From NCBI GenBank assembly GCA_964387075.1, contig CAYLVB010000012.1, positions 81,210-145,209 on the forward strand: a DNA stretch of 64,000 nucleotides, written 5' to 3'. The stretch comes from an uncultured Flavobacteriaceae bacterium. GTDB lineage: Bacteria; Bacteroidota; Bacteroidia; B-17B0; Aurantibacillaceae. A program made the translations under genes and the position numbers. This document shows, piece by piece, positions 1-64,000 of this stretch. The notes beneath the pieces are model-generated. The model had not been told where the DNA came from. It ran no database searches and saw only the letters and a program-made list of their open reading frames with translations. Numbering within the stretch: position 1 is the first letter of the stretch; every line of letters begins with the position of its first letter.

Positions 1-2
1 GC

Positions 3-581
3 TGGTGGAACAAAAAGATCGAGGAACTCAGTAAAGGCATGCAGCAGAAGGTTCAGTTCATCGTTACGGTGATACACAAACCCAAATTACTGATCCTGGA
101 TGAGCCTTTCAGTGGCTTCGATCCCATCAACGCGCAATTGATACGCAATGAGATCCTGGAGTTAAGGAAGAATGGTACCACGGTGATCTTCTCCACCCAC
201 AACATGGGCTCGGTGGAAGAACTTTGCGATCACATCGCGCTCATCAATAAATCAGAAAAGATACTGGACGGTTCTGTGAAGGAGATCCGCAAGGCTTACC
301 GCTCAAATACCTACGATATCAATTTCAAAGGAAACATCATGGGTTTTACCAATGCCATGTGGACCGGAGGCGAGCTCCTTGAAAAGCACAGCGATGGCGA
401 TGTGCATGAGGTTCGTGTGAAACTGGCGGCTGCCATTAAGCCGAACGATCTTTTGAAGGCCGTGATGCCTTTCGCCGAGATCAATTCGCTGCGCGAGGTG
501 ATACCGAGCATGAACGACATCTTCATTCAAAAAGTACAGGAGACGCAAGTAGTAGGAACGCAAAGCAATTATACCGAGTAA
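3..581 (+). CDS. ABC transporter ATP-binding protein (5'-truncated by window edge)
   Basis: Frame is open from the window start (WWNKKIEELSKGMQQK). Signature LSKGMQQK, Walker B LLILDEPFSGFD, H-loop STH, DUF4162-like tail. Confidence 0.93.
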   Translation, partial: WWNKKIEELSKGMQQKVQFIVTVIHKPKLLILDEPFSGFDPINAQLIRNEILELRKNGTTVIFSTHNMGSVEELCDHIALINKSEKILDGSVKEIRKAYRSNTYDINFKGNIMGFTNAMWTGGELLEKHSDGDVHEVRVKLAAAIKPNDLLKAVMPFAEINSLREVIPSMNDIFIQKVQETQVVGTQSNYTE

Positions 582-585
582 AGGT

Positions 586-660
586 TGATTCGTTATTCGT
601 AATAAGTTAAACGGATAACGCACAACGAATAACATATAACCAATAACGACTAACGTCAAC
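586..660. repeat. Short-period degenerate intergenic repeats (ttcgtta / acgaata / ataacg units)
   Basis: gattcgttattcgtaa ... ataacgcacaacgaataacatataaccaataacgactaacg, between two co-oriented genes. Confidence 0.45.
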
Positions 661-661
661 C

Positions 662-2005
662 ATGAATAAAATATTTTTAATAATCTGGAGAGAGTATTTC
701 GAGCGCATCCGTAAGAAGAGTTTCATTATTATGTCGCTTTTGGGCCCGGTGCTTATGGCCGGTGGATTTGCTTTGATGATCTGGCTGGCCAATGCGGATA
801 AGACCGAGCAAAAGATCTTGGTCATCGATTCTTCCATGGCCTTTTACAAAAGCTTGCCAGATAATGAATTGATCCGTTTTCATTACCCGGATGTAAAGCT
901 CAACCAGGCCATACAGGAATTCTACAAAAGCGATTATACCTGTATCCTATACGTGCCTTATAACATCGCCCAGGGCGGTAATACCTCGGTACAATTATAT
1001 TACAAGAAATCGCCGGGCTTTGCCACCACACAATATCTCAAAGATATCATGGAGCGAAAACTCTACGAGTTCAAACTGGCCGCTAACAACATCAATCCCG
1101 AAGTGATCCGCAACGCGCGCCAAACCATTCACATCATCAATGAAAAGATCTACGAGGACGGCAAGAGCAAGGAAAGCAAGAGCGACATCCTGATGGGCGT
1201 AGGATTTGCCTGTGGTGTTTTGATATTCATGTTCCTTACCATTTACGGAGCGCAGGTAATGCGCAGCGTAATGGAAGAAAAAACCAGTCGCATTGTGGAA
1301 GTGATCATCAGCAGTGTGAAACCTTTCCAGCTCATGATGGGTAAGATCATCGGTGTAGCTTTTGTCGGTATCACACAATTCCTGATCTGGATATTACTTA
1401 CCGCGGTACTCACATCCGTGCTGTCTGCAACCGTGCTCAAGCCTATCACGGCTGACGCGATGAAACAAAAAGAACAGATGGAAGTCGTATACAAACAAGG
1501 TAGTAATGCCAACATGAAGGAACTCGAGAAGATCGACAGTAGAATGGAAGCGCTCAGTATGATCGACGACCTGAAAGGTTTGGATTTTATGGAGATCGCC
1601 ATCTGTTTCTTCCTCTATTTCCTGGGTGGCTATTTGTTCTACAGTGCTCTCTTCGCAGCCATAGGCTCGGCGGTGGATAGTGAAGCCGACACGCAGCAGT
1701 TCATGCTACCAATCATGCTTCCGCTCATTGTGGGCTATATGATGACGGTCAACGTCATGCAAAACCCGGAAGGAAACATAGCCTTTTGGGGATCGCTGAT
1801 CCCCTTCACCTCGCCGGTGGTCATGCTGGCGCGCCTTCCGCATGGAGTTCCTTTATGGCAAATAGGACTTTCACTTTCATTATTGGTATTAGGCTTCATT
1901 TTCACGGTGTGGATAGCGGGCCGTATTTACAGAATAGGTATTTTGATGTACGGAAAAAAAGTTTCATGGAAAGAAATTATTAAATGGGTTACTTACAAGG
2001 CCTAA
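662..2005 (+). CDS. ABC-2 type transporter permease (NatB/YhaP-like)
   Basis: N-terminal TM helix, periplasmic domain, VMEEKTSRIVEVIISSVKPFQLMMGKI motif, multiple C-terminal TMs; follows the ATPase. Confidence 0.92.
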   Translation: MNKIFLIIWREYFERIRKKSFIIMSLLGPVLMAGGFALMIWLANADKTEQKILVIDSSMAFYKSLPDNELIRFHYPDVKLNQAIQEFYKSDYTCILYVPYNIAQGGNTSVQLYYKKSPGFATTQYLKDIMERKLYEFKLAANNINPEVIRNARQTIHIINEKIYEDGKSKESKSDILMGVGFACGVLIFMFLTIYGAQVMRSVMEEKTSRIVEVIISSVKPFQLMMGKIIGVAFVGITQFLIWILLTAVLTSVLSATVLKPITADAMKQKEQMEVVYKQGSNANMKELEKIDSRMEALSMIDDLKGLDFMEIAICFFLYFLGGYLFYSALFAAIGSAVDSEADTQQFMLPIMLPLIVGYMMTVNVMQNPEGNIAFWGSLIPFTSPVVMLARLPHGVPLWQIGLSLSLLVLGFIFTVWIAGRIYRIGILMYGKKVSWKEIIKWVTYKA

Positions 2006-2889
2006 ATAGTTCACTAAAAAGCGATCCGGGGGGAGTAAGATCTTCCTCCGAGGTCAGGCTATTCTCCCCCGTGGGAGAGATGCCAAAGGCAGAGGGGGGC
2101 TCCACAAAATTGCACTGGAAACATAACTGTCTCCCCCGTGGGGGAGATGCCGAAGGCAGAGGGGGGGATTGGAAACGGATACTGTATGTATGCTTAGCAA
2201 TTATCTTCTTTGGAACCCTGCAAGCCCAGGAAAAGAAAAAGGAACGCGTTAACTTCTTGCGGGTAGTGGCCGGCCCCATGCTCTCCTTCTACCAGAACAA
2301 TGCTTTCCACACCAATGATTCGCGCCCGCGCTACGCGTTCTTTGCAGGCGCTTATTACGATATCAAGCTGTACAAAGATTTTACCTTCATGCCGGGAGTA
2401 GAATACGCGCGTCACGGGCTCTCCTTTAATTCCTATTACCTGGCCCCGGGCTACCAGTCGCTTTACGACAAGAACTTCGATTATAATTACCGGCTTACTT
2501 TGCAGGAGGCGCGGGTAAATCTCCTTCTAAAGCAGGTGATCGGCATTGAGACCCGCAATATGATTACGGGGTACACTTCCTGCGGATATGTTTTGCGTTA
2601 TTTGCTGAAATCGGATATGAATGTCAGTTCAAACCTCACGGGTGCCGAACTTTTCGATGGGAAACCCAATATTTCTTTCGAGCATGACGTGATCAGGAAT
2701 AATATGGCCTCTGCGGTAAAATTCATTGCCGGGGCACAGCGCAATTTCTTTAAAAGCCACAGGGCCTTCTTCTTTGAGGCGGCTTTTACCTTTTCGCTCT
2801 CCCGGTTCTACATCAAAGAGAGCTTTACGCCCTCATCCTTATATATCAACGGATCTTTTCTTCAGTTGGGTTTTGGAGTTAAGATCTAA
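1984..2889 (+). CDS. Outer-membrane beta-barrel (porin-family) protein; start uncertain (1984 or 2080), N-terminus encoded by repeats
   Basis: Signal-like KRILYVCLAIIFFGTLQAQ, amphipathic beta strands, C-terminal LQLGFGVKI. Confidence 0.7.
   Translation: MGYLQGLNSSLKSDPGGVRSSSEVRLFSPVGEMPKAEGGSTKLHWKHNCLPRGGDAEGRGGDWKRILYVCLAIIFFGTLQAQEKKKERVNFLRVVAGPMLSFYQNNAFHTNDSRPRYAFFAGAYYDIKLYKDFTFMPGVEYARHGLSFNSYYLAPGYQSLYDKNFDYNYRLTLQEARVNLLLKQVIGIETRNMITGYTSCGYVLRYLLKSDMNVSSNLTGAELFDGKPNISFEHDVIRNNMASAVKFIAGAQRNFFKSHRAFFFEAAFTFSLSRFYIKESFTPSSLYINGSFLQLGFGVKI
2063..2166 (+). repeat. Two 37-bp direct copies of a REP-like palindromic element
   Basis: TCTCCCCCGTGGGAGAGATGCCAAAGGCAGAGGGGGG (2063-2099) and TCTCCCCCGTGGGGGAGATGCCGAAGGCAGAGGGGGG (2130-2166), 2 mismatches. 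Internal CTCCCCC/GGGGGAG and GCC/GGC hairpins. Confidence 0.85.
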
Positions 2890-5800
2890 TTCTCGAGTAC
2901 AAGCTTCAGCGTAGTTTTGACATTTCCGCAGCGCAGTATCACAAAATAAACGCCTGGGCCGGTGCCCAGCACCAGGTCGATATCCTTTTTGCCTGGACGC
3001 GCCTCATACACACTATTCCCTAACAGATCAACGATATTTATTTCATCTATGGTAGCATACCCGCTAACGGTGAAGTGGCCCGATGAAGGGTTGGGATAAA
3101 GGTTTACCTGGCCGCCAACATAACCTATATTAAACGTAGTGCGGTTATTTGTAATGTTCGACTTACTTCTAACCACTGTTGCCTGCGTAGAGCCACTTCC
3201 GTAACGCATTGTGGGTGTACAATTGAAACCGTTGGCCTGCACGCGCCAGTTGGCTATGAGCTGGAAGGTGCCGTACTGCGGATCATTAAGGATATTAGAA
3301 GTACCCGACGCGACACCGATCACTTTCCAAAAACCGGTATTATTGCTGTCGCGCAGCAACTCAAATGTTGTAACGGGGGTAAGCGTTGAACTTTCAACTG
3401 CGTAGGTGTTCCACGTAAAAGCGCCGGTTTGCTGATCGTTAAAATAAATGCTTGTATGATAAAGACTTTTAGCGCCTTCGTTCCCGCATGTATCTCTCAC
3501 CGAAATTTTATACAGGTACGTTGTAATGTTAGGGTCGCCATTGGCCGGCCCAACCTGCCTGGCTGTATCTCTGAACATGCTGAGTAATCTTTTGATACAG
3601 CGCCAATGCGCTTAAATACGTTGGTCGAAACTTCACGATACACGATAAAACTATCGGCATCCGGGTTCAGGGTTTTGTCCCAGTAGATCTCGTTATACAG
3701 GGAGGCGCTATCAGTTGTCACCATGCATATGTCAGGAACGGACGACGTGTGGGTGGCAACGGCAACAGAGGCCGTGTTGCTGCAACCGTTTCCATCTGTA
3801 CCAGAAACTGTATAGGTAGTGCTTGTATTCACGGTAGCATTGGTATTCGCGTTGTTGGGGGCGCTAAGCCCGCTTGTTGGCGACCAGGAATAGATAATAG
3901 CTCCCGTTGCGCTTAAAGCTACTATTCCACCCGGACAAGTAATGAGTGAACTGGAATTGGCTGTCACGTTCGGCAATTGGTAAACGGTTACCTGCACGTC
4001 GTTAGTAGCAGAACAGCTCACCGAGTTGGTTACAGTAACTGTATAAATAGTAGTGGTAGTAGGTGAGGCAATTGGATTTGCCACGTTGGGGTTGCTCAGT
4101 CCTGACGTAGGTAGCCAACTGTAGGCAATGCCACCGCTTGCATTTAAAAGTGTAGGGTTGCCTATGCAGATACCTACATCCGGACCGGCATTTGCATTTG
4201 GCAGTGAATTAACCGTTACAGAAACGATATCACTTGCGGTACATGTGTTTGCGTCTTCAACGGTTACAGTATAAGTGATATTACTGGTGGGTGTGGCCAC
4301 CGGGTTGGAAATATTTGGATTGGATAGAGAGCCTGCAGGGCTCCAGGTATAGGAAATTCCGCCGCTTGCCGATAGATTTAAAGGAGTGCCTGCACAAATG
4401 GTAGCGTCGTTGCCGGCATTGGCTGTGGGGAGTGGATTTACAGTAACAACTACTACATCTGTTGCGGTGCAGCCCAGTGAGTTGGTAACAGTTACGGTAT
4501 AATTTGTGGTTGTGGTGGGTGAGGCCACAGGGGTTGCTATTGACGGGTTACTTAATCCTGCCGTGGGACTCCATGCGTAACTTGTACCACCGCTGGCGCC
4601 CAGTGTGGTATTGCCTCCGTTACATATGCTTACATCGGTTCCGGCGTTCGCGCTCACGTTACAGATCTTGGTTACGAATACTTCTGTAGATGCAACCGCC
4701 GAGATATTGTTGGAGCCGAAAGAAGCTGTTCCGGTGTAAGTGCCAGTGGCGTACACGATCCCAGCAGTTGCGTCGTTTGTAATACCTTTTGCCTCGTCAT
4801 TTCCGGTTCCGCCACCTTGTATAGCCCATAGTTCGGTGCCTGTAGGGCTGTAATGCGTAATAAAAGCATCCTCTAAACCCGTACTGGTAACAGAGTATGT
4901 GCCAAATGTAGCGGTACCCTGGAATTTGCCAGCAACATAACACCCGGTATTGTCTGCGGTGATCGTATTGCTGTAATCGTAATAGGTAGCGCTTCCCCCA
5001 CTCTTAGCCCATACCCAATTTCCGTTCGCGTCTATCCTTGCAGTAAAGGCATCCAGATTGCCGGTGGAAGTTAGTGTGGTTGTTCCCAAGGTCATGGAAT
5101 TACTAAAGATGCCGGTTACATACATGTCACTGGAAGAGTTCACACGCACAATATCATAGGCTTCGTCCTGTCCTGCGCTTCCCACGCTTCTTGCCCAAAC
5201 CCATCCGGGTATTCCGGCATCGTATTTGGCTATAAAGATGTCGTCGCTACCGGAATTACTGGTAAGAGTAGTGGTTCCGATAGTGGCTGTTCCTGCAAAT
5301 TTTCCAACAATATAACTTATGTTCGACATGGTTTGAATAGAAAAACTTCGCTGGTTATTACTTCCTCCCGCGGCTATGGCCCACATGCAATTCCCATTAG
5401 TTGCGTCGTACCGGGCAATAAAGGTCTCCCAATTGGTGCCAGTTAAGTTAATGGTGCCGAAAGTAGCCAGGTCCCAAAAATAACCGGTAAGAATAGGGTA
5501 GCCGAACTGATCGAAAGAGATCGCAGTACCATAATCATCATCCTGGTTGCTTCCGGCGCTTTTGGCCCAAAGAAAATTTCCGGTAGACTGATCGAATTTT
5601 GCGATAAAAATATCAATGGTGCCACCCGCGCTGGTAAGGGTGGTGGTTCCTATCACCGCGGTACCCGCATACCATCCGGTAACATAAGCGCCGGCTATGT
5701 CGTTTACATTGCCCTGTAACTTCACGGCCCATAAACAATTTCCCAACGCGTCATACTTTGCTATATAGTTGCCACCGCCTACCAGGTTAAAGGTCCCAAA

Positions 5801-5974
5801 TGTGGCTGTGCTGGAAAAGACCCCGCTAATATACGTATTACCCGATCCATCAGAAGTTATAGAGCGCCCGTCATCGGAGCCGGCACCGCCACCCGAACGT
5901 GCCCATTGATACGTTTGCGCATGTAATAGGGCCTGAATAAAAAGAAAAATGGAGATGAGTAATGCCTTTTTCAT
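2886..5974 (-). pseudogene. T9SS type A sorting-domain protein (SBBP beta-propeller repeats plus Ig/PKD-like repeats), split by a 1-bp frameshift near 3585
   Basis: ORF 3497..5974 (signal MKKALLISIF...HAQ, WAKSAG/FIAKYD repeats, ANAGxDxxIC repeats) lacks a CTD. The overlapping ORF 2886..3578 supplies the LYPNPSSG...GVYFV...KLVLE CTD. Confidence 0.8.
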
Positions 5975-6109
5975 GGTATTTGATTTGAAAACAAATATAA
6001 AAAAATCCTTCAAACAGACACCCTTATTACTGCGAAAACCGCTATACATATAAGGAAGGTTTTGGAATTAGATTTTTATTCCCTAACTTTAACGGTTTAG
6101 AGGTAATTC

Positions 6110-7117
6110 GTGATAAAGAAATTTTATATACCGTTTTGGTGCTTTGCGCTCTTTTCTTTTTTTTCAAGGGCGCAGGACATCCATTTCTCGCAATATTTTT
6201 CAACTCCGCTAACTATTTCTCCTTCCAATACCGGCAATTATTCGGGCGACTGGCGCGTAATGGCCAATTACCGTACCCAATGGAAAGAGGTAGCTAAACC
6301 TTACAATACCCAGTCGGTTGGTGCCGATAAGCAGTTCTATATTTTTAATGAGAAGATATCGGGCGGCTTATTGATCGTGAATGACCGCTCGGGCGGAACC
6401 TTCCAGGTAAATAAGATCCAGCTTTCTGGTGCTTATCATAAATTATTTGGAAAACATGCTTTGCACGCGGGAATTCAGCCCGGTTTTACGATGAAGAGCA
6501 TTTCGAAGAACGAAACTTTTCCTAATCAGCTCAATTGGGGAACCGGGAAGTTCGATTCAGGTCTGCCGAATAACGAAACAGACCTTCAGTTTCGTTTGAA
6601 TTACTTTGATCTGAATGTAGGTTTTGGTTATGACGTGAAATTCAAGAAAGCGGAGATCTTCACAACCTACGCGATCTATCACGTTAACTATCCGAAAGAA
6701 ACTTTTCTTGGAAATAGTAATATCCTGAAACCACGCCAGGTATTTGGCCTTGGTACCACCTGGTACGCCGCTTCTAAGATCACTTTGCAGCCATCCCTCA
6801 ACGTAATGGGAACCGACAAAGCTTCTGAGTTCATGATGGGAGCAAGGATGTTCTACTCTTTGGATAAGGAATTCTCCATTGAAAAATCACTTTTCGGCGG
6901 GGCGTATTTCCGTCACGGCTTCAGCAATCTTACCGACGCGGTCTTCGTAGCTGTTGGGATGAATTACAAACAGTATTATGGCGGTGTAAGCTACGATATC
7001 AATATCTCACAATTAAAAACGGCCTCTAATTACAAAGGCGCACTTGAGCTCTCTTTCATTTATACCGGCCTCAGCACACGCTTAGCCAAAACAGCCATTC
7101 CTTGTGATCGTTATTAA
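6110..7117 (+). CDS. PorP/SprF family type IX secretion system membrane protein
   Basis: AQDIHFSQYF...P..ISPSNTG, NYRTQW, GVSYDINIS...GALELS motifs. Confidence 0.92.
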   Translation: MIKKFYIPFWCFALFSFFSRAQDIHFSQYFSTPLTISPSNTGNYSGDWRVMANYRTQWKEVAKPYNTQSVGADKQFYIFNEKISGGLLIVNDRSGGTFQVNKIQLSGAYHKLFGKHALHAGIQPGFTMKSISKNETFPNQLNWGTGKFDSGLPNNETDLQFRLNYFDLNVGFGYDVKFKKAEIFTTYAIYHVNYPKETFLGNSNILKPRQVFGLGTTWYAASKITLQPSLNVMGTDKASEFMMGARMFYSLDKEFSIEKSLFGGAYFRHGFSNLTDAVFVAVGMNYKQYYGGVSYDINISQLKTASNYKGALELSFIYTGLSTRLAKTAIPCDRY

Positions 7118-9137
7118 GAGATTCAAATATATTTGTTTGTTCGTGCTGGCTTTGGGTTTTGCAGATGTTTACGCGCAGGACACCATCGATATTAAAAGTC
7201 TGAATTTCTCACAGGCCAAACGTTTTGGCAAAAGCGCCATGCAGCAGGGTGATTTTTACGCGGCCAGCGAATATTTCACCCAATGCACCAAATTAAAACC
7301 TTCTAATTCAGGCGCGGCATTTTTATTGGCCGAGTCGTACCGAAACGCCCGCGATTACGCACATGCACAGGAATGGTACGATAAGACCACGAAGCTGGAT
7401 CCCGACAAAGCGGTCGCCTATTACTATTCCGGCCTCATGCTCAAAATGAGCGGAAGCTGCGATAAGGCCAAAGAACAGTTCGCTAAGTTCAAAAAGAAAG
7501 CGGGCAGTGATAAAAGCCTTGCCGACATTAAAAAGCACGTTAAATTTGAGATAGCCGGCTGCGATTCAGTAATTCCCTTTAACAAATTGGTGGCCAACAC
7601 CAGCGTGGTGCATTTAGATTCAAGCATCAACAAGGTGCACGTGGACCATTCACCTGTCTTTCTGGATACCGCAACCATGCTGTACTCTTCGGTAAGAACA
7701 AACAAAAAAGTATTTACTGTAACCAGTCAGACTGATACAGTTGTGGGAGTTTACAAGAAATTCTATACGGCCAAAAAGCAGGGCGACAAATGGGTTTATA
7801 GTGGCGAGTTCGACCCCATGTTCAACAAAGAGGGATTTAATAATACCAACGGTGTTTTTTCGGGCGACGGGAAGCGCTTTTATTTCACGCGATGCAAGAA
7901 GAACTGGAAGGGGCAAATGATCTGTGCCATTTATGTGAGTCACAAAGATGGAGGAAGTTGGTCGGAGCCCGAGATGCTCGACAACAAGATCAATAACCCC
8001 AAATACACTTCTACCCAGCCTGCGGTTTCTATTGAGTCGGTAAAGCAAAATGAAGTAGTATATTTTGTGAGTGACAGGCCGGGAGGAAGAGGAGGGATGG
8101 ACATCTGGTATTTTGTATACGACCTCAAAAAGAAAACATACAGTGAACCCAAGAATGCGGGAAGCAAGATCAACACCAGTTCGGATGAGATGACTCCTTA
8201 TTACGACCAGGATCATCGCAACCTGTATTTCAGCTCGGCAGGCTGGCCGGGAATGGGTGGACTTGATGTTTTTCACGCCAGTGGCGAGATGAAACGCTTT
8301 TTACAGCCTGAGAACGTAGGCGCTCCGATCAATTCAGGCAGTGATGATCTTTACTTTGTGGAAGGAAAGAACAAGGAAGATGGGTTCTTTGTATCGAACC
8401 GCAAAGGCGGCGCGGCCGTGAAGAACAATCCTACCTGCTGCGATGATATCTATTCGTTCAAGCATTTGGAATATGTGCGCATCAATATGGCGGGGACCGT
8501 GCTGGATGAAAAGGGAAATCCAGTACCGAAGACCAAAGTTTCTCTGTTCGCAAAGAATGCCGGCTCAGAACCTGTTTTCATTAAAGATGTGGAAACCGAT
8601 GAGAAAGGGAATTATTCCATGAGCGTAATGGCGGGTAAGGAGTACAAGCTTGTTTTCGAAAAGGAAAAATACCTGAACGCAACACACGATTTTACGACCA
8701 AAGAAATTATCAAGTCGCAGGACCTGTCGCACAACGCTACTGTGAAGGAGATCAGCGACAAAGCTTATGTGTTAACGGATGTTCATTATGCTACCGACAA
8801 GCATGATCTTTTGGAATCCTCTCAAAAGGCGATCGACACCACTTTATTGGTGTTCCTCAATGATAACCCGGATGTGATCATCGAGATCAGCTCGCATACC
8901 GACGACCAGGCGAGTGATTCTTATAACCTGAAACTTTCGCAGCGAAGGGCCGATGGTGTGGTAAAGTATCTCATTTCAAAAGGTATTTCTGCTGAGAGAA
9001 TAAAGCCTGTTGGTTACGGCGAATCAAAACCGATGGCTGATAATAAGATCCCCGAAGGTCGCGCGCAGAACCGCCGTACCGAATTCAAGATACTCGGTAA
9101 ACTCCCGCCAAAGGAGAAAGAGTACGACGATAAATAA
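7104..9137 (+). CDS. OmpA-family protein with TPR, PD40 beta-propeller and carboxypeptidase-regulatory-like domains (PorE-like)
   Basis: TPRs, YFVSDRPGGRGGMDIW, LYFSSAGWPGMGGLDVF, C-terminal IEISSHTD...NLKLSQRRA...NRRTEF. Confidence 0.9.
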   Translation: MIVIKRFKYICLFVLALGFADVYAQDTIDIKSLNFSQAKRFGKSAMQQGDFYAASEYFTQCTKLKPSNSGAAFLLAESYRNARDYAHAQEWYDKTTKLDPDKAVAYYYSGLMLKMSGSCDKAKEQFAKFKKKAGSDKSLADIKKHVKFEIAGCDSVIPFNKLVANTSVVHLDSSINKVHVDHSPVFLDTATMLYSSVRTNKKVFTVTSQTDTVVGVYKKFYTAKKQGDKWVYSGEFDPMFNKEGFNNTNGVFSGDGKRFYFTRCKKNWKGQMICAIYVSHKDGGSWSEPEMLDNKINNPKYTSTQPAVSIESVKQNEVVYFVSDRPGGRGGMDIWYFVYDLKKKTYSEPKNAGSKINTSSDEMTPYYDQDHRNLYFSSAGWPGMGGLDVFHASGEMKRFLQPENVGAPINSGSDDLYFVEGKNKEDGFFVSNRKGGAAVKNNPTCCDDIYSFKHLEYVRINMAGTVLDEKGNPVPKTKVSLFAKNAGSEPVFIKDVETDEKGNYSMSVMAGKEYKLVFEKEKYLNATHDFTTKEIIKSQDLSHNATVKEISDKAYVLTDVHYATDKHDLLESSQKAIDTTLLVFLNDNPDVIIEISSHTDDQASDSYNLKLSQRRADGVVKYLISKGISAERIKPVGYGESKPMADNKIPEGRAQNRRTEFKILGKLPPKEKEYDDK

Positions 9138-9140
9138 TTC

Positions 9141-9986
9141 TTATTTCAGGTAATTACGGTACGAGAAGAAGTAATTGATCATGCGGTCCAACTGCCCGAT
9201 GGTGAAAGGCGTTTTGCAGGAAGAAGGATGATACGACATGATATTGCCGATGATGGGTGTATAATAATCTCCGTTCGTGTCCTGGTTGGTACCGGTCCAG
9301 AGGCACAGCGGTGAAACAGGCGCGGGATCTATATCCGCATACGTATCGCAGATCAGGTCGCCTGTTGTGGCGCAATTACTTTCATTCACGAATTCGGTTC
9401 CGGCAGCGGTATCAAAAGTGTGAAGCAGGGAGAAAAAATGTCCCATCTCGTGGCTCCAGCATACCGGGTCGCCGAGGCAACCATGTGAAAGGACCATATA
9501 ATCGCTTCCGGAACTGGCGAAACCGGCCACCCCGGGATTGACAATGGAGCCGACAATATAGACATTGATCACTTTTGCCACCTCGTACAGGTTGGCTACT
9601 TCAGGTGTTTCGAGGGCTTTATCGAACTTATAATATTTGTAATTATAACTGGTGTCCTGCGAACAGATCTTAAAATCGAGACACATAGGCTTGAAATCTG
9701 CATTCATGATCAGGAGCGCACCATCGATGTCAGCCTGCGTGATATTGGTTTGATTGAGACTGTCGGTAAAAATGTGGATGGCTAAAGAAAGTGTTTTATT
9801 GAGACATTTTATCGGCGCTACCGATCCGGGGCCTTGCGGGGTAGGAGGAAGCGTCTTTATCTTTTGTATCAATTGCTGATCGGCAACGAACCCGCAGCGG
9901 CCCACTTGCTGCCCCGGAAGCGAAGTAAATAGCGCACTAAAGAATAATGCAAACAGCACAAGCCGTATTTGCTGCAAATGATTCAT
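9141..9986 (-). CDS. M43 (pappalysin/ulilysin-like) zinc metalloprotease
   Basis: Signal peptide, prodomain CG, HEMGHFFSLLHTF zinc motif, GDLICDT, Met-turn NIMSY. Confidence 0.85.
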   Translation of the reverse strand: MNHLQQIRLVLFALFFSALFTSLPGQQVGRCGFVADQQLIQKIKTLPPTPQGPGSVAPIKCLNKTLSLAIHIFTDSLNQTNITQADIDGALLIMNADFKPMCLDFKICSQDTSYNYKYYKFDKALETPEVANLYEVAKVINVYIVGSIVNPGVAGFASSGSDYMVLSHGCLGDPVCWSHEMGHFFSLLHTFDTAAGTEFVNESNCATTGDLICDTYADIDPAPVSPLCLWTGTNQDTNGDYYTPIIGNIMSYHPSSCKTPFTIGQLDRMINYFFSYRNYLK

Positions 9987-10013
9987 AATTGATGGAATAA
10001 ATTTACATAATTT

Positions 10014-10045
10014 TTTGTGAATGCGGTTAAAAAAAGATAAATTTG
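10014..10045 (+). promoter_or_regulatory. Bacteroidetes primary-sigma promoter (-33/-7)
   Basis: TTTG (10014-10017), 20-nt spacer, TAAATTTG (10038-10045), 28 nt before ATG 10074. Confidence 0.7.
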
Positions 10046-10073
10046 TTTAGTACAAAAAGCTTTTAGAATTTCT

Positions 10074-13000
10074 ATGCCCACGCGTGTGTTCCGTTTACTT
10101 TTTTCCTTACTCATACTTTGGAGTTTTGGTATGCATTCGCAGATCGTGGCTACGCCTACAACAGGTTGCGCTCCCCTGGTTGGCGTGAATTTTACGGGCA
10201 TACCGGGCTCAACCGGTGTACTTTGGAATTTCGGGGACGCCACAACCTCCACTTTACTGAATCCTGTGCACACGTTTGCCGCGGCGGGAAGCTACACGGT
10301 TACTTACAGTGCCACCGTTAGCGGCTCGCCTGTGAACCAAAGTTTGGTCATTAATGTCTTCGGAAAACCATCGCCCGCTTTCACGGCCGTGCCGCCGCTC
10401 AGCGGTTGCATACCGCTGCCGGTAACATTCAACGATAACTCAACGGGCGGAGGAGGCAGCGCTATCACCAACTGGCAGTGGGCCTTTGGCGACGGAGGCG
10501 TGAATGCCACCAATTCACCAAACCAAACCTATACCTATTCAGTGGGCGGACAATTCAGCGTAAGTGTAAAAATAACCGACGCCAATGGTTGCGACTCTAC
10601 GCTAACACTCACGAACATCATCAACGTCTCGCAAAAACCTACCATTGTTCTTTCCACGAATCCTAACCCGGTCTCGGCCTGTAACCCGCCACTCAACGTA
10701 ACTTATAACACCAACGGAACTGTCAGTAATTCAACGACGGGTCCTTCGCTAACCTACAGTTGGTCCTTTGGTAATGGAAACACTTCTACGGTAGCCAATC
10801 CCCCGCAGCAGACCTATAATTCTTACGGCACTTTCCCTATGGTGCTTTATGTTACCGACAACAACGGCTGTAAAGATTCTGTAAAGCGCACGGTGAACAT
10901 CGCCAATCCTTTCGCTTCTTTTTTAACCAACGATACGGTATGCATCAGCGCTACTTTTACTTCTACCTCTACTGGAGCTACCAGTTATGTGTGGAGCTAT
11001 GGGGATGGAGGTTCAAGCAGCGGCGTTACAGGCACCCATGTGTACGCGAACCCGGGAACTTATTCAGTTACACTTGATGTATATAATGGAGTTTGTCACG
11101 ATGACACCACCATTGTTGTATATGTAGAAAAACCGGTGGCTGATTTTTCGGTCACGCCCACTTACATGTGCGACCTTGAGAAGGTGATCACGCTCACCAA
11201 TCTTTCCACGCCCACGAGTGGGGTCACTTATAGTTGGAACTTCATGGAGAATTATACGCAATATCAATTCACGCCCACTACCTCAACACAAAGTAATCCA
11301 ACCTTTACCATTACCAACCTCGATACGAACCGGTATACGATATATACCTTCGACTGGAAGGACAGTATCAAGCTCACGATCACTACGCCGCGAGGTTGTG
11401 TATCTACGAAAACAATTAATTTTGTCGACTCCATTTATTTACCTTCCGCGCGTTTCATGCCCGACAAATACCAGGGTTGCGTTCCTCTTACGATTACTTT
11501 TTCGGATTCCAGCCGCTCGCGCGAAGCGATCGTTTATTATGAGTACAACTTCGATGATGGATCTCCACCGCTGATCGGTGTGCAAAACCCGGTACACACC
11601 TATACAGCAACCGGTGTCTACTGGCCCTGGCTCATCATTCATAACGCAAATGGTTGTATAGATACTTCTTACCGCATCAAAATAGAAGTGGGCAAGCCTC
11701 CTTCTCCAAGTTTTTCGCTCACGCCCACCAATATCTGTATTGGAGATTCAGTGTATATCACCAACACAACGGCCGCTACTGATTCGGTAGATTCCTGGCA
11801 CTATTACGGGGATGGCAGTTATTATATTTCCGGTTGTTATAACAGCGCCAACGCCGATTGGCCCTTTACGCACGCAACGGGCGCGCAAAATATTACCATG
11901 GAAGCCTGCTTCAGGGGCTGCTGTGCAAGCACCACTATAACCGGGGCAGTAACCGTGAAGGGACCTTTGGGAACTTTCAGCACCGCGATGGACTGCGATT
12001 CTTCGCGCGTTTATACGTTCACGGGAACTATCAGTGACGCTACCACCTGGGATTGGGATTTTGGCGATGGTAATTCAGCGCTCGGGTCTACACAACCAAC
12101 GATCTCCCATAGCTACACCGCTACCGGCGATTACTGGGTGTATTTAACTTCCTACAATCCGGGGACGGGTTGTAATCCTTACAAAGATTCGGCGTTCATC
12201 CGTGTGCGCGATATCAAAGCGGATTTTGTTTTTGATACCGTGATGTGTACCAAATCATTTCATAATTTCGATGGTTCCCCTTCGGTGGATGAATATGTAT
12301 TTGGCAGTAACGGCTACACCTGGCTATGGGATGATAATACCCACCCGGATCTTACCGGCGACAGCGTGATCACGCATAGTTTTTCAGGTTCAGGCATACA
12401 CGTGGTCACGCTTATTGTGCACGATGTGAACCGCTGCTCGGATACCGTTCGCAAGACCATCAAGGCTTTCTCGGTGGCTGCCGGATTCACCGCGAGTCAA
12501 ACATCTATCTGTACCATCGATACCGTCAATTTCACGAATACTTCTACCGCTGATACTACCATAGTTGGGTATAGCTGGAGCTTTGGCGATGGAACCACAT
12601 CTACGGCCACAAATCCTTCACACATTTACAATATCACCAATGGCTCCGTTAATACCGTAACCGTAACGCTTGTCACTACTTCTGCGCTGGGGTGCAGCGA
12701 CAGTGTGAAGATCGTTATCAATATATCTAGGCCAAGCGCCTCTTTCAACACGCTTACTTCTATGAATATCTGCTCGGGCGATTCGGTGCATTTCAATTTC
12801 CCGGGATCCCATCCAACGATGAACTGGAATTTTGGCGATGGCAATACCGTGAGCGGCGTAACACAGCCCTGGCATCCTTACACCAGCGCGGGCAATTATA
12901 CCGTGAGTCTTTTTGTAATTGACGCGCAGGGTTGTACTGATTTTAAATCCATCGCCCCCGTGAACGTGCAGAACAAGCCAAGTGTTTTCATCACTTCCCC

Positions 13001-14492
13001 GGCCTTTACTACCCAGACCCTTTGTTACCCTTACCAGGCAACTTTTACAGATAGCTCTAGCGCCAGCGTTTTCTGGAAACGCGATTGGGACCTGGGCACA
13101 GGGCAGGTAGTGAACAACAGTCTGTCGACCGTAGGAACTCTGTTTACGGCGCCGGGCACCTATACAGTGAGCCTTGTGGTGTATACAACCAACGGCTGTG
13201 TTGATTCCCTGAAAAAATCATTCACTTTGTACGGGCCGGTCGCGGATTTTTCTTATGGTCCGAACATTATTTGTAAAGGACAAAGTATCACTTTCAATAT
13301 CAAGGACACTACCGATGTATTTACCTGGCACTGGGATTTTGGCGACGGGCAGGATACAACGGCTGTTTCTCCCATCGCGCATACGTTCGATGTGCATCCT
13401 CCGGGCGGAACTACCAATGTAACGCTGATCTACTGGAGTGATGATTCTTCCTGTGTGCAAACCAAGATCTACCCCGTAAATATTTTCCAGGTGATCTCTG
13501 ATTTTGATCGTAATAATGATACTTTGCTTTCGGATACGGCGCATTGCCTGGGATTGGTAGATCAGTTCACCAATATCTCAACCGGCGCGGACACTTATGG
13601 CTGGACCTTTGGCGACGGAGCTTCAAGCACGCTTTTGAACCCGCAGCACCAGTATGCAGCTCCCGGAACCTATTCGGTGCAGCTGCATATACAAAATAAC
13701 GCAACGGGTTGCGTGGATACCTTGGTCAAGGAAATGGTGATCTTCCCGCCGGTCACCGGGAGCGCGGTTGGTGATAGTGTTTGTTTGAATCAAAGCGGGG
13801 CTTTAAGCGCGGGCGGAGGAACATCTTATACCTGGACGCCCGCTACGGGATTGAGTTGCACCAATTGCCAGAATCCTTTAGCCGCTCCTTTGGTAACTAC
13901 AACCTATTCGGTCATCGTAACGGATGCAAACGGCTGTAAAGATACGGTATCAACCATTTTCTTTGTGCAGCAACCGCCTAATACAGTGAATTGGGATACC
14001 AGCATCGTGGTAGGAGAGACCGCTACATTGCCCGGCGACGCGGGCCCCGGCTATTCTTATACCTGGACGCCCACAACAGATCTTAGTTGTACCACTTGTC
14101 CAACCCCGGTTTCATCTTCAACCGTTGATATAACTTACGTACAAACTATTGCCGACGCGATGGGATGCTTTACCGGTGTTTCGACCTTCACGGTGATCAT
14201 TCTGCCGCTTTCTTCGGTGGATGTGCCCAGTGCCTTTACGCCGAATGGAGACGGAACAAATGATATTGTTTATGTAGCGGGATGGGGTATCAAACGTTTA
14301 TTGTATTTCCGTATCTACAATCGTTGGGGGGAGTTGATCTTTGAAAGTAACGACCTGAGCATTGGTTGGGACGGAACTTACCGCGGCGTTCCGCAAAACA
14401 CAGAGACCTACGTGTACGAGGTGAGCGTAGAACCTTATATTGAAAGCGGCAAGCCGGTCTTCAAAAAGGGTAACATCAAACTGCTGCGTTAA
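10074..14492 (+). CDS. Large multi-PKD surface protein with gliding-motility-associated (T9SS type B) C-terminal domain
   Basis: Many WxFGDG PKD repeats; C-terminal VPSAFTPNGDGTND...IYNRWGE...WDGTY...GNIKLLR. Confidence 0.93.
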   Translation: MPTRVFRLLFSLLILWSFGMHSQIVATPTTGCAPLVGVNFTGIPGSTGVLWNFGDATTSTLLNPVHTFAAAGSYTVTYSATVSGSPVNQSLVINVFGKPSPAFTAVPPLSGCIPLPVTFNDNSTGGGGSAITNWQWAFGDGGVNATNSPNQTYTYSVGGQFSVSVKITDANGCDSTLTLTNIINVSQKPTIVLSTNPNPVSACNPPLNVTYNTNGTVSNSTTGPSLTYSWSFGNGNTSTVANPPQQTYNSYGTFPMVLYVTDNNGCKDSVKRTVNIANPFASFLTNDTVCISATFTSTSTGATSYVWSYGDGGSSSGVTGTHVYANPGTYSVTLDVYNGVCHDDTTIVVYVEKPVADFSVTPTYMCDLEKVITLTNLSTPTSGVTYSWNFMENYTQYQFTPTTSTQSNPTFTITNLDTNRYTIYTFDWKDSIKLTITTPRGCVSTKTINFVDSIYLPSARFMPDKYQGCVPLTITFSDSSRSREAIVYYEYNFDDGSPPLIGVQNPVHTYTATGVYWPWLIIHNANGCIDTSYRIKIEVGKPPSPSFSLTPTNICIGDSVYITNTTAATDSVDSWHYYGDGSYYISGCYNSANADWPFTHATGAQNITMEACFRGCCASTTITGAVTVKGPLGTFSTAMDCDSSRVYTFTGTISDATTWDWDFGDGNSALGSTQPTISHSYTATGDYWVYLTSYNPGTGCNPYKDSAFIRVRDIKADFVFDTVMCTKSFHNFDGSPSVDEYVFGSNGYTWLWDDNTHPDLTGDSVITHSFSGSGIHVVTLIVHDVNRCSDTVRKTIKAFSVAAGFTASQTSICTIDTVNFTNTSTADTTIVGYSWSFGDGTTSTATNPSHIYNITNGSVNTVTVTLVTTSALGCSDSVKIVINISRPSASFNTLTSMNICSGDSVHFNFPGSHPTMNWNFGDGNTVSGVTQPWHPYTSAGNYTVSLFVIDAQGCTDFKSIAPVNVQNKPSVFITSPAFTTQTLCYPYQATFTDSSSASVFWKRDWDLGTGQVVNNSLSTVGTLFTAPGTYTVSLVVYTTNGCVDSLKKSFTLYGPVADFSYGPNIICKGQSITFNIKDTTDVFTWHWDFGDGQDTTAVSPIAHTFDVHPPGGTTNVTLIYWSDDSSCVQTKIYPVNIFQVISDFDRNNDTLLSDTAHCLGLVDQFTNISTGADTYGWTFGDGASSTLLNPQHQYAAPGTYSVQLHIQNNATGCVDTLVKEMVIFPPVTGSAVGDSVCLNQSGALSAGGGTSYTWTPATGLSCTNCQNPLAAPLVTTTYSVIVTDANGCKDTVSTIFFVQQPPNTVNWDTSIVVGETATLPGDAGPGYSYTWTPTTDLSCTTCPTPVSSSTVDITYVQTIADAMGCFTGVSTFTVIILPLSSVDVPSAFTPNGDGTNDIVYVAGWGIKRLLYFRIYNRWGELIFESNDLSIGWDGTYRGVPQNTETYVYEVSVEPYIESGKPVFKKGNIKLLR

Positions 14493-14499
14493 ACCTTCT

Positions 14500-14655
14500 T
14501 TAACAGGTGGCTTCAGGAAATTGAACGAATTCCTCTATGGGCGGCTCCTCCTGGGCGGCCATGGCCAATTGCTCCCACAATATATACGTGAAGAGTAAGT
14601 ACGGGAAAGAAGAAAGCGTAGGCGCAGAAAAGCTGTATAGTGCGGTCGTATTCAT
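14500..14655 (-). CDS. Small hypothetical protein, 51 aa (not in the ORF track)
   Basis: ATG at 14655 gives MNTTALYSFSAPTLSSFPYLLFTYILWEQLAMAAQEEPPIEEFVQFPEATC*. It fills the intergenic gap and has a TAACTTTG box 4 nt upstream. Confidence 0.5.
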   Translation of the reverse strand: MNTTALYSFSAPTLSSFPYLLFTYILWEQLAMAAQEEPPIEEFVQFPEATC

Positions 14656-14659
14656 AACA

Positions 14660-14667
14660 CAAAGTTA
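14660..14667 (-). promoter_or_regulatory. -7 promoter box TAACTTTG
   Basis: Exact TAnnTTTG on the minus strand immediately upstream of the 51-aa ORF. Confidence 0.55.
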
Positions 14668-14801
14668 CGACGCGTACAGAGGGAAAAGCCTGAAAAATCG
14701 GTAATTGAGTCTATCTTATAGCCTTAGGCGGAAAGATCTTTTGTGATTTTTTTTGCCGGCTATTCGATCAGGTTGTTCAGCTATGGCTGTCATTTCGGGA
14801 A

Positions 14802-17216
14802 TCATCCTACTTTCTTCAGCCTTCCGCTCTCTTCCTGGTTGCTTCGCTTGAGGTTGCTGTTGATGCGCATCTTCCCGAACTTCCAAACGATAAAGAAACG
14901 GATACGGCGCGTGTCGTTGCGCTCGTTGTAATAGGTGCTCAACCCGCCCAGTTTGTTCTCCCAGGGCTGCCTGTCGGTATAGAACACGTCATAGATGCTC
15001 ATGGAGAGGTCAAGTTTCTTGTCGAAAAAGGATTTAAAGATCGTAAAATTCATCACGCCCATAGGATGATAGGTTTGTATACCGTCGTAATTGAGGCTGT
15101 TGTAATGGCCCTGCAACTGAATTTTAATATCCTTTGGAAGGAGGAACTCAAGACTGCCATTTACAAACCATAGATAAGAGCGGTTTGTAATTTCCAGTCC
15201 ATTGGCAATTGTAGCGTTATCGCGGTAAAGAATTATGCTGAACACATTAAAGTTCAGCCATTTTATTTGCTTTTGTACAAAGAGACTTACCCCACCGTTG
15301 CTTATCTTTTTAAAGTTGAAAATGGAATCAACGGTCGCCTTTGTTTGGGTGTTACCATAAGCATAATAGTAAATGGAATTATTTGTGAGATTGTAAAAGG
15401 TACTTAAGGTAACCATGCTATTAAAACTGTAATCGAAATTGGCAGAATGCGTGAACTGCGGTTTTAACGAAGGATTGCCTGAACCGTTGCTAAACTTATC
15501 ATTGAAACCGCGCGAAGGACTCATCTGGTCGTAACTCGGTCTTCCTATGTAATATCCATAAGTGCCCTGCAGACTGTGCTTGTCGTTGAATTTGTAATCT
15601 ATTGAGAAGTTGGGGAAGAAATTGATGTAATCGCGCTGCAGCACAAAGTTCTTGGGATGATTGTTCCCGTCAACCAAAGTGTGCTCGGTGCGTAAACCTG
15701 ATTTCAAACCGAGTTTTTTGAAATTCTTGCTAAGAGAGATATAAGCCGCCAGGATGCGTTCGTTATAATGATATTGATTCGAGTAACCGGTATCCGTCAC
15801 CAATTCACCTGCCGCGTTACTGAATTGTACATCGCTCAACGCTTTATTTACAACGAAACTTGATTTGATACCGGCCTCAAAGTTGAGTGACTTTTTGAAA
15901 GTATGCGTAAGATCCAGTTTTTGGGTGTAGATATTGAAATCTGTATGCGCGATGCTGCCAAACTGATCGGTGGGTTGCACTTCCTGGTTTGCATTGTTGA
16001 AATAGCGATTTGTTGTAAACCGTCTTCCATCCTCGAGGTAATTTGTGTAATCGGCTGCGAATTGCAATTGGGTAAGTGTGTCAAATTTATGCTGAACACT
16101 CATGTTAAAGGAAGGATTACGGGTGCGCCCACTGGAGGCGATATTGAATGCAATATAATTGTAGGCAAAAGGATTGTAAGGGGAAATGATAGCCACCTGG
16201 GCATTCTCCTGGTTGGTATTATTGGCCGCGCTCAGGTTTACGCCCGCACTTACTGTCGTTTTTTTGCTCAGTTCGTATTCCACGCCCACTGTTCCGAAGA
16301 AATACTGCCGTAACGGATCCTGGCTTCCCTGCGATAACATTTGTAGCGTACCCAGCGAATCCTGGAGTGTTCTTTTGAAATAATTATGCGTTACAAAATG
16401 CAGGTAGCCCACATTCAGGTTGCTGAACAGGGTAAATTTATCATTCTTGTAGTTCAAAGAAAGAAAAGTTCCCCCGCGCCATTCGTCGCCATGACTGACA
16501 CTTTGCGAAAGGCTGCCGCTAAAACCCTTTATTTTGGTCTTCTTGAAAACTATATTGATAAGTCCCCCCATTCCGGCCGCGTCGTATTTGGCGGGAGGGT
16601 TCTTGATAAGCTCGATATAGGCCACCGATTCAGCGGGCATGCTCATGAACATGTTCACCAATTGTCCTGAAGGGATCTGTTGAAGCCTGCCATCGAAAAG
16701 AAAACGAATGCCGCCGCGACCGTTCACCAGGATATTGTTCTGGGCGTCGATGCTGATGCCGGGAAAACGCTTCAACAGTTCAAAGACGGTATTTCCGCCT
16801 GAAATGATATTGTTCTCAATGTTCATGATCACGCTGCCCTGTTTGAATTCCACCGTTGGTTTGAATGCCGCCACCGTTACTTCCTTGAGAACAACTCCTT
16901 CCGTCTTCATAACCTGCGCGGGCAGGATTATTTGCGAGAGTGAATCGACAGAGAATGGCTGCGACCATCCTGTTTTAAAACCCACGTTGCTGAATTTGAG
17001 GATATAATTGCCTTCGGCTACTTTTTCGTAAAGAAATTCTCCTGATTCATTACCTACATTTCCCTTTACCAAACTGCTGTCTTTGGCATTCATTAAGGCC
17101 ATGGCGCAATAGGGTAGGGGGGCACCGGTAGTATCGGTCACAATTCCTTTAATAAGGTTCTGGGCGGGCAAAAGATGGCCACAGAGAAGCAGGAATATGC
17201 AGGGAATTTTTTTCAG
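14802..17216 (-). CDS. TonB-dependent receptor-like outer-membrane beta-barrel with N-terminal carboxypeptidase-regulatory-like domain
   Basis: IKGIVTD...LKEVTV, plug IELIKNPPAKYDAAG.GG.INI, GNPSLKPQ, C-terminal EESGRL. The signal peptide is complete only if translation starts at CTG 17216 (LKKIPCIFLLLCGHLLPAQ). Confidence 0.85.
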   Translation of the reverse strand: MKKIPCIFLLLCGHLLPAQNLIKGIVTDTTGAPLPYCAMALMNAKDSSLVKGNVGNESGEFLYEKVAEGNYILKFSNVGFKTGWSQPFSVDSLSQIILPAQVMKTEGVVLKEVTVAAFKPTVEFKQGSVIMNIENNIISGGNTVFELLKRFPGISIDAQNNILVNGRGGIRFLFDGRLQQIPSGQLVNMFMSMPAESVAYIELIKNPPAKYDAAGMGGLINIVFKKTKIKGFSGSLSQSVSHGDEWRGGTFLSLNYKNDKFTLFSNLNVGYLHFVTHNYFKRTLQDSLGTLQMLSQGSQDPLRQYFFGTVGVEYELSKKTTVSAGVNLSAANNTNQENAQVAIISPYNPFAYNYIAFNIASSGRTRNPSFNMSVQHKFDTLTQLQFAADYTNYLEDGRRFTTNRYFNNANQEVQPTDQFGSIAHTDFNIYTQKLDLTHTFKKSLNFEAGIKSSFVVNKALSDVQFSNAAGELVTDTGYSNQYHYNERILAAYISLSKNFKKLGLKSGLRTEHTLVDGNNHPKNFVLQRDYINFFPNFSIDYKFNDKHSLQGTYGYYIGRPSYDQMSPSRGFNDKFSNGSGNPSLKPQFTHSANFDYSFNSMVTLSTFYNLTNNSIYYYAYGNTQTKATVDSIFNFKKISNGGVSLFVQKQIKWLNFNVFSIILYRDNATIANGLEITNRSYLWFVNGSLEFLLPKDIKIQLQGHYNSLNYDGIQTYHPMGVMNFTIFKSFFDKKLDLSMSIYDVFYTDRQPWENKLGGLSTYYNERNDTRRIRFFIVWKFGKMRINSNLKRSNQEESGRLKKVG

Positions 17217-17284
17217 AGGTCTAAAATTAACAGTTGCAATGATATAACATCATCCGGTAACAGTTAAAAAAGCTTAATAGGGGG

Positions 17285-18790
17285 TTATTTCCGCAACCGT
17301 TCCAGTTGCTTCTGCACAGACCTTTCGGAAGTAATAAGAGCGCTCTGTATCCTCCGTGCGTAAAAGATACTGTCCATCACTTCCTTGTTCTTTTCGTGTA
17401 GACTTTCATAGGCTTGGTCTACGCGTTTTTTCTGCTCCTCGATGATCACCTTTTGCCTTCGTGTGATGCGGAAACGGTTAAAGACAAAGATAAAGAACAC
17501 AAATACCAAGGACAGCCCGCCAATAAGGACGTAACGCTGCGTTCTTTCCTGTTTCAGCTGGGCTTCCTGCGCGCTAAGCTGGGCATCGGCTACCTTCTGC
17601 GCTTCTTTGTTCTTAATGCTGTCGGCTGCCGCTTTCTTTTCGTATTCGTACTGGAACTGTCTTTTGGTACTTGCCTTTTTGGTTTCCTCGTTCGTGATGC
17701 TGTCGCGCATGGTAATAAAGAGGTCATAAGCAGCGAGTGCGTTCTTGTGATCTCCCATGGCGCTGTAGATCTGGTGCAGGGTTCTGGCGGCGCTTCTTAT
17801 CTCGGAAGGATAACCAAACCTGCGGGCTGCGGCAAGACTTTTGTTCGTCATCACTATAGCTTGCTTCCATTTGGCCCGGTCTCCTTTCGAGAGTTCAAAG
17901 ATCACACCGGCGGCATTCGTATTACAGGTTACCCAATCGGTGCTGTCGTTCAACCGGAGGAGTGCTTCAGAAGCTTTCTGGTAATAATTGAGCGACGTCT
18001 TTAACTCGCCCATGCGTTCGTAAACAGCCCCCAGGCTGTTCATGGTCATGGCGATGAAGCGGGGTTCCTGTATTTCTTCCATTAAACGAAGGTTCTTTTC
18101 AAAATACGCCAGTGCCTTTTTCAGATCACCCTTTTCCATGGCCACTATGCCGAGGTTGGTATAAGAACTGTTAAGGCTTCTTTTATCATTCAATTTCTCG
18201 CGTATGGCTCTTGCTTTCTCCAGGAATTGCATGGCCTGCACGTCGTCTCCCTGCACGTGATATTGCCATCCCATGCCGTTCAAAACATAAGAAGTGCCCA
18301 GGTCGTTCTTTAGTTCTTCATGCAGTTTTAGCGAGTAATGGAAAAGCTCCAGGCTTTTGTAAACATCGCCCTGCTGTCCGTATGCATCCGCGAGATTGAA
18401 AGTGGCTATTGCCAGGTCATCTTTGTCATCGATGGTCTTTTGAATGGCAATGGTCTCTTCATAATAAGCGATGGCCTTTGCCGTTTCTCCGCGCATGTTT
18501 GCCGCGTAAGCACGGTTGCCCAGCACAATAGCTCTGTATTTCATGAAGAGTTCCCACAATTTCCCCGGGGGCTTCAATTCCTTGAGGTTCCGGTTCGCGA
18601 TCTCGCCGATACGGTCATTATATGTAGGCCAGATCGAATCGTTATTCTCCGATTCAATGAGTTGGTTTAACAGGAAACAGCGCGTGGTATCATGGGTGGC
18701 CACAGCCAGTAATTTTTTCAAAGAATCAGCCTGTCCCAGGCTTATATAAGGCAGGAGCAGGCAAAATACTATTTTCAAAAACCTGTTCAT
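17285..18790 (-). CDS. Periplasmic TPR-repeat single-TM sensor ending at a SpoIIE/PP2C-type linker, with no catalytic domain
   Basis: Signal peptide, TPR array, coiled coil, TM (YVLIGGLSLVFVFFIFVF), then NKEVMDSIFYARRIQSALI and stop. Confidence 0.85.
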   Translation of the reverse strand: MNRFLKIVFCLLLPYISLGQADSLKKLLAVATHDTTRCFLLNQLIESENNDSIWPTYNDRIGEIANRNLKELKPPGKLWELFMKYRAIVLGNRAYAANMRGETAKAIAYYEETIAIQKTIDDKDDLAIATFNLADAYGQQGDVYKSLELFHYSLKLHEELKNDLGTSYVLNGMGWQYHVQGDDVQAMQFLEKARAIREKLNDKRSLNSSYTNLGIVAMEKGDLKKALAYFEKNLRLMEEIQEPRFIAMTMNSLGAVYERMGELKTSLNYYQKASEALLRLNDSTDWVTCNTNAAGVIFELSKGDRAKWKQAIVMTNKSLAAARRFGYPSEIRSAARTLHQIYSAMGDHKNALAAYDLFITMRDSITNEETKKASTKRQFQYEYEKKAAADSIKNKEAQKVADAQLSAQEAQLKQERTQRYVLIGGLSLVFVFFIFVFNRFRITRRQKVIIEEQKKRVDQAYESLHEKNKEVMDSIFYARRIQSALITSERSVQKQLERLRK

Positions 18791-20286
18791 TCTTTATTCT
18801 GTAACCGTTTCAATTGCTTTTCAACATAGCGCTCGGAAGTGATCAAAGCGCGCTGGATCCTCCGCGCGTAAAAAATGCTGTCCATCACTTCCTTGTTCTT
18901 TTCGTGCAGGCTCTCGTAGGCCATATCCACCAGTTTCTTTTGCTCTTCGATGATCGCTTTTTGCCTTTGGGTGATCCGGAAACGATTGAAGATGAAGATC
19001 ACAAAGATCACAACGGCCAGCAAGCCGCCGTATAAAGCATAGCGCCCAACTTTTTCCTGTTTTAATTGCGAATTGTGCGCGCTGATGAGGGCGTCCTTTA
19101 CTTTCTGTTCTTCCTGGTTACGCACACTGTCGGCAGCGGCTTTCTTCCCATATTCATACTCAAACTGTCTTTTGATACTGGTCTTCCGTGTCTCGGCATT
19201 GGCGATGCTGTCGCTCATGGTGATAAAGAGCTGGTAGTATTCCAACGCTTTTTTGGCGTCGCCCAGTTTCCGGTAAATACCCTGCAATGTATAGGCCGCG
19301 CTCTTGATGTGGGTCGGCTGTCCCATTTTTTTTGCCGCAGCCATGCTTTTGTTCGAATAGACCAGCGCTTGTTCATACATTTTGCGGTCGCCATTGGCCA
19401 GGTAATACAAACAGACACCGTGGTTATTTATTGTCGTGGTCCAACCGGACAGGTCATGTAATTTCTCCTGTATGGTAGCTGCTTTTTCGAAATAGGTAAT
19501 GGCCTCGCGGTATTGGGCGCGATCCTGGGAAAGGATGCCGAGGCTGTTCAGCGCCATAGCTACGCCGCGCTGATCGTCTGTCTCTTCCATAAGTGCCAGT
19601 GTTTTTCGGTAGTTCTCTTCCGCTTCTTTTTCCTTCCCCAGGCGGCGGTAGATGAGCCCGATCGTGTTGTACGTGTTGGCCTGCCCCCGCTTATCATCGA
19701 TCCTGATCCGTTTGACCAGCGCTTTTTCCAGGTACTCCAAACCCTTGGCAAGATCTCCCTGCACATAATAGTTCCAGCCCAGATCATTCAGCACATAAGA
19801 CATGCCGTAATCATTCTTCAGTTTCTCATAGATCGTCAATGCTTTGTGCAGGTATTCCAACCCGCGCGAGAGGTCGCCTCGGTTCACGTAGATATCGCCC
19901 AAATTATAATAAGAGGCAGCCATTCCTTCTTTGTGACCGATCTTTTGCTGAATGGAAAGGGCTTCCTCGTAATTCTCAGTCGCTTTTTTATTGTCGCCGG
20001 CCAGGTTGGCAAGATACCCCAGGTTGTTGACGGCTATCGAGCGACTTTTCAGGTAAAAGTTCTTTAACGTTCCCGGGTTTACCAGGTTCTTTTCGGCGAT
20101 CTTCAATAGCTGATCGTTGTAACCGGGCCAGATGGCATCGTTGCTTTCTGCTTCTATCAATTGGTTGAGCAGGGTGCAGCGCGTAGTATCATGTGTGGCC
20201 TTCTCTAAAAGTTTTTTCAGAGAATCGGTCTGTGCGCTTAGTGTGCAGAAGAGGAGCGTGAAAAGGGCAAGCGCAGGGAGTTTCAT
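18787..20286 (-). CDS. Periplasmic TPR-repeat single-TM sensor, tandem paralog of 17285..18790
   Basis: Same architecture; shared ATHDTTRC N-terminal motif and AYESLHEKNKEVMDSIFYARRIQ tail. ATG 20286 preferred. Confidence 0.85.
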   Translation of the reverse strand: MKLPALALFTLLFCTLSAQTDSLKKLLEKATHDTTRCTLLNQLIEAESNDAIWPGYNDQLLKIAEKNLVNPGTLKNFYLKSRSIAVNNLGYLANLAGDNKKATENYEEALSIQQKIGHKEGMAASYYNLGDIYVNRGDLSRGLEYLHKALTIYEKLKNDYGMSYVLNDLGWNYYVQGDLAKGLEYLEKALVKRIRIDDKRGQANTYNTIGLIYRRLGKEKEAEENYRKTLALMEETDDQRGVAMALNSLGILSQDRAQYREAITYFEKAATIQEKLHDLSGWTTTINNHGVCLYYLANGDRKMYEQALVYSNKSMAAAKKMGQPTHIKSAAYTLQGIYRKLGDAKKALEYYQLFITMSDSIANAETRKTSIKRQFEYEYGKKAAADSVRNQEEQKVKDALISAHNSQLKQEKVGRYALYGGLLAVVIFVIFIFNRFRITQRQKAIIEEQKKLVDMAYESLHEKNKEVMDSIFYARRIQRALITSERYVEKQLKRLQNKE

Positions 20287-20572
20287 CCCGACCAAAATAC
20301 AAAAAATTGCCGGATTTCACCCCGTTAAGGATCGGGATGCTGTAAGATGGCAGTGGATCATTTTTTCAACAGGAAATAAGCTGCGCTCCAAATTTTTAAA
20401 AGGAAAATGTAAGGTTTAGCGATAGCCAACGGGGCAGATTCCTGTGAACCCGACCGAATCCTATAACTATTTTTCTTTTCGGCCAACAGAAAACATCATC
20501 CGGCTATAATACCGGGCTTGCCATCCTTTATGAAATACTTTCGCGTGTTCCTAAACCCCTAAAACAACACGC

Positions 20573-22291
20573 ATGAAAAGAATATTTATTTTCCTTCAAT
20601 TTACATTTTTCGCCATTACACTTTCAGCGCAAACTCCTTCCTGGGCCTGGGCGGGCAATGCCGGCGGCACAGCCGAAGTAGAATCCAGGGCCGCTACAGC
20701 CGATACAAGCGGCAACTTATATGTGGCCGGGCGCTACGATCTTGGCTACGCCATCTTTGGAAGCGATACCCTGTTCAACTCCGGCAATAGCGACCTCTTC
20801 TTTGCCAAGTATGATCCTGCCGGCAATCTGGTTTGGTCGATGCGCGCGGGCGGCTCGGGCAGCGACCGTGCCAACGCCCTCATCACCGACAAAACCGGAA
20901 ATATTTACCTCGCTGGCTTTTTTTCCAGCTCCTATCTTGTTTTAAAAAGTGATACGCTTTGGAATCCCGGAGGACCACCCATGGCCGACTGGTTCCTGGC
21001 GAAGTTCGATCCAAACGGAAATATCCTTTGGGCAACCAGCGGCAGCGACACCAATCAGTGGGACGAAGCGGACATCATCGGCATGGACCCTTTAGGAAAT
21101 GTGTACCTGGGCGGAACTTATTTTGGAGTGAAACCGGTGTATGGTACAGATACGCTTTATAATAACAATCCAGGTACCAGCGATATGTTCCTGGCAAAGT
21201 TCGATCCTTCCGGAAACATGCTATGGGCAAGAAGCGCCGGCGGCAACAGTTGGGATTTTGCCGAATCGATGACCTGCTCATTAACAGGTGATATTTATGT
21301 TGCGGGCAATTTTATGAGCACCAATCTTTTTGTGGGCACGCATACCGTAGTGAATTCAAGCCCGGGCAAAGAAGAGATCTTCCTGGCTAAGTATGATATG
21401 AGCGGAAATGTGCTCTGGGTCAAAAACATGCCCGGCGATTCTGCTGATTTTGGGGCGCACGTAACGACCGATCCGTTAGGAAATATTTACCTGGCCTCTA
21501 ATTTCAGCGGCGACAGTTTAAATTTTGGAGGGAACGTTACGGCATACAATACCAGCGCGCCATCCAGTATATATCATCATGATATCGCTTTTACAAAATT
21601 CGACGCCAATGGTAACGCGCTTTGGGTGCGTACGGCCTCGGGCAGCGACAACGAAGAAACGAAATCCATTGCCGCGGATCCGGACGGCAACGTATATGTT
21701 GCGGGGTATTTTAAAGGCGACTCAATGGTGGTAGGAAGCACTACACTTTACCCTGTGGGCGGCTATGATATTTTTATTATTAAGTACGACACTGCCGGCA
21801 ATATGCAATGGGCTATAAGCGCGGGCGGTTCGGGCAGCGAGCAGTGGCCGCACATTGCTACGCACGGTGGTATGTTATGGAGTACCGGTGGAAAAATGCA
21901 AGCAGGCATGGGCAGTTTGTATGTGAGCGGTTATTTTGATAGTCCGAGTATAACCTTCGGTTCCGACCAGGCTACCAGCTCTGGCAGTAACAATATGTTT
22001 GTGGCCAAACTGGGAACATCTCCTACTACAGCTGTACAGAGCATTGACAATAACATGGCCGTCTCTGTTTATCCAAACCCTGGCAGTGGAAAATTCCTGG
22101 TACAGACAGCAGGCGCAAGTAATGTTGCGGTTTACAACGCCATTGGAACCAAAATACTGGAGAAAAACGTTAATAAGTACTCCGGTCCGCTGGAACTTGA
22201 TCTTTCGGGCTATGCAGGAGGGATTTACTTTGTAAAAGTGAGTTCGGGCGCTGAAAGCGTTACGCGGAAGGTGATCGTGGACAAAGAATGA
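20573..22291 (+). CDS. SBBP beta-propeller repeat protein with T9SS type A CTD
   Basis: Repeats D..GNIY.AG / FLAKFDP.GN.LWA; VYPNPGSG...GIYFVKV...RKVIV. Confidence 0.9.
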   Translation: MKRIFIFLQFTFFAITLSAQTPSWAWAGNAGGTAEVESRAATADTSGNLYVAGRYDLGYAIFGSDTLFNSGNSDLFFAKYDPAGNLVWSMRAGGSGSDRANALITDKTGNIYLAGFFSSSYLVLKSDTLWNPGGPPMADWFLAKFDPNGNILWATSGSDTNQWDEADIIGMDPLGNVYLGGTYFGVKPVYGTDTLYNNNPGTSDMFLAKFDPSGNMLWARSAGGNSWDFAESMTCSLTGDIYVAGNFMSTNLFVGTHTVVNSSPGKEEIFLAKYDMSGNVLWVKNMPGDSADFGAHVTTDPLGNIYLASNFSGDSLNFGGNVTAYNTSAPSSIYHHDIAFTKFDANGNALWVRTASGSDNEETKSIAADPDGNVYVAGYFKGDSMVVGSTTLYPVGGYDIFIIKYDTAGNMQWAISAGGSGSEQWPHIATHGGMLWSTGGKMQAGMGSLYVSGYFDSPSITFGSDQATSSGSNNMFVAKLGTSPTTAVQSIDNNMAVSVYPNPGSGKFLVQTAGASNVAVYNAIGTKILEKNVNKYSGPLELDLSGYAGGIYFVKVSSGAESVTRKVIVDKE

Positions 22292-22317
22292 TTTATTGAG
22301 TCATATATTTAAAAGAG

Positions 22318-22348
22318 AAGCGGGTCAATTTGGATCCGCTTATTTTAT
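22318..22348 (+). terminator. Intrinsic terminator-like hairpin
   Basis: AAGCGGGTC...GATCCGCTT followed by ATTTTATT, between convergent genes. Confidence 0.55.
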
Positions 22349-22388
22349 TGACGTAATTGTTCGGACTCCAAATCTGAACGAACGTATT

Positions 22389-22958
22389 TTAGTTGAAAGA
22401 CTGCACGGCCTGCAAACTTTTCAGCGTGGCTAGCTCTTCCTGCGTTACTACCCATGTATTTGACCACTTGTCGTGCCAGCCCCGGCTTCCGAAAGCGCCG
22501 CCAAGGCAGGAAAAAGCTTCAAAAGGCACCAGGCGCAAAAGAGAACGAAGAGCGATCGTTCTTGTATCGGGTTTTTCTCCGTACTCGTTTATCACAATAC
22601 ATTTGGTGAGAAATTTGCCCGGTGTTCGCTGCCAGGCACTTTCAAAGGTGAAATACATGAGCGGGTAGAGAAGCAGGGTAATGATCTGCGAGAGAAACTC
22701 ATAAGTAGCGCTGATCGCTTGCTGTTGTCCTGTGAGCGTAAGGACCAATCCCATACCGAACCCGATGGCGATAAGGATGATCTGGAAAGCGATGTAATCA
22801 ATGATAAAATGACCGAAACGCGGGCCGGCGCCAACGGTTTTAACTTCCCGAAAGGCAGTATATTCTTCACGGCCGCGGGTTCTGTTGCCCATGGCGTCTT
22901 TTTTTGTAACGCTGCGGAAACGCTTTTCTTTGAGTTCAGTGATCTTGATGCCTGACAT
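22389..22958 (-). CDS. RDD family membrane protein
   Basis: RFGHFIIDY, FESAWQRTPGK, RSLLRLVPFEAFS, GWHDKWSNTWVV. Confidence 0.88.
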   Translation of the reverse strand: MSGIKITELKEKRFRSVTKKDAMGNRTRGREEYTAFREVKTVGAGPRFGHFIIDYIAFQIILIAIGFGMGLVLTLTGQQQAISATYEFLSQIITLLLYPLMYFTFESAWQRTPGKFLTKCIVINEYGEKPDTRTIALRSLLRLVPFEAFSCLGGAFGSRGWHDKWSNTWVVTQEELATLKSLQAVQSFN

Positions 22959-23232
22959 GCAGGCAATTTACGAAAAATGCAGATTTGACCGCCATATCGT
23001 GTTGCCTGTTTGTTCTGATGGTAAATCGCACAGGGCCACTCAGCACCGCGGACGGCCATGCAGCGCGCAATTCTTTCGAGCATTCATGGAAAGTTTTAAA
23101 TCTTGTCGCTGCTTCATCATCTTTGGCTGTTCTGAATACCTTAAGGTGACCTGCACTGCTTAACCAATATGGGAACCCGCAGAAATACATGGTTGTCACA
23201 CTGGAATCTGATGGCGAATCTTAGAAGGAGTT

Positions 23233-23341
23233 GCTTAGGAATAGCGCGAGGGCCCGACGGTGCGCGATGGCGCTGCGCCTTGTGCGGAAGGTATCGCTCC
23301 GTCTTGATTTTTTGTTTCTTTTTCATCAAGGAAAAAGAAAG
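23233..23341. repeat. Structured intergenic element (probable dispersed repeat or ncRNA)
   Basis: GACGG/CCGTC stem and TTTCTTTTTC-ATCAAG-GAAAAAGAAA hairpin whose loop is complementary to CTTGAT at 23303-23308. Confidence 0.5.
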
Positions 23342-23473
23342 TGTAAGGCTACTCACTTCCGGAACACTCTTCGGAGATACCAGCTGCTACTTAGTAGAGC
23401 CCATGAAGCCGGTCACGCCTCGTCGGTCACTCAATGCCTCAGCAGAGTCCTATCGGAACCGGGTGGCAGGGTT

Positions 23474-23626
23474 TTATTTCTCCGCCAGCAGCTTGTTCAG
23501 CTTCTGCTGGTATCCGTCCACTCCTTTAAGGCCAGCACTTTTTTGTACTGCTCTATAGCGCCTTGCTTGTCGCCCTTCGCCGCGTAAAGATCTTCCATAG
23601 ATTCATAAGTGTTAAGCTCTTGGTAG
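23474..23626 (-). pseudogene. Degenerate 3' remnant of a TPR-tailed gene
   Basis: Minus strand reads LNTYESMEDLYAAKGDKQGAIEQYKKVLALK, then shifts frame to YQQKLNKLLAEK*. No upstream gene body. Confidence 0.55.
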
Positions 23627-23768
23627 ATTCGATAATAGAGCTTGCCGTAGAAGAGTATTGTTTTTATACACAAAATCCATTCTAAACCCCTTAAAACCAG
23701 CGCCTTTTCTGTTCATAACCTGTAAGGGTTTTCCCCTCTAAAAGCCGTAATTTCGCACCTTAATACAG

Positions 23769-23804
23769 CCCTCCCCTTTATCCCCTCCCGCAGGAGGGGA
23801 GAGG
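23769..23804. repeat. CCCCTC/GAGGGG REP-like hairpin in the purL leader
   Basis: CCCTCCCCTTTA TCCCCTCC CGCA GGAGGGGA. Confidence 0.6.
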
Positions 23805-23822
23805 AAGCTTAAAAAGAAAAAC

Positions 23823-26054
23823 ATGTCAGACACTATGCAGGAAACCCTTACCACCGTAGATACCGCCAAAAAACTGGGCCTTTTGCCCGAGGAGTTCGAG
23901 AAGATAAAACAGATCCTGGGCCGCGTGCCCAACTTTACCGAGCTGAGCATTTACTCGGTGATGTGGAGCGAGCATTGTTCTTATAAGAACTCAATAACTT
24001 GGCTTAAGACATTACCGAAAGACGGACCTCATATGCTTGCCAAAGCAGGCGAGGAGAACGCAGGTTTAGTTGATATTGGCGATGGCTTAGGCTGCGCTTT
24101 TAAAATTGAATCACACAACCACCCCAGCGCCATTGAGCCTTATCAAGGAGCGGCAACGGGCGTAGGCGGCATCAACAGAGATATTTTTACCATGGGCGCA
24201 CGTCCCATTGCGCAATTGAATTCTTTGCGTTTCGGCGATATTCATTCTAAGAAAACACAATGGCTGGTTAAGGGTGTTGTAAAAGGCATTGGCAATTACG
24301 GCAACGCGTTCGGTATCCCTACCGTGGGCGGAGAAGTTTTCTTCGACGAGTGCTATAACGTAAACCCGTTGGTGAACGCAATGAGCGCCGGCATCGTTAA
24401 AAAAGGAGAAACGGTTAGTGCCATTAGCAAAGGAGAGGGTAATCCTGTTTTCATTGTAGGCTCAGCAACCGGTAAGGACGGCATCCACGGAGCCACATTT
24501 GCCAGCGCCGATATTACCGAGAACAGCGCCGAAGATCTTCCGGCCGTACAGGTGGGCGATCCTTTCCAGGAAAAATTATTACTCGAAGCCACTTTAGAAG
24601 TTATAAAAACCGGCGCCGTAGTAGGTATGCAGGATATGGGCGCGGCCGGTATCACTTGCTCCACATCCGAAATGAGCGCCAAGGGCGAACACGGCATGGA
24701 AGTGTGGCTGCACAAAGTGCCCACCCGCCAGCAAGGCATGAAACCTTTCGAGATACTTCTTTCCGAATCACAAGAGCGCATGCTCGTGGTGGTGGAGAAA
24801 GGAAAAGAAGATGTAGTTAAAAAAGTATTTGACAAATGGGACCTGAACTGCGAACAAATAGGCGTAGTGACCAAAGGCGACCGTTTGAAATATTATATGT
24901 TTGATGAACTCGTTGCGGATGTTCCTGCTGATACACTTGTGTTGGGTGGTGGCGCTCCCGTTTACAAACGCGAGTACAAAGAGCCTGCCTATTTTGCGGA
25001 GTCGCTGAAATTTAATATCGAAGATGTAAAAGAGCCTGCCGATTTCAAGCAGGTGATGGTGCATTTGATCTCTCACCCCAACATTGCCAGCAAACGCTGG
25101 GTGTATAACCAGTACGACAGCATGGTGGGTACTGTGAACCAAAGCACCAATAACCCCAGCGACGCGGCCATCGTGAACATCAAAGGAACCAACAAAGCCA
25201 TTGCGCTTACCGTAGATTGCAACGCACGTTACGTGAACGCGAATCCCGAAGTAGGTTGCGCCATTGCGGTATCAGAAGCTGCCCGTAACATCGTTTGCAG
25301 CGGAGGAGAACCCAGCGCGATCACCAATTGTTTGAATTTCGGTAACCCATACAACCCCGAAGTATATTGGCAATTTGTTGGCGCCATCAAAGGCATGGGC
25401 GCGGCTTGCTTAAAATTTTCTACGCCCGTTACCGGCGGAAACGTGAGCTTCTACAACCAAAGTTCGTATGAAGGTCCCGTGTTCCCAACCCCAACCATTG
25501 GCATGCTGGGCATTTTAAATGACAAGAACACCCAAATGACCCTCGATTTTAAGAGCGACGGCGATTGTCTTTACCTGATCGGCGATTCGCAGAACGACAT
25601 TGGAAGTTCAGAGTATGTTTACTCGTATCATAAAATAAAGAACACGCCGGCCCCTTATTTCAACCTCGATGAGGAATTTAATATGCAGGAAGTGGTGAAG
25701 AAACTGGTGGCAAGTAAACTGCTTGAGAGCGCCCACGACTGTAGCGATGGCGGCCTCTTCGTTGCCCTGGCGGAGTCTTCTTTTAACCGCGAGCTTGGTT
25801 TTGACATTGCCGTAGATAAAAAAGTGCGCAAAGACGCCTTCCTTTTTGGCGAGGCGCAGGGCAGGGTAGTGGTGAGCGTGAAAAAAGAGAACGAGATAGC
25901 GATGGTAGGCCTGCTGAAAGAACATCACGTGGCCTTTACCAAACTCGGTTTCGTAAAAGGTAAAGAGTACAAGATAGATGGAGAGATGTGCGGCACTGTG
26001 GCGGAGTTCCGTAACTTGTACGATACTTCTATCGAGAAAATACTGAATGCCTAA
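23823..26054 (+). CDS. purL: Phosphoribosylformylglycinamidine synthase subunit PurL
   Basis: MWSEHCSYK, KIESHNHPS, QDMGAAG, LLSESQERM, NCLNFGNP motifs. Confidence 0.98.
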   Translation: MSDTMQETLTTVDTAKKLGLLPEEFEKIKQILGRVPNFTELSIYSVMWSEHCSYKNSITWLKTLPKDGPHMLAKAGEENAGLVDIGDGLGCAFKIESHNHPSAIEPYQGAATGVGGINRDIFTMGARPIAQLNSLRFGDIHSKKTQWLVKGVVKGIGNYGNAFGIPTVGGEVFFDECYNVNPLVNAMSAGIVKKGETVSAISKGEGNPVFIVGSATGKDGIHGATFASADITENSAEDLPAVQVGDPFQEKLLLEATLEVIKTGAVVGMQDMGAAGITCSTSEMSAKGEHGMEVWLHKVPTRQQGMKPFEILLSESQERMLVVVEKGKEDVVKKVFDKWDLNCEQIGVVTKGDRLKYYMFDELVADVPADTLVLGGGAPVYKREYKEPAYFAESLKFNIEDVKEPADFKQVMVHLISHPNIASKRWVYNQYDSMVGTVNQSTNNPSDAAIVNIKGTNKAIALTVDCNARYVNANPEVGCAIAVSEAARNIVCSGGEPSAITNCLNFGNPYNPEVYWQFVGAIKGMGAACLKFSTPVTGGNVSFYNQSSYEGPVFPTPTIGMLGILNDKNTQMTLDFKSDGDCLYLIGDSQNDIGSSEYVYSYHKIKNTPAPYFNLDEEFNMQEVVKKLVASKLLESAHDCSDGGLFVALAESSFNRELGFDIAVDKKVRKDAFLFGEAQGRVVVSVKKENEIAMVGLLKEHHVAFTKLGFVKGKEYKIDGEMCGTVAEFRNLYDTSIEKILNA

Positions 26055-26823
26055 TACGCTTACATTTCTTAAGGCTGTTCTCTGCGCCCTTAGCGGGCTG
26101 TTTTCTTTGCGCCCTTTGCGGTTAAGGCTGTTCGCGGTACTCCTGCTTGTCAGTTCAGCGGTAGTGTCTCAAACTTCGCATGATCTTTATAGATCGGCAC
26201 TTGCAAAGGACTCTGCAAAGGACTACGCCGGCGCTTTGGCCGACCTCGAAAAAGCCATGTCCATCAAAGAAGATGACAGCCTGCATGTATTGCACGCGAA
26301 AGTTGAAACGGAGACCAATCACTACAAAGAAGCCTATACCGAAGTAAATGAGGTTCTTCGTCACAACCGCAATTATTCAGAAGCCTACATGCTACGTGGT
26401 GTTCTGCGCGCGCGACAAGGCAATTACGAGGGAGCCATTCATGATTTTGATAAATGCATCAAGTTAGATCCCAAGCAAGCCAAAGCCTATTACAACCGTG
26501 GCCTTGCCCATGCGTATATGGATGAAGTGAAGCAGGCCATTGCCGATTTTACCAAAGCTACGGAGCTGGATGAGAAATATTCCATCGCCTGGTTCCAGCG
26601 CGGGTACTGGAAAGAAGTAAGCGGCGACCTGGACGGCTCACTGGCCGATCTGAACAAAGCGAAAGAACTGAACCCCGAAGACAAGAACCTTTACGTATCA
26701 CTGGCGGTCACACACTACCGCCTCAATAAGAAGAACGAGGCCTGCACGTATTTGAACGAGGCAAAGACCCGTGGCGCCGATAAAGCCGATGAACTTATTA
26801 TGCTGATGTGTAATGAAAAATAA
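26047..26823 (+). CDS. Tetratricopeptide repeat protein
   Basis: AYMLRG...AIHDFDKCI, AYYNRG...AIADFTKA repeats. Confidence 0.88.
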   Translation: MPNTLTFLKAVLCALSGLFSLRPLRLRLFAVLLLVSSAVVSQTSHDLYRSALAKDSAKDYAGALADLEKAMSIKEDDSLHVLHAKVETETNHYKEAYTEVNEVLRHNRNYSEAYMLRGVLRARQGNYEGAIHDFDKCIKLDPKQAKAYYNRGLAHAYMDEVKQAIADFTKATELDEKYSIAWFQRGYWKEVSGDLDGSLADLNKAKELNPEDKNLYVSLAVTHYRLNKKNEACTYLNEAKTRGADKADELIMLMCNEK

Positions 26824-27382
26824 AAGAATTTACATATCGCTTTTTGTGTTGCTTTTTTGCGGAGTATTTGCTTTTGCGCAGCCCACTTTTACGATCACGC
26901 TCACACTTTACCCGATCGATTGCGATCTTTCCGCAGCCAGTGTCAGAGCCACGGGAGGAACTCCTCCTTATCAATATACCTGGAGTCACGGTGCCACCGG
27001 CGATACCCTTTCCAGCGTGCCCGAAGGCGGCTACTGGGTGAAAGTGACCGACAGCTCGCAACCTTCTAAAGATAGCCTCATCGAGTTTTATGTAGACAAG
27101 AAGGTCTGCAAAGTGGGATTCGATAATCGCTTTACGCCCAATGGAGATGGAATAAACGATGTATGGAGTGCGAACGCCGTGATCAGGGAATATCCCAACT
27201 TCTTGTTGCAGGTCTTTGATCGTTGGGGACAACTAGTGCACCAGCAAAGAGATAAGTACGAACCCTGGGATGGAACTCATTTAGGTATCAAAGTAGCTGA
27301 GGCAACGTATTACTACATTTTCTTCTACAAAGAGGGCGACAATAAAAAGATAGAAAAAGGCAACGTAACCATCATCCGGTGA
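26813..27382 (+). CDS. Small SprB-repeat protein with T9SS type B CTD
   Basis: GGTPPYQYTWS...YWVKVTD, then FTPNGDGIND...VFDRWGQ...WDGT...GNVTIIR. Confidence 0.88.
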   Translation: MKNKRIYISLFVLLFCGVFAFAQPTFTITLTLYPIDCDLSAASVRATGGTPPYQYTWSHGATGDTLSSVPEGGYWVKVTDSSQPSKDSLIEFYVDKKVCKVGFDNRFTPNGDGINDVWSANAVIREYPNFLLQVFDRWGQLVHQQRDKYEPWDGTHLGIKVAEATYYYIFFYKEGDNKKIEKGNVTIIR

Positions 27383-28347
27383 GAAAGCAGTTCTACATAG
27401 TGTTTTTATTTTTGTGCATGCCCGGGCTTTCTTCGTTCGCGCAGCAAACACCTTCTTTCTCGCAATTCGTCATGAACCAGTACGCGCTGAACCCGGCCGT
27501 GGCGGGAACCAATATTGGTTTTGAAGCTACCGCGGGCACACGTTTGCAATGGTTGGGTATGCCCAATGCTCCGGCCACCAATTTCGGTAGCTTTACGTAT
27601 GGCTGGAGGAAGAATTTCTCTTATCGCGGTCATCACGGTGTTGGTTTTTACGCCGAGGACGACAGGCAGGGCATGTTTTCTTCCAAGGCGAGCTATGTTT
27701 CTTACGCGTACCATATTCGCATTTTCACCGGGCTTAACATTGGGGCGGGTATTTTTGCAGGCGTTAGACGTTTCGCGCTGAACCAGCTCATGTTCGACCG
27801 CAACGATCCGGCCCTGGATTTTACCAAGTCTTTTGGCTATTTATACCCCGATGTCATTCCCGGCATACGCATCTACACCAAAAAACTGTATTGCGATATC
27901 AGCGTGCGCCAGGTCTATGCCAATAAGATCAGCCAAGGGAATTTCCAGATAGGAACCCGGGGCTCAAGGCTCGATCCAACCCTCATCTTTTCGGTGAAGC
28001 GTAAATTCACTTTAGGGAATAACGACTGGTCGCTTGTGCCGGCCGCCATGATGCAATATGCTTTCCGCGAGCTGCCTTATGTGCAGGCCAACTGCATTCT
28101 GTTCTATCATAAAAAAATAGGGGTGGGCGCTTCCATGCGCGGCACTTCCTTCGCTTCAGCCATGCTGCAGGTAAAAATAGTAAAGAACGTAATCATGGGC
28201 GTGGCCTACGATTATCCTACCAATCGCCTGCGCGCGGCAGGGGCAAACACCTTCGAGATCATCTTCCACTTAACACCCGGGGGAAGTGACGATACCGAGA
28301 ACCGGCCCCGGATTAACGTAGCCCAGTGCCCCGATTTTGATTTTTAG
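27379..28347 (+). CDS. PorP/SprF family type IX secretion system membrane protein
   Basis: AQQTPSFSQFVMN.YALNPAVAG, R.QW.G.PNAP, SYAYH, AYDY...TFEI; coupled to a type B cargo. Confidence 0.92.
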   Translation: MRKQFYIVFLFLCMPGLSSFAQQTPSFSQFVMNQYALNPAVAGTNIGFEATAGTRLQWLGMPNAPATNFGSFTYGWRKNFSYRGHHGVGFYAEDDRQGMFSSKASYVSYAYHIRIFTGLNIGAGIFAGVRRFALNQLMFDRNDPALDFTKSFGYLYPDVIPGIRIYTKKLYCDISVRQVYANKISQGNFQIGTRGSRLDPTLIFSVKRKFTLGNNDWSLVPAAMMQYAFRELPYVQANCILFYHKKIGVGASMRGTSFASAMLQVKIVKNVIMGVAYDYPTNRLRAAGANTFEIIFHLTPGGSDDTENRPRINVAQCPDFDF

Positions 28348-28460
28348 CCAAAAAAAGCGTAACTTTACCTGTCCGCCGGTAAGTTGGTAAATAAATTAAA
28401 GACAGGCGGGCGTTAAACCTTTGTCCTTTAGGGGCATCAAAGGCTTAAAATAGAGCAAAA

Positions 28461-29372
28461 ATGATGAAGAAATTCCTTAATATGGCCACTGCGACAGTTG
28501 TTTGCACCGGCCTTTTGTTTACCTCCTGCAAAAAGAAGGAAGTAGAGGATAATGATACGGCCGGCGGCGGATACCAGGCCCTGGGCGAGACCCACTCGAA
28601 CGACATTACCAATATAGGGACGCAAGCCTCCTACAACAACATGAGTACCTATAAGCTCGGAGAGGATAACGCGATCTATTCTACCTGCGCCACCATTGAT
28701 CTTGACACCCTGATCAATACAGACGCGGATACCATGACCGTTGATTTCGGTTCGGGCTGCCTGGGTGGCGATGGCCGCACCCGCAAAGGCGTTCTGCGGT
28801 TCATCTATTCGGCAGGGAAGCGTTATCGCGATTCGGCCTGCGTGATCAATGTTTCTACACCCGGCAATACCTATTACGTGTTAACGCCCAATGGTTCGGG
28901 TTTTGTTACGGATCACGTGATCGTGAACAGCAAGACCATTACGAACAATGGACATAGCCTGACCAACGGATACCTTACCTGGACAATAACAAGCGATATG
29001 AAAGTGGACCGCGATAACGGGAACAGTGTTTCATGGACCTCTAGCAAAACAAAAGTGCTGATAGCCGGCGAGAAACCCAACAACCTGCCGATAGACTGGC
29101 CAAATGCAAAAGTGGCAATTTATGGCTCTGCCAGCGGTTCTTATACCAAAGCGGGCAACGCGGCCGAGAGTTTCAGCATGAGCGTGCAGCAGGCTAAATG
29201 GCTGGTGCGTGATTTTAAGTGCAGCGGCGCGCGTCGTTTCTTTGTACAAGGTGAGCTTGAGTTCACTCCCGGAAACAAGCCAACCCGTTATGTGAACTTC
29301 GGAAGCGGCAACTGCGATAATACCGCCACGGTTACTATCAACGGTAACGTTTACAATATTACTTTACACTAA
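28461..29372 (+). CDS. Lipoprotein, hypothetical
   Basis: Lipobox LLFTSC followed by KKKE; VDFGSGC.G.DGRTRKG and VNFGSGNCDN motifs. Confidence 0.85.
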   Translation: MMKKFLNMATATVVCTGLLFTSCKKKEVEDNDTAGGGYQALGETHSNDITNIGTQASYNNMSTYKLGEDNAIYSTCATIDLDTLINTDADTMTVDFGSGCLGGDGRTRKGVLRFIYSAGKRYRDSACVINVSTPGNTYYVLTPNGSGFVTDHVIVNSKTITNNGHSLTNGYLTWTITSDMKVDRDNGNSVSWTSSKTKVLIAGEKPNNLPIDWPNAKVAIYGSASGSYTKAGNAAESFSMSVQQAKWLVRDFKCSGARRFFVQGELEFTPGNKPTRYVNFGSGNCDNTATVTINGNVYNITLH

Positions 29373-29388
29373 GCAAACCTTTTAATAT

Positions 29389-29426
29389 AAGAACCCTTCC
29401 GGCCAAACTGGTAGGGTTTTTTATTT
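29389..29426 (+). terminator. Rho-independent terminator
   Basis: AAGAACCCTTCCGG...CTGGTAGGGTTTTTTATTT. Confidence 0.7.
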
Positions 29427-29532
29427 GAACCGGTTTGGAATTGTTTTTTGACTTTGTGCCGATTTAAAAGTCGCTATGGACGATTGGCGGAAAGAACGGC
29501 ATTTTGCGGGTGTAACTTTGTAAAAAAAGGGG

Positions 29533-31101
29533 ATGAAAAAAATTCTATTCTTTTTATGTAACCTTCCTTCCTTCTTTCTTTTCTCCCAGCAATGGGATTG
29601 GGCAGTAACGGCAGATTCGGCTTACGGGAACCAGGCAACACGAATGATCTGCCGGAACAGTACTGCTATTTTTGCCCTGATCACGCAGGAGGGGCCCTCG
29701 GTCATTTACGGTACACATCTCGATTCGGGCTGTGTGGTTGTAAGAACAAGCTCTGCGGGGCAAATAACCTGGGCAAAATGGCTGCCCGGCAATATTCGCG
29801 GCATCTACGCCCAAAATAACGGCGACAGTTATTTTATCGGCAATTTTAAAGGAACATTGAACTTTGGCGGAACTACTTTTAATTCGTACGGAGGCAGTGA
29901 TGTTCTTTATGGTAAACTGGATGGAGCCGGGAATGTACTCTGGATCAAGAGCGGGGGAAGTCTTAACGACGATGTGGGCAACTGCATACGCAGCGACGCA
30001 CAGGGAAACATTTTTCTGGGCGGGCAGATCAAAGATGATTTTATGATCGACAACCAATCCACCAGCGGGTACACCGGGGCCAACACGTATCTTATCCGCT
30101 GTGATCAGTACGGGAATTATCTTGAATCTGTAGAAGACAGTATAGGGATATTGCACAACGGGCAGAAGTTTGATGTAGATATTAACGACGTAATTTTTAT
30201 GTCCTGCCAATACAGTACGTATCCTTGTCCTTATCACTGTTCAGGTTACGATATACTGCGCGTTGACCCTCAAACCTATACCGTCACTCCGCAATCCGCC
30301 CTGGGCTCTTATGAATATTTGCATAGCTGGGCGGTGAACGATGATCAAACTGTTACAGCGAATTACAGTACAGGTTCACATTACATGACCACCTATGGTA
30401 TTTTCCGGGTGGTGGGGAACACGTATCCGCATACTTTCAGGAAAGGCCTGGGAAACGGGTATGATGGCCAATGGACGCCTTGTCTTGCCAAAGGCATTGA
30501 CAAAGAAATAATTGTTGGTGGTGATTTCAACCGCGGATGGTCAGGTAATATCGATACGATCTGGTATGATAGTTTTTTTGCTGAAGCGGATACCCTGAAC
30601 AATATTATGGTTGGAGCGATCGATACATCCAATTTATTTACCTGGCTTTTGCGTTCGGAAGGAAAAGGATACAACAAAACAAATAGCCTCTTGTCTGACC
30701 GGGCGGGACATTTTTATATAGCGGGGACTTACAACACGAACCATTACTTCATGTATGATACTGTGCCAGACCCGATCACATTCGGAAATATAGTTCTGAA
30801 CGCGGAAAATGTTTTCACGAAATTTTTCCTTGCAGGGGGAACAACCGGAGCCGCGATCTCAGTAAATTCTTTTGAAGAGCCGGTTACCTCGATCTTTCCG
30901 AACCCATGCACGGGAAAATTGTACTGTACTTCAACTATAGAAGCAGGTAACTGCCAAATATTTGATCTGACAGGGCAACCCGTAGCAGCAAGAATACGCG
31001 GAAAAGAGATCGACCTCAGTGCGCAGCCCGACGGAATCTATTTTGTCTGTGTGAAACTGGAACAGAGGTCGCTCGTTAAAAAGATCGTATTAAGCCGGTA
31101 A
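29533..31101 (+). CDS. Beta-propeller protein with T9SS type A CTD
   Basis: Signal peptide, degenerate SBBP repeats, IFPNP...GIYFV...KKIVL; TAACTTTG box at 29513-29520. Confidence 0.85.
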   Translation: MKKILFFLCNLPSFFLFSQQWDWAVTADSAYGNQATRMICRNSTAIFALITQEGPSVIYGTHLDSGCVVVRTSSAGQITWAKWLPGNIRGIYAQNNGDSYFIGNFKGTLNFGGTTFNSYGGSDVLYGKLDGAGNVLWIKSGGSLNDDVGNCIRSDAQGNIFLGGQIKDDFMIDNQSTSGYTGANTYLIRCDQYGNYLESVEDSIGILHNGQKFDVDINDVIFMSCQYSTYPCPYHCSGYDILRVDPQTYTVTPQSALGSYEYLHSWAVNDDQTVTANYSTGSHYMTTYGIFRVVGNTYPHTFRKGLGNGYDGQWTPCLAKGIDKEIIVGGDFNRGWSGNIDTIWYDSFFAEADTLNNIMVGAIDTSNLFTWLLRSEGKGYNKTNSLLSDRAGHFYIAGTYNTNHYFMYDTVPDPITFGNIVLNAENVFTKFFLAGGTTGAAISVNSFEEPVTSIFPNPCTGKLYCTSTIEAGNCQIFDLTGQPVAARIRGKEIDLSAQPDGIYFVCVKLEQRSLVKKIVLSR

Positions 31102-31899
31102 TTATTTTCCTTTCTCAGAGTCTGCCCAGCCGAAAACTTTTTTAAGGATGTCGTTCACGCGGGCCATGGGGTCTTTGCGGATCTTGGCCTCCTCATCGGC
31201 AACTAACAGGAATAAACCGTAGATCGCTTTTTTAGTCACGTAATCATCAAGATCTGGGTTTTGCTTTTTAACACCGGGTATCTTGTTGTATTTTTTAACC
31301 AGCGGGTTCCAGTAATCGGTCACCTTTACTTTGCTGATGGCTTCTTTTACAATAGGCTTATACTGCGTGTACAATTCCGGGCTGGTAGAAGTTTTTAAGT
31401 AGGAGGTGGCGGCGGTATCGGCTCCCTTCAGGATCTTCATTCCATCGCTCACGGTCATGCCTTTAATTGCGGCCAGGAACACCGGAGCGGCGGTTTTGGC
31501 GGCCTCTTCGGCGGCGCGGTTCAGTGAAGTTTCGAACTCATCCACTTTCTTCTGCATCCCCAGTTTCACCAATTTCTTTTTCATCTCCGTTGCTTCCGGA
31601 GGGAAGGGGATGAAAAGGCGAGGGTTCTTCAGGTAGCCATCCACTTTAGAGGTGGCGGCGGTGGAATTATTTGAACCGGTGTTGAGGGCTTCCTTTAAAC
31701 CCGCGATGATCTCTTCGTTGGTAGGCGCTTTTATTCCGCCGCCATTCAACGCGCCCTCACCGGCTTTTTTAATGTCCTCTACAGCTTTGCCCGGGTCTTT
31801 TTTAATCTCGTCCTTGGCTTTGTCCCACATCCCGCCCAAACCCTGGGCCTGGGTACCCAGATAAGCGGTACCAAGCAGTATCAAAAAAAGTTTCTTCAT
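31102..31899 (-). CDS. DUF4197 domain-containing protein
   Basis: GLKEAL..G, LNRAAE.AA..A.PVF..AI, DLDDYVT.KA..GLF...EE..IRKDP.AR...LKKVFG. Confidence 0.9.
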   Translation of the reverse strand: MKKLFLILLGTAYLGTQAQGLGGMWDKAKDEIKKDPGKAVEDIKKAGEGALNGGGIKAPTNEEIIAGLKEALNTGSNNSTAATSKVDGYLKNPRLFIPFPPEATEMKKKLVKLGMQKKVDEFETSLNRAAEEAAKTAAPVFLAAIKGMTVSDGMKILKGADTAATSYLKTSTSPELYTQYKPIVKEAISKVKVTDYWNPLVKKYNKIPGVKKQNPDLDDYVTKKAIYGLFLLVADEEAKIRKDPMARVNDILKKVFGWADSEKGK

Positions 31900-31925
31900 A
31901 AGTATATTTTTGTGTGTTTTGTTTT

Positions 31926-31940
31926 GCAAATGTCGTGCCG
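31926..31940 (-). promoter_or_regulatory. Sigma54 (RpoN) -24/-12 promoter
   Basis: Minus strand CGGCACG-ACAT-TTGC matches (T)GGCACG-N4-TTGC, 26 nt before the DUF4197 ATG. Confidence 0.65.
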
Positions 31941-32218
31941 AAGCAGGAACGAAGATACAAATTCGGCGTAACCTGATAAAGAGGAGCGCATCGGTATTTT
32001 ACAATAAGAATTTGCAAGCAGGTAACTAGCTGGGTAGTAGTAAATTCTAGGACGCCGAACGATCTTGCCAGAATAAAAGCCACAGAACGGATAATAAGAA
32101 CTATGTTTGCCACGGATTGGTTCAATATATGCCTGCGGACCATGGCAAACCCGCGCAATATTCAACATCTCCAGAAGCTTTCTCCGATACTATTTTGTAA
32201 CCCTGTTAATTTATTCGG

Positions 32219-32680
32219 ATGACTTCCAAAGCAATTAAACCGATCCATATTTTACTTGCAGACGACGATAAGGATGACGGCTATTTTTTTATTAAGGCGC
32301 TGGAGGAGATACAGTTCGACACCAGGCCGATGATCGTAGAGGACGGAGAAAAGCTGATGAACTATCTGAAAAGACCGGGCTGTAAACTGCCGGATGTGCT
32401 CTTTCTTGACCTGAATATGCCCCGCAAGAACGGAATGGAATGTCTACTGGAGATTAAGGCACACACGGATCTAAAAGATCTTCCCGTGATCATATACTCA
32501 ACCTCCCTGCACGAGGATGTGGCTGACCTCTTGTATAAGAACGGTGCGCATTATTATGTTCGTAAGACCGACCATAGCGAGTTGAAAAAGATACTGCGCC
32601 ATATATTCGGCCTCATGGCGGAAGGCAGGTTCAATAGGCCTTTAAGAAATAAATTCATAGCCAACCTGGTGGAGGTATGA
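32219..32680 (+). CDS. Single-domain response regulator (receiver)
   Basis: ILLADDD, PDVLFLDLNMP, IIYSTS, YVRK. Confidence 0.92.
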   Translation: MTSKAIKPIHILLADDDKDDGYFFIKALEEIQFDTRPMIVEDGEKLMNYLKRPGCKLPDVLFLDLNMPRKNGMECLLEIKAHTDLKDLPVIIYSTSLHEDVADLLYKNGAHYYVRKTDHSELKKILRHIFGLMAEGRFNRPLRNKFIANLVEV

Positions 32681-32684
32681 TCTA

Positions 32685-32966
32685 ATGAAAAAGAAAGCAC
32701 CCCTTGCCGGTAAAAACCGACCCGCTAAAAAAGAGAAAAAAGAAAGCCCTTTCCCGGTTGTTGCCATTGGTGCCTCGGCCGGCGGTCTTGAAGCGTTTTC
32801 CCTATTATTAGAAAGTCTTTCTGAAAGAACAGGCATGGCCTTTATCTATGTACAGCATCTGAGACCCGATCATAAAAGCGTACTTACTGAGATACTATCG
32901 AAGAAGACAAAAATGAAAGTGCAGACCATCACGGATATGGAGCTGATGAAGCCGAATAATATCTAC
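32685..32966 (+). pseudogene. 5' fragment of a CheB-domain (CheB/CheR/PAS-kinase type) gene
   Basis: VVAIGASAGGLEA...YVQHL.P motifs. Similarity stops at PNNIY; the ORF then runs into foreign sequence to 33059. Confidence 0.85.
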
Positions 32967-33121
32967 TCAGGGAATCACAACCTGAATTTGATAGCAAGAA
33001 ATCTAAGGCGTTATCAGATGATGACAAAACACGCAGACTTCAAATTGTCTATTGGATAGTTGGAATTATTGGAACTTTAGGCACTTTAACCTTTGGAGTA
33101 ATTGCCCTTTTTAAAAAATAA
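32960..33121 (+). pseudogene. 3' remnant of a foreign gene with a C-terminal TM helix
   Basis: Startless frame YLLRESQPEFDSKKSKALSDDDKTRRLQIVYWIVGIIGTLGTLTFGVIALFKK* begins at the CheB breakpoint. Confidence 0.5.
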
Positions 33122-33123
33122 TT

Positions 33124-35016
33124 CTATTCTCTTTTTTTAATTAGTATAGCAATTCTTAGTAAAACGCTAAGAACAAGAACTGCCTTGTCGGGTGAATAAT
33201 CTTCTAAATCTAAATGTGCATGCGCTACCACGTTCCGGATATTTGGACCAGCTTTGCTATTCATGATGAAATCTACGAATATTAGATGATCCAGTAGCAT
33301 TGTCTTATCCTCTTCTTCTAGGTTTTTTTCTTCTTCAATAAGCTTAAAAATATCAGACATCAATATTCCAAAGGTCTTTTCTTCCACAGTACCGTCTTCC
33401 TTTATTCTTGAGGTGAGAATTTTGAATTTTTCCTCACAAATTAGTCGAAGTATATATTCAACTTTAGGGGTTAAGGAATCTATTGAGCATACATAGCTTG
33501 GATTGCCCCCATTATTGGCTAAGGAAAGATTCAGCTGACTGAAAAACAGTTTAATTGGTTCGTCTAGCAATTTCGCAACAACTACCTTCCTAGTAAAGCC
33601 ATTATAGACCTTCACTATTTCTTCTCCGTACCAAGTATTGCTCGATAACCACTTTATAATAAATTCAGCAGTTATTTTATTTGCGCGCACTGCCTCATAA
33701 AAATAAGAAGCATGTATTTGCAAGTCAATTTGGGTGAGTAGTTCATACATCTGATAAAATGATACTCTGTCATCTTCAGATTGCGCTCCTATAGTTATAT
33801 TGTTATTCCCGTGTTTATCATAAATATCTACTGAAAGCATCCTTGAGAGGCTGAAATTTGTATCTTCGCTTTCCATTTTTTTAATCATAGAGAAAGTTGG
33901 AATCATTTCTCCGTATGCAATTCGTTTTAAAAGAAACTCAGGTTCTTTAGTTGAAACTTCCTCGTCTCTTTGTTTTTCTTTTGCCTTTGTGAACTCATCA
34001 ACTGCAGGAAAGGACATTTTACCAAAATTCATTTCCTTTTTTGCTTTCGTAAAAGCCTCATGTATTTCGTTAACTTTTTGCTCATCCCCTATCAATTTAT
34101 AATACTTTATGGCTGAAATATAAAATTTAGGGGCCACCATACCTTTCCTCTTTTCAGCTTCGGCAACATAACAATCAGCACATAATCTATACCAAGGGTC
34201 AGTTTCTTCTTTTAACTTTGCGGCTAAATGCACCGCGTTTTTAGCAATATCAATTGCATTATGGTTGTCAGTATTTTTGAATTCAACTGCAATCTCCCAG
34301 TTTTTTTTCAAAATTGGCTTTAGGCCATATTCAGAAAATTCCGAGAAATGTTCGTGTAATAACCGAGTATAACTAAAAAGGAGATGCCTAGTGCCTTCTT
34401 TGTTTTTATCCCAACTGGACAGTTTGTCATAAATAAAATTTCTAACTTGCTTATAAAACGGCACCATTTCCTTTACATTTCTTCTTTGATGAGCTAAAAG
34501 AAAAACATCTTTTGTTAGGGAAGTTAAATAGGTAACGTAATGCTTCTTTTTATTTATTTTGTCATCAATTGCCTTAGCGTAGTATGCATCCATTAAAGCA
34601 AACATAGATTTCAAAACCTCTGCAACAAACTGATTATCTCTTTTTTTCTTAGACTGAATTAAAAATATCCCGTATTTATATCGGATATAATCATTCTTGG
34701 ATTCATCGAATCTCTTTAAAATATATTCAAAATCAGCATCTGCATATTTTGTTATGTCCGGCCATTGAACTAAAATTTCCACTGCACCATTTGGTAATTT
34801 TCTCCCCTCAGTTGAAGCCGGCTCTATTCCTCTCTCCATTGATACACTAAAGTGTAATTGTTCATATTCCAAGGTTAGCAAACGATGTTCTTCATCAGTT
34901 CCTTCTTTTTTGCACTCGCCCCCCAATCTATTCAATTCATCTCTTAGGTTTGAATAATCACCGTAGTCTAGTTTTGAGGAATCTAATTTTGAAGTGTATG
35001 TGTTAAGAAGTTTCAA
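33124..35016 (-). CDS. DUF4209-like protein with C-terminal HEPN-type RxxxxH motif
   Basis: Helical 630 aa; C-terminal L.PKVEYILR...GPNIRNVVAHAHL. Confidence 0.7.
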   Translation of the reverse strand: MKLLNTYTSKLDSSKLDYGDYSNLRDELNRLGGECKKEGTDEEHRLLTLEYEQLHFSVSMERGIEPASTEGRKLPNGAVEILVQWPDITKYADADFEYILKRFDESKNDYIRYKYGIFLIQSKKKRDNQFVAEVLKSMFALMDAYYAKAIDDKINKKKHYVTYLTSLTKDVFLLAHQRRNVKEMVPFYKQVRNFIYDKLSSWDKNKEGTRHLLFSYTRLLHEHFSEFSEYGLKPILKKNWEIAVEFKNTDNHNAIDIAKNAVHLAAKLKEETDPWYRLCADCYVAEAEKRKGMVAPKFYISAIKYYKLIGDEQKVNEIHEAFTKAKKEMNFGKMSFPAVDEFTKAKEKQRDEEVSTKEPEFLLKRIAYGEMIPTFSMIKKMESEDTNFSLSRMLSVDIYDKHGNNNITIGAQSEDDRVSFYQMYELLTQIDLQIHASYFYEAVRANKITAEFIIKWLSSNTWYGEEIVKVYNGFTRKVVVAKLLDEPIKLFFSQLNLSLANNGGNPSYVCSIDSLTPKVEYILRLICEEKFKILTSRIKEDGTVEEKTFGILMSDIFKLIEEEKNLEEEDKTMLLDHLIFVDFIMNSKAGPNIRNVVAHAHLDLEDYSPDKAVLVLSVLLRIAILIKKRE

Positions 35017-36077
35017 GTCGTTGTAAATTTAATTTTGCTCCGAAGCCTTTCTCTCCTCTGAATTATATACCAAGCTTCTTCTAGTCCGCTAAATATTTCT
35101 TTCTCACTTGTAGCATGAATATAAAGAAAGCCATCAAGATTTTTAACAGACCTTTCCATATCCTGGGTTGGAGTAATATTAGAGATGCAAATTTCAATCA
35201 GGCCTTCTTCTCTTTTTCTCTCTGCCTTACCCCACTTAATGAACGTATCTTCTAAAGCCATTTGGCCTAATATCTGGTTCCAATGATACATTGAGCGTAC
35301 CCTTATTTCGGCAGGACCATAATTCATTCCCTCCTTCTTTTTAAGAAAAATGCTTTTAGCCTCAGTAGGTTTTTCAAAATACTGCATCAGTTCTTTATTT
35401 TCACAGATTGCGTTGAGAGCTTTTTGAGCGTACGCAATAGGCTCAAACTCTCGCTTCAGAGATTCTAAATTATCATATATATAGCCTTTCATTAAATGGA
35501 AGAAGGTACATCCAAGTAGAAAATTGACTAGCATGATTGAGCAAACCCATATCTGCCAACGGGATAGTTGAACATCCTTTGTTAGAAGGAGTAAAACGAA
35601 CACAACAAAGGATAAAACAAAGTATTCTCTTAACCGGGAATGGTTTTCACTAATGAATTTATCAGTTTCCTCCTTATCTAACTCCATAAGTGCCTCCGAA
35701 AAAACAATAATATGCTTCTTTGGATTTAAGTATCCATAGCTCTCCTTTGCTACTCCAATAAAACTTAATATCTCCACAAATGTTTTTCGTTTGTTCCATG
35801 GCCAAGCTAGCAATCGAATAAGCAGGTCGCCAATAATTACTTCCCCACAGAGCCTCCACAAAAGGTACCATACTACAAATATTCCTAAAAAAAAATAAAT
35901 TAACTTGGTCGTAGATAAAGAGGGAGGTAGTGGATCCTTTATGAGACTTTGAATGGAGAAACTATATCCAAATAATAAACAGGTAAAAAAGAAGGTGATT
36001 AAAAGCTTAAAGAGAAGTATTATAAGTTTCTCAAGTTTGGCAGGCTCTTCAGTAAGTAGTTTGGCTAAATTATACAT
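35013..36077 (-). CDS. Hypothetical membrane protein (about 4 TM helices plus soluble C-terminal domain)
   Basis: Two pairs of hydrophobic segments; its stop overlaps the TTG start of the downstream gene. ATG 36077 or TTG 36092. Confidence 0.75.
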   Translation of the reverse strand: MYNLAKLLTEEPAKLEKLIILLFKLLITFFFTCLLFGYSFSIQSLIKDPLPPSLSTTKLIYFFLGIFVVWYLLWRLCGEVIIGDLLIRLLAWPWNKRKTFVEILSFIGVAKESYGYLNPKKHIIVFSEALMELDKEETDKFISENHSRLREYFVLSFVVFVLLLLTKDVQLSRWQIWVCSIMLVNFLLGCTFFHLMKGYIYDNLESLKREFEPIAYAQKALNAICENKELMQYFEKPTEAKSIFLKKKEGMNYGPAEIRVRSMYHWNQILGQMALEDTFIKWGKAERKREEGLIEICISNITPTQDMERSVKNLDGFLYIHATSEKEIFSGLEEAWYIIQRRERLRSKIKFTTT

Positions 36078-36270
36078 ACTCAAAGATAGCAAACTACCGT
36101 TTATCTTCTGCTAAAATAACCGCTTTAGAGAATTGTGTAGTTAAATCCCGTAACCTCTGCTAATTCATAAAAAACGTCGATTTCTATCGGGGTATTTTCC
36201 GTAATTGTTTTGAAGGAAATTTGAACTATATGCCAAAAACTTAAATCATTAAATTCGGTAATTTTTTTAT

Positions 36271-36453
36271 CCGCAATACAGCGAACGGATCTTCGAAGTG
36301 TTCCAGCGCCTGCATAACCAGGAAGAGTATAAAGGCACGGGTATGGGGTTGGCCATCTGTAAACGGATCGTTGAAAATCACCAGGGACTAATTACCGCTA
36401 CCGGTTTACCACATAAAGGAGCCCGGTTCGATATTTATATTCCGGTAGTATAA
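36271..36453 (+). pseudogene. 3' fragment of a histidine kinase HATPase_c domain
   Basis: PQYSERIFEVFQRLHNQEEYKGTGMGLAICKRIVENHQGLITATGLPHKGARFDIYIPVV* (F and G2 boxes), no start codon. Confidence 0.88.
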
Positions 36454-36480
36454 TTAGTGACCTTAAACAAGAACAGCTTG

Positions 36481-38202
36481 TTAAGGTTCGCGCTTCAGGA
36501 AAGCAAAGCCTCCTTTACGGTATATCTCTTTCAATTCGGGAACAGCCTTAAGTCTTTCATCGGCTTCCGTTACTTTTACCGCAAAATAAGCGGGCTTATC
36601 GATCTTTTCGTAAAGCATCCAGTTCATGCTCATCAGGTTGAAAGAGAAGGCTGCCGCGTGTCCTTCCTTCATCATTCTATCCTCGCTCTGCTTAATATAA
36701 GAAAGCATGGCCGGTGAATTGTGTTGGGGCTGGCGGTTTGTGTAGAACATATAGGCGTAGCTTTTAAAACCTATCGTTTCCACGTAACAATCATTTCCCT
36801 GCAGGTTCTTGTAGAATTCGATCGCAGGTCCCTGCGAGTATTGCTCTATTTTAGGAGTGACCATCACTAAAAGCAGCCAAACGGTTATACCGCTTGTTAA
36901 GAAAAGCCCTATGGCCGCTTTTTCCATGCTTCCTTTGTAGAAACGGAATAAAAAGAAAAGTGCGCCAACCAAAAAGATCAGTCCCGCTAAAAACTCGTAG
37001 CCGCCCCACTCAACTTTGGTACTTAAACTGGCTATGGCGAAATCATCATCAATTAATTTTGAATCGATGATCTGCTGTTTGAACTTTTCAATGAAAGGAA
37101 TAGCCGTAAAAGCGATGCCGGCCAGAGCAATGATAATAACACCTGCATAAAAAAGATAAAAGCTAAGCCTTTTTCCCTGCTGTACCATGTAGTACATGCT
37201 GTAAGCCGCCAGGTAGGTCATGGGAAAATAACACATACTGGAATAATGCACGATCTTGGTCTTCACAATGCTGAACAGTATCAAAACGGTCCAAAACAAA
37301 AAGAGCATCCATTTTTTGGTGAACAATTGATAAGGCGTATCGTTATCATACTTCTTATGCGCGGGAATGAAGAAAATAGAAGCCGGGAAACATCCTACCA
37401 GCAAAACCACGAAGTGATAAAAGAAAAATCCGCCGTGGTCAGAATCTTCGGTATTGAACAGCCTTGCCTGGTACACGAGGAACTCTTTCACCACATCGGC
37501 GTGCCCGCTAAGGATCTCAAAAATGAACCAGCTGAAACCCGTTAGCAGCAAAGTGAAAATGAAAAGCAACAGGTTTTTGATATTTGAGAAAAGTTTGATC
37601 TTTAATAAAAGCCAGGCGGCGGTCATGGTGATACCAATGATCAGCAAAGCAACCGGGCCCTTGGTCAGGACTGCCAGTCCGCCAAAAATTCCGGCGTAAA
37701 TGGGTCGCTTGCTTATTTTATCAGGAACATTGTTGTTGAACCACTGAATAAGGTTGTAAACGCTTAGAAAAATAAAAAGATTGAACCAGGGATCGATAAT
37801 GCCCGATTTAAAATAAAGGAAGGGAAGAAAAGACCCGGCATAAGCCAAAACCCAGAGCAGGCCGAAGCGATGGTCGTACATCTTTCTACCGATGCTGTAA
37901 ATAAGATTTAAAGTAACGATGCCGCAAATAGCATCTGGCAATCGGGCGGCGAACTCGTTCACGCCAAGCAATTTCATGCTCAGTGCCTGTAACCAGATGA
38001 AGAGTGGCGGCTTCTCCCAGAAAGGCTGGAAGTTCAGCTGCACACGGCTGTAATCGCCGGTAACGAGCATTTCGCGCGCGCACTCGGCAAAATTGATCTC
38101 GTCCCAGTCAAATAAATGCACTTTGCCCAGGAACGGAATGAAGAGCAGGCCGCTTACCAGCGTGATGATGTAGTGCCAGGTATACGCCTTGTTATCCTTC
38201 AT
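36481..38202 (-). CDS. ArnT/GT83-like (PMT_2) membrane glycosyltransferase
   Basis: LFDWDEINFAECAREM, FWEKPPL, EFAARLP, LTKGP. Confidence 0.9.
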   Translation of the reverse strand: MKDNKAYTWHYIITLVSGLLFIPFLGKVHLFDWDEINFAECAREMLVTGDYSRVQLNFQPFWEKPPLFIWLQALSMKLLGVNEFAARLPDAICGIVTLNLIYSIGRKMYDHRFGLLWVLAYAGSFLPFLYFKSGIIDPWFNLFIFLSVYNLIQWFNNNVPDKISKRPIYAGIFGGLAVLTKGPVALLIIGITMTAAWLLLKIKLFSNIKNLLLFIFTLLLTGFSWFIFEILSGHADVVKEFLVYQARLFNTEDSDHGGFFFYHFVVLLVGCFPASIFFIPAHKKYDNDTPYQLFTKKWMLFLFWTVLILFSIVKTKIVHYSSMCYFPMTYLAAYSMYYMVQQGKRLSFYLFYAGVIIIALAGIAFTAIPFIEKFKQQIIDSKLIDDDFAIASLSTKVEWGGYEFLAGLIFLVGALFFLFRFYKGSMEKAAIGLFLTSGITVWLLLVMVTPKIEQYSQGPAIEFYKNLQGNDCYVETIGFKSYAYMFYTNRQPQHNSPAMLSYIKQSEDRMMKEGHAAAFSFNLMSMNWMLYEKIDKPAYFAVKVTEADERLKAVPELKEIYRKGGFAFLKREP

Positions 38203-38864
38203 CCGAACAATTTGTAAATAGGCTTATCCAGTTTACTGAATTTCTCAGCGCTTTTAGAATGATAGAAGAACCAGCACACAAGCGAAGAAAAACATACCGC
38301 GATGAAACTTCCGGCGGTAATGTCCTCAAAGAAGTGCTGCGACAAATAAACCCTTGAAAAAGCCACCAGCATGGCCATGAAAAAGAAAAAGACCTTCGAC
38401 GATACCTTCTGCGACAAAAAACTCAAACAAAAGAACAAAGCGAAAGCCGCGGTGGCGTGCCCCGATGGAAAGCTGTGATGAATGTGTTGTTCCTCGATAA
38501 GATCGGGGATCACCTGCAGCGGAACATAGATCTTCTCGAAATACAATTGAGGCCTGTCGGCATCACCAAAAAAAGCGTACTTGATGCCCTGGGTAAAGCC
38601 CGCGCTCAGCCCATAAGCCAGCAGGGTGGTCAAGCCTCTCCTGACATTGAAAATTAACAGGATGGCGCCTATACCCAGCACAAAAATGCCGTCGCCAAAA
38701 TTGGTGAAATACTTAAAGAAAACGTTGAGGTAAGGATTAAGTAAGCCGTTGAAATAAAGATGCAGCTGTACTTTGTCGGTGATCGCTACGACCGTGCAGG
38801 CCGCTAAAAAGATGACCGCGTAGGGTATAAGGAAAGTTCTATTTTGAGAAAGCGTTTGGCGCAA
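38199..38864 (-). CDS. PAP2 family phosphatase
   Basis: K......RP, SFPSGH, SRVYLSQHF. Confidence 0.92.
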   Translation of the reverse strand: MRQTLSQNRTFLIPYAVIFLAACTVVAITDKVQLHLYFNGLLNPYLNVFFKYFTNFGDGIFVLGIGAILLIFNVRRGLTTLLAYGLSAGFTQGIKYAFFGDADRPQLYFEKIYVPLQVIPDLIEEQHIHHSFPSGHATAAFALFFCLSFLSQKVSSKVFFFFMAMLVAFSRVYLSQHFFEDITAGSFIAVCFSSLVCWFFYHSKSAEKFSKLDKPIYKLFG

Positions 38865-38896
38865 AAGAAATTTTGCCTAAAGATACTCGGAAAAAC

Positions 38897-39187
38897 CTAA
38901 AGCAATACCAGTTCTTTTATCAACTCTTTTTTAAGATACTGGTTCACGTTCTTAATAAGCTGCGACTTCAAAAAATGCAATTCATTCTTAAGTGCCGAAG
39001 AATCTACCTGCAGGAACAAAGTGTGGTCTTTGATGAACATGCGCTTGGTGTGTCTCGCTATCATCTCGCCGGCTATCTCTTTCCAGTGCACAATAAGTTC
39101 GGAAGTGTCTATTTTTTTTTCCAGCCGGTTCTGCTTTAAAAAGGCCTGTATCGCGTCGCCTAAACTGCTTAAATTCTGTTTGCTCAT
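38897..39187 (-). CDS. DUF721 / DciA family protein
   Basis: W.EIAG.MIARHT...L...VDSSALKNEL pattern, 96 aa. Confidence 0.85.
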   Translation of the reverse strand: MSKQNLSSLGDAIQAFLKQNRLEKKIDTSELIVHWKEIAGEMIARHTKRMFIKDHTLFLQVDSSALKNELHFLKSQLIKNVNQYLKKELIKELVLL

Positions 39188-39259
39188 TGCAGATACTAAA
39201 TTACTGATTATTGATCCTTTGTACTGACTTGTTCAAAATTTAATGCTGTATTAAAAATT

Positions 39260-39325
39260 CCCCTCCTTCAAAAAAGGAGGGGCTTTTCAGGAAGGACGAA
39301 GTCCCTTCGAAAAAGCGGGGTGGTC
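39260..39325. repeat. REP-like composite hairpin
   Basis: CCCCTCCTT-CAAAA-AAGGAGGGG, then a GCTTTT...AAAAGC hairpin and GGGGTGGTC. Confidence 0.6.
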
Positions 39326-39335
39326 CCCAGAAGGC

Positions 39336-39372
39336 CAAAGAAAAAGCCCCTCCGCAATGGCGAAAGGGCTTT
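39336..39372 (-). terminator. Rho-independent terminator of rpsT
   Basis: AAAGCCC...GGGCTTT stem with a T-tract on the minus strand. Confidence 0.7.
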
Positions 39373-39392
39373 CAATATAGATGCAGTAACGC

Positions 39393-39647
39393 TTACTTCA
39401 AGCTGCTTACTTTTCTGGTAATTTTAGATTTTAAGTTAGCCGCTTTGTTCTTGTGGATCACCTTGCGTTTCGCGAGTTTATCCAGCATAGCGGTTACTTT
39501 AGGAAGCAGGGTAGCCGCTTCTTTCTTATCGGTGGTGTCACGCAGTTTTTTCAGCGTAGAACGGGTGGTTTTTGCCTGGTAACGGTTATGCAGCTTCTTG
39601 GTCTCTGTCTGCCTGATGCGTTTGATCGATGATTTATGGTTTGCCAT
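39393..39647 (-). CDS. rpsT: 30S ribosomal protein S20
   Basis: [13 protein letters not shown]...[19 protein letters not shown] box at 39668-39675 on the minus strand. Confidence 0.98.
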
Positions 39648-39757
39648 TGTTCTTAATTATAGGGCTGCAAAGATAGGGCTTTTATTCACATTGACAAGGG
39701 AATAACTAAAAAATCCGGTAAGGAATTATGACCTTTTTTTCGCTTTTTTTGACCCTT

Positions 39758-40828
39758 ATGAGGCTCATTTGGGGCATATTGGGTTTTTTGCCGGTTTCGG
39801 GTGTTTTTGGGCAGTTCGTGGTAGATAAGAACCTGGTTCCCAATGGCAGTTTCGAGAATTACAAGCGCAAGTCAGAGAACATCAAGAACGCCATTCCCTG
39901 GCAGGGTATAGCCACAGTAGATTATTACCAGGGCACCCATCCCAAAGATACCAGCAGGTGCCGAGGGGCCCATGTGGGGGAATGTTTCGCGGGCCTCCGT
40001 TTCCAGAAGAAATACAAGGAGTTTTTGGAGGTAAAACTGGCCGAGCCCCTCAAGCCCCGGCAGAGCTACCAGTTCGAATGCTATATCAAACTGGCCACAT
40101 GGAGCAACGCCCAACTGAAGTCTTTCGGGGTTTATTTTTCGAAGGCGGGCATGCGGGCGGTCACATATCCCGAGAAGGATTACATGGTAGATACTGTATC
40201 GAAAAAAGGGGCTTTGGATGGACAGTATTGCTGGTTCAAAGTGAGAGGAGTTTATAAGGCCGGCGGGGGGGAAAAGTTCATCACCATAGGTAATTTCTCG
40301 CCCAATGTGCGCAAGGACATGCTGAAGATCACGTACAAGCCGGGTTTCAAAGAAGCTTATTATTTTGTGGATGACGTGAGTTTAAAATGGATCAAACCCA
40401 AGGATGAGGATGTTAGAATTGTGGACCTCGACAGCATGAAACGCTACGAAAAGGATTCGGTGTTGCAGGTGAAGACCGACGCGCATGTAGGGGAGAAGAT
40501 CACCCTCAAGGTTTCTTTTGAGTTGGGTAAGGCCTACTTGACCTCCGAATCCTTCCCGGAACTGAACAAACTGGCGCAATACATGTTTCGCCACTCAAAT
40601 TTCGTTATTTCCATCAATGGGCATTCGGATAATTCCGGATCCAAACGCAAAAATCAACGTCTCTCCGAAGAGCGGGCGAGGGCTGTTTTTGAATACCTGA
40701 TCACCAAGGGTGTGCAGAACAAAATGTACTACAAAGGCTACGGAGATGCCCTGCCCGTGGCCGATAATTCGACCGACGAGGGTAAGGCGAAGAACCGCAG
40801 GGTGGAGTTTGAGATAATGAAGGAGTGA
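39758..40828 (+). CDS. OmpA family protein with N-terminal carbohydrate-binding-like domain
   Basis: NLVPNGSFE...YYFVDDVSL, then INGHSD...NQRLSEERA...NRRVEF. Alternative start 39728. Confidence 0.88.
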   Translation: MRLIWGILGFLPVSGVFGQFVVDKNLVPNGSFENYKRKSENIKNAIPWQGIATVDYYQGTHPKDTSRCRGAHVGECFAGLRFQKKYKEFLEVKLAEPLKPRQSYQFECYIKLATWSNAQLKSFGVYFSKAGMRAVTYPEKDYMVDTVSKKGALDGQYCWFKVRGVYKAGGGEKFITIGNFSPNVRKDMLKITYKPGFKEAYYFVDDVSLKWIKPKDEDVRIVDLDSMKRYEKDSVLQVKTDAHVGEKITLKVSFELGKAYLTSESFPELNKLAQYMFRHSNFVISINGHSDNSGSKRKNQRLSEERARAVFEYLITKGVQNKMYYKGYGDALPVADNSTDEGKAKNRRVEFEIMKE

Positions 40829-40894
40829 TTTTCGACCACTCAAAACCCTATTTATTTATTTTTTTGCTACTTTAACGGCTGTATTTTAGAACCC

Positions 40895-42973
40895 ATGTCG
40901 ACAGTAACCCCGAGTTTGGTGAGCAAAGAAGTCTCCGTAGATATTTTAAAGAAGGCCTATAGCCTGATGTGTACCGCCAAGGCCATGACCGAGCTGTACG
41001 AAGCCAATAAAGAAGTTACCGCCAAATATGTGCACGCCACCTCGCGCGGGCATGAAGCCATACAAATTGCTTTGGGTTTGCAGTTATTGCCCCAGGATTA
41101 CCTGAGCGCTTATTACCGTGATGACAGCATTTTGTTGTCGATAGGCATGCAGCCTTACGAATTGATGCTGCAATTGCTGGCCAAGAGAGAAGATCCTTTT
41201 TCGGGAGGCAGAACGTATTATGCGCACCCTTCCCTGCGTCGGGAGAACATGCCCAAGATCCCGCATCAATCGAGCGCCACGGGCATGCAGGCTATTCCTA
41301 CCACGGGTGTGGCCATGGGTTTGCAGTATTTGGAAAAGGTGTTCCCTAAAAAAGGAGTTACCGATCCGCCTATAGCGGTTTGTTCTTTGGGCGACGCGAG
41401 CATCACCGAAGGTGAGGTTGCCGAGGCTTTTCAAATGGCCGTGCTCAAGAAATTACCGATACTTTATTTGGTGCAGGATAACGAGTGGGACATTTCGGCC
41501 AACGCGAAGGAAATTCGCGTGCAGGACGCCAGCGAGTACGCCAAAGGATTTAAAGGATTAGACACAAGAACCATCGACGGAACCGATTTCCTGAAATGTT
41601 ATAAGACCATAGAAGAAGTTATCGAACTGATACGCAAGGAGCGCAGGCCTTTCTTAGTGCACGCCAAAGTTCCTTTGCTGAATCACCATACATCCGGCGT
41701 TCGTAAAGAATGGTACCGCGATGACCTAGAAGAGGCTGCAAAAAAAGATCCTTTGCCCAAATTGAGGAACCGTCTTATTCTTGCCGACGTGAGCAACGCG
41801 GAAATGAAAAAGATCGAGGAAGAAGCCGTTACCCTGGTGAAAACGGATTATGAAAAAGCGGTTCAAGCCGAAGACCCGCGCCCCGAAGATCTTTTTACGC
41901 ACGATTTCGCGCCGACTCCCGTAACCGAAGAAAAAGGAGAACGTTCGCCAAAAGGAAAGCAACCCACCGTGATGGTGGATGCAGCCCTGTTCGCCATCCG
42001 CGAATTGATGGCGAAGCACAACGAGTGTTTGTTATATGGCCAGGATGTAGGAGCCCGTTTGGGCGGCGTATTTCGGGAAGCGGCAACCTTGGCGCAGCAA
42101 TTTGGTGATCATCGCGTCTTCAATACGCCCATTCAAGAAGCATTCATTATCGGTTCTACCGTCGGCATGAGCGCGGTGGGATTGAAACCCATTGTAGAAG
42201 TTCAGTTTGCCGATTACATCTGGCCGGCATTGAACCAATTATTTACGGAAGTATCACGTTCCTGCTATTTGTCTAACGGAAAATGGCCCGTGAGCTGCAT
42301 TCTGCGTGTACCCATTGGCGCGTATGGAAGCGGTGGTCCGTACCACAGCAGCAGTGTAGAGAGCGTGGTTTGCAATATCAAAGGAATTAAGGTTTGTTAC
42401 CCAAGCACCGGCGCCGATCTGAAAGGATTGATGAAAGCCGCGTATTACGATCCGAACCCTGTATTGATGTTGGAGCACAAAGGATTGTACTGGAGCAAAA
42501 TTAAAGGCACCGAAGAGGCCCGTACCATCGAGCCCGACGAAGATTATATCATTCCACTTGGAAAAGCAAGAATGGTTCAGGAAACACCAACCAGCAATGA
42601 GTTTTCTACCTTAACTGTTGTGACTTACGGCATGGGCGTTTATTGGGCGAAGAATGCATCAAAAAAATTTCCTGGAAGAATAGAGATACTCGATCTGCGT
42701 ACGCTATCACCATTAGACGAGGAGGCGGTGTTTGCAACGGCCAAGAAGCATGGTCGTGTTCTGGTGCTTTCCGAAGAGCAAAAGAGCAGCAGCTTCGCTC
42801 AAAGCGTTGCCGCGCGCATAGGCGAGAATTGCTTCGAGCAATTTGATGCTCCTGTTCGGGTATTGGGAGCTGAAGATATGCCTGCTATTCCGCTCAATTC
42901 TATTCTCGAAAAGACCATGCTGCCATCTACTGAGAAGGTGGAGAAGGCGATAGAGAGCTTGCTCAACTATTAG
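40895..42973 (+). CDS. 2-oxoacid dehydrogenase E1, fused alpha/beta subunits
   Basis: TPP motif GDAS...QDN, FNTPIQE, EVQFADY, GPYHS, ILDLRTL. Confidence 0.93.
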   Translation: MSTVTPSLVSKEVSVDILKKAYSLMCTAKAMTELYEANKEVTAKYVHATSRGHEAIQIALGLQLLPQDYLSAYYRDDSILLSIGMQPYELMLQLLAKREDPFSGGRTYYAHPSLRRENMPKIPHQSSATGMQAIPTTGVAMGLQYLEKVFPKKGVTDPPIAVCSLGDASITEGEVAEAFQMAVLKKLPILYLVQDNEWDISANAKEIRVQDASEYAKGFKGLDTRTIDGTDFLKCYKTIEEVIELIRKERRPFLVHAKVPLLNHHTSGVRKEWYRDDLEEAAKKDPLPKLRNRLILADVSNAEMKKIEEEAVTLVKTDYEKAVQAEDPRPEDLFTHDFAPTPVTEEKGERSPKGKQPTVMVDAALFAIRELMAKHNECLLYGQDVGARLGGVFREAATLAQQFGDHRVFNTPIQEAFIIGSTVGMSAVGLKPIVEVQFADYIWPALNQLFTEVSRSCYLSNGKWPVSCILRVPIGAYGSGGPYHSSSVESVVCNIKGIKVCYPSTGADLKGLMKAAYYDPNPVLMLEHKGLYWSKIKGTEEARTIEPDEDYIIPLGKARMVQETPTSNEFSTLTVVTYGMGVYWAKNASKKFPGRIEILDLRTLSPLDEEAVFATAKKHGRVLVLSEEQKSSSFAQSVAARIGENCFEQFDAPVRVLGAEDMPAIPLNSILEKTMLPSTEKVEKAIESLLNY

Positions 42974-43067
42974 TCGGCGACACGGATGCGGCCATCCTTT
43001 TAATTGTAGGTATAGCGGGCAGTATGCCAGTGAGAATTGATGTGCCCTGCTGATTAAGCGATACTAG

Positions 43068-44576
43068 CTAGTTTTTCCTGTAAGAAGGATTATAATAAAC
43101 AAGGATACTCAGCCCGCGATAGTTTGTCCACTTACCTATGAACCTGAATTTGCTGTTAAGGGCGGTCTCAACCTGCTTCTGCGCGTCGTAAAAATCAGCG
43201 AAGGTATAGGTATAATAGATCATTCTGTATCGCTCAAGTCGCTCTTCGTTAGGCCAGGTGTTGTTATAAGGCACATATACGCCCCTGGCGCGCAGGCAGG
43301 CCATTTTTATGGGATGCGACTGCACTGCAAAGAAGCGAGGTTCATAGTAATAAGATAAAAGATCGGGCAGGTCGTTTGTAATGAACGTGTCGGGTGCCTT
43401 CACGCGTTTGAAGAACCAGGCGGCCTTGTGGTATTGATCTGTTTCTGCACGGGGATAGGTCATGCTTTGAAACATAAAAAAGCTCAAAACCAGCATGCCT
43501 GCCAGTTTTACGTAAAAATTTATTCGCACAAGCGATAAAGTATATGCAAAAAGGAGCATGAAGCCCAGTAAAGTGAAAAGTACATAGCGCTTGAGAAAAA
43601 TGGGCGATAACCCTGCGGCCAGGTAAATGAGGTAGACCAGTAGAGGGCCGGTAGCAAAGGCAAAAATGAGAAGTTTAATAGAAAGGTTCTTATCACGCCA
43701 CCTTTTTACAAAGACAAGGATAAGCAGGAGTGCACCCAACACGGCCACGTGCACATTGAACATTGTTTTATTGTTAAAGAACTCGTAGATACAATCCTTA
43801 AATTGGCGGTAGGTGGGTTTTGCCAACCAGAAATCCTTGCCGCCACTAAAGAACAGTTGTGTCACCCGGTCCAACCAGGGATAGAGGAGTGCAAAAAACA
43901 CCACCAGGGACCCAACCAGGTATACCAGTTGTTTTTTCGGGAACCCAATTACAAAGAATTCTTTCGACCGGGCGGAATGATCGTCCTTTATGGGTCGAAC
44001 ACTTAGCAAGGGCCACAGCAGGAACTGTATGAAGAGGATAAAGCCAGTGACATAGTGTAGGTAGAAAAGTATTGCATTTATTGCCCCCAGCAAAATACAG
44101 GTAAGCAGCCGTGGCCGTTCCAATAATGAAAGGAAGAGATAGAAAGAGGATATTGCGCAAAGAAGAATGATGGAGTAGGTGCGAACCTCCTCACTATAGT
44201 AATAGATCTCGTTCGAGAAGAGGAACATGAGGGAAGCGAAGATGCCGGTCTGCCAGTTGAAGAAACGCGTGGCGAAAAGAAAGAACAAACCAGCAGCGAA
44301 ACTGTTTGCCAGCACAGAAAGCATACGAAGGGCGTATTCGGAATCACCGAACAGGTTGATCCAGTAATGAATAATGATCAGGTATAAAGGCGGGTTCGGG
44401 TCATCCTCGGCGGCAAACCGTATGATCTCGCCGATATCCGCTTGTCCAAAGTATGCGCTGAAATTCTCATCGTAACTAAGGCCTGTATGCCCGGCGTGAT
44501 ATGCCTTGAACAATAAGTTTACAATGAAAATAAGGAAGGCAGCATGGTAACGGTTACCAATAAGCTTTTGCAGCAT
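43068..44576 (-). CDS. GT39/PMT_2-like membrane glycosyltransferase
   Basis: LSYDE, NPPLY, SEYALR.LS, E.RTY; TATATTTG box 5 nt upstream. Confidence 0.85.
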   Translation of the reverse strand: MLQKLIGNRYHAAFLIFIVNLLFKAYHAGHTGLSYDENFSAYFGQADIGEIIRFAAEDDPNPPLYLIIIHYWINLFGDSEYALRMLSVLANSFAAGLFFLFATRFFNWQTGIFASLMFLFSNEIYYYSEEVRTYSIILLCAISSFYLFLSLLERPRLLTCILLGAINAILFYLHYVTGFILFIQFLLWPLLSVRPIKDDHSARSKEFFVIGFPKKQLVYLVGSLVVFFALLYPWLDRVTQLFFSGGKDFWLAKPTYRQFKDCIYEFFNNKTMFNVHVAVLGALLLILVFVKRWRDKNLSIKLLIFAFATGPLLVYLIYLAAGLSPIFLKRYVLFTLLGFMLLFAYTLSLVRINFYVKLAGMLVLSFFMFQSMTYPRAETDQYHKAAWFFKRVKAPDTFITNDLPDLLSYYYEPRFFAVQSHPIKMACLRARGVYVPYNNTWPNEERLERYRMIYYTYTFADFYDAQKQVETALNSKFRFIGKWTNYRGLSILVYYNPSYRKN

Positions 44577-44704
44577 GTTGGCAAATATAATAAAATAGTA
44601 GCATGCCGGCACCTATAGAACGCCTCCAACTAACTTGAAAACAGTTGATTATTTCTTGATAAAGTGTTACCTCGTTTACGCAATTAGCCTGTAACTTGCA
44701 GGGA

Positions 44705-45160
44705 ATGCAGAGACGGTTCAATGTTCGGGTCTATGGCATCCTGGCCGAGAAAGGCAAAGTGCTGGTATCCGACGAATACATCAAGGGCAAGGAGATCACC
44801 AAACTGCCCGGCGGGGGGCTCGAATTCGGGGAGGGACCGGCCGATTGCGTGGTGCGGGAGTTCGAGGAAGAAACGAATTTGAAGGTGGCTGTTAAGAACC
44901 ACTTCTATACCACCGATTTCTTTGTTACCTCGGCCTTTGATGTAAAAAGCCAGGTCATCAGCATTTACTATGTTGTAAAAGCTTTGGAGAAAATGAGGTT
45001 TCCTGTAAGTACAAAGAAATTCGACTTTAAAAGGAAGGTAGAGGGAGCACAGTCCTTTCGCTGGCTGGAAATTGATAAAATATCGGAGAATGATTTTACC
45101 TTTGTAATAGATAGAAAAGTGGGCAATATGATAAACGAACAAAAGAAATTATTTTTATGA
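44705..45160 (+). CDS. NUDIX hydrolase
   Basis: Nudix box GGGLEFGEGPADCVVREFEEETN. Confidence 0.92.
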   Translation: MQRRFNVRVYGILAEKGKVLVSDEYIKGKEITKLPGGGLEFGEGPADCVVREFEEETNLKVAVKNHFYTTDFFVTSAFDVKSQVISIYYVVKALEKMRFPVSTKKFDFKRKVEGAQSFRWLEIDKISENDFTFVIDRKVGNMINEQKKLFL

Positions 45161-45600
45161 TACAAAGAATTCAAAGCGTTTTGTTGTTGGATGTTGTGAT
45201 CGTGTCGATACTACTCCTGGTTTTTCCGTTCGTGAAGTACGAGAATCTTTTTAATGAATTCACACTTCGCGTGGTCAACCAACCTTTTTGCGGGACCTGG
45301 TATTACGTGGCCGAGGCATTGAACGCCCTTATTTTGATATTGGCTTTGGCCACGATCTTTCTTTTTAAGAATCGCCCTTTGCAATTCAAATTGGCGAATC
45401 TGATCGCGTTGTTAAGTGCAGGTCTATTGGCAGTTCTGCTTTTTACGGACGTAGTGAAGGTTGAAAGTTTTTTGGGTGGAGAGAAACAGGTGCAATGGCC
45501 AAGCTATTTGCCCATAGTTGCCATGTTCTCTGCGTTTGTGGCGGGCATGTTCATTAAAAAGGATGAGAATTTAGTGCGTTCGGCTGACAGGATAAGGTAG
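45157..45600 (+). CDS. DUF4293 family membrane protein
   Basis: MIQRIQSV, IFLFKNR.LQ, IKKDE.LVRSADRIR. Confidence 0.88.
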   Translation: MIQRIQSVLLLDVVIVSILLLVFPFVKYENLFNEFTLRVVNQPFCGTWYYVAEALNALILILALATIFLFKNRPLQFKLANLIALLSAGLLAVLLFTDVVKVESFLGGEKQVQWPSYLPIVAMFSAFVAGMFIKKDENLVRSADRIR

Positions 45601-45712
45601 GAGGTACAAGGTTAGAGGTACGAGAAAGGAATACAGTGGGCACGCAGAGGCGCAGAGACAGGAGGAATACAAGGGAATACAGAGAAGCTGACAGGAGTTA
45701 ATAGAAATACAA
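45596..45712. repeat. Short-period purine-rich intergenic repeats
   Basis: ggtagga-ggtacaa-ggttaga-ggtacga heptamers, ACGCAGAGGCGCAGAG, and four G(G/A)AATACA units. Confidence 0.55.
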
Positions 45713-45717
45713 GTAAA

Positions 45718-46281
45718 ATGACCGATATTTCAGATCCGACACAAGGTTCTTCAGACAAAGCAGTAACGCGTCCTTTCAATTTCATGAAATGGATCGAGGA
45801 GAACCGCGGTTCATTGAAGCCGCCCGTGAACAACAAAGTGGTTTACAAGGATGCCGAGTTCATCATCATGGTGGTGGGCGGGCCCAACTCGCGCAAAGAT
45901 TATCATTACAACGAAAGTGAGGAATTCTTTTACCAGTTAGAAGGCGATATCACCGTGCAGATCCAGGAGAACGGCAAGGCCGTGAAAGTTCCGATCAAAC
46001 AAGGGGAAATATTCTTACTTCCTCCGCGCGTGCCGCACAACCCCATGCGTGGAGCGAACACGATCGGCCTGGTGATCGAGCGCAAGCGCCGTGAGAACGA
46101 GAAAGACGGACTGATGTGGTTCTGCGAGAGCTGCAACCATAAGCTGTACGACGAATACTTCATGCTTACCAACATCGCCACGCAGTTCCAGGGTGTGTTC
46201 GAGAAATTCTATACAAATAAGGATCTGCGTACCTGCAAAAAATGCGGCCACGTCATGGAACCACCGCCCGTGATCAAATGA
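45718..46281 (+). CDS. nbaC: 3-hydroxyanthranilate 3,4-dioxygenase
   Basis: LKPPVNN, VGGPN.RKDYH..E.EEFFYQLEG, PHNP.R, and two CxxC rubredoxin-like pairs. Confidence 0.95.
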   Translation: MTDISDPTQGSSDKAVTRPFNFMKWIEENRGSLKPPVNNKVVYKDAEFIIMVVGGPNSRKDYHYNESEEFFYQLEGDITVQIQENGKAVKVPIKQGEIFLLPPRVPHNPMRGANTIGLVIERKRRENEKDGLMWFCESCNHKLYDEYFMLTNIATQFQGVFEKFYTNKDLRTCKKCGHVMEPPPVIK

Positions 46282-46292
46282 TGCGGGAATAA

Positions 46293-48302
46293 ATGAAACG
46301 AGTCCTCCTCTCATACCTGCGCGATAAGCACACCCTGTGGTACAAGCTGGGCCTGCTCTTCGTTTGTCTTGTACTTATAGTTTTGATGCTACCCAACCCA
46401 AACCATGCGGAGTACAAGTACGAGCTGAATAAACCCTGGGAGCATGAGGACCTGATAGCGCCTTTTGATTTCGCGGTCTATAAAACGGAAGGCGAGGTAG
46501 GGGAGGAACTGAACGCGATCAGGGAGAATTCGCCCCTTTATTATTTAGAGAACGACTCGGCCTTTAAGGTCTTAACAGAGAGATTTTTTGAGGAGAATAA
46601 GTTGAACAGATCTGAGGAACAGATCGTACGTGCCATCTTCGATACCCTGCAAAGAACGCGTATCATTCAATTGCCCGAAACCGGCTCGCTGTCCTCGCCG
46701 GTATGGATACTGCGCGGCAAAACAGTTACCGAAAGGCGTTTCGATGATTTCTATACCCTGGCTCAGGCGGATAGCTTTCTAACACTGGCCCTTGAGCGAA
46801 AAGGTCTGGAGCGCCTGTTAACGTCTGCCGAGAATGCCCTTATCCATACTTTGTACTTCAGCAAATCACTTACCTCGAAAAATCTAGACCAGGAATTGGG
46901 GGATATGGTGCTTATCAGGGATAAACGCATCAAAGGCCAATCCATCATCAACCGTGGCGACGTGATAGACAACGCGAAGATGGCCATCCTCAATTCATTG
47001 AAAAAAGAACTGCAGAAGCAGGAACGCTATAATAAGAATACCTTTATTGCCCTTTTCGGCAAAGTGGTTTACGTGGCGCTTTTGCTGGCCATGGTGTTCC
47101 TGTTCCTTGGTTTCTTCCGAACGGGTATCTTTTCGCAGAACACGCAGGTTACTTTCGTTTTCCTGCTCATTACCCTTTTTGTTTTCGCTTCTTCGCTTTT
47201 TGTCAAACATACTGAGTTCAGTCTTTACGCGCTGCCATTCGCCATTGCTCCTGTAATTATCCGGGCATTCTTTGATACCCGTACGGCGCTTTTTGTGCAT
47301 CTCAACATAATTTTGCTGGCAGCCATTTTTACGGAACAGAAATTTCATTTTGTTTACGTTGAATTGCTGAGTGGTATCGCGGCCATTTTTAGCATAGCCA
47401 ACCTCACGCGACGCTCGCAACTTCTCATCACGGCTTTCGTTACGCTTATCATAAACCTGGCGGCTTTCTGGTCGCTGCACGCCACTGAGATCGGCACCGT
47501 AAAATTTGCGGAGAGCAATCCTTTCTTCATCGCTTCGGCCTGTTTGCTTATTGCTTACCCGCTTATCTATGTGTTCGAAAAGATGTTCGGCTTCATTTCC
47601 GACTTTACCTTACTTGAGCTGAGCGATACCGGCAATAACCCTCTGTTAAAACAACTTTCTACCGATGCGCCTGGCACTTTCCAGCACAGCCTGCAGGTTG
47701 CGAACATGGCAGAGGAAGCCATTCGTCTGATAGGCGGGAACGCGCTGCTGGTCAGAACCGGCGCTATGTATCACGACATCGGTAAGCTACGAAATACTTT
47801 GTATTTCATCGAGAATCAGAGCGCGGGTACTAATCCGCACGAAGAACTTTCTTACGAAGAAAGCGCCAATATCATCATCGGTCACGTGATCAAGGGCGTG
47901 GAAATGGCGCGCAAGAGCAAATTGCCCGAGCAGGTCATTGATTTCATTCGCACGCACCACGGTACAACCCTGGCAAGCTATTTCTACTATAAAGCCAAGG
48001 AAGAAAGTGAAGGTGTGATGCCTGACGAGAAAAAATTCCGTTATCCCGGCCCCATACCTTTTTCAAAGGAAACAGGCGTGCTCATGCTTGCCGACAGCGT
48101 AGAGGCTTCTTCACGCAGCTTAAAGACCTACGACGCGCCAAGCATTGATGATCTTGTTGAGCGCATCTTTAAGTACAAAATGGAAGAGAACCAATTGATC
48201 AATTCTGATCTTACTTTGCGCGATCTTACTTTATTGAAAAAGATATTCAAGAAGAAATTAATGAATATGTACCACGTCAGGATAGAGTATCCAAAGGTGT
48301 AG
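46293..48302 (+). CDS. 7TM-HD (HDIG) phosphohydrolase, PgpH-like
   Basis: Extracellular domain, 7 TMs, APGTFQHS, YHDIGK, THHGT, MLADSVEA, RIEYP. Confidence 0.9.
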   Translation: MKRVLLSYLRDKHTLWYKLGLLFVCLVLIVLMLPNPNHAEYKYELNKPWEHEDLIAPFDFAVYKTEGEVGEELNAIRENSPLYYLENDSAFKVLTERFFEENKLNRSEEQIVRAIFDTLQRTRIIQLPETGSLSSPVWILRGKTVTERRFDDFYTLAQADSFLTLALERKGLERLLTSAENALIHTLYFSKSLTSKNLDQELGDMVLIRDKRIKGQSIINRGDVIDNAKMAILNSLKKELQKQERYNKNTFIALFGKVVYVALLLAMVFLFLGFFRTGIFSQNTQVTFVFLLITLFVFASSLFVKHTEFSLYALPFAIAPVIIRAFFDTRTALFVHLNIILLAAIFTEQKFHFVYVELLSGIAAIFSIANLTRRSQLLITAFVTLIINLAAFWSLHATEIGTVKFAESNPFFIASACLLIAYPLIYVFEKMFGFISDFTLLELSDTGNNPLLKQLSTDAPGTFQHSLQVANMAEEAIRLIGGNALLVRTGAMYHDIGKLRNTLYFIENQSAGTNPHEELSYEESANIIIGHVIKGVEMARKSKLPEQVIDFIRTHHGTTLASYFYYKAKEESEGVMPDEKKFRYPGPIPFSKETGVLMLADSVEASSRSLKTYDAPSIDDLVERIFKYKMEENQLINSDLTLRDLTLLKKIFKKKLMNMYHVRIEYPKV

Positions 48303-49749
48303 TTTTTTCCTCTTTCTGTTTCAGGTCCAAAACCACCAGCGCGGCAATGAAGCCCCAGAAAGGAATAGAAAGTTTATCGGTGTCCAAAAAGTTGTTCAGG
48401 AAGCCGTGCACAAAATAGGTTGTCAACCCAAGCAAAATGATAATGGCCAGTATCTTCTGGGACTTGTCCTTTGCATTGTAAACGGTTCGGAAGCCCATAT
48501 TGTAAACAGCGAAAAGTAAAGCAAGCATGAGCACTGCCCCAAGTACGCCTTGTTCGCTCAGCGGGCCCAGGTATTCACTGTGCGCGTTCCCGTTATCTCC
48601 TGCGTTGGTGGATATCAATGATTTTTCACTGGCTTTCTGGAAGGGTGCGTACTGGAACATATAGGTGCCGGGTCCCCAGCCCATCAAGGGTCTTTCCTGC
48701 CACATTTTAATGGCGCAGCTCCATCGGTTCAAACGCTCCAGGTTGCTGTCGTCGGTCTTGATGTTGGTGATCGATTCCAGGTTCTGCGAAGCGTCTTGCC
48801 CCGAAGCTGTACTGTTCTGCCCAAGGAAAATAAGGATCTGCGTTTGAAATACAAGGAAGATGGCCACCATGGAAAGCCCGGTAACAACAAGTGTGCGGAA
48901 TTTCACCTTAAGCATTAGGAATACAAGAACTCCCGCGGCTCCTGCCAATCCTACCCAGGCCCCGCGGGTAAAGCTAAGCACAGTTGCCGCGCTGATCACC
49001 ACCAAACAGAAAATAGTTACCAGGCGCTGTAAATAGGTAAAGCGTTTCAATACCAGGAAACCAATGAGCGGCGGAATGTACATGGCCAAAGCCGCGGCAT
49101 AGGCCGTATGGTCATTGTAAAAAGGAGAAGGGATCCAATCGGCAACGTGCTCATCAAAATTATAGGCGGCGTGTTGTATCGTTATCCAAATAGCCACGCC
49201 GGTAAGCGGAATGATATAGAGCCAAAGGTATTTGAAAACGTTGCCATCCTTCTTGTTGAAGAGGTAGGTCATCATGAAATAAGCCGAGCAGATGAACCAA
49301 AGACGCGCGATCAGGTATTTCAGGGAAACAATGGGCATTTCGCTGGTAACAGAGGTAATGCCCATCCAGAGCAATTGCAAAAAGATGATCCGGGTAACGG
49401 GATGTGATAAGACCTTGTGACTGATGAATTTGGTGTAGAGCTGGTAAATAGGAATGAGCAGGAGCACAGCTGCCATAAAAGGTTCTGTCGGTAAGCTCAG
49501 GTCAACATCCGAATTAACGCCCAGCTCTTTGATCGTAACCGCCAGCGGCGTGAAGAAGACGATAGAGAAAACAAAGGTATCGAAAGAGAAGAAGGCTACG
49601 AACAAAAGGGCAACCGCGAGTGGCACCAGGCTGTACGGAATGAAAAAACTCTTGTAGCGTAGCAAAACGAATACCAGCCCGAGAATGTAGATCCCGCACG
49701 ACAGGTAAAAGAACAGGAGTGTTCTATTTTTCTGAAGTGATTTGTTCAT
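48277..49749 (-). CDS. O-antigen ligase / Wzy-like polymerase family protein
   Basis: Multi-TM, LSFTRGAW, SNLER...W, GWGPG, NAHSEYL..L.EQG..G. Confidence 0.88.
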   Translation of the reverse strand: MNKSLQKNRTLLFFYLSCGIYILGLVFVLLRYKSFFIPYSLVPLAVALLFVAFFSFDTFVFSIVFFTPLAVTIKELGVNSDVDLSLPTEPFMAAVLLLIPIYQLYTKFISHKVLSHPVTRIIFLQLLWMGITSVTSEMPIVSLKYLIARLWFICSAYFMMTYLFNKKDGNVFKYLWLYIIPLTGVAIWITIQHAAYNFDEHVADWIPSPFYNDHTAYAAALAMYIPPLIGFLVLKRFTYLQRLVTIFCLVVISAATVLSFTRGAWVGLAGAAGVLVFLMLKVKFRTLVVTGLSMVAIFLVFQTQILIFLGQNSTASGQDASQNLESITNIKTDDSNLERLNRWSCAIKMWQERPLMGWGPGTYMFQYAPFQKASEKSLISTNAGDNGNAHSEYLGPLSEQGVLGAVLMLALLFAVYNMGFRTVYNAKDKSQKILAIIILLGLTTYFVHGFLNNFLDTDKLSIPFWGFIAALVVLDLKQKEEKTTPLDTLS

Positions 49750-50674
49750 AGATCGCTTTAAGCCTGTCAGCAAAAATGAAATAGAGGCAGGAGAGTATGA
49801 ACACAGCAAGGGTACTTACCAGCATGATCAGCGTTCGTTTGGGCCATGCAGCTATTACCGGTCGTGTTGGTTTTGATGCCAGTGAGGTAAATGTAGTGTG
49901 GTGGTTGAATTCGGCGAGGCGTTTTTGATAATCGTTATTAGCCCACGCCCAGCCCCGCAATTGATCGTCGAAATAAACGGCCAGTTTACCCTGCTCTACA
50001 CCAAACTTCTTCATGCTTTCAATAAGGCTGCTCAGTTCTGCGTTCTTGCCGCCGGTGGTCCATAATTTATACTGGTTCTTGGCGGCTTCTTTTAACTGCA
50101 CGCCCACATTGATCAACCCATTTTTTTCGCTTAACTCGGTAAGTAACTTCTGCGCGCTGTCAACCTCATGTTTCTTGAACTCGAGGTAAACGCGTGAGTT
50201 CTTAACGGTCTCGAGGTATTTGTCGCGGTGCTCCTTTTCTATGAGCCAATTCACGGCATCAATTACACCGGCAGCTATCATGCGGGCCGAATCAGGGTCG
50301 TTATCTTCTACTTTGATCTCTATCGATTCGTATTTGGTTTGCGTGATGCTTATGCGTTTTTCATAAGCTTCGTCGTAAGCAAATAAATAGATCTTGGAAG
50401 TGGTATCGATGCGGTAATGTTGGTACAGATTGTATTTCTTAGCCACAAATTGCCTGATCTCGCTTGAGTGAAAGAATTGGAGCAACTGCTCTGTTTGAGA
50501 TTCCTCACCGTAAACCGACAGATTGGTTGGGTAAACAAAAGCGGTAGAGCGGTACACAGGCTTGATGAGATAGCAAACCCCAAAGGAAATTACCATCGTT
50601 CCGAGCGCCGCCAGGAGGATGGGGATCCTCTTCTTGTAGAGTTTTCTGAGTATGGTTATGTTCTGATTCAACAT
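49724..50674 (-). CDS. Wzz-like polysaccharide chain-length determinant
   Basis: N-terminal TM, P.YRSTA..YP, coiled coil, WPKR plus C-terminal TM. Confidence 0.82.
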   Translation of the reverse strand: MLNQNITILRKLYKKRIPILLAALGTMVISFGVCYLIKPVYRSTAFVYPTNLSVYGEESQTEQLLQFFHSSEIRQFVAKKYNLYQHYRIDTTSKIYLFAYDEAYEKRISITQTKYESIEIKVEDNDPDSARMIAAGVIDAVNWLIEKEHRDKYLETVKNSRVYLEFKKHEVDSAQKLLTELSEKNGLINVGVQLKEAAKNQYKLWTTGGKNAELSSLIESMKKFGVEQGKLAVYFDDQLRGWAWANNDYQKRLAEFNHHTTFTSLASKPTRPVIAAWPKRTLIMLVSTLAVFILSCLYFIFADRLKAIYEQITSEK

Positions 50675-50818
50675 TTCGAGTATTTCTGATTTTATTTCCT
50701 GTAACCGATCCGGTTCTTTTATCTCTTGTCTTTCTTTTACTTCTTTTTTCTCTTCAACTAGCTCAGGTTCTTTTTCCGGTTTACCTGCTTCCGCTTTTAC
50801 GCGAACAAAAACCGACTT

Positions 50819-51799
50819 TCATTTGTTAATGACCGGTGGCACCTTAATGCTTGCCCAGACCTCGCGCATGCGTGCGGCATAAACAAAATAGAGGCATGCC
50901 AGTACAAAAGCAGAAATAGCGGCCACGCCGGTGATCACGCTTCGTTTAGGCCAGTACTTGGTATCGGGTTTAGAAGGCTCGGAGGCCACGATCATATACG
51001 TAAGCTTTCGACTGAAATCGCGTATCGATTTCGAGAGATCGTTCTCCACAGCGGCATACAAACGGGCTTCTTCCTGGAAGGCGTTGCCTATCCTGAAGAG
51101 CTCTGGGCCATGTTCGGCGATCTCGTTCATGGATTCGGTGATCTTCGGGTTTTCTTTCCCTTCGGCCATCAACTTGTAATAGTTCTGCGCCGCGTACCGC
51201 ATCTGCGATCCCATATCGATCAGGTGGTATTTTTTAGTGAATACCTCCATGCATTGCTGCAGGCTGTCAAGCGTTCTGCGATGCTCCAACAGGTAGGCGC
51301 GGTTCACGTTCACAAACTCATTGAACTTCTTTACGTGTTGTTTGGAAATGGTCTTGTTCACCGCTTCAATGATGCCCTGCGCGATCTTTTGAGCGGTATC
51401 CGGGTCGGTATCCAGAACCGTTAGTTCTATTGACTCGTAACGTGTTTGCGAAGCTTTGATGTTCTCTTCGAAAGCCAGGTTGAAAAGTGTTTTAAAGCGG
51501 GGGTCGGTAGTATCAAGGTCGTAGTGTCTATCGAGGTTGTATTTTTTAAGTACATCGTTGCGTACATCATAAGAGTTAAAGAACTGCAGCAATAGTTCGG
51601 TATGCGAAACGGCATTGTATTGCTGTTCCATGAAGAAAGGGACCATGTTGGCCGGGTAGATATAGGCAAGCGAGCGGTATTTGGGCTTTAGAGCGAAACT
51701 CACCCCAAGGGCAACAATAGCTGCTATGAGAGTGACCAAAAAAATATGCTTTCTTCGGTAAAAAAGAACCCTTAAGATCTCAATGTTGGGTTTGTCCAT
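50819..51799 (-). CDS. Wzz-like polysaccharide chain-length determinant (paralog)
   Basis: Same architecture: PKYRSLAYIYP, TE.LLQFF.S, WPKR. Confidence 0.82.
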   Translation of the reverse strand: MDKPNIEILRVLFYRRKHIFLVTLIAAIVALGVSFALKPKYRSLAYIYPANMVPFFMEQQYNAVSHTELLLQFFNSYDVRNDVLKKYNLDRHYDLDTTDPRFKTLFNLAFEENIKASQTRYESIELTVLDTDPDTAQKIAQGIIEAVNKTISKQHVKKFNEFVNVNRAYLLEHRRTLDSLQQCMEVFTKKYHLIDMGSQMRYAAQNYYKLMAEGKENPKITESMNEIAEHGPELFRIGNAFQEEARLYAAVENDLSKSIRDFSRKLTYMIVASEPSKPDTKYWPKRSVITGVAAISAFVLACLYFVYAARMREVWASIKVPPVINK

Positions 51800-51842
51800 G
51801 TTTTCTTCCTTTTTTTGGGTTTGCTAAGATAGTAAAATGTGT

Positions 51843-53390
51843 TTAATTGTACTTGATAAAACGCATAATGGATTTTAGGCTGATGAGGCCGGTAATGAGG
51901 GCCCAGAGACCCGAAAAAGCGCACATGACCGCTATGCCAAGATACGGGTTCTTGATAAAGGTGGTGCTTACGAAACCTGCCGTAGTAACCCCCGCGGCAA
52001 ACAATACCAGGATAAGGATAATGCGGTAATTGACGCGTAACTTAAAGATCCTGTAGGAAAGAAACACCTGTATCCCGGCCGTAAAGAACTGCGTGATCAG
52101 ACTGGAGATAGCCGCCCCCATTGCCTTGTATTTAGGGATCAGGAGGATGTTGAGTGCAAAGTTGAGACAGATACCGATAATGGCCATCGTGTTGAGCTGC
52201 TTGAGGCTTCCGTTGGCAGTGAGCAGTGATCCGAAAATGTAAGTGGTAGATACCGCTATAAAACACGACATCAGGATGGCGAAGATATTGGCCGAATCGG
52301 TTACCCCGTAATTGATCAGGTACACGAGGTCGGTGCGATAAAAAATGCTTACGGCAGAGGCAATGATGGCGGGTGTAATGAGGAGGGTGAAAGCTAATTT
52401 AACCAGGTTATCGATGCGCTCGTTGAACTTGATCATGCGGCTGAACACGGGGATCAATTGCACCGAGAAAAGATAGGCGATCATGTTGGCGGCATCCAGC
52501 AACCTGAAACCTTTGGCGTAAATACCCGCCTGGGCCGGCCCACTTGTGTTCAAGCTCTGCTCGGCCTGCAAAATAATGCTCTTCACCTCCGGAAGTTTAT
52601 AGTAGGGCATGTGTTTGATCTTCTGGATCAGGAAAAAGACATAGTTATTCTTGTCGGGCAGCAAACGTTCTATCATCACCGCGTCAAGGCGATTGTAAAA
52701 GGTCATCAGTAACACCAATACGGCAAACGGAAAACTCTTCTTGAGTATCATTAGCCAGAAAGGCCAGTTCCAGCTTATCGAAAAACTTTCGGTCTTTTTG
52801 AATACAACCACAAAAGCGATCAGGGCAGTGATCAGGTAGGCTATCGTTTGGGTATACACAAACACCATGATGTCGATGTAAATGCCGGTCACCGTGGTCC
52901 ACAGCAGCAAAGCGCAGAACGTGATCATGATGAAGCGGTCGAGCACCGAAATGAAACTGTCGGTCTTGAAAGCGTGCAGTCCTAAAAGATTAGAACGGAG
53001 GTAGAGGATCATGGAGATGAGGAACTGGTTGATGCCAAGCAGGAACAACAATTTGAGGTAGCGCGTGCTGTAACCAACCGACAAGCCTATGATGAGCGTA
53101 ACGGTAATATAAACTACCCCAAGCAGTATCTTTAGCAGGAAAAGCCCCGAAAAATGTTTTTCGAGCAGGTGGTTGTTCTGCGCGATGTTCTTGTTATTGA
53201 AATTGGTGATACCAAAATCGAGCAGGATGTTGAGCAGGAAGGAGAAATTGAAAAGCACAAAGTATTCGCCATAGGCAGCGTTACCCACCTGGAACTGCAC
53301 GTTGGGTTCTATCACCAGGATCCAGAACGGCTTGATAAGCAGGTTCAGGAAGATGAGAATAGCTAAATTAGTAACGAATTGCCTTTGCAT
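51843..53390 (-). CDS. Oligosaccharide flippase (Wzx family)
   Basis: NLLIKPFW, YGEYF, LDFGI, PFA...LM..Y.R.D..M, AGIY, LN.LLIP.Y...GAA. Confidence 0.9.
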   Translation of the reverse strand: MQRQFVTNLAILIFLNLLIKPFWILVIEPNVQFQVGNAAYGEYFVLFNFSFLLNILLDFGITNFNNKNIAQNNHLLEKHFSGLFLLKILLGVVYITVTLIIGLSVGYSTRYLKLLFLLGINQFLISMILYLRSNLLGLHAFKTDSFISVLDRFIMITFCALLLWTTVTGIYIDIMVFVYTQTIAYLITALIAFVVVFKKTESFSISWNWPFWLMILKKSFPFAVLVLLMTFYNRLDAVMIERLLPDKNNYVFFLIQKIKHMPYYKLPEVKSIILQAEQSLNTSGPAQAGIYAKGFRLLDAANMIAYLFSVQLIPVFSRMIKFNERIDNLVKLAFTLLITPAIIASAVSIFYRTDLVYLINYGVTDSANIFAILMSCFIAVSTTYIFGSLLTANGSLKQLNTMAIIGICLNFALNILLIPKYKAMGAAISSLITQFFTAGIQVFLSYRIFKLRVNYRIILILVLFAAGVTTAGFVSTTFIKNPYLGIAVMCAFSGLWALITGLISLKSIMRFIKYN

Positions 53391-53509
53391 AAAGGACGGC
53401 GAATATAGCAATTTGGATCGTAAATAGAAAGCTTAAAATCACCGTTTTACGCCTATTTTGTTTAATTTCGCGGCCATACACTATTTCGCTGGATTGTGCG
53501 TTATAGCGG

Positions 53510-53546
53510 GTTAAGTTTCAAGTTGAAAGTTAGAAGTTAAAAGATT
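53510..53546. repeat. Heptameric tandem repeat
   Basis: gttaa-gtttcaa-gttgaaa-gttagaa-gttaaaa. Confidence 0.55.
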
Positions 53547-54717
53547 GAAGCGTGAGGAAGAAGAGTTCGTGGATAATAAATCAGAAAGCTGCCATCTGAA
53601 AATCGTCGTAAATACGCGCTTATTATTACCCGGCCGCCTTGATGGCATTGGCTGGTTCAGCTATCAATCACTTAAACGGATTACGCAGCAGCATCCCGAG
53701 GTACATTTTGTTTTTTTGTTCGACAGGCCTTACGACCCGCAATTTGTTTTTGGTGAAAACGTAACGCCTATGGTGCTATGGCCTCCGGCCCGACATCCAT
53801 TCCTTTTTTATTACTGGATGCAATTCTCGGTAAAGCCTTTCTTAAATAAATTCAAGCCCGATCTTTTTCTTTCGCAGGATGGATTCCTCGCCCTGGGAGC
53901 CACTTGCAAACAATTGCCGGTGATACACGACATCAATTTCAAACATTACCCGCAGGACCTTCCATTTTGGGTGCGGAATTACTACAATCGGTTCTTCCCC
54001 AGGTTCGCTAAAGCCGCGACCCGAATTGCTACTGTTTCTGAATTCAGTAAAGACGATATCAGTAAGAACTATGGCATCGATCCTTCAAATATTGACGTGG
54101 TATATAACGGCATCAACGAGTTCTTTGCCCCGGTTGATGAAAAGATCAAGCAAAGCGTGCGCGACAAGTACGCGAAGGGTTGTCCGTATTTTATTTTCGT
54201 GGGCTCTTTAAGTCCAAGAAAAAATATTGCACGATTGATCCAGGCTTTTCATGCTTTCAAAAAGGAGAGTGGTTCGAACATGAAACTGGTTTTAGCCGGC
54301 GCTATCTTTTGGGGAGAGGATGAATTGATCAAGCTCATGAAGCAATTGCAGATCGAAGACGAGATCATTTTCACAGGCCGTGTTCCCGATGGTGCTATGC
54401 GCGATATTGTGGGCTCCGCTTTTGCGCTTACCTACGTTCCTTATTTTGAAGGTTTCGGAATTCCATTGGTGGAAGCGATGCAGTGTGGTATTCCTATTAT
54501 CTCCGCTAATGTTTCTTCTTTGCCTGAAGTGGCGGGCGAGGCAGCTCTCTATTGCGATCCTTTCAACATTGATGAGATCAAGAACGCCATGCTTAAAATG
54601 CACCGCGACAAAGAACTCCGCGATATCCTCATCCAAAAAGGACTCGAACAAAAGAATAAGTTCTCGTGGGAAAGAACGGCGGATCTGCTTTGGAAGAGTA
54701 TTGAGAGGGCGGTTTAA
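53545..54717 (+). CDS. Glycosyltransferase family 4
   Basis: KIVVNTR...DGIGW, IHD, VGSLSPRKN, EGFGIPLVEAM. Start may be CTG 53596. Confidence 0.92.
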   Translation: MKREEEEFVDNKSESCHLKIVVNTRLLLPGRLDGIGWFSYQSLKRITQQHPEVHFVFLFDRPYDPQFVFGENVTPMVLWPPARHPFLFYYWMQFSVKPFLNKFKPDLFLSQDGFLALGATCKQLPVIHDINFKHYPQDLPFWVRNYYNRFFPRFAKAATRIATVSEFSKDDISKNYGIDPSNIDVVYNGINEFFAPVDEKIKQSVRDKYAKGCPYFIFVGSLSPRKNIARLIQAFHAFKKESGSNMKLVLAGAIFWGEDELIKLMKQLQIEDEIIFTGRVPDGAMRDIVGSAFALTYVPYFEGFGIPLVEAMQCGIPIISANVSSLPEVAGEAALYCDPFNIDEIKNAMLKMHRDKELRDILIQKGLEQKNKFSWERTADLLWKSIERAV

Positions 54718-54756
54718 AATTTTCTTAAAGCGACATTAATTTTCTCAAAGGCCAGC

Positions 54757-55263
54757 ATGATGAATAACCTTTCCTATCGCGTCGGAACAATTAAGGATGT
54801 TGACCAATTACAAAACCTTGGTAAAAATGCATATGGACAATTTCAAAATGCATTGACTCCGGACAATTGGAAAATATTCAACGGCAATTTGAAAGACAAG
54901 CAAAAATTTATTGACATACTTAATATTGCCAAGTGCTTCGTTTGTCTTGACCAGGAAGAAATAGTTGGCGTTGCTTATATAATTCCAAGTGGTAACCCAA
55001 CAGATCTATTCAAATCTGAATGGTCTTACATTAGAATGGTTGGGGTTGATCCAAAATATAGAGGGCAAGGCATTGCAAAAACGCTCACGCAAATGTGCAT
55101 TGACTTCGCCAAACATAACAATGAAAAAACCATTGCTTTACACACTGCAGAGTTCATGGACGCGGCCAGGCATATTTATGAAAGCATGGGTTTTACTATT
55201 CTTAAAGAAATTCCACCTTTGTTTGGTAAAAAATATTGGCTGTACACGCTAGCCCTGGATTGA
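54757..55263 (+). CDS. GNAT family N-acetyltransferase
   Basis: VGVDPKYRGQGIAK motif A, LHT....AARHIYESMGF. Confidence 0.92.
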   Translation: MMNNLSYRVGTIKDVDQLQNLGKNAYGQFQNALTPDNWKIFNGNLKDKQKFIDILNIAKCFVCLDQEEIVGVAYIIPSGNPTDLFKSEWSYIRMVGVDPKYRGQGIAKTLTQMCIDFAKHNNEKTIALHTAEFMDAARHIYESMGFTILKEIPPLFGKKYWLYTLALD

Positions 55264-55289
55264 AAAACTGCACAGAGTCATCAGCAGAT

Positions 55290-57827
55290 CTAAAACGGAT
55301 ACCCAATACCAAAATTGGTAATAAAAGAAGATAAGAACCCGCGACCAAACATCCATCTTGATCCTACCGGATTAGCGGGGTTTCGTACCTGGAAGGCTCC
55401 GTCAATTCGAATAATGAAGAAGGAAAAGTCGGCGCGGATACCTACGCCGGTGCCGCCCGCGAACTCGGTGTAAAAACGCGTGGGGTCGAATTCTCCGCCA
55501 GGTTTATTGGCATTTTTCTGGCGCAACCAAACATTTCCCATATCAATAAAGTAGGCCCCGTTAATGAATTTATAAATATTGAAACGGAACTCGAAGTTTG
55601 CTTCCAATTGTATGTCGCCCAATTTATCGAAGGTATTATCAATGATCGTGTTTCCCTGCGGATCGGTGTATTTTCCGTTATAAGCACCGGGACCAACAGT
55701 TCTGGCCTTCCATGCGCGAATGGAGTTTGGTCCGCCCGCGAAGAAGCTTTTCTCATAAGGTAATACGTTCAAATTCTCAAGCGCGTAACCCATACCTCCG
55801 TAGGCCCTGAACACAAAACGGCCCAATTGTTTCACGGTCTTGTACGTACGCACATCTAGGTCGCCCCGTAAGAACTGCGCGAAGGGCATGCCCAGCAAAT
55901 AATACCTGCCCAAACTATCTTTTTGCGCGCCCTGCGCGTTATTGATGGCGCGAAGAATATTGCCGGATGACTCCAGGTTCGCTTTCAGGTACATGGAGGC
56001 CTGGAAGAAGTTCTTTTCCTCCACGCTCTGGTTGTTGAACATAAAAGAATAACGCGATACGGTAGTAACGTGGCTCGCGAAACTATTCTTGAGGAATAGG
56101 TTACCGGTACTGGTCAGCTGCTTATTGAAAGCGTCACTCAGGTTGGCATCAATGAAGTTGATCTCCAGGGGCACCACGTAATGGCGCGTATGCACTTTTC
56201 CGTTGAACTGCAGACCGTAATTGATATTTGATAAAGTACGGGCGTACTGATTATTCTGCTGGAAGCTCAGTGAGGTGCCTATGATGGTCTTTGGTTGCGC
56301 GTTGGAGTAATAATCTATCAGCGTGAAAGGAAAAAGCGGCTTTGGAATGTTCAAATTCACCTCCGGACCAAATTGTACGGTATTGAAGGCCTTCAATAGA
56401 GGAATTCCAAAAGTATTATCAGATTCGGCTACATTGAAATTCTTCTGCGCGATGAGGCCTCCATTCAGTTTTACCTCCAAAAGCTCCGAGCCCTTGAAGG
56501 TATTCCGGTTGTGATAGGTAATGCTGGCTGCCATGCCATTGTTGCCTGAAGTCGTGGTTAACTCTGTTTCAATACCGAAATTCTGTTTTATCAGGGGCGA
56601 CATCAAAATGTAGCAATCCAGCTTATCCTGCTCCAGGTCGTTGATCTTGAACGTTACATTGATGCTTTTGAAGGCTTTCAAGCCCGATAAACGGTTATAG
56701 GTTTCTTCTACAATATCGTAATTGAACAATTGGTCTTTGAAGAACAGGATCTTATTGGCGATATCCTTGCGGCGGTAATTGAGGTGTTTGTTGTAAAGAA
56801 AGGTCACATCCTTATACACCGAAGTGTCGCTATAGCTTTGGTTACGGTTAAAGATATCGTAATCGGTGATCACATAGATGTTCTTGATATTGTAGCGGGT
56901 GTGATCGGCGAACAGAACCGTATCGTGATTGTATTCAGGTCGGTAAGCGTAGCGTTTCACATTCACTTCCACGTCCAGGTAATTTCCTTCCATATTGGTG
57001 TCAACCATCATGAAGATAGATTCCGGCCCGAAACGGTAATACCCGTTATCGCGCTGAAAGCGAACCATGCGCTCGCGCTCTTTGGTAAGCACATCGGCAT
57101 CGTAGCGCATGCCGCGCTTCAGCAAGGAATGGATGCTGTCCTGGAAAATGAAATACTGCAGGTGCTGGTCTTCAATGTTATACTTGACGTTGCGAATGAC
57201 TGTTGGTTGACCCGCGTTGATACGGTAATACACTTCAGCGTCTTTTCGCTTATGTTGAAATTTTACGGTGTCGGTCACTTTTGCCTGGAAATAACCCTTT
57301 GTGTACAGGAAGCGCTGGATATTATCGCGGCTTAGTTTGATGAGCGATGAATCAAGAATGGCGGGAGGCTCGCCGCTTTGCACCCAGCTTTCACGCCAGG
57401 TGGGCTCGTTCTTGTCTTTGAATTTTACCGGCTTTGGTTTTTTGCCTTTGGCCTTGCGTTTTTCGTTCTCCTTATCGTTCTTTATTTTGCGTTTGGCGTT
57501 TATCTCGTCGTATTTTTTATCACGTTTCTCTTTGTGCTGCTGCATTTTCACCGGGTCGATGGAGTTATAGAGCCAGAGGTGGTAGGGAAAGAGCTCGAGT
57601 TTGAGCGGTTTGATGGTGAGCAGGTAGCGGTTAGGCTGCTGGCGTATAAAGGGCAGGATCTCTTCTTCGGGCACCTGGGTGGTATTGTTAACGATGTGGT
57701 TCTCGTCGAGGAAATACTCACCTTCCTTCATGTGTTTTTTGATATGGCAGGAAGAAAAAAACAGGCATAGCAAGCCAAGGGATAATAATGCCCCGTGTTT
57801 TTTTAGTATTTTGTACCCGCTTTTCAC
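55290..57827 (-). CDS. BamA/TamA family outer-membrane protein (TamL-like lipoprotein)
   Basis: Lipobox FSSC, POTRA-like repeats (GYF.A, GYY.F), FFAGGPNSIRAW, D.GNVW, terminal FGIGYPF. Confidence 0.9.
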   Translation of the reverse strand: MKSGYKILKKHGALLSLGLLCLFFSSCHIKKHMKEGEYFLDENHIVNNTTQVPEEEILPFIRQQPNRYLLTIKPLKLELFPYHLWLYNSIDPVKMQQHKEKRDKKYDEINAKRKIKNDKENEKRKAKGKKPKPVKFKDKNEPTWRESWVQSGEPPAILDSSLIKLSRDNIQRFLYTKGYFQAKVTDTVKFQHKRKDAEVYYRINAGQPTVIRNVKYNIEDQHLQYFIFQDSIHSLLKRGMRYDADVLTKERERMVRFQRDNGYYRFGPESIFMMVDTNMEGNYLDVEVNVKRYAYRPEYNHDTVLFADHTRYNIKNIYVITDYDIFNRNQSYSDTSVYKDVTFLYNKHLNYRRKDIANKILFFKDQLFNYDIVEETYNRLSGLKAFKSINVTFKINDLEQDKLDCYILMSPLIKQNFGIETELTTTSGNNGMAASITYHNRNTFKGSELLEVKLNGGLIAQKNFNVAESDNTFGIPLLKAFNTVQFGPEVNLNIPKPLFPFTLIDYYSNAQPKTIIGTSLSFQQNNQYARTLSNINYGLQFNGKVHTRHYVVPLEINFIDANLSDAFNKQLTSTGNLFLKNSFASHVTTVSRYSFMFNNQSVEEKNFFQASMYLKANLESSGNILRAINNAQGAQKDSLGRYYLLGMPFAQFLRGDLDVRTYKTVKQLGRFVFRAYGGMGYALENLNVLPYEKSFFAGGPNSIRAWKARTVGPGAYNGKYTDPQGNTIIDNTFDKLGDIQLEANFEFRFNIYKFINGAYFIDMGNVWLRQKNANKPGGEFDPTRFYTEFAGGTGVGIRADFSFFIIRIDGAFQVRNPANPVGSRWMFGRGFLSSFITNFGIGYPF

Positions 57828-57859
57828 CTAAGAACTGCGAAATTAATGGCAAAGGGCCT

Positions 57860-58624
57860 ATGTTGAGTAAAAACCAGGTTAAAAACATAAACAACCTGCA
57901 CCTGAAAAAGTTCAGGAGCAAGCAGGCCTTGTTCCTTGCCGAAGGCCCTAAAGTGGTGGAGGAGTTCCTGCATTCCGATATAAAAATAACAGAAATTTAC
58001 GGCCTTGAGAAATGGATAGAGCGCAATATTACCGTGCTCATGCAAAAAGACTGCAAATACACGGTTATTGACGATAAAGCGCTGGCTTCTATTAGTGCAT
58101 TACAGGCTCCTAACGAAGTTCTGGCCATCTGTAAAGAACCTGAATATGGCATCTCTTCTATAGATAAAAAGGCAAGTTTGTTCCTTTATCTCGATGGCAT
58201 CTCCGATCCCGGCAATATGGGCACCATTATGCGCATGGCCGAATGGTTTGGGCTAAACCAGCTATTCTGCTCCGAAAATTGCGCCGATATCTATAATCCC
58301 AAGGTCGTGCAAAGCACCATGGGCTCGCTGGCCCGTGTTAAGACCTTTTACATAGCTTTAGAGAAGCTCAAAGGACAATTAGGAGCCAAAAATGTGCTTG
58401 GCGCTACGCTCAACGGAGAAAATATTTACAAATACCAATTTCCCGAGAAAGCCATCCTGGTTATAGGCAGCGAGAGTCATGGCATTAGCGAAGAAAACCT
58501 ACAACAATTGAGCAAAAGGATCACGATCCCAAAGGCAAATGGTGTGCAAACCGAGTCGTTAAATGCAGCTACGGCAACATCTATTCTGTTGTCTGAATTC
58601 TTTCGGAGTTCGAACTTCAAGTAA
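57860..58624 (+). CDS. TrmH/SpoU family RNA methyltransferase
   Basis: DPGNMGTIMR, IGSESHGIS, ESLNAA. Confidence 0.92.
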   Translation: MLSKNQVKNINNLHLKKFRSKQALFLAEGPKVVEEFLHSDIKITEIYGLEKWIERNITVLMQKDCKYTVIDDKALASISALQAPNEVLAICKEPEYGISSIDKKASLFLYLDGISDPGNMGTIMRMAEWFGLNQLFCSENCADIYNPKVVQSTMGSLARVKTFYIALEKLKGQLGAKNVLGATLNGENIYKYQFPEKAILVIGSESHGISEENLQQLSKRITIPKANGVQTESLNAATATSILLSEFFRSSNFK

Positions 58625-58669
58625 CCGGTTATTGGTTATACGTTAAGCGTTAGACTGTATAGCGTCCTC

Positions 58670-58708
58670 AAAATTTGTAAATTCGTATCAAATTCGTAAT
58701 TCGTATCA
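58670..58708. repeat. ATTCGTA short tandem repeats
   Basis: aatttgtaa-attcgtatca-aattcgta-attcgtatca, just upstream of a TATTTTTG box (58719-58726). Confidence 0.55.
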
Positions 58709-58746
58709 GGGGGATTTGTATTTTTGCCTCCACAATAAGTAAAAAC

Positions 58747-59631
58747 ATGTCTTTACACACAAAATTCAAAGGAACCGGTGTCGCCATTGTTACGCCATTT
58801 GACAGTAACGGCGACATTGACTTTAAAGGATTGACCAGCCTCATCAACCATCTTATCAAGGGCAAGGTAGAATACCTGGTGGTAATGGGTACAACCGGCG
58901 AGAGCGCCACCCTCAATAAGGAAGAAAAGAAGAAGCTGATAGAGCATGTGGTGAAAACGAACAAGAAACGTGTTCCGTTGGTTTTAGGCATTGGCGGGAA
59001 CGATACACGCGATGTAATTGAAACGATCAAGCATACAAACCTGAAAGAGTTCGACGCCATCCTTTCGGTTTCTCCGTATTACAACAAACCTTCGCAGCGC
59101 GGTATTTACGAGCATTACAAAGCCATTGCGAAATCAACTAAAAAACCAATTATCCTGTATAACGTTCCCGGCCGCACATCTTCGAACGTGACCGCGGACA
59201 CCACGTTGAAGCTGGCGCGTAAATTCAGCAATATCATCGCGGTTAAAGAAGCTTCGGGTAACCTCGAGCAATGCATGGCCATCATCGAGAATAAGCCAAA
59301 AGATTTCCTGGTTATCAGCGGCGATGATAACTTAACACTGCCTTTATTGGCTTGCGGTGCCGATGGAGTAATTTCTGTTGTAGCCAACGCTTTCCCCAAA
59401 GATTTCTCAGACATGGTGCGCAGTGGACTGAAAGGTGATTTTGCTACGGCCCGCAAATTGCATTACAAAACGTTTGAGATCACGCAGCAATTGTTTGCCG
59501 ATGGTAACCCCGGAGGTGTAAAGCACGCGCTTCAGTTACTGAAAGTTTGTGGTCCGCACCTGCGTTTGCCATTGGTTGAACCCAATGAAGCCGTGCAAAA
59601 GCGTTTGAAGGAGCTTGTAACTAACTACTGA
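58747..59631 (+). CDS. dapA: 4-hydroxy-tetrahydrodipicolinate synthase
   Basis: GTTGES, PYYNKP, LYNVPGRT, KEASG, SGDD. Confidence 0.97.
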   Translation: MSLHTKFKGTGVAIVTPFDSNGDIDFKGLTSLINHLIKGKVEYLVVMGTTGESATLNKEEKKKLIEHVVKTNKKRVPLVLGIGGNDTRDVIETIKHTNLKEFDAILSVSPYYNKPSQRGIYEHYKAIAKSTKKPIILYNVPGRTSSNVTADTTLKLARKFSNIIAVKEASGNLEQCMAIIENKPKDFLVISGDDNLTLPLLACGADGVISVVANAFPKDFSDMVRSGLKGDFATARKLHYKTFEITQQLFADGNPGGVKHALQLLKVCGPHLRLPLVEPNEAVQKRLKELVTNY

Positions 59632-59688
59632 GGGATTGCTTCGCCAGTGGCCTCGCAATGACGTTAAATCGGTGACCTCGCAATAACG
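59632..59688. repeat. GATTGC/GCAATGAC REP-like palindrome plus a partial second copy
   Basis: GGGATTGCTTCG...CCTCGCAATGACG, then CCTCGCAATAACG. Confidence 0.65.
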
Positions 59689-59696
59689 TTTAAAAG

Positions 59697-60878
59697 ATGC
59701 ATTTAAGTAACCGACAACTTTTCTTACAACACGTGGCTCAAACGAGCCCTGCCCCGGTGGGACTGGAGATCGTTTCTGCGAATGGTGTTTATTTGAAGGA
59801 TGTGAACGGAAAGGAATACATCGATCTTATTTCCGGAATTTCGGTAAGTAACGTGGGGCATTGTCACCCCGAAGTTGTTGCTGCCATTGAAAAGCAAGCC
59901 AAAACCTATATGCACCTGATGGTGTATGGCGAGTACATTCAGAGTCCGCAGGTGGAATTGGCGCAGGCGTTGGTGAAACTATTGCCCAAGAAGCTCAGCA
60001 GTGTTTATTTTGTGAACTCGGGATCGGAAGCTACCGAAGGAGCGATGAAGCTATCGAAGCGCTTTACCGGTAGGAGTGAGATCATTTCCTGCAAGGATTC
60101 CTATCATGGAAGTACACAGGGAGCTTTAAGCATCATCGGTAACGAATTCTTCAAAACGAATTATCGTCCGCTTTTACCGGATACGAAGTATATTGCTTTT
60201 AACAGTGAAAAGGATCTCGAAGAGATTACTTCGAAAACTGCCTGCGTTATTGTAGAGACCATTCAAAGTGAAGCGGGAGTTATTGCTCCGAAGAATGATT
60301 GGTTAAAGAAATTAAGAGAGCGCTGTACAGAAACAGGAACCCTTCTTGTTTTTGATGAAGTGCAGGCGGGTTTCGGGAGGACAGGAACCTTCTTTGCTTT
60401 TGAGCAGTTCAATGTTGTGCCCGATATTTTACTTTTAGGAAAAGGAATGGGAGGGGGGATGCCCATTGGCGCTTTTGTGGCTTCGGCCGAGATCATGCAT
60501 GCATTAACGGATAATCCTGTTTTGGGCCACATGACAACCTTTGGTGGTCACCCGGTTTGTTGCGCGGCTTCTTTGGCTTGTTTGAACTTAATTTCAGGAA
60601 AGAAACTCTACGAGCGTGGGAAAAACATTGCAGCCATCATAAAAAAAGAACTAGTTCACCCTAAAATAAAGGAGATCCGTGCTTCGGGAGCTTTAATTGC
60701 CGTTGATTTTGGCGACGAGAAATACAATATGTCTGTCATCCACAATTGCATTGAGAACGGCGTTATTACCGATTGGTTCCTCTTCAACCCACAAAGTATG
60801 CGTATTGCTCCGCCGTTGACTATTACAGATGAGGAACTAAAGAAGGCTTGTGGGGTTATTTTGGGGGTGATTCAATAA
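59697..60878 (+). CDS. Class III PLP aminotransferase (acetylornithine aminotransferase-like)
   Basis: NSGSEA.EGA.K, YHG.T, FDEVQ.GFGRTG, GKGMGGG, TTFGG.P. Confidence 0.93.
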   Translation: MHLSNRQLFLQHVAQTSPAPVGLEIVSANGVYLKDVNGKEYIDLISGISVSNVGHCHPEVVAAIEKQAKTYMHLMVYGEYIQSPQVELAQALVKLLPKKLSSVYFVNSGSEATEGAMKLSKRFTGRSEIISCKDSYHGSTQGALSIIGNEFFKTNYRPLLPDTKYIAFNSEKDLEEITSKTACVIVETIQSEAGVIAPKNDWLKKLRERCTETGTLLVFDEVQAGFGRTGTFFAFEQFNVVPDILLLGKGMGGGMPIGAFVASAEIMHALTDNPVLGHMTTFGGHPVCCAASLACLNLISGKKLYERGKNIAAIIKKELVHPKIKEIRASGALIAVDFGDEKYNMSVIHNCIENGVITDWFLFNPQSMRIAPPLTITDEELKKACGVILGVIQ

Positions 60879-60967
60879 CGTTTGGCGACTACACGCCGTT
60901 TTTAGCTTGTCCAAGTTATGCATTTAGGCGTTAACACGCAAAAAATGGAGTGTAGTTGCGGTTAGCA
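60873..60967 (-). repeat. attC-like recombination site 1 (95 bp)
   Basis: Plus strand CAATAAC-GTTTG-GCGACTACACGCCGTTTTT...AAAAATGGAGTGTAGTTGC-G-GTTAGCA; arms 16/19 Watson-Crick plus 2 G.T. Confidence 0.8.
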
Positions 60968-61004
60968 CCTGTACGGCCGCACACAGTATTTGTCTAGCCA
61001 AACG

Positions 61005-61841
61005 TCAGACCAATTTAAATGTCTGAAAGAAGGCTTTGATGAATTTTTCGGAACCCAAGTAAAACTTGTCGGCACTATGCAACATCAACATATTTACATT
61101 TGTTGCAAAGGAGCCGTCAACGTCTTTGCGTATAATTTTGTTATAGAACGCTTTATTTCTAATGTCAATGCCGTTTTTGTCTTTGCCTTCATAAAAGACG
61201 CAACAATGTTTATTGTCAATCGGAACAATTATTGTGTGACCTATTTCAAATTGTTGTTGGTACTCATTGTTTCTCAAGTTGAATTCATTGTCAACGATAA
61301 GAACGGGGTTGTCGCTGGTAATAAATTGAGAAGTGTCCGTCAGTCGAAGAATTTTTACGACTTTAAATTCATGAGCCTCTAATAACGCTGGAACTATTTC
61401 CTTAACATGTGCGATTTTATAATCTTCTTTGATTTTGTCTAACTCAAAATGAAACTGTTCGGGAACATTTTTTAGGAACAAATCAAATTGTTTAGGAGTC
61501 CTAGCGTGAAGGGATAAAAAGAACATTAAAAGTTTGCTTCGCTGCAACATGTCAAACTGATTTGCAGTTGGGTCAACGAGTAAATTGTAAATGTCTGTGT
61601 ATTCATTTTCGACATGGTGAGCGTAAAATGTCGTTTCGACAACCATAGAATCATTTCCTCCGTCAATGGTGTAAAAGTCCTCAACGACTGTCGCACTTTT
61701 TAAGGAGATTGGTCTGTTAAGTTCTTTATTTCTCATGTCGGCGGACTGGCCCACGCGCTTGAATTTTCGGAAAATCTTTTTTCCGTCGTCCGAGAAATTT
61801 TTGAGGTAGCACCTAGGAGTCGTATGTTGGTCTTTTGTCAA
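61005..61841 (-). CDS. DUF4238 domain-containing protein (cassette cargo)
   Basis: N-terminal QHTTPRCYLKNF, SL..RTP, FITSDNPV, P...KHC; TTG start. Confidence 0.82.
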   Translation of the reverse strand: MTKDQHTTPRCYLKNFSDDGKKIFRKFKRVGQSADMRNKELNRPISLKSATVVEDFYTIDGGNDSMVVETTFYAHHVENEYTDIYNLLVDPTANQFDMLQRSKLLMFFLSLHARTPKQFDLFLKNVPEQFHFELDKIKEDYKIAHVKEIVPALLEAHEFKVVKILRLTDTSQFITSDNPVLIVDNEFNLRNNEYQQQFEIGHTIIVPIDNKHCCVFYEGKDKNGIDIRNKAFYNKIIRKDVDGSFATNVNMLMLHSADKFYLGSEKFIKAFFQTFKLV

Positions 61842-61881
61842 AGTCTTTTGTCTTAACGGAATGTCTGTCCGGCCATATTGG

Positions 61882-62065
61882 TACTAACGTTTGGCGACTA
61901 ATGGCCGTTGGGCTTTTGGAACACTCAACTTTCTTAACCGACAAAAGGTTATTTAAAGATACCAAACTTTATTAGCCGCCGCAAATTAAATTTCGCGAAG
62001 CGACCTTGTTAATAGCGCGCGGCGATGACCCGATTCCGCCCAATGGCCATTAGTTGCTGTTACCC
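61882..62065 (-). repeat. attC-like recombination site 2 (184 bp)
   Basis: Plus strand TACTAAC-GTTTG-GCGACTAATGGCCGTTGGGC...GCCCAATGGCCATTAGTTGC-T-GTTACCC; arms 18/20 plus 2 G.T. Confidence 0.82.
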
Positions 62066-62110
62066 CTTGTGCGCCACACAAAGGTTGTCATAGTATTCAA
62101 TTTAAAACAT

Positions 62111-62140
62111 TTTGTCATTCACATAAAAGGAGTAAATTTG
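62111..62140 (+). promoter_or_regulatory. Cassette-internal Bacteroidetes promoter
   Basis: TTTG (62111-62114), 18-nt spacer, TAAATTTG (62133-62140), 23 nt before ATG 62164. Confidence 0.55.
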
Positions 62141-62163
62141 ATATAAATAGCCTAACTCGGTTT

Positions 62164-63018
62164 ATGTCGTCATTAGCAGATTCAAGTTCAGTATTGCTGC
62201 CAGGAAAACTTCTGCCTCAGCATCAGACGGCTATTAGTTTGATAGTCGGCAAGCTTGAATCGCCTCAAGTCACTGATTTCATTTGGTTTGACCTTTGTTG
62301 CGGAAAAGGCCAGATACTTAATCAACTAAAAGGGAATATTTCAGTCAAAAATGTATCAAAAATACATTTCAAAGCTTTTGATATTAATAACGACGATATC
62401 AGGGTAAACGAGCAAATTGGAAAGTCAATAGGATTTAAATCATATGATTCAAAGGTTGGAGAAATAAGTGATTTTTCAACTTTGATTCCAGAAACTGAAA
62501 AGAAAGATTTTATTACTTGCATCAATAGTTTTCATGAAATAGATCCGATTCTAATACCAAAGGTTCTTCTGGAAAGTCTTATTCGTTTGACCGCGGATGG
62601 TATTTTGTTTATCTATGATATGGAGGATTTAGTTGATCAGGAGCTTGGAGCCATCACATGGAGTAGATCAGAGGTATTTGAAATAACAAGTGGTTTAATG
62701 AGCGCCATCGATGTTAGCGATTATACACCTGAACCTCAAGGATGGCCGCATTCGAAGACAACAGGATGGAGTGTTCAAATTCATAGAAGAAGTATTTCTA
62801 AAACTCTTGTATTTAATACGGAACAGAAAAATGAAATTTTGGCAAAATTGGAAAAACTTATATTTGAAATACTAGAGCGAAAAAAGAAACTTGCAATAGA
62901 AGCTTTAGAGTCTTTTACGGATAGTAATTCCGACACTAAGTCTGAGGAAAACCTTCAGGTAAAGTTCTTGTACGATTTTTGGGCTATTAACAGAATTTTA
63001 TCAAAGCATAAGAGATGA
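62164..63018 (+). CDS. Class I SAM-dependent methyltransferase-fold protein (cassette cargo)
   Basis: Motif I WFDLCCGKG, AFDIN, DFITCINSFHEI, L..DG.LFIYD; helical C-terminal extension. Confidence 0.8.
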   Translation: MSSLADSSSVLLPGKLLPQHQTAISLIVGKLESPQVTDFIWFDLCCGKGQILNQLKGNISVKNVSKIHFKAFDINNDDIRVNEQIGKSIGFKSYDSKVGEISDFSTLIPETEKKDFITCINSFHEIDPILIPKVLLESLIRLTADGILFIYDMEDLVDQELGAITWSRSEVFEITSGLMSAIDVSDYTPEPQGWPHSKTTGWSVQIHRRSISKTLVFNTEQKNEILAKLEKLIFEILERKKKLAIEALESFTDSNSDTKSEENLQVKFLYDFWAINRILSKHKR

Positions 63019-63833
63019 TGAAAATATTTTTTTCCATACCGCATGAACTAATCGAATTATTCGATCAAGTCAAAACAGAACTTGAAAACAAAGGGTATTT
63101 GGTTGTCAATAATTTCCGAGAAGAAGTATATTCTTCGTTTTCTGGTGAAACTGTTTCTTTTGTAAGTAATCACATTCTCAACGCCGATATAGTAGTAGGT
63201 GTTGACGTGAGAAATCCTTCCGTACTATTTGAATTGGGCGTTGCCTCTGGAAGTTCCAAAAAAATTATTATCATGGAACGCGACGAAAGTGATATCCCTA
63301 GTTTTTTAAAAGATTTTTATTATTTGCGTTGGAAGGATTCTATGTTTTTAGCAGAGCAAATTGACCATTTCATAAGAACGCAAATCAAAAGCACAGTTAA
63401 ATCAATCACTCCTGCTGAATTTCATAACCTGAGAGATTTAATTCGTGCATCCTCAGATTCTATTTCTGCTTTGGATAATGTAAGTCCTGTGGATTTTGAA
63501 TCACTTGTATTCGAATTTTTCAATACTAAAGGCTATGGACCTACTGAACTTCCTAGGAATGGTCTTGATTATGGTTATGATATGGTCTTATCGAATTATA
63601 AAGAATACAATAAAACCTTGGTAGAAATAAAAAAATATCGATCAAATCAAAGAATTTCTATCGCTCCAATTCAGCAACTGTTGGGTGCTGTATCAGCGTA
63701 CAAGGCAGATCATTCTATTTTGATAACGTCCTCTGGTTTTACTTCGTCAGCGATTTCTTTTTCAAACAAAATGGTCAGTCAAAAAGTTGAGCTTTGGGAT
63801 TTTGAAAAATTGAGGCAGGAAGTCTTGACGTAA
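63015..63833 (+). CDS. Fusion of an N-terminal nucleoside 2'-deoxyribosyltransferase (NDT)-like domain and a C-terminal Mrr-type restriction endonuclease domain
   Basis: N-terminal ILNADIVV...NPSVLFELGVA...KKII; C-terminal FESLV...GY...DYGYD...VEIKKY...ITSSGFT..A; ATGA overlap with the upstream gene. Confidence 0.8.
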   Translation: MMKIFFSIPHELIELFDQVKTELENKGYLVVNNFREEVYSSFSGETVSFVSNHILNADIVVGVDVRNPSVLFELGVASGSSKKIIIMERDESDIPSFLKDFYYLRWKDSMFLAEQIDHFIRTQIKSTVKSITPAEFHNLRDLIRASSDSISALDNVSPVDFESLVFEFFNTKGYGPTELPRNGLDYGYDMVLSNYKEYNKTLVEIKKYRSNQRISIAPIQQLLGAVSAYKADHSILITSSGFTSSAISFSNKMVSQKVELWDFEKLRQEVLT

Positions 63834-63853
63834 TTTTTTTCAGTCTGTCGTCC

Positions 63854-63890
63854 TGGCGCATTAGGGGTAACTACCTTATAGCATCAGTTT
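63854..63890 (-). other. Candidate attI-like (primary) recombination site
   Basis: Minus strand GATGCTATAAGGTA-G/TTACCCC: GTT core with no attC hairpin on the outer side. Confidence 0.5.
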
Positions 63891-64000
63891 TTTCCTTCCT
63901 ATCCTGCTGTTTTAGCAAGATAACAGCCAGTATATTGCGCTTTTCGGTATAATCAAAAATAGGCAATTTTTGGCAAATAAAAAAAACGATAAGTTTTTGG

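Follow-up and report, generated by a model that had tools for sequence, protein, structure and literature searches.

A minus-strand cassette array of a probable integron-like system in a Bacteroidota chromosome

The window analyzed here, a stretch of 64,000 nucleotides from an uncultured Flavobacteriaceae bacterium, contains two gene cassettes arranged on the minus strand between an attI-like site and a chromosomal aminotransferase gene. We regard this locus with good confidence as a two-cassette satellite platform of an integron-like system of Bacteroidota, on whose folded sites a recombinase would act in trans. An earlier note on this DNA had proposed a minus-strand integron-like array with a site class specific to Bacteroidota, and the comparative evidence described below backs that proposal. 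In the proposed mechanism, a solo attI analogue with a predicted cassette promoter sits between two chromosomal genes, and cassettes would enter and leave there through the genome's single IntI-related tyrosine recombinase, encoded elsewhere, which would recombine hairpin sites, folded from single strands, at G|TT. The substrate would be the folded bottom strand, which is the plus strand of the window. Two dyad arms of about 15 bp, each with a conserved bottom-strand G.T mismatch, and a 1x5 loop at the crossover would do the work that extrahelical bases and the I2 helix do in classical integrons. Cassette 2 would have entered first and cassette 1 later.

Organization of the Locus

In array direction, the locus begins with the attI-like platform site of about 100 bp (63868..63970, minus strand), which has an internal imperfect palindrome and the core ...TATAAGGTAG|TTA. 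The third junction of the window (63868-63871) is the core of this site and not a third hairpin, and the crossover would fall between 63871 and 63870. A promoter-like box, TAnnTTTG, which resembles a promoter consensus, is located at the 5' end of the site (63954-63961); sigma-70 promoter scans are uninformative for Bacteroidota. Cassette 1 (61888..63870, minus strand; 1983 bp) has ends GTTACCCCT.../...AGGGGTAAC that pair with mismatches at positions 10-11. It carries a 284-aa protein with a SAM-methyltransferase domain (62164..63018, plus strand; Pfam PF13847, E 5.6e-7) and a 272-aa protein with an Mrr-type restriction endonuclease domain (63015..63833, plus strand; Pfam PF04471, E 4.8e-22; PADLOC match mREase_IV, E 4.6e-12), which are likely a defence-related pair. 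Both genes are antisense to the array direction, and a promoter-like motif for the methyltransferase gene, TTTG-N18-TAAATTTG, is present at 62111-62140. Among 301 genomes of the class, only the genome under study was positive for this methyltransferase.

Cassette 1 is followed by site 2, an attC analogue of 178 nt (61885..62062, minus strand; TAAC-A-GC...GC-CAAAC-GTTA), near-identical copies of which (177-178 nt) occur in the C5 array and in L058. Cassette 2 (60879..61887, minus strand; 1009 bp) encodes a 278-aa DUF4238 protein in array direction (61005..61841, minus strand; Pfam PF14022, E 1.6e-22) with a weak PADLOC match to DUF4238-Pers. The GC content is 0.35 in cassette 1 (between cores) and 0.38 in cassette 2, versus 0.45 in the genome. 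The array ends with site 1 (60876..60964, minus strand; 89 nt; TAAC-N1-GC...GC-N5-GTTA), whose GTTA shares bases with the TAA stop codon of a convergent gene, that for a class III aminotransferase (59697..60878, plus strand; Pfam PF00202, E 3.6e-102). This stop codon is the right junction of the array, and the aminotransferase was found in 58 of the 61 genomes searched. The locus has two cassette sites and no recombinase gene nearby, neither upstream of the attI-like site nor elsewhere around the array. An Rfam scan of positions 56-64 kb of the window and of L007 and L009 returned no family matching the sites.

The Recombinase

The earlier note had called for a genome-wide search for a tyrosine recombinase and a check for the IntI-specific insertion; a recombinase was found on another contig, and the insertion is absent from it. 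Its gene (L007:8724-9671) is the only IntI-like recombinase gene of the genome and heads a co-oriented array on contig C3, with the attI core 98 nt after the recombinase stop and a same-strand array behind it. The catalytic set R-K-HxxR-H-Y is intact and the N-terminal domain is of the IntI-type SAM_4. Between the aligned blocks there are 18 residues, versus 60 in VchIntI4 (query 217->236 corresponding to VchIntI4 180->241); the protein aligns to XerA without gaps across the I2 region, and the insertion-less length is kept in six relatives. The best NCBIfam matches are NF040815, "site-specific tyrosine recombinase/integron integrase" (215 bits, under the cut-off of 220), and TIGR02249, where the match falls into two parts (201 bits, cut-off 265). 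Identity with housekeeping XerC or XerD was rejected: the genome has a separate XerD (L001, above cut-off) and an XerC-like protein (L003), and the array recombinase scores far under both cut-offs. We infer that this recombinase is the catalyst, and it likely serves several scattered platforms in the genome, which has six attI-like sites.

Within the host family, 86 of 121 genomes carry this recombinase; in a sample of the phylum, 34 of 301 do. The site pattern occurs in 16/34 recombinase-positive and 22/267 recombinase-negative phylum genomes (hand count; related genomes are included, and the counts are not independent). Recombinase-negative here means no match at E<=1e-70, and 22 such genomes carry sites. 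In G443 (94% complete), five attI-like sites and no such recombinase were found. On the strand of the recombinase and downstream of it, 76 sites were counted in 496 kb, in contrast to one site on the opposite strand and one upstream in 663 kb. That the recombinase gene is itself a cassette was rejected, because sites are lacking upstream of recombinase genes apart from that one.

Solo attI-Like Sites and Gene Turnover

Over 103 bp, the attI-like site of the window (63868-63970) shares 96% identity with the sequence that directly follows the recombinase stop on contig C3. An HMM built from 67 sites next to recombinase genes in other genomes also ranked it first (E 1e-7). The C3 copy has TTTG-N19-TATTTTTG; the window copy has no upstream TTTG at that spacing. 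The attI core is present at 70 of 103 recombinase loci, and in 6 of 80 contigs the assembled sequence breaks off no more than 2 nt from an attI GTT. An attI pattern tally (90/121) was left unused for being noisy, with matches in the reversed control as well, and 19 pattern matches from seven genomes were chosen by eye for closer study. Among 22 solo attI sites, nine have no matching end. The idea that the solo unit arrived in circular form, with G|TT at its left junction, is unsupported: the homology to C3 begins just past the recombinase stop, and there is no GTT.

The window locus could instead be what is left, in a frozen state, of a complete element that lost its own recombinase gene by deletion; we consider this unlikely. 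Three of the five solo sites of the genome look decayed (altered cores or half sites), as a remnant would; the site of the window, however, is nearly identical to the active-looking C3 copy, and recombinase remnants were found upstream of none of the 22 solo regions (about 1.8 kb or more, tblastn E<0.01). The closest relative, G015, has the same TAA|C junction with a different site and other genes, and its attI-like site at the equivalent locus is truncated. The common junction means that the platform is old and can be counted for a remnant, but at one orthologous solo locus four genomes carry four different first cassettes. A gene-less cassette of 404 bp, moreover, occurs four times, three of them identical, with differing neighbours in the C3 and C5 arrays, and the identical form is common to a recombinase array and a recombinase-less array.

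The satellite platform reading fits the turnover of genes at these junctions. The earlier note had named three findings that would speak against an integron-like array, namely gene content that does not vary at the junctions, sites that do not flank variable genes and the lack of a recombinase acting on the sites; instead, the relatives compared differ in their genes precisely at the TAA|C junctions, the sites flank variable genes, unlike REPs, and a matching recombinase is encoded in the genome. No empty allele of the window locus was found among the relatives examined. In 28 of 29 relatives there is no site at the aminotransferase stop, but the other side of the locus is not syntenic there; the gene downstream occurs in 3 of 185 family genomes, and in G002 it does not adjoin the aminotransferase gene. 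The circle junctions predicted earlier (63870/61888 and 61887/60879) did not appear in the contigs of four runs, two of which may derive from the source of this DNA; contigs are a kind of data in which rare forms are dropped. A joint 60946->63868 was rejected as evidence of excision, for it is explained by the first cassette of C3, where the same attI is combined with a similar site of 89 nt.

Cassette Sites and Pairing of Cassette Ends

Both hairpins and both end pairings reported earlier were located again: 62059-62076 pairs with 63854-63871 at 16/18 positions, and 60961-60979 with 61870-61888 at 15/19. The asymmetry of a 1-nt and a 5-nt spacer also holds, both sites reading TAAC-N1-GC...GC-N5-GTTA on the minus strand. 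This (1,5) geometry has six matches in the 4.18-Mb genome, five of them within three arrays, versus 0-2 for each of 13 other spacer geometries; the (5,1) pattern returns the same six on the opposite strand. The (1,5) sites are therefore not due to chance. The spacer geometry of classical attC sites is not found in them.

A better fold of the plus strand, as claimed earlier, was obtained for both linear sites (plus versus minus, -18.4 vs -15.4 and -38.1 vs -37.2 kcal/mol) and for the rebuilt site of cassette 1 (-52.7 vs -47.4 kcal/mol); for the rebuilt site of cassette 2 the minus strand is favoured (-23.9 vs -25.9 kcal/mol). With flanks included, the stability of site 1 is not above that of shuffles (z -1.13). 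Within the first 14-20 stem positions there are five mismatches, four of which are G.T on the plus strand and A.C on the minus strand (hand count), in agreement with the earlier description. Across 76 sites, with a modal length of about 126 nt, the bottom strand is lower in energy in 60. The stem is ungapped through position 18 with one fixed mismatch, and the GC and AT skews are neutral. At stem position 5, 29/76 sites have T.G on the top strand, which is the wrong way for a bottom-strand fold, and the G.T/A.C split over the first ten stem positions (36:43) is not significant. These pair-type counts were made with a stem-selecting finder and do not amount to independent evidence of covariation.

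The terminal complementarity of about 18 bp applies to the cassettes of the window (18-19), and not to the family, in which pairing ends at position 15 and positions 16-22 are at background level. The ends pair in 47 of 68 consecutive segments, versus 4.4% of mismatched pairs, and 21 segments have no matching end. Position 11 of the end pairing is matched in 0/68 segments, an obligatory mismatch, which is mirrored at the equivalent position of the inner stem by A.C in 60/76 sites. Hairpins close at (1,5) in 48 cases, versus four at (5,5) and none at (5,6). A non-circular test, independent of hairpins, was made on 42 recombinase-adjacent attI sites with enough downstream DNA. A complementary end was found at 22 of them, with an A/G mismatch in 21 of the 22, and 20 had no matching end; a (1,5) hairpin follows 16 of the 22 ends, versus one at (5,5) and none at (5,6). 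Judging from these sequence patterns, base-pairing rather than sequence-specific binding is what accounts for the cassette-specific complementarity.

Recombination of double-stranded, Xer-like sites, with the hairpins incidental, would fit the gap-free alignment to XerA and the dyad-symmetric arms of about 15 bp, comparable to Xer and Cre sites; this is very improbable for ends that differ between cassettes yet are complementary within each and lie 70-190 nt apart in the circle, and the mismatch that is obligatory in both arms suggests that the two strands are told apart. It is scarcely credible that the hairpins are REP- or MITE-like repeats, terminators or an assembly artefact: site 1 does score terminator-like on the plus strand behind the aminotransferase gene, and unitigs break at the attI and at site 2, both of them repeats, but each genome has just a few sites, which are clustered and polarized downstream of attI, the end pairing is specific to each cassette, the junction data already contradict REPs, the attI copies share identity stretches of about 40-60 bp with even depth across the locus, and the same cassette anatomy recurs in complete genomes and plasmids.

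Comparison with Known Integron Systems

Sedentary chromosomal integrons consist of IntI, attI and attC cassettes, and the classical attC site has the geometry R''-~5 nt-L''...L'-5/6 nt-R' with extrahelical bases. An integrase co-oriented with its array ("inverted") is reportedly found in the Treponema denticola group. The present system resembles sedentary integrons in its tyrosine recombinase beside a primary site (at the C3 locus; the window has the attI without the gene), the G|TT crossover, a TAAC...GTT hairpin ending each cassette, shift-by-one complementarity of the ends, mostly promoterless same-strand genes, the modal site length, and a cargo of defence-type and unknown genes along with gene-less cassettes. 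It differs from them in that the recombinase is without the IntI-specific insertion, the attI follows the recombinase stop codon, a 1x5 loop is found instead of 5/5-6 spacers, arms of about 15 bp with a fixed mismatch replace 7-bp boxes with extrahelical bases, and several solo attI platforms exist per genome.

Cassettes far from an integrase gene, with handling in trans proposed, are known as CALIN, SALIN and attG insertions, according to the portions consulted of two studies (10.1101/2022.02.28.482270; 10.1101/2022.09.11.507474). The window array is likewise remote from the recombinase gene; unlike these, it retains an entire attI copy, promoter-like box included, and its sites are non-canonical. 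Such a copy can, in principle, serve as a permanent platform for insertion instead of marking a single event. The I2 insertion was reported to be essential for integron function (PMC8138268), and its absence from this recombinase counts against the proposed mechanism. We infer that the recombinase falls in the "integron-like" subgroup of Smyshlyaev et al. (2021; PMC8138268), a paper which, in the sections consulted, assigns no cassette arrays or sites to insertion-less members. The Riemerella 10K island integrase was set aside as a different, tRNA-targeting enzyme with a length of 1356 bp, as far as the excerpt of the source describes it (PMC6764341). The consulted sections of four further papers (PMC13616975; PMC8618304; 10.1101/2022.02.06.479319; 10.1101/2024.07.02.601686) do not describe the system, and our literature search found no description of it.

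Implications for tet(X) and Other Cargo

A broader proposal, to which we give somewhat better than even chances, is that an I2-independent second class of integrons exists across Bacteroidota, with self-spreading attI-promoter modules and a part in the first step of tet(X) mobilization. An Xer-like recombinase would act on folded single strands at twin-mismatch dyad sites, and the attI-promoter module would spread alone behind terminators, giving one enzyme a genome-wide network of platforms. The system would have mobilized tet(X) and other resistance genes of Flavobacteriales before ISCR2 carried them to Acinetobacter and E. coli. Hardly any integrons are otherwise known from Bacteroidota, with one complete integron named in the phylum proper in a survey of genome sets on the scale of 21,000, as given in the part consulted (10.1101/2022.02.28.482270). 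If folded single strands were recombined without an I2 helix, this would be a second way for an Xer-type enzyme to come to shuffle cassettes, and it would become possible to test how integron chemistry arose. With solo attI platforms, the capture of cassettes would be spread over the chromosome.

For the "xerD/tpnF" genes next to tet(X), the sections consulted of previous reports mention that the genes are neighbours or hold ISCR2 responsible, do not settle what the recombinase does, and describe no sites or cassette ends (PMC7473080; PMC11194056; PMC7722449). TpnF shares 43% identity with the G000 recombinase, and it is encoded upstream of tet(X3)/(X5) with the same orientation. The site anatomy offers a concrete answer here, and it also provides a means of surveying for resistance and defence cassettes that standard tools may overlook: tet(X2) forms a complete cassette of the same type, the same anatomy surrounds lnu(H) and arr, and an attI-like site lies in front of estT-tet(X4).

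Cassettes and Sites of the Window Array

The feature at the end of the window is real and probably works like an integron, yet it departs from integrons in two defining respects, the IntI insertion and the geometry of attC. It occupies a low-GC block (GC 0.35-0.38 vs. 0.45 for the genome) behind a class III aminotransferase gene, and its array runs on the minus strand. The two hairpins and the pairing of both sets of cassette ends (16/18 and 15/19) described in the earlier note were borne out. The sites, 89 and 178 nt in length, have the minus-strand layout TAAC-N1-GC...GC-N5-GTTA. This TAAC-N1/N5-GTTA geometry had six matches in the 4.18-Mb genome, five of them within three arrays, against 0-2 for 13 other geometries, and an Rfam search returned no family matching the sites. 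The background for comparison is the anatomy of classical attC sites, integrons with an inverted integrase and the promoter consensus of Bacteroidota; the spacer lengths, (1,5) here, differ from those of classical attC. Cassette 2 (60879-61887) carries a DUF4238 gene oriented with the array, and cassette 1 (61888-63870) a pair of methyltransferase-domain and Mrr-domain genes against it, with their own promoter-like motif. The methyltransferase was found in one of 301 class genomes, namely its own.

Elsewhere in the window, a second low-GC island (GC 0.34-0.36) lies at 33001-36000, and a 22-nt direct repeat, probably REP-like, is present in two copies at 59630-59695 between the DHDPS and aminotransferase genes and recurs elsewhere in the runs.

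Anatomy and Proposed Fold of the Sites

The earlier note had put the terminal complementarity at about 18 bp. Pairing does extend beyond 7 bp, but family-wide it reaches position 15 and then falls to background. Of 68 consecutive segments, 47 have ends that match at five or six of the positions 5-10; the unpaired ones include some where the site finder passed over a site. Among mismatched pairs the figure is 4.4%, and outer arms that belong to the same linear site pair at background level. Position 11 matched in none of the 68. When the first cassette end was defined solely by complementarity to the attI (primary insertion site) flank, independently of any hairpin, such an end was found in 22 of 42 loci. 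Of these 22, 21 show an A/G mismatch at position 11, and the hairpin behind the end is of the (1,5) type in 16, (5,5) in one and (5,6) in none.

The inner stem has A.C at position 14 in 60/76 sites, and 4 nt past TAAC its left strand can be read as another GTTA-like box. We infer that the folded site is a 1x5 loop flanked by two dyad arms of ~15 bp, each with a bottom-strand G.T mismatch at an equal distance from the core. Folding energy is lower on the bottom strand (in the window, the plus strand) in 60/76 sites. Against this two-arm, bottom-strand reading, 29/76 sites have T.G at stem position 5 of the top strand, the split over the first 10 stem positions is 36:43, and for the rebuilt cassette-2 site the minus strand gives the better fold.

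The Recombinase and Its Distribution

The genome encodes six tyrosine recombinases, one of which, on contig C3, has a same-strand array of window-type sites behind its gene. The insertion specific to IntI is missing from it (18 residues vs. 60 in VchIntI4), and its alignment to XerA runs straight through. The catalytic set of the C3 recombinase is intact, its N-terminal domain is of the IntI type (PF13495), and neither of its top NCBIfam matches, NF040815 and the integron integrase model, reached cut-off. Passages of PMC8138268 describe a subgroup of integron-like recombinases with an incompletely conserved insertion and call the insertion essential for integron function. Immediately 5' of the C3 gene lies a RelE-like/HTH-like gene pair, named by eye (L007:7893-8559).

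A search with one genome per species yielded at least 502 relatives among 599 candidates. The best 80, nearly all labelled Bacteroidota, were retrieved and combined with 22 loci from better assemblies or plasmids and the C3 locus itself into a set of 103 loci; one further region missed the gene. In this set, 76 sites lie downstream of the recombinase on its own strand (496 kb), one on the opposite strand and one upstream (663 kb, both strands). The recombinase is present in 86/121 host-family and 34/301 phylum genomes; a strict 126-nt site pattern occurred in 16 of the 34 recombinase-positive vs. 22 of the 267 other phylum genomes, and its reversed control in five genomes, by a hand count in which kin are not independent. 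An IS110 element and a group II intron lie within an array of this type on a Chryseobacterium plasmid (L159:14579-15895, NZ_CP041688.1), and on a second plasmid of that genus (L160) the same recombinase-attI precedes a different first cassette.

Full-text literature searches covering few subscription journals found no description of this cassette system. The IntegronFinder 2.0 paper names one complete integron in Bacteroidetes proper (10.1101/2022.02.28.482270), and the attG/SALIN work reports cassettes inserted away from attI (10.1101/2022.09.11.507474).

attI and Solo Platforms

Window positions 63868-63970 share 96% identity, ending at GTTA, with the 103 bp behind the stop codon of the C3 recombinase. 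Therefore, the third junction of the window is a copy of the primary site and not a hairpin; an unrelated chromosomal gene stops only ~44 bp away from it. The attI core TATAAGnnAGTT occurs ~90-105 nt past the recombinase stop in 70/103 loci, and 6 of 80 contigs stop ≤2 nt from its GTT, a pattern to be expected from first cassettes that vary within a population. A central palindrome (~11-6-11 bp) between direct repeats inside attI-like sites, e.g., L085, L046, L105 and window 63905-63935, is a candidate accessory binding site for the recombinase or a regulator.

An attI HMM trained on 67 recombinase-adjacent sites from other genomes detected six attI-like sites in the window's genome at E ≤ 0.03, of which that of the window scored best and one adjoins the recombinase. 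Another, on contig C5, heads an array of several cassettes without a recombinase, and the remaining three, C1:266633 (-), C11:175314 (-) and C5:308528 (+), are decayed, with altered cores. The decayed cassettes there hold a 567-aa ATPase-like gene, a 314-aa secreted protein and small ORFs. In both intact satellite arrays, the terminal GTTA shares bases with the TAA stop codon of a chromosomal gene running convergently (window 60876-60878; L009:7894 on C5). We consider it quite likely that the window array is a satellite platform served in trans by the C3 recombinase.

A 404-bp gene-less cassette (GCTT/AAGC core), possibly a selfish one, has two copies in the C3 array (L007:12344-12790 and 14026-14429) and two in the recombinase-less C5 array (L009; C5:72097 and 70985, minus strand). 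Three copies are identical and one is 447 bp; the neighbors differ each time and the boundaries are exact at the core. Its body measures ~80 nt; its site is very long and GC-rich, with 1/1 spacers.

A sample of 22 solo sites comprised 19 attI-like matches chosen by eye from seven related genomes and three from the window's genome. No recombinase remnant was seen at any of them, and a complementary first-cassette end was present at 13/22 vs. 6/448 in the control; many begin directly behind an intrinsic terminator, and one site is empty. In genome G014, a solo attI directly ahead of a chromosomal gene appears empty (L217, C24:50391), and two of its three solo sites follow a degenerate ~21-bp tandem repeat. 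At one orthologous locus of another genus, 4 of 30 genomes have an HMM-supported attI behind the terminator, with four different first cassettes and three attI alleles, and two more have a divergent or decayed attI by eye; in others the terminator leads directly to a chromosomal gene. At the window locus, the nearest relative (aminotransferase identity 84%) keeps the TTCAA-TAA|C junction; its site differs, its two genes are unrelated, and its attI, of another type, is truncated. In the other 28 relatives no site is present there.

Proposed Mechanism

IntI is established to recombine a double-stranded attI with a folded bottom-strand site, one strand being exchanged and replication resolving the product. 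The single-strand substrate and extra domain of IntI are treated in 10.1101/2022.02.28.482270. Most likely, the C3 recombinase likewise binds attI in double-stranded form and the cassette site as a folded bottom strand; it would then exchange single strands at G|TT, and replication would resolve the product. What speaks most for a folded substrate is that the ends, although each cassette has its own sequences, complement each other and lie 70-190 nt apart in the circle. Judging from the order in the array, cassette 2 would be the older, having arrived first and then been displaced from attI by cassette 1. No recombination product or circle junction was found in the contigs of four runs, and a look-up for RNA data sets containing this DNA listed none.

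Resistance Genes

Outside the window, the C3 recombinase is 43% identical to the TpnF/'XerD' adjoining tet(X3) and tet(X5) (23 Acinetobacter plasmid records). The xerD-tet(X) adjacency was noted and its role left open in passages of PMC7473080 and PMC11194056, and the tet(X) context was credited to ISCR2 in those of PMC7722449. Next to TpnF, tet(X3) (L158:4885-6340) starts past a GTT ~175 nt behind the recombinase stop, with the left half of a site after the gene. In a survey of six records, tet(X2) on an Empedobacter plasmid (L182:12000-13330, NZ_CP043636.1) makes up a complete cassette: its ends pair, position 11 is mismatched and the site is full. Sites lie behind both arr and lnu(H), and none was seen behind estT in L184 or L185. 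On an E. coli plasmid, estT-tet(X4) (L183:330-2560) begins directly past an attI-like stretch and extends to the cassette-end TAA, at which ISVsa3-associated DNA starts.

Follow-up and report, generated by a model that had tools for sequence, protein, structure and literature searches.

A mobile, tightly conserved gene pair joining a non-DNA-type methyltransferase to an NDT-like/Mrr fusion protein, probably a defence module

The window analysed here is a stretch of 64,000 nucleotides of DNA, and close to its end lies a pair of overlapping plus-strand genes. Gene 1 (62164-63018) encodes a class I SAM-dependent methyltransferase of 284 aa that belongs to an unnamed family, and gene 2 (63015-63833) encodes a protein of 272 aa in which an NDT/TIR-like domain is fused to an Mrr_cat domain. 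Both open reading frames, and the ATGA that they share at 63015-63018, are as the initial annotation had described them. The unit is compact, with two soluble proteins with clear catalytic residues encoded in 1.7 kb, and its GC content is 0.35, compared with 0.46 for positions 1-60870 of the window. No Rfam family matched in the 3.5 kb surrounding the pair, and NCBIfam gave no match above cut-off for either protein. Gene 1 matched none of the families of PADLOC-DB 2.0 at E<=1, gene 2 gave matches at the domain level only (mREase_IV, 4.6e-12; PDC-S02, 3.7e-10; TIR effector, 0.0013), and no single system in that database was matched by both proteins. An assembly artefact was considered and rejected, as contigs of two DNA runs cover both the cassette and its flanks evenly, with a depth of 12.8-13.1 in the first run, although these runs are possibly the source of this DNA and so are not independent support.

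Read along the minus strand, the locus consists of an attI-like site, the inverted gene pair, an attC-like hairpin, a DUF4238 gene, a second attC-like hairpin and the stop codon of a class III aminotransferase gene. The attI-like site (63864..63970, minus strand) reads …GCTATAAGGTAG followed by TTACCCC on that strand, and the first cassette to follow it is that of the pair. Over 103 nt behind gene 2 this site is 96% identical to G000:C3:201670-201772, a copy that lies directly behind an integron-integrase-like gene and ahead of other genes, and a third copy (C5:74530-74601, 94% identity) ends an array. The gene directly preceding the copy on C3 matches TIGR02249 (C3:200849-201667, E=2e-32), a match below the curated cut-off and of a kind also obtained in 14 of 14 controls. 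The cassette of the pair extends from about 61888 to 63870 and is closed by an attC-like site at 61881..62066 (minus strand), which has complementary cores, a hairpin with z=-4.5 against shuffled sequences and a 92% copy at C5:70985-71158. That the pair lies in one cassette, as had been claimed, proved to be literally true: complementary core sites, GTTACCCC (62059) and GGGGTAAC (63864), bound it, and it combines these with the attC-like hairpin and the attI-like site by which integron cassettes are recognised. The second cassette is a separate unit, outside the pair; it has its own cores (GTTAGCAC/GTACTAAC) and encodes a 278-aa DUF4238 protein (61005..61841, minus strand; Pfam DUF4238, E=1.6e-22) that also matches DUF4238-Pers of PADLOC (E=6e-7). 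This second cassette is closed by an attC-like site (60872..60968, minus strand) whose hairpin has z=-2.2 and of which C3 and C5 carry copies; the site overlaps the stop codon of the class III aminotransferase gene of the chromosome, and it is at or before this site that similarity to same-genus genomes stops. The aminotransferase is common to those genomes and the cassettes are absent from them, and G415 carries other genes at the site. Complementary cassette ends were also found around two Bacteroidota homologues, L003 (GTTATGTG/CACATAAC) and L004 (GTTGTGCG/CGCACAAC), and the GC content of the pair is below that of its flanks at 23 of 23 loci. The pair forms a mobile cassette of low GC content. 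A phage or plasmid origin was considered and rejected, no relative being found in viral contigs, plasmids or phages. A promoter-like site, TTTG-N18-TAAATTTG (62111..62140, plus strand), lies 23 nt upstream of gene 1 and is of the Bacteroidota type; with four matches to the pattern in the window and 2.0 expected by chance it is suggestive by position only, and it would drive the pair in the direction opposite to that of the array.

How firmly are the two genes tied to each other? When GTDB genomes were scanned for the pattern of the gene 1 alignment, 25 loci were found, at 23 of which the next gene downstream is a homologue of gene 2. The junctions of these 23 are almost uniform, with 21 having a 4-nt overlap (19 ATGA, one GTGA and one TTGA) and the other two a 2-nt gap and a 13-nt overlap. 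By their record titles the paired loci fall in eight phyla, which we take to be Bacteroidota, Bacillota, Actinomycetota, Acidobacteriota, Chloroflexota, Planctomycetota, Pseudomonadota and Verrucomicrobiota. Both unpaired loci look damaged: gene 1 of L026 keeps the first 134 profile positions only, and gene 1 of L016 lacks the N-terminal DS motif in a genome with no match to gene 2. At a further locus, L018, an intact gene 2 lies behind a gene 1 that is broken at its 5′ end. The reverse scan, of metagenomes with the gene 2 alignment, gave three loci, all with gene 1 directly upstream, and one of them (L033) has 85% DNA identity to L002. The co-occurrence of homologues that the initial annotation had set as a test was thus found in both directions, and this coupling (23/25 and 3/3) rules out chance adjacency. 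The trees of the two genes are also congruent, with a mirror-tree distance correlation of r=0.60 for the 23 complete pairs that none of 2000 permutations reached; as shared ancestry alone can give such congruence, it is evidence of co-inheritance and not of contact. When 1.84 billion representatives were searched with a profile, 105 proteins were found at E<=1e-30, and among these is an apparent 600-aa methyltransferase-NDT-Mrr fusion (P0030), known from its protein sequence.

The module of two genes is, then, real and tightly conserved; it is also rare. Gene 1 was found in none of 60 relatives and in none of 400 genomes of the same class, and samples of 401 Bacteroidota, 301 + 301 and 401 + 401 genomes yielded no new complete pair. 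Two loci from these searches, L045 and L047, duplicate the DNA already found as L013 and L025, and another (L065) is a fragment of gene 1 cut by insertion-sequence-like DNA. The other Mrr matches in the sampled genomes had no gene 1 within 1.5 kb and all but one were of the nuclease part only; L031 is a 464-aa TIR-Mrr protein with a different architecture.

The class I motif I that had been reported in gene 1 (DLCCGKG) is present and the protein matches Methyltransf_31 above the Pfam cut-off (E=5.6e-7). Its predicted structure (pLDDT 87) has a class I Rossmann core at about residues 1-213 followed by a C-terminal two-helix hairpin (219-282). Across 48 aligned sequences, the most distant of them at 23% identity, 13 columns show no variation, and they include H20, D43, G47, G49, N121-x-x-H124-E125, D152, E160, G162 and W202. 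The N-x-x-H-E motif stands after the fourth strand, and a His-acid pair in that place resembles those of small-molecule O- and C-methyltransferases. The motifs of DNA methylases are a different matter, as a scan for (D/N/S)P(P/I)(Y/F/W) and PC found none in the protein of the window and, among the 48 aligned homologues, one stray SPIF (L004). The earlier statement that DPPY/NPPY and PC motifs are lacking stands, and it speaks against a classical restriction-modification pair. The protein is acidic in 47 of 48 sequences (pI 4.9-6.2), and two basic positions are kept, K/R240 in 48/48 and R/K208 in 43/48. The best 50 structural neighbours of the gene 1 model are small-molecule, peptide or RNA methyltransferases: TmtA is the top match (Z 17.0, rmsd 3.2, 191 aligned), phosphoethanolamine MT, OxaG, DhpI and histamine MT are further top matches, CmoA and HEN1 (Z 15.2) follow closely and METTL6 is also present. 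There is no clear front-runner in this list, and the C-terminal hairpin is scarcely covered by the comparison. The best Foldseek TM-scores, normalised to the query, are about 0.5, and NTMT1 structures and TrmK occur among the Foldseek matches; kinship with TrmK was rejected, as the rmsd is about 11 and TrmK is not among the best 50 VIA-align matches. Outside its own family, the language-model neighbours of gene 1 include protein N-terminal methyltransferases (0.93).

From these patterns of conservation we infer that gene 1 encodes an active enzyme with one conserved substrate. What kind of substrate might this be? Mean tree distance is lower for the methyltransferase (1.8) than for its partner (2.9), so that the enzyme evolves at the slower pace; this would be easier to reconcile with a fixed chemical substrate than with a protein surface that diverges along with the enzyme. 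Against a small molecule is the resemblance of gene 1 to the protein N-terminal methyltransferases.

The two-domain composition proposed earlier for gene 2 was borne out. The predicted structure has two domains (pLDDT 86, pTM 0.58), of which the second matches Mrr_cat with E=4.8e-22 at residues 153-268; the protein also matches NA-iREase1 (E=1.4e-8). The NDT/TIR-like domain spans about residues 1-125, with a conserved E73, and gives a weak match to Nuc_deoxyrib_tr in the window protein (E=0.078), the family being matched at E<=0.05 by 23 of 27 homologues. Mrr_cat is matched by all 27, NA-iREase1 (an inactive REase family) by 26, TIR_2 by 16, CAP12 TIR by 11 and DUF4062 by six; the first strand of the NDT-like domain is TIR_2-like in the same 16 of 27 members. 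The 27-sequence alignment omits L007, which a contig end cuts, and L024, which has a C-terminal extension. For the NDT-like domain it is MilB, BcmB and DNPH1 (Rcl) that rank first, both by family profile (E=2.7e-7) and by fold search with the model (Foldseek E=8e-7, rmsd 2.5). These enzymes act on NMPs, several of them modified, with PDB titles naming hmCMP for MilB and 5hmdUMP or N6-substituted AMPs for DNPH1. E73 aligns with the nucleophile Glu of the 'EIG' of MilB/BcmB and the 'ELG' of Rcl, and is retained in 25 of 27 members and lost in two. The second catalytic acid of MilB/BcmB is an upstream Asp in the helix before the third strand; in a sequence-profile alignment only, this Asp corresponds to position 50 of gene 2, where none of the 27 members has an acidic residue (I 12, P 6, V 5, A 2, L 1, S 1).

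The idea that the NDT-like domain cleaves bases thus survives in part, in that the nucleophile is kept; with the second acid absent throughout, the case for cleaving bases is less certain than that for binding. The Glu is also retained by catalytic TIR/NIR NADases and by the NDT effector of retron Ec86, as described in the available portions of 10.64898/2026.09.04.749371 and PMC13276650, respectively. In the Mrr domain, which is of the PD-(D/E)xK type, E162, D189 and K206 are invariant in 27/27 and position 204, the middle acid of the nuclease motif, varies (E 20, V 3, D 2, Q 2), the Val in three members raising doubt as to whether these would be active nucleases. Joint loss of E73 and E204 occurs in none of the 27, with a chance expectation of about 0.2, and so is uninformative. 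Possession of Mrr_cat is not enough to class gene 2 as a type IV restriction enzyme. The NDT-like domain stands where Mrr has its N-terminal winged helix (PMC12707154, in the part available), and Mrr_cat occurs also as a generic effector domain (10.1101/2024.07.02.601686, likewise in part). Several further clusters in the ESM Atlas share the approximate size and domain content of gene 2, so this type of effector may serve with other partners as well.

The module is undescribed so far. That it is not a named system was the view of the initial annotation, and no described system matched it in PADLOC or in the literature searched, although it may be listed untested in the supplements of large prediction studies. 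The accessible parts of PMC13092281, 10.1101/2025.01.08.631966, PMC13069673, 10.1101/2021.08.12.455975 and PMC13434031 contain no such pair, and the available supplement of PMC13069673 gave no match for four Pfam terms of the pair. Several known systems share one or other of its features. Gene 2 has the Mrr_cat domain of the type IV enzymes Mrr and MspJI (Pfam 4.8e-22; PADLOC mREase_IV 4.6e-12), but its N-terminus is NDT/TIR-like where theirs is a winged helix or SRA domain (PMC12707154, available text) and, unlike them, it is almost always coupled to a methyltransferase of its own. It shares fold and nucleophile Glu with MilB/BcmB/DNPH1 and the retron Ec86 effector, but it differs from the former in its non-acidic second acid position (27/27) and its fusion to a nuclease, and there is no reverse transcriptase within the unit as there is in the retron. 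Toutatis of V. cholerae, a two-gene integron cassette, is a defence unit with a methyltransferase gene, in which the 64-aa protein TutA is sufficient alone (10.1101/2024.07.02.601686), and Ambrosia also carries a methyltransferase, though it comprises an N6 DNA methyltransferase, an HNH nuclease and regulators (10.1101/2025.09.30.679545); an NDT-Mrr fusion is described for neither in the available portions of these two reports.

Two other systems resemble the pair in its proposed logic. Metis, as set out in the available text of 10.1101/2025.11.05.686725, is an abortive system of two genes that the methylated mononucleotide m6dAMP activates, but its methyl mark comes from host DNA methylases, and its genes, for a calcineurin-like phosphoesterase and a HAD phosphatase, encode neither a methyltransferase nor a nuclease. 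Kongming (KomABC) uses a base-modified nucleotide as a signal and a nucleotide-enzyme-like sensor that activates an effector, but has no methyltransferase, NDT or Mrr domain according to the accessible parts of PMC13454610 and PMC13276650. By Pfam, neither the Metis families (calcineurin-like and HAD phosphatase) nor those of Kongming (purine NTP pyrophosphatase and SIR2) are present in the pair.

The proximity of such pairs to defence islands, another proposal of the initial annotation, held only in part. We scanned 107 of 183 neighbouring ORFs at 26 loci, having dropped by hand 76 short, distant or probably spurious frames, and PADLOC matched 14 of the 107 at E<=1e-25, spread over 10 of the 26 loci, which leaves 16 with no recognised defence neighbour at this threshold. 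Among the neighbours are PDC-S56, a type I MTase and SIR2 (L002), a HamB-like (Hachiman-like) helicase and DRT5 (L005), PDC-S11 (L008), LmuB in a Lamassu-like operon (L014), PycC of Pycsar (L015), PDC-S01 (L013 and L016) and PDC-M19B (L019), with PDC-S56, DRT5, PDC-S11 and LmuB directly adjacent to the pair; there were also generic matches to a kinase, an AAA ATPase and an HhH-GPD glycosylase. The control set, 52 ORFs taken from the region in this genome, contained two matches, which form a HigBA-like pair some 3 kb downstream of gene 2. The pair is often near defence genes, but the enrichment (14/107 versus 2/52) is not significant (Fisher p=0.09).

What, then, does the module do? Its role is probably defensive, and we regard a defence function for the pair as likely. 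The coupling at 23/25 loci and 3/3 in reverse, the congruent trees and the P0030 fusion argue that the genes form a unit, and the low GC content (23/23), the absence from 60 relatives, the attI/attC cassette and the defence-type neighbours point to accessory behaviour. Put more specifically, the module is probably an abortive defence, controlled by a signal or a guard and built on a new enzyme family. The mechanism that we prefer, tentatively and at somewhat less than an even chance, is one in which the methyltransferase makes a methylated nucleotide that is sensed by the NDT-like domain, which activates the nuclease. Upon infection the methyltransferase would methylate a free nucleotide, and the resulting small signal, a methylated mononucleotide or something similar, would be bound by the NDT-like domain of gene 2; binding would turn on the Mrr-type nuclease, and the nuclease would destroy DNA and so abort the infection. 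The trigger could be dNMPs from phage-driven breakdown of host DNA, phage-specific modified nucleotides or a phage protein that binds the C-terminal helical hairpin of gene 1. It counts against the proposal that the pair has no evident sensor or trigger domain. This proposal draws on the near-invariant pocket of small-molecule type, on a fold that binds NMPs but no longer has all of its catalytic residues, on the conserved nuclease core and on the precedents of Metis and Kongming. Its parts, a nuclease as effector, an NDT-like domain as sensor and a small-molecule substrate, are each inferred. For the effector we point to the invariant E162, D189 and K206, and for the sensor to the NMP-acting enzymes as closest structures, the absent second acid and the loss of the Glu in 2/27. 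The Glu kept in the other 25 speaks against a sensor, and the NDT-like domain may instead be an enzyme.

The strongest competitor, unlikely but deserving serious attention, is a guard or toxin-antitoxin arrangement, in which gene 2 would encode a constitutively toxic nuclease or NADase that the methyltransferase holds off by binding or by methylation, for example at the N-terminus or catalytic Glu of the gene 2 protein, and release would follow from host shut-off or from phage-driven depletion of SAM, as by the SAM lyase of T3 (a phage SAM lyase is described in the available part of PMC12707154). It accounts for the methyltransferase-first gene order, the coupling (4-nt overlap in 21/23) and the P0030 fusion as well as a methylated signal does, and translational coupling together with a natural fusion is no less suited to a stoichiometric complex than to a diffusible signal. 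The congruent trees, the acidity of the methyltransferase (47/48), its protein N-terminal methyltransferase look-alikes and the retention of only the methyltransferase side at both partnerless loci (L016 and L026) also fit. Against it stand the intact gene 2 behind a broken gene 1 at L018, though expression there may be lost, the near-invariant methyltransferase pocket facing a partner that is 33% conserved per column, and a literature search that found no methylating antitoxins.

It is improbable that the pair is an atypical restriction-modification system, with the methyltransferase marking DNA or RNA by a non-classical chemistry and the NDT-Mrr protein, its NDT domain a base reader or glycosylase, reading the presence or absence of the mark and cutting. 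The combination of a methyltransferase gene with a nuclease gene and the type IIG-like fusion P0030 would suit it, as would HEN1 (Z 15.2), METTL6 and CmoA among the structural neighbours, TrmK among the Foldseek matches and the conserved K/R240 and R/K208, but gene 1 is acidic and without NPPY/DPPY or PC motifs, there is no evident target-recognition domain, and the NDT-fold matches are mononucleotide enzymes. Similarly doubtful, and placed just after it, is a reading in which the role of effector falls to the N-terminal domain, as a TIR/NIR-like NADase or nucleotide glycosidase, while Mrr would be mainly a DNA-binding trigger and the methyltransferase an accessory regulator. The retained E73 (25/27), the matches to TIR_2 (16/27), CAP12 TIR (11/27), DUF4062 (6/27) and NA-iREase1 (26/27) and the change of E204 to V in 3/27 are consistent with this, but the three nuclease core residues are invariant while E73 has been lost twice, and the near-obligate methyltransferase would be left unexplained. 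Very improbable is a role other than anti-phage, as a selfish addiction module stabilising cassette arrays or a stress or detoxification unit: the integron-type array, the non-significant enrichment and the 16 of 26 loci with no recognised defence neighbour allow it, but a nuclease with NDT/TIR domains is typical of defence effectors, and DRT5, a Lamassu-like operon, PDC-S11 and PDC-S56 directly adjoin the pair at L005, L014, L008 and L002.

To our knowledge, the methyltransferases of bacterial immunity are almost always self-markers of DNA. Here a family of non-DNA type is nearly always tied to a single effector, across eight phyla, and either of the two leading mechanisms, if true, would be a new immune chemistry, with methylation serving as signal synthesis or as an off-switch that monitors SAM. 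The boldest reading is that a methyltransferase family dedicated to this task makes a prokaryotic immune alarm molecule, by methylating free nucleotides with SAM, and that a nuclease-linked receptor of NDT fold reads it; this is rather unlikely, though not far-fetched. If a methylated signal is indeed made, the methyltransferase would be a new class of signal synthase beside the cyclases, TIRs and deaminases, the receptor would have a new fold, and phage SAM lyases would be direct anti-signalling weapons. The locus also shows integron-type arrays of Bacteroidota carrying candidate defence cassettes. Homologues occur in cultured strains, namely Paenibacillus plantarum, P. lutrae, Skermanella aerolata and Singulisphaera, and with these, and a unit that is small and soluble, the mechanisms set out above are directly testable.

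The genome that carries the window (G000) holds three integron-type arrays with a common attI-like sequence, at window positions 60872-63970, on contig C3 (G000:C3:200849-206009) and on contig C5 (G000:C5:70985-74601). An integrase-like gene adjoins the C3 copy of this sequence, running in the same direction as the C3 array and with its 3' end right at the attI-like site, and among the three arrays compared this was the only copy so accompanied: no integrase-like gene was found alongside the window and C5 copies, and these two arrays look like satellite arrays in which attI has been retained. The site between the aminotransferase gene and the downstream gene of the window flank is variable. 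The same two genes occur at locus L059 of a same-genus genome (G415:C166:2925-6153) with other genes between them, for a ~110-aa Cys-rich protein and for a small membrane protein, which sit behind an attC-like sequence.

Adjoining the methyltransferase (gene 1) and NDT-Mrr (gene 2) pair is the DUF4238 cassette (window 61005-61841, minus strand), whose protein matches PADLOC DUF4238-Pers (E=6e-7); DUF4238 is a single-gene anti-phage system. About 3 kb past the window end, a HigBA-like toxin-antitoxin pair (L001:9209-9897, contig C12 of G000) matches both PD-Lambda-2 components in PADLOC, A (E=4.5e-37) and B (E=2.8e-42). A second low-GC stretch (0.34-0.36) in the window (33124-36092, minus strand) contains a 630-aa ORF, with a weak PADLOC PDC-S39 match (7e-14), and a 359-aa ORF.

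Downstream of the pair in an Acidobacteriaceae genome (L015:7749-10769) lie an ATPase-Mrr gene and a gene for a Pycsar cyclase, the latter accompanied by a PycTM-like gene, and this stretch adjoins an error-prone polymerase cassette. The gene 2 homologue at L024:5942-7156 has an additional C-terminal domain of ~130 aa, and a CHAT-domain gene lies upstream. A distant methyltransferase subfamily (P0130, P0135, P0138, P0139, P0144, P0149, P0150, P0155, P0158 and P0175) retains N-x-x-H-E and the C-terminal hairpin, has LE(W/Y)xA in place of ELGA, often with a CKD/CKN motif upstream, and includes two members fused to a signal peptide, vWA domain and membrane helix.
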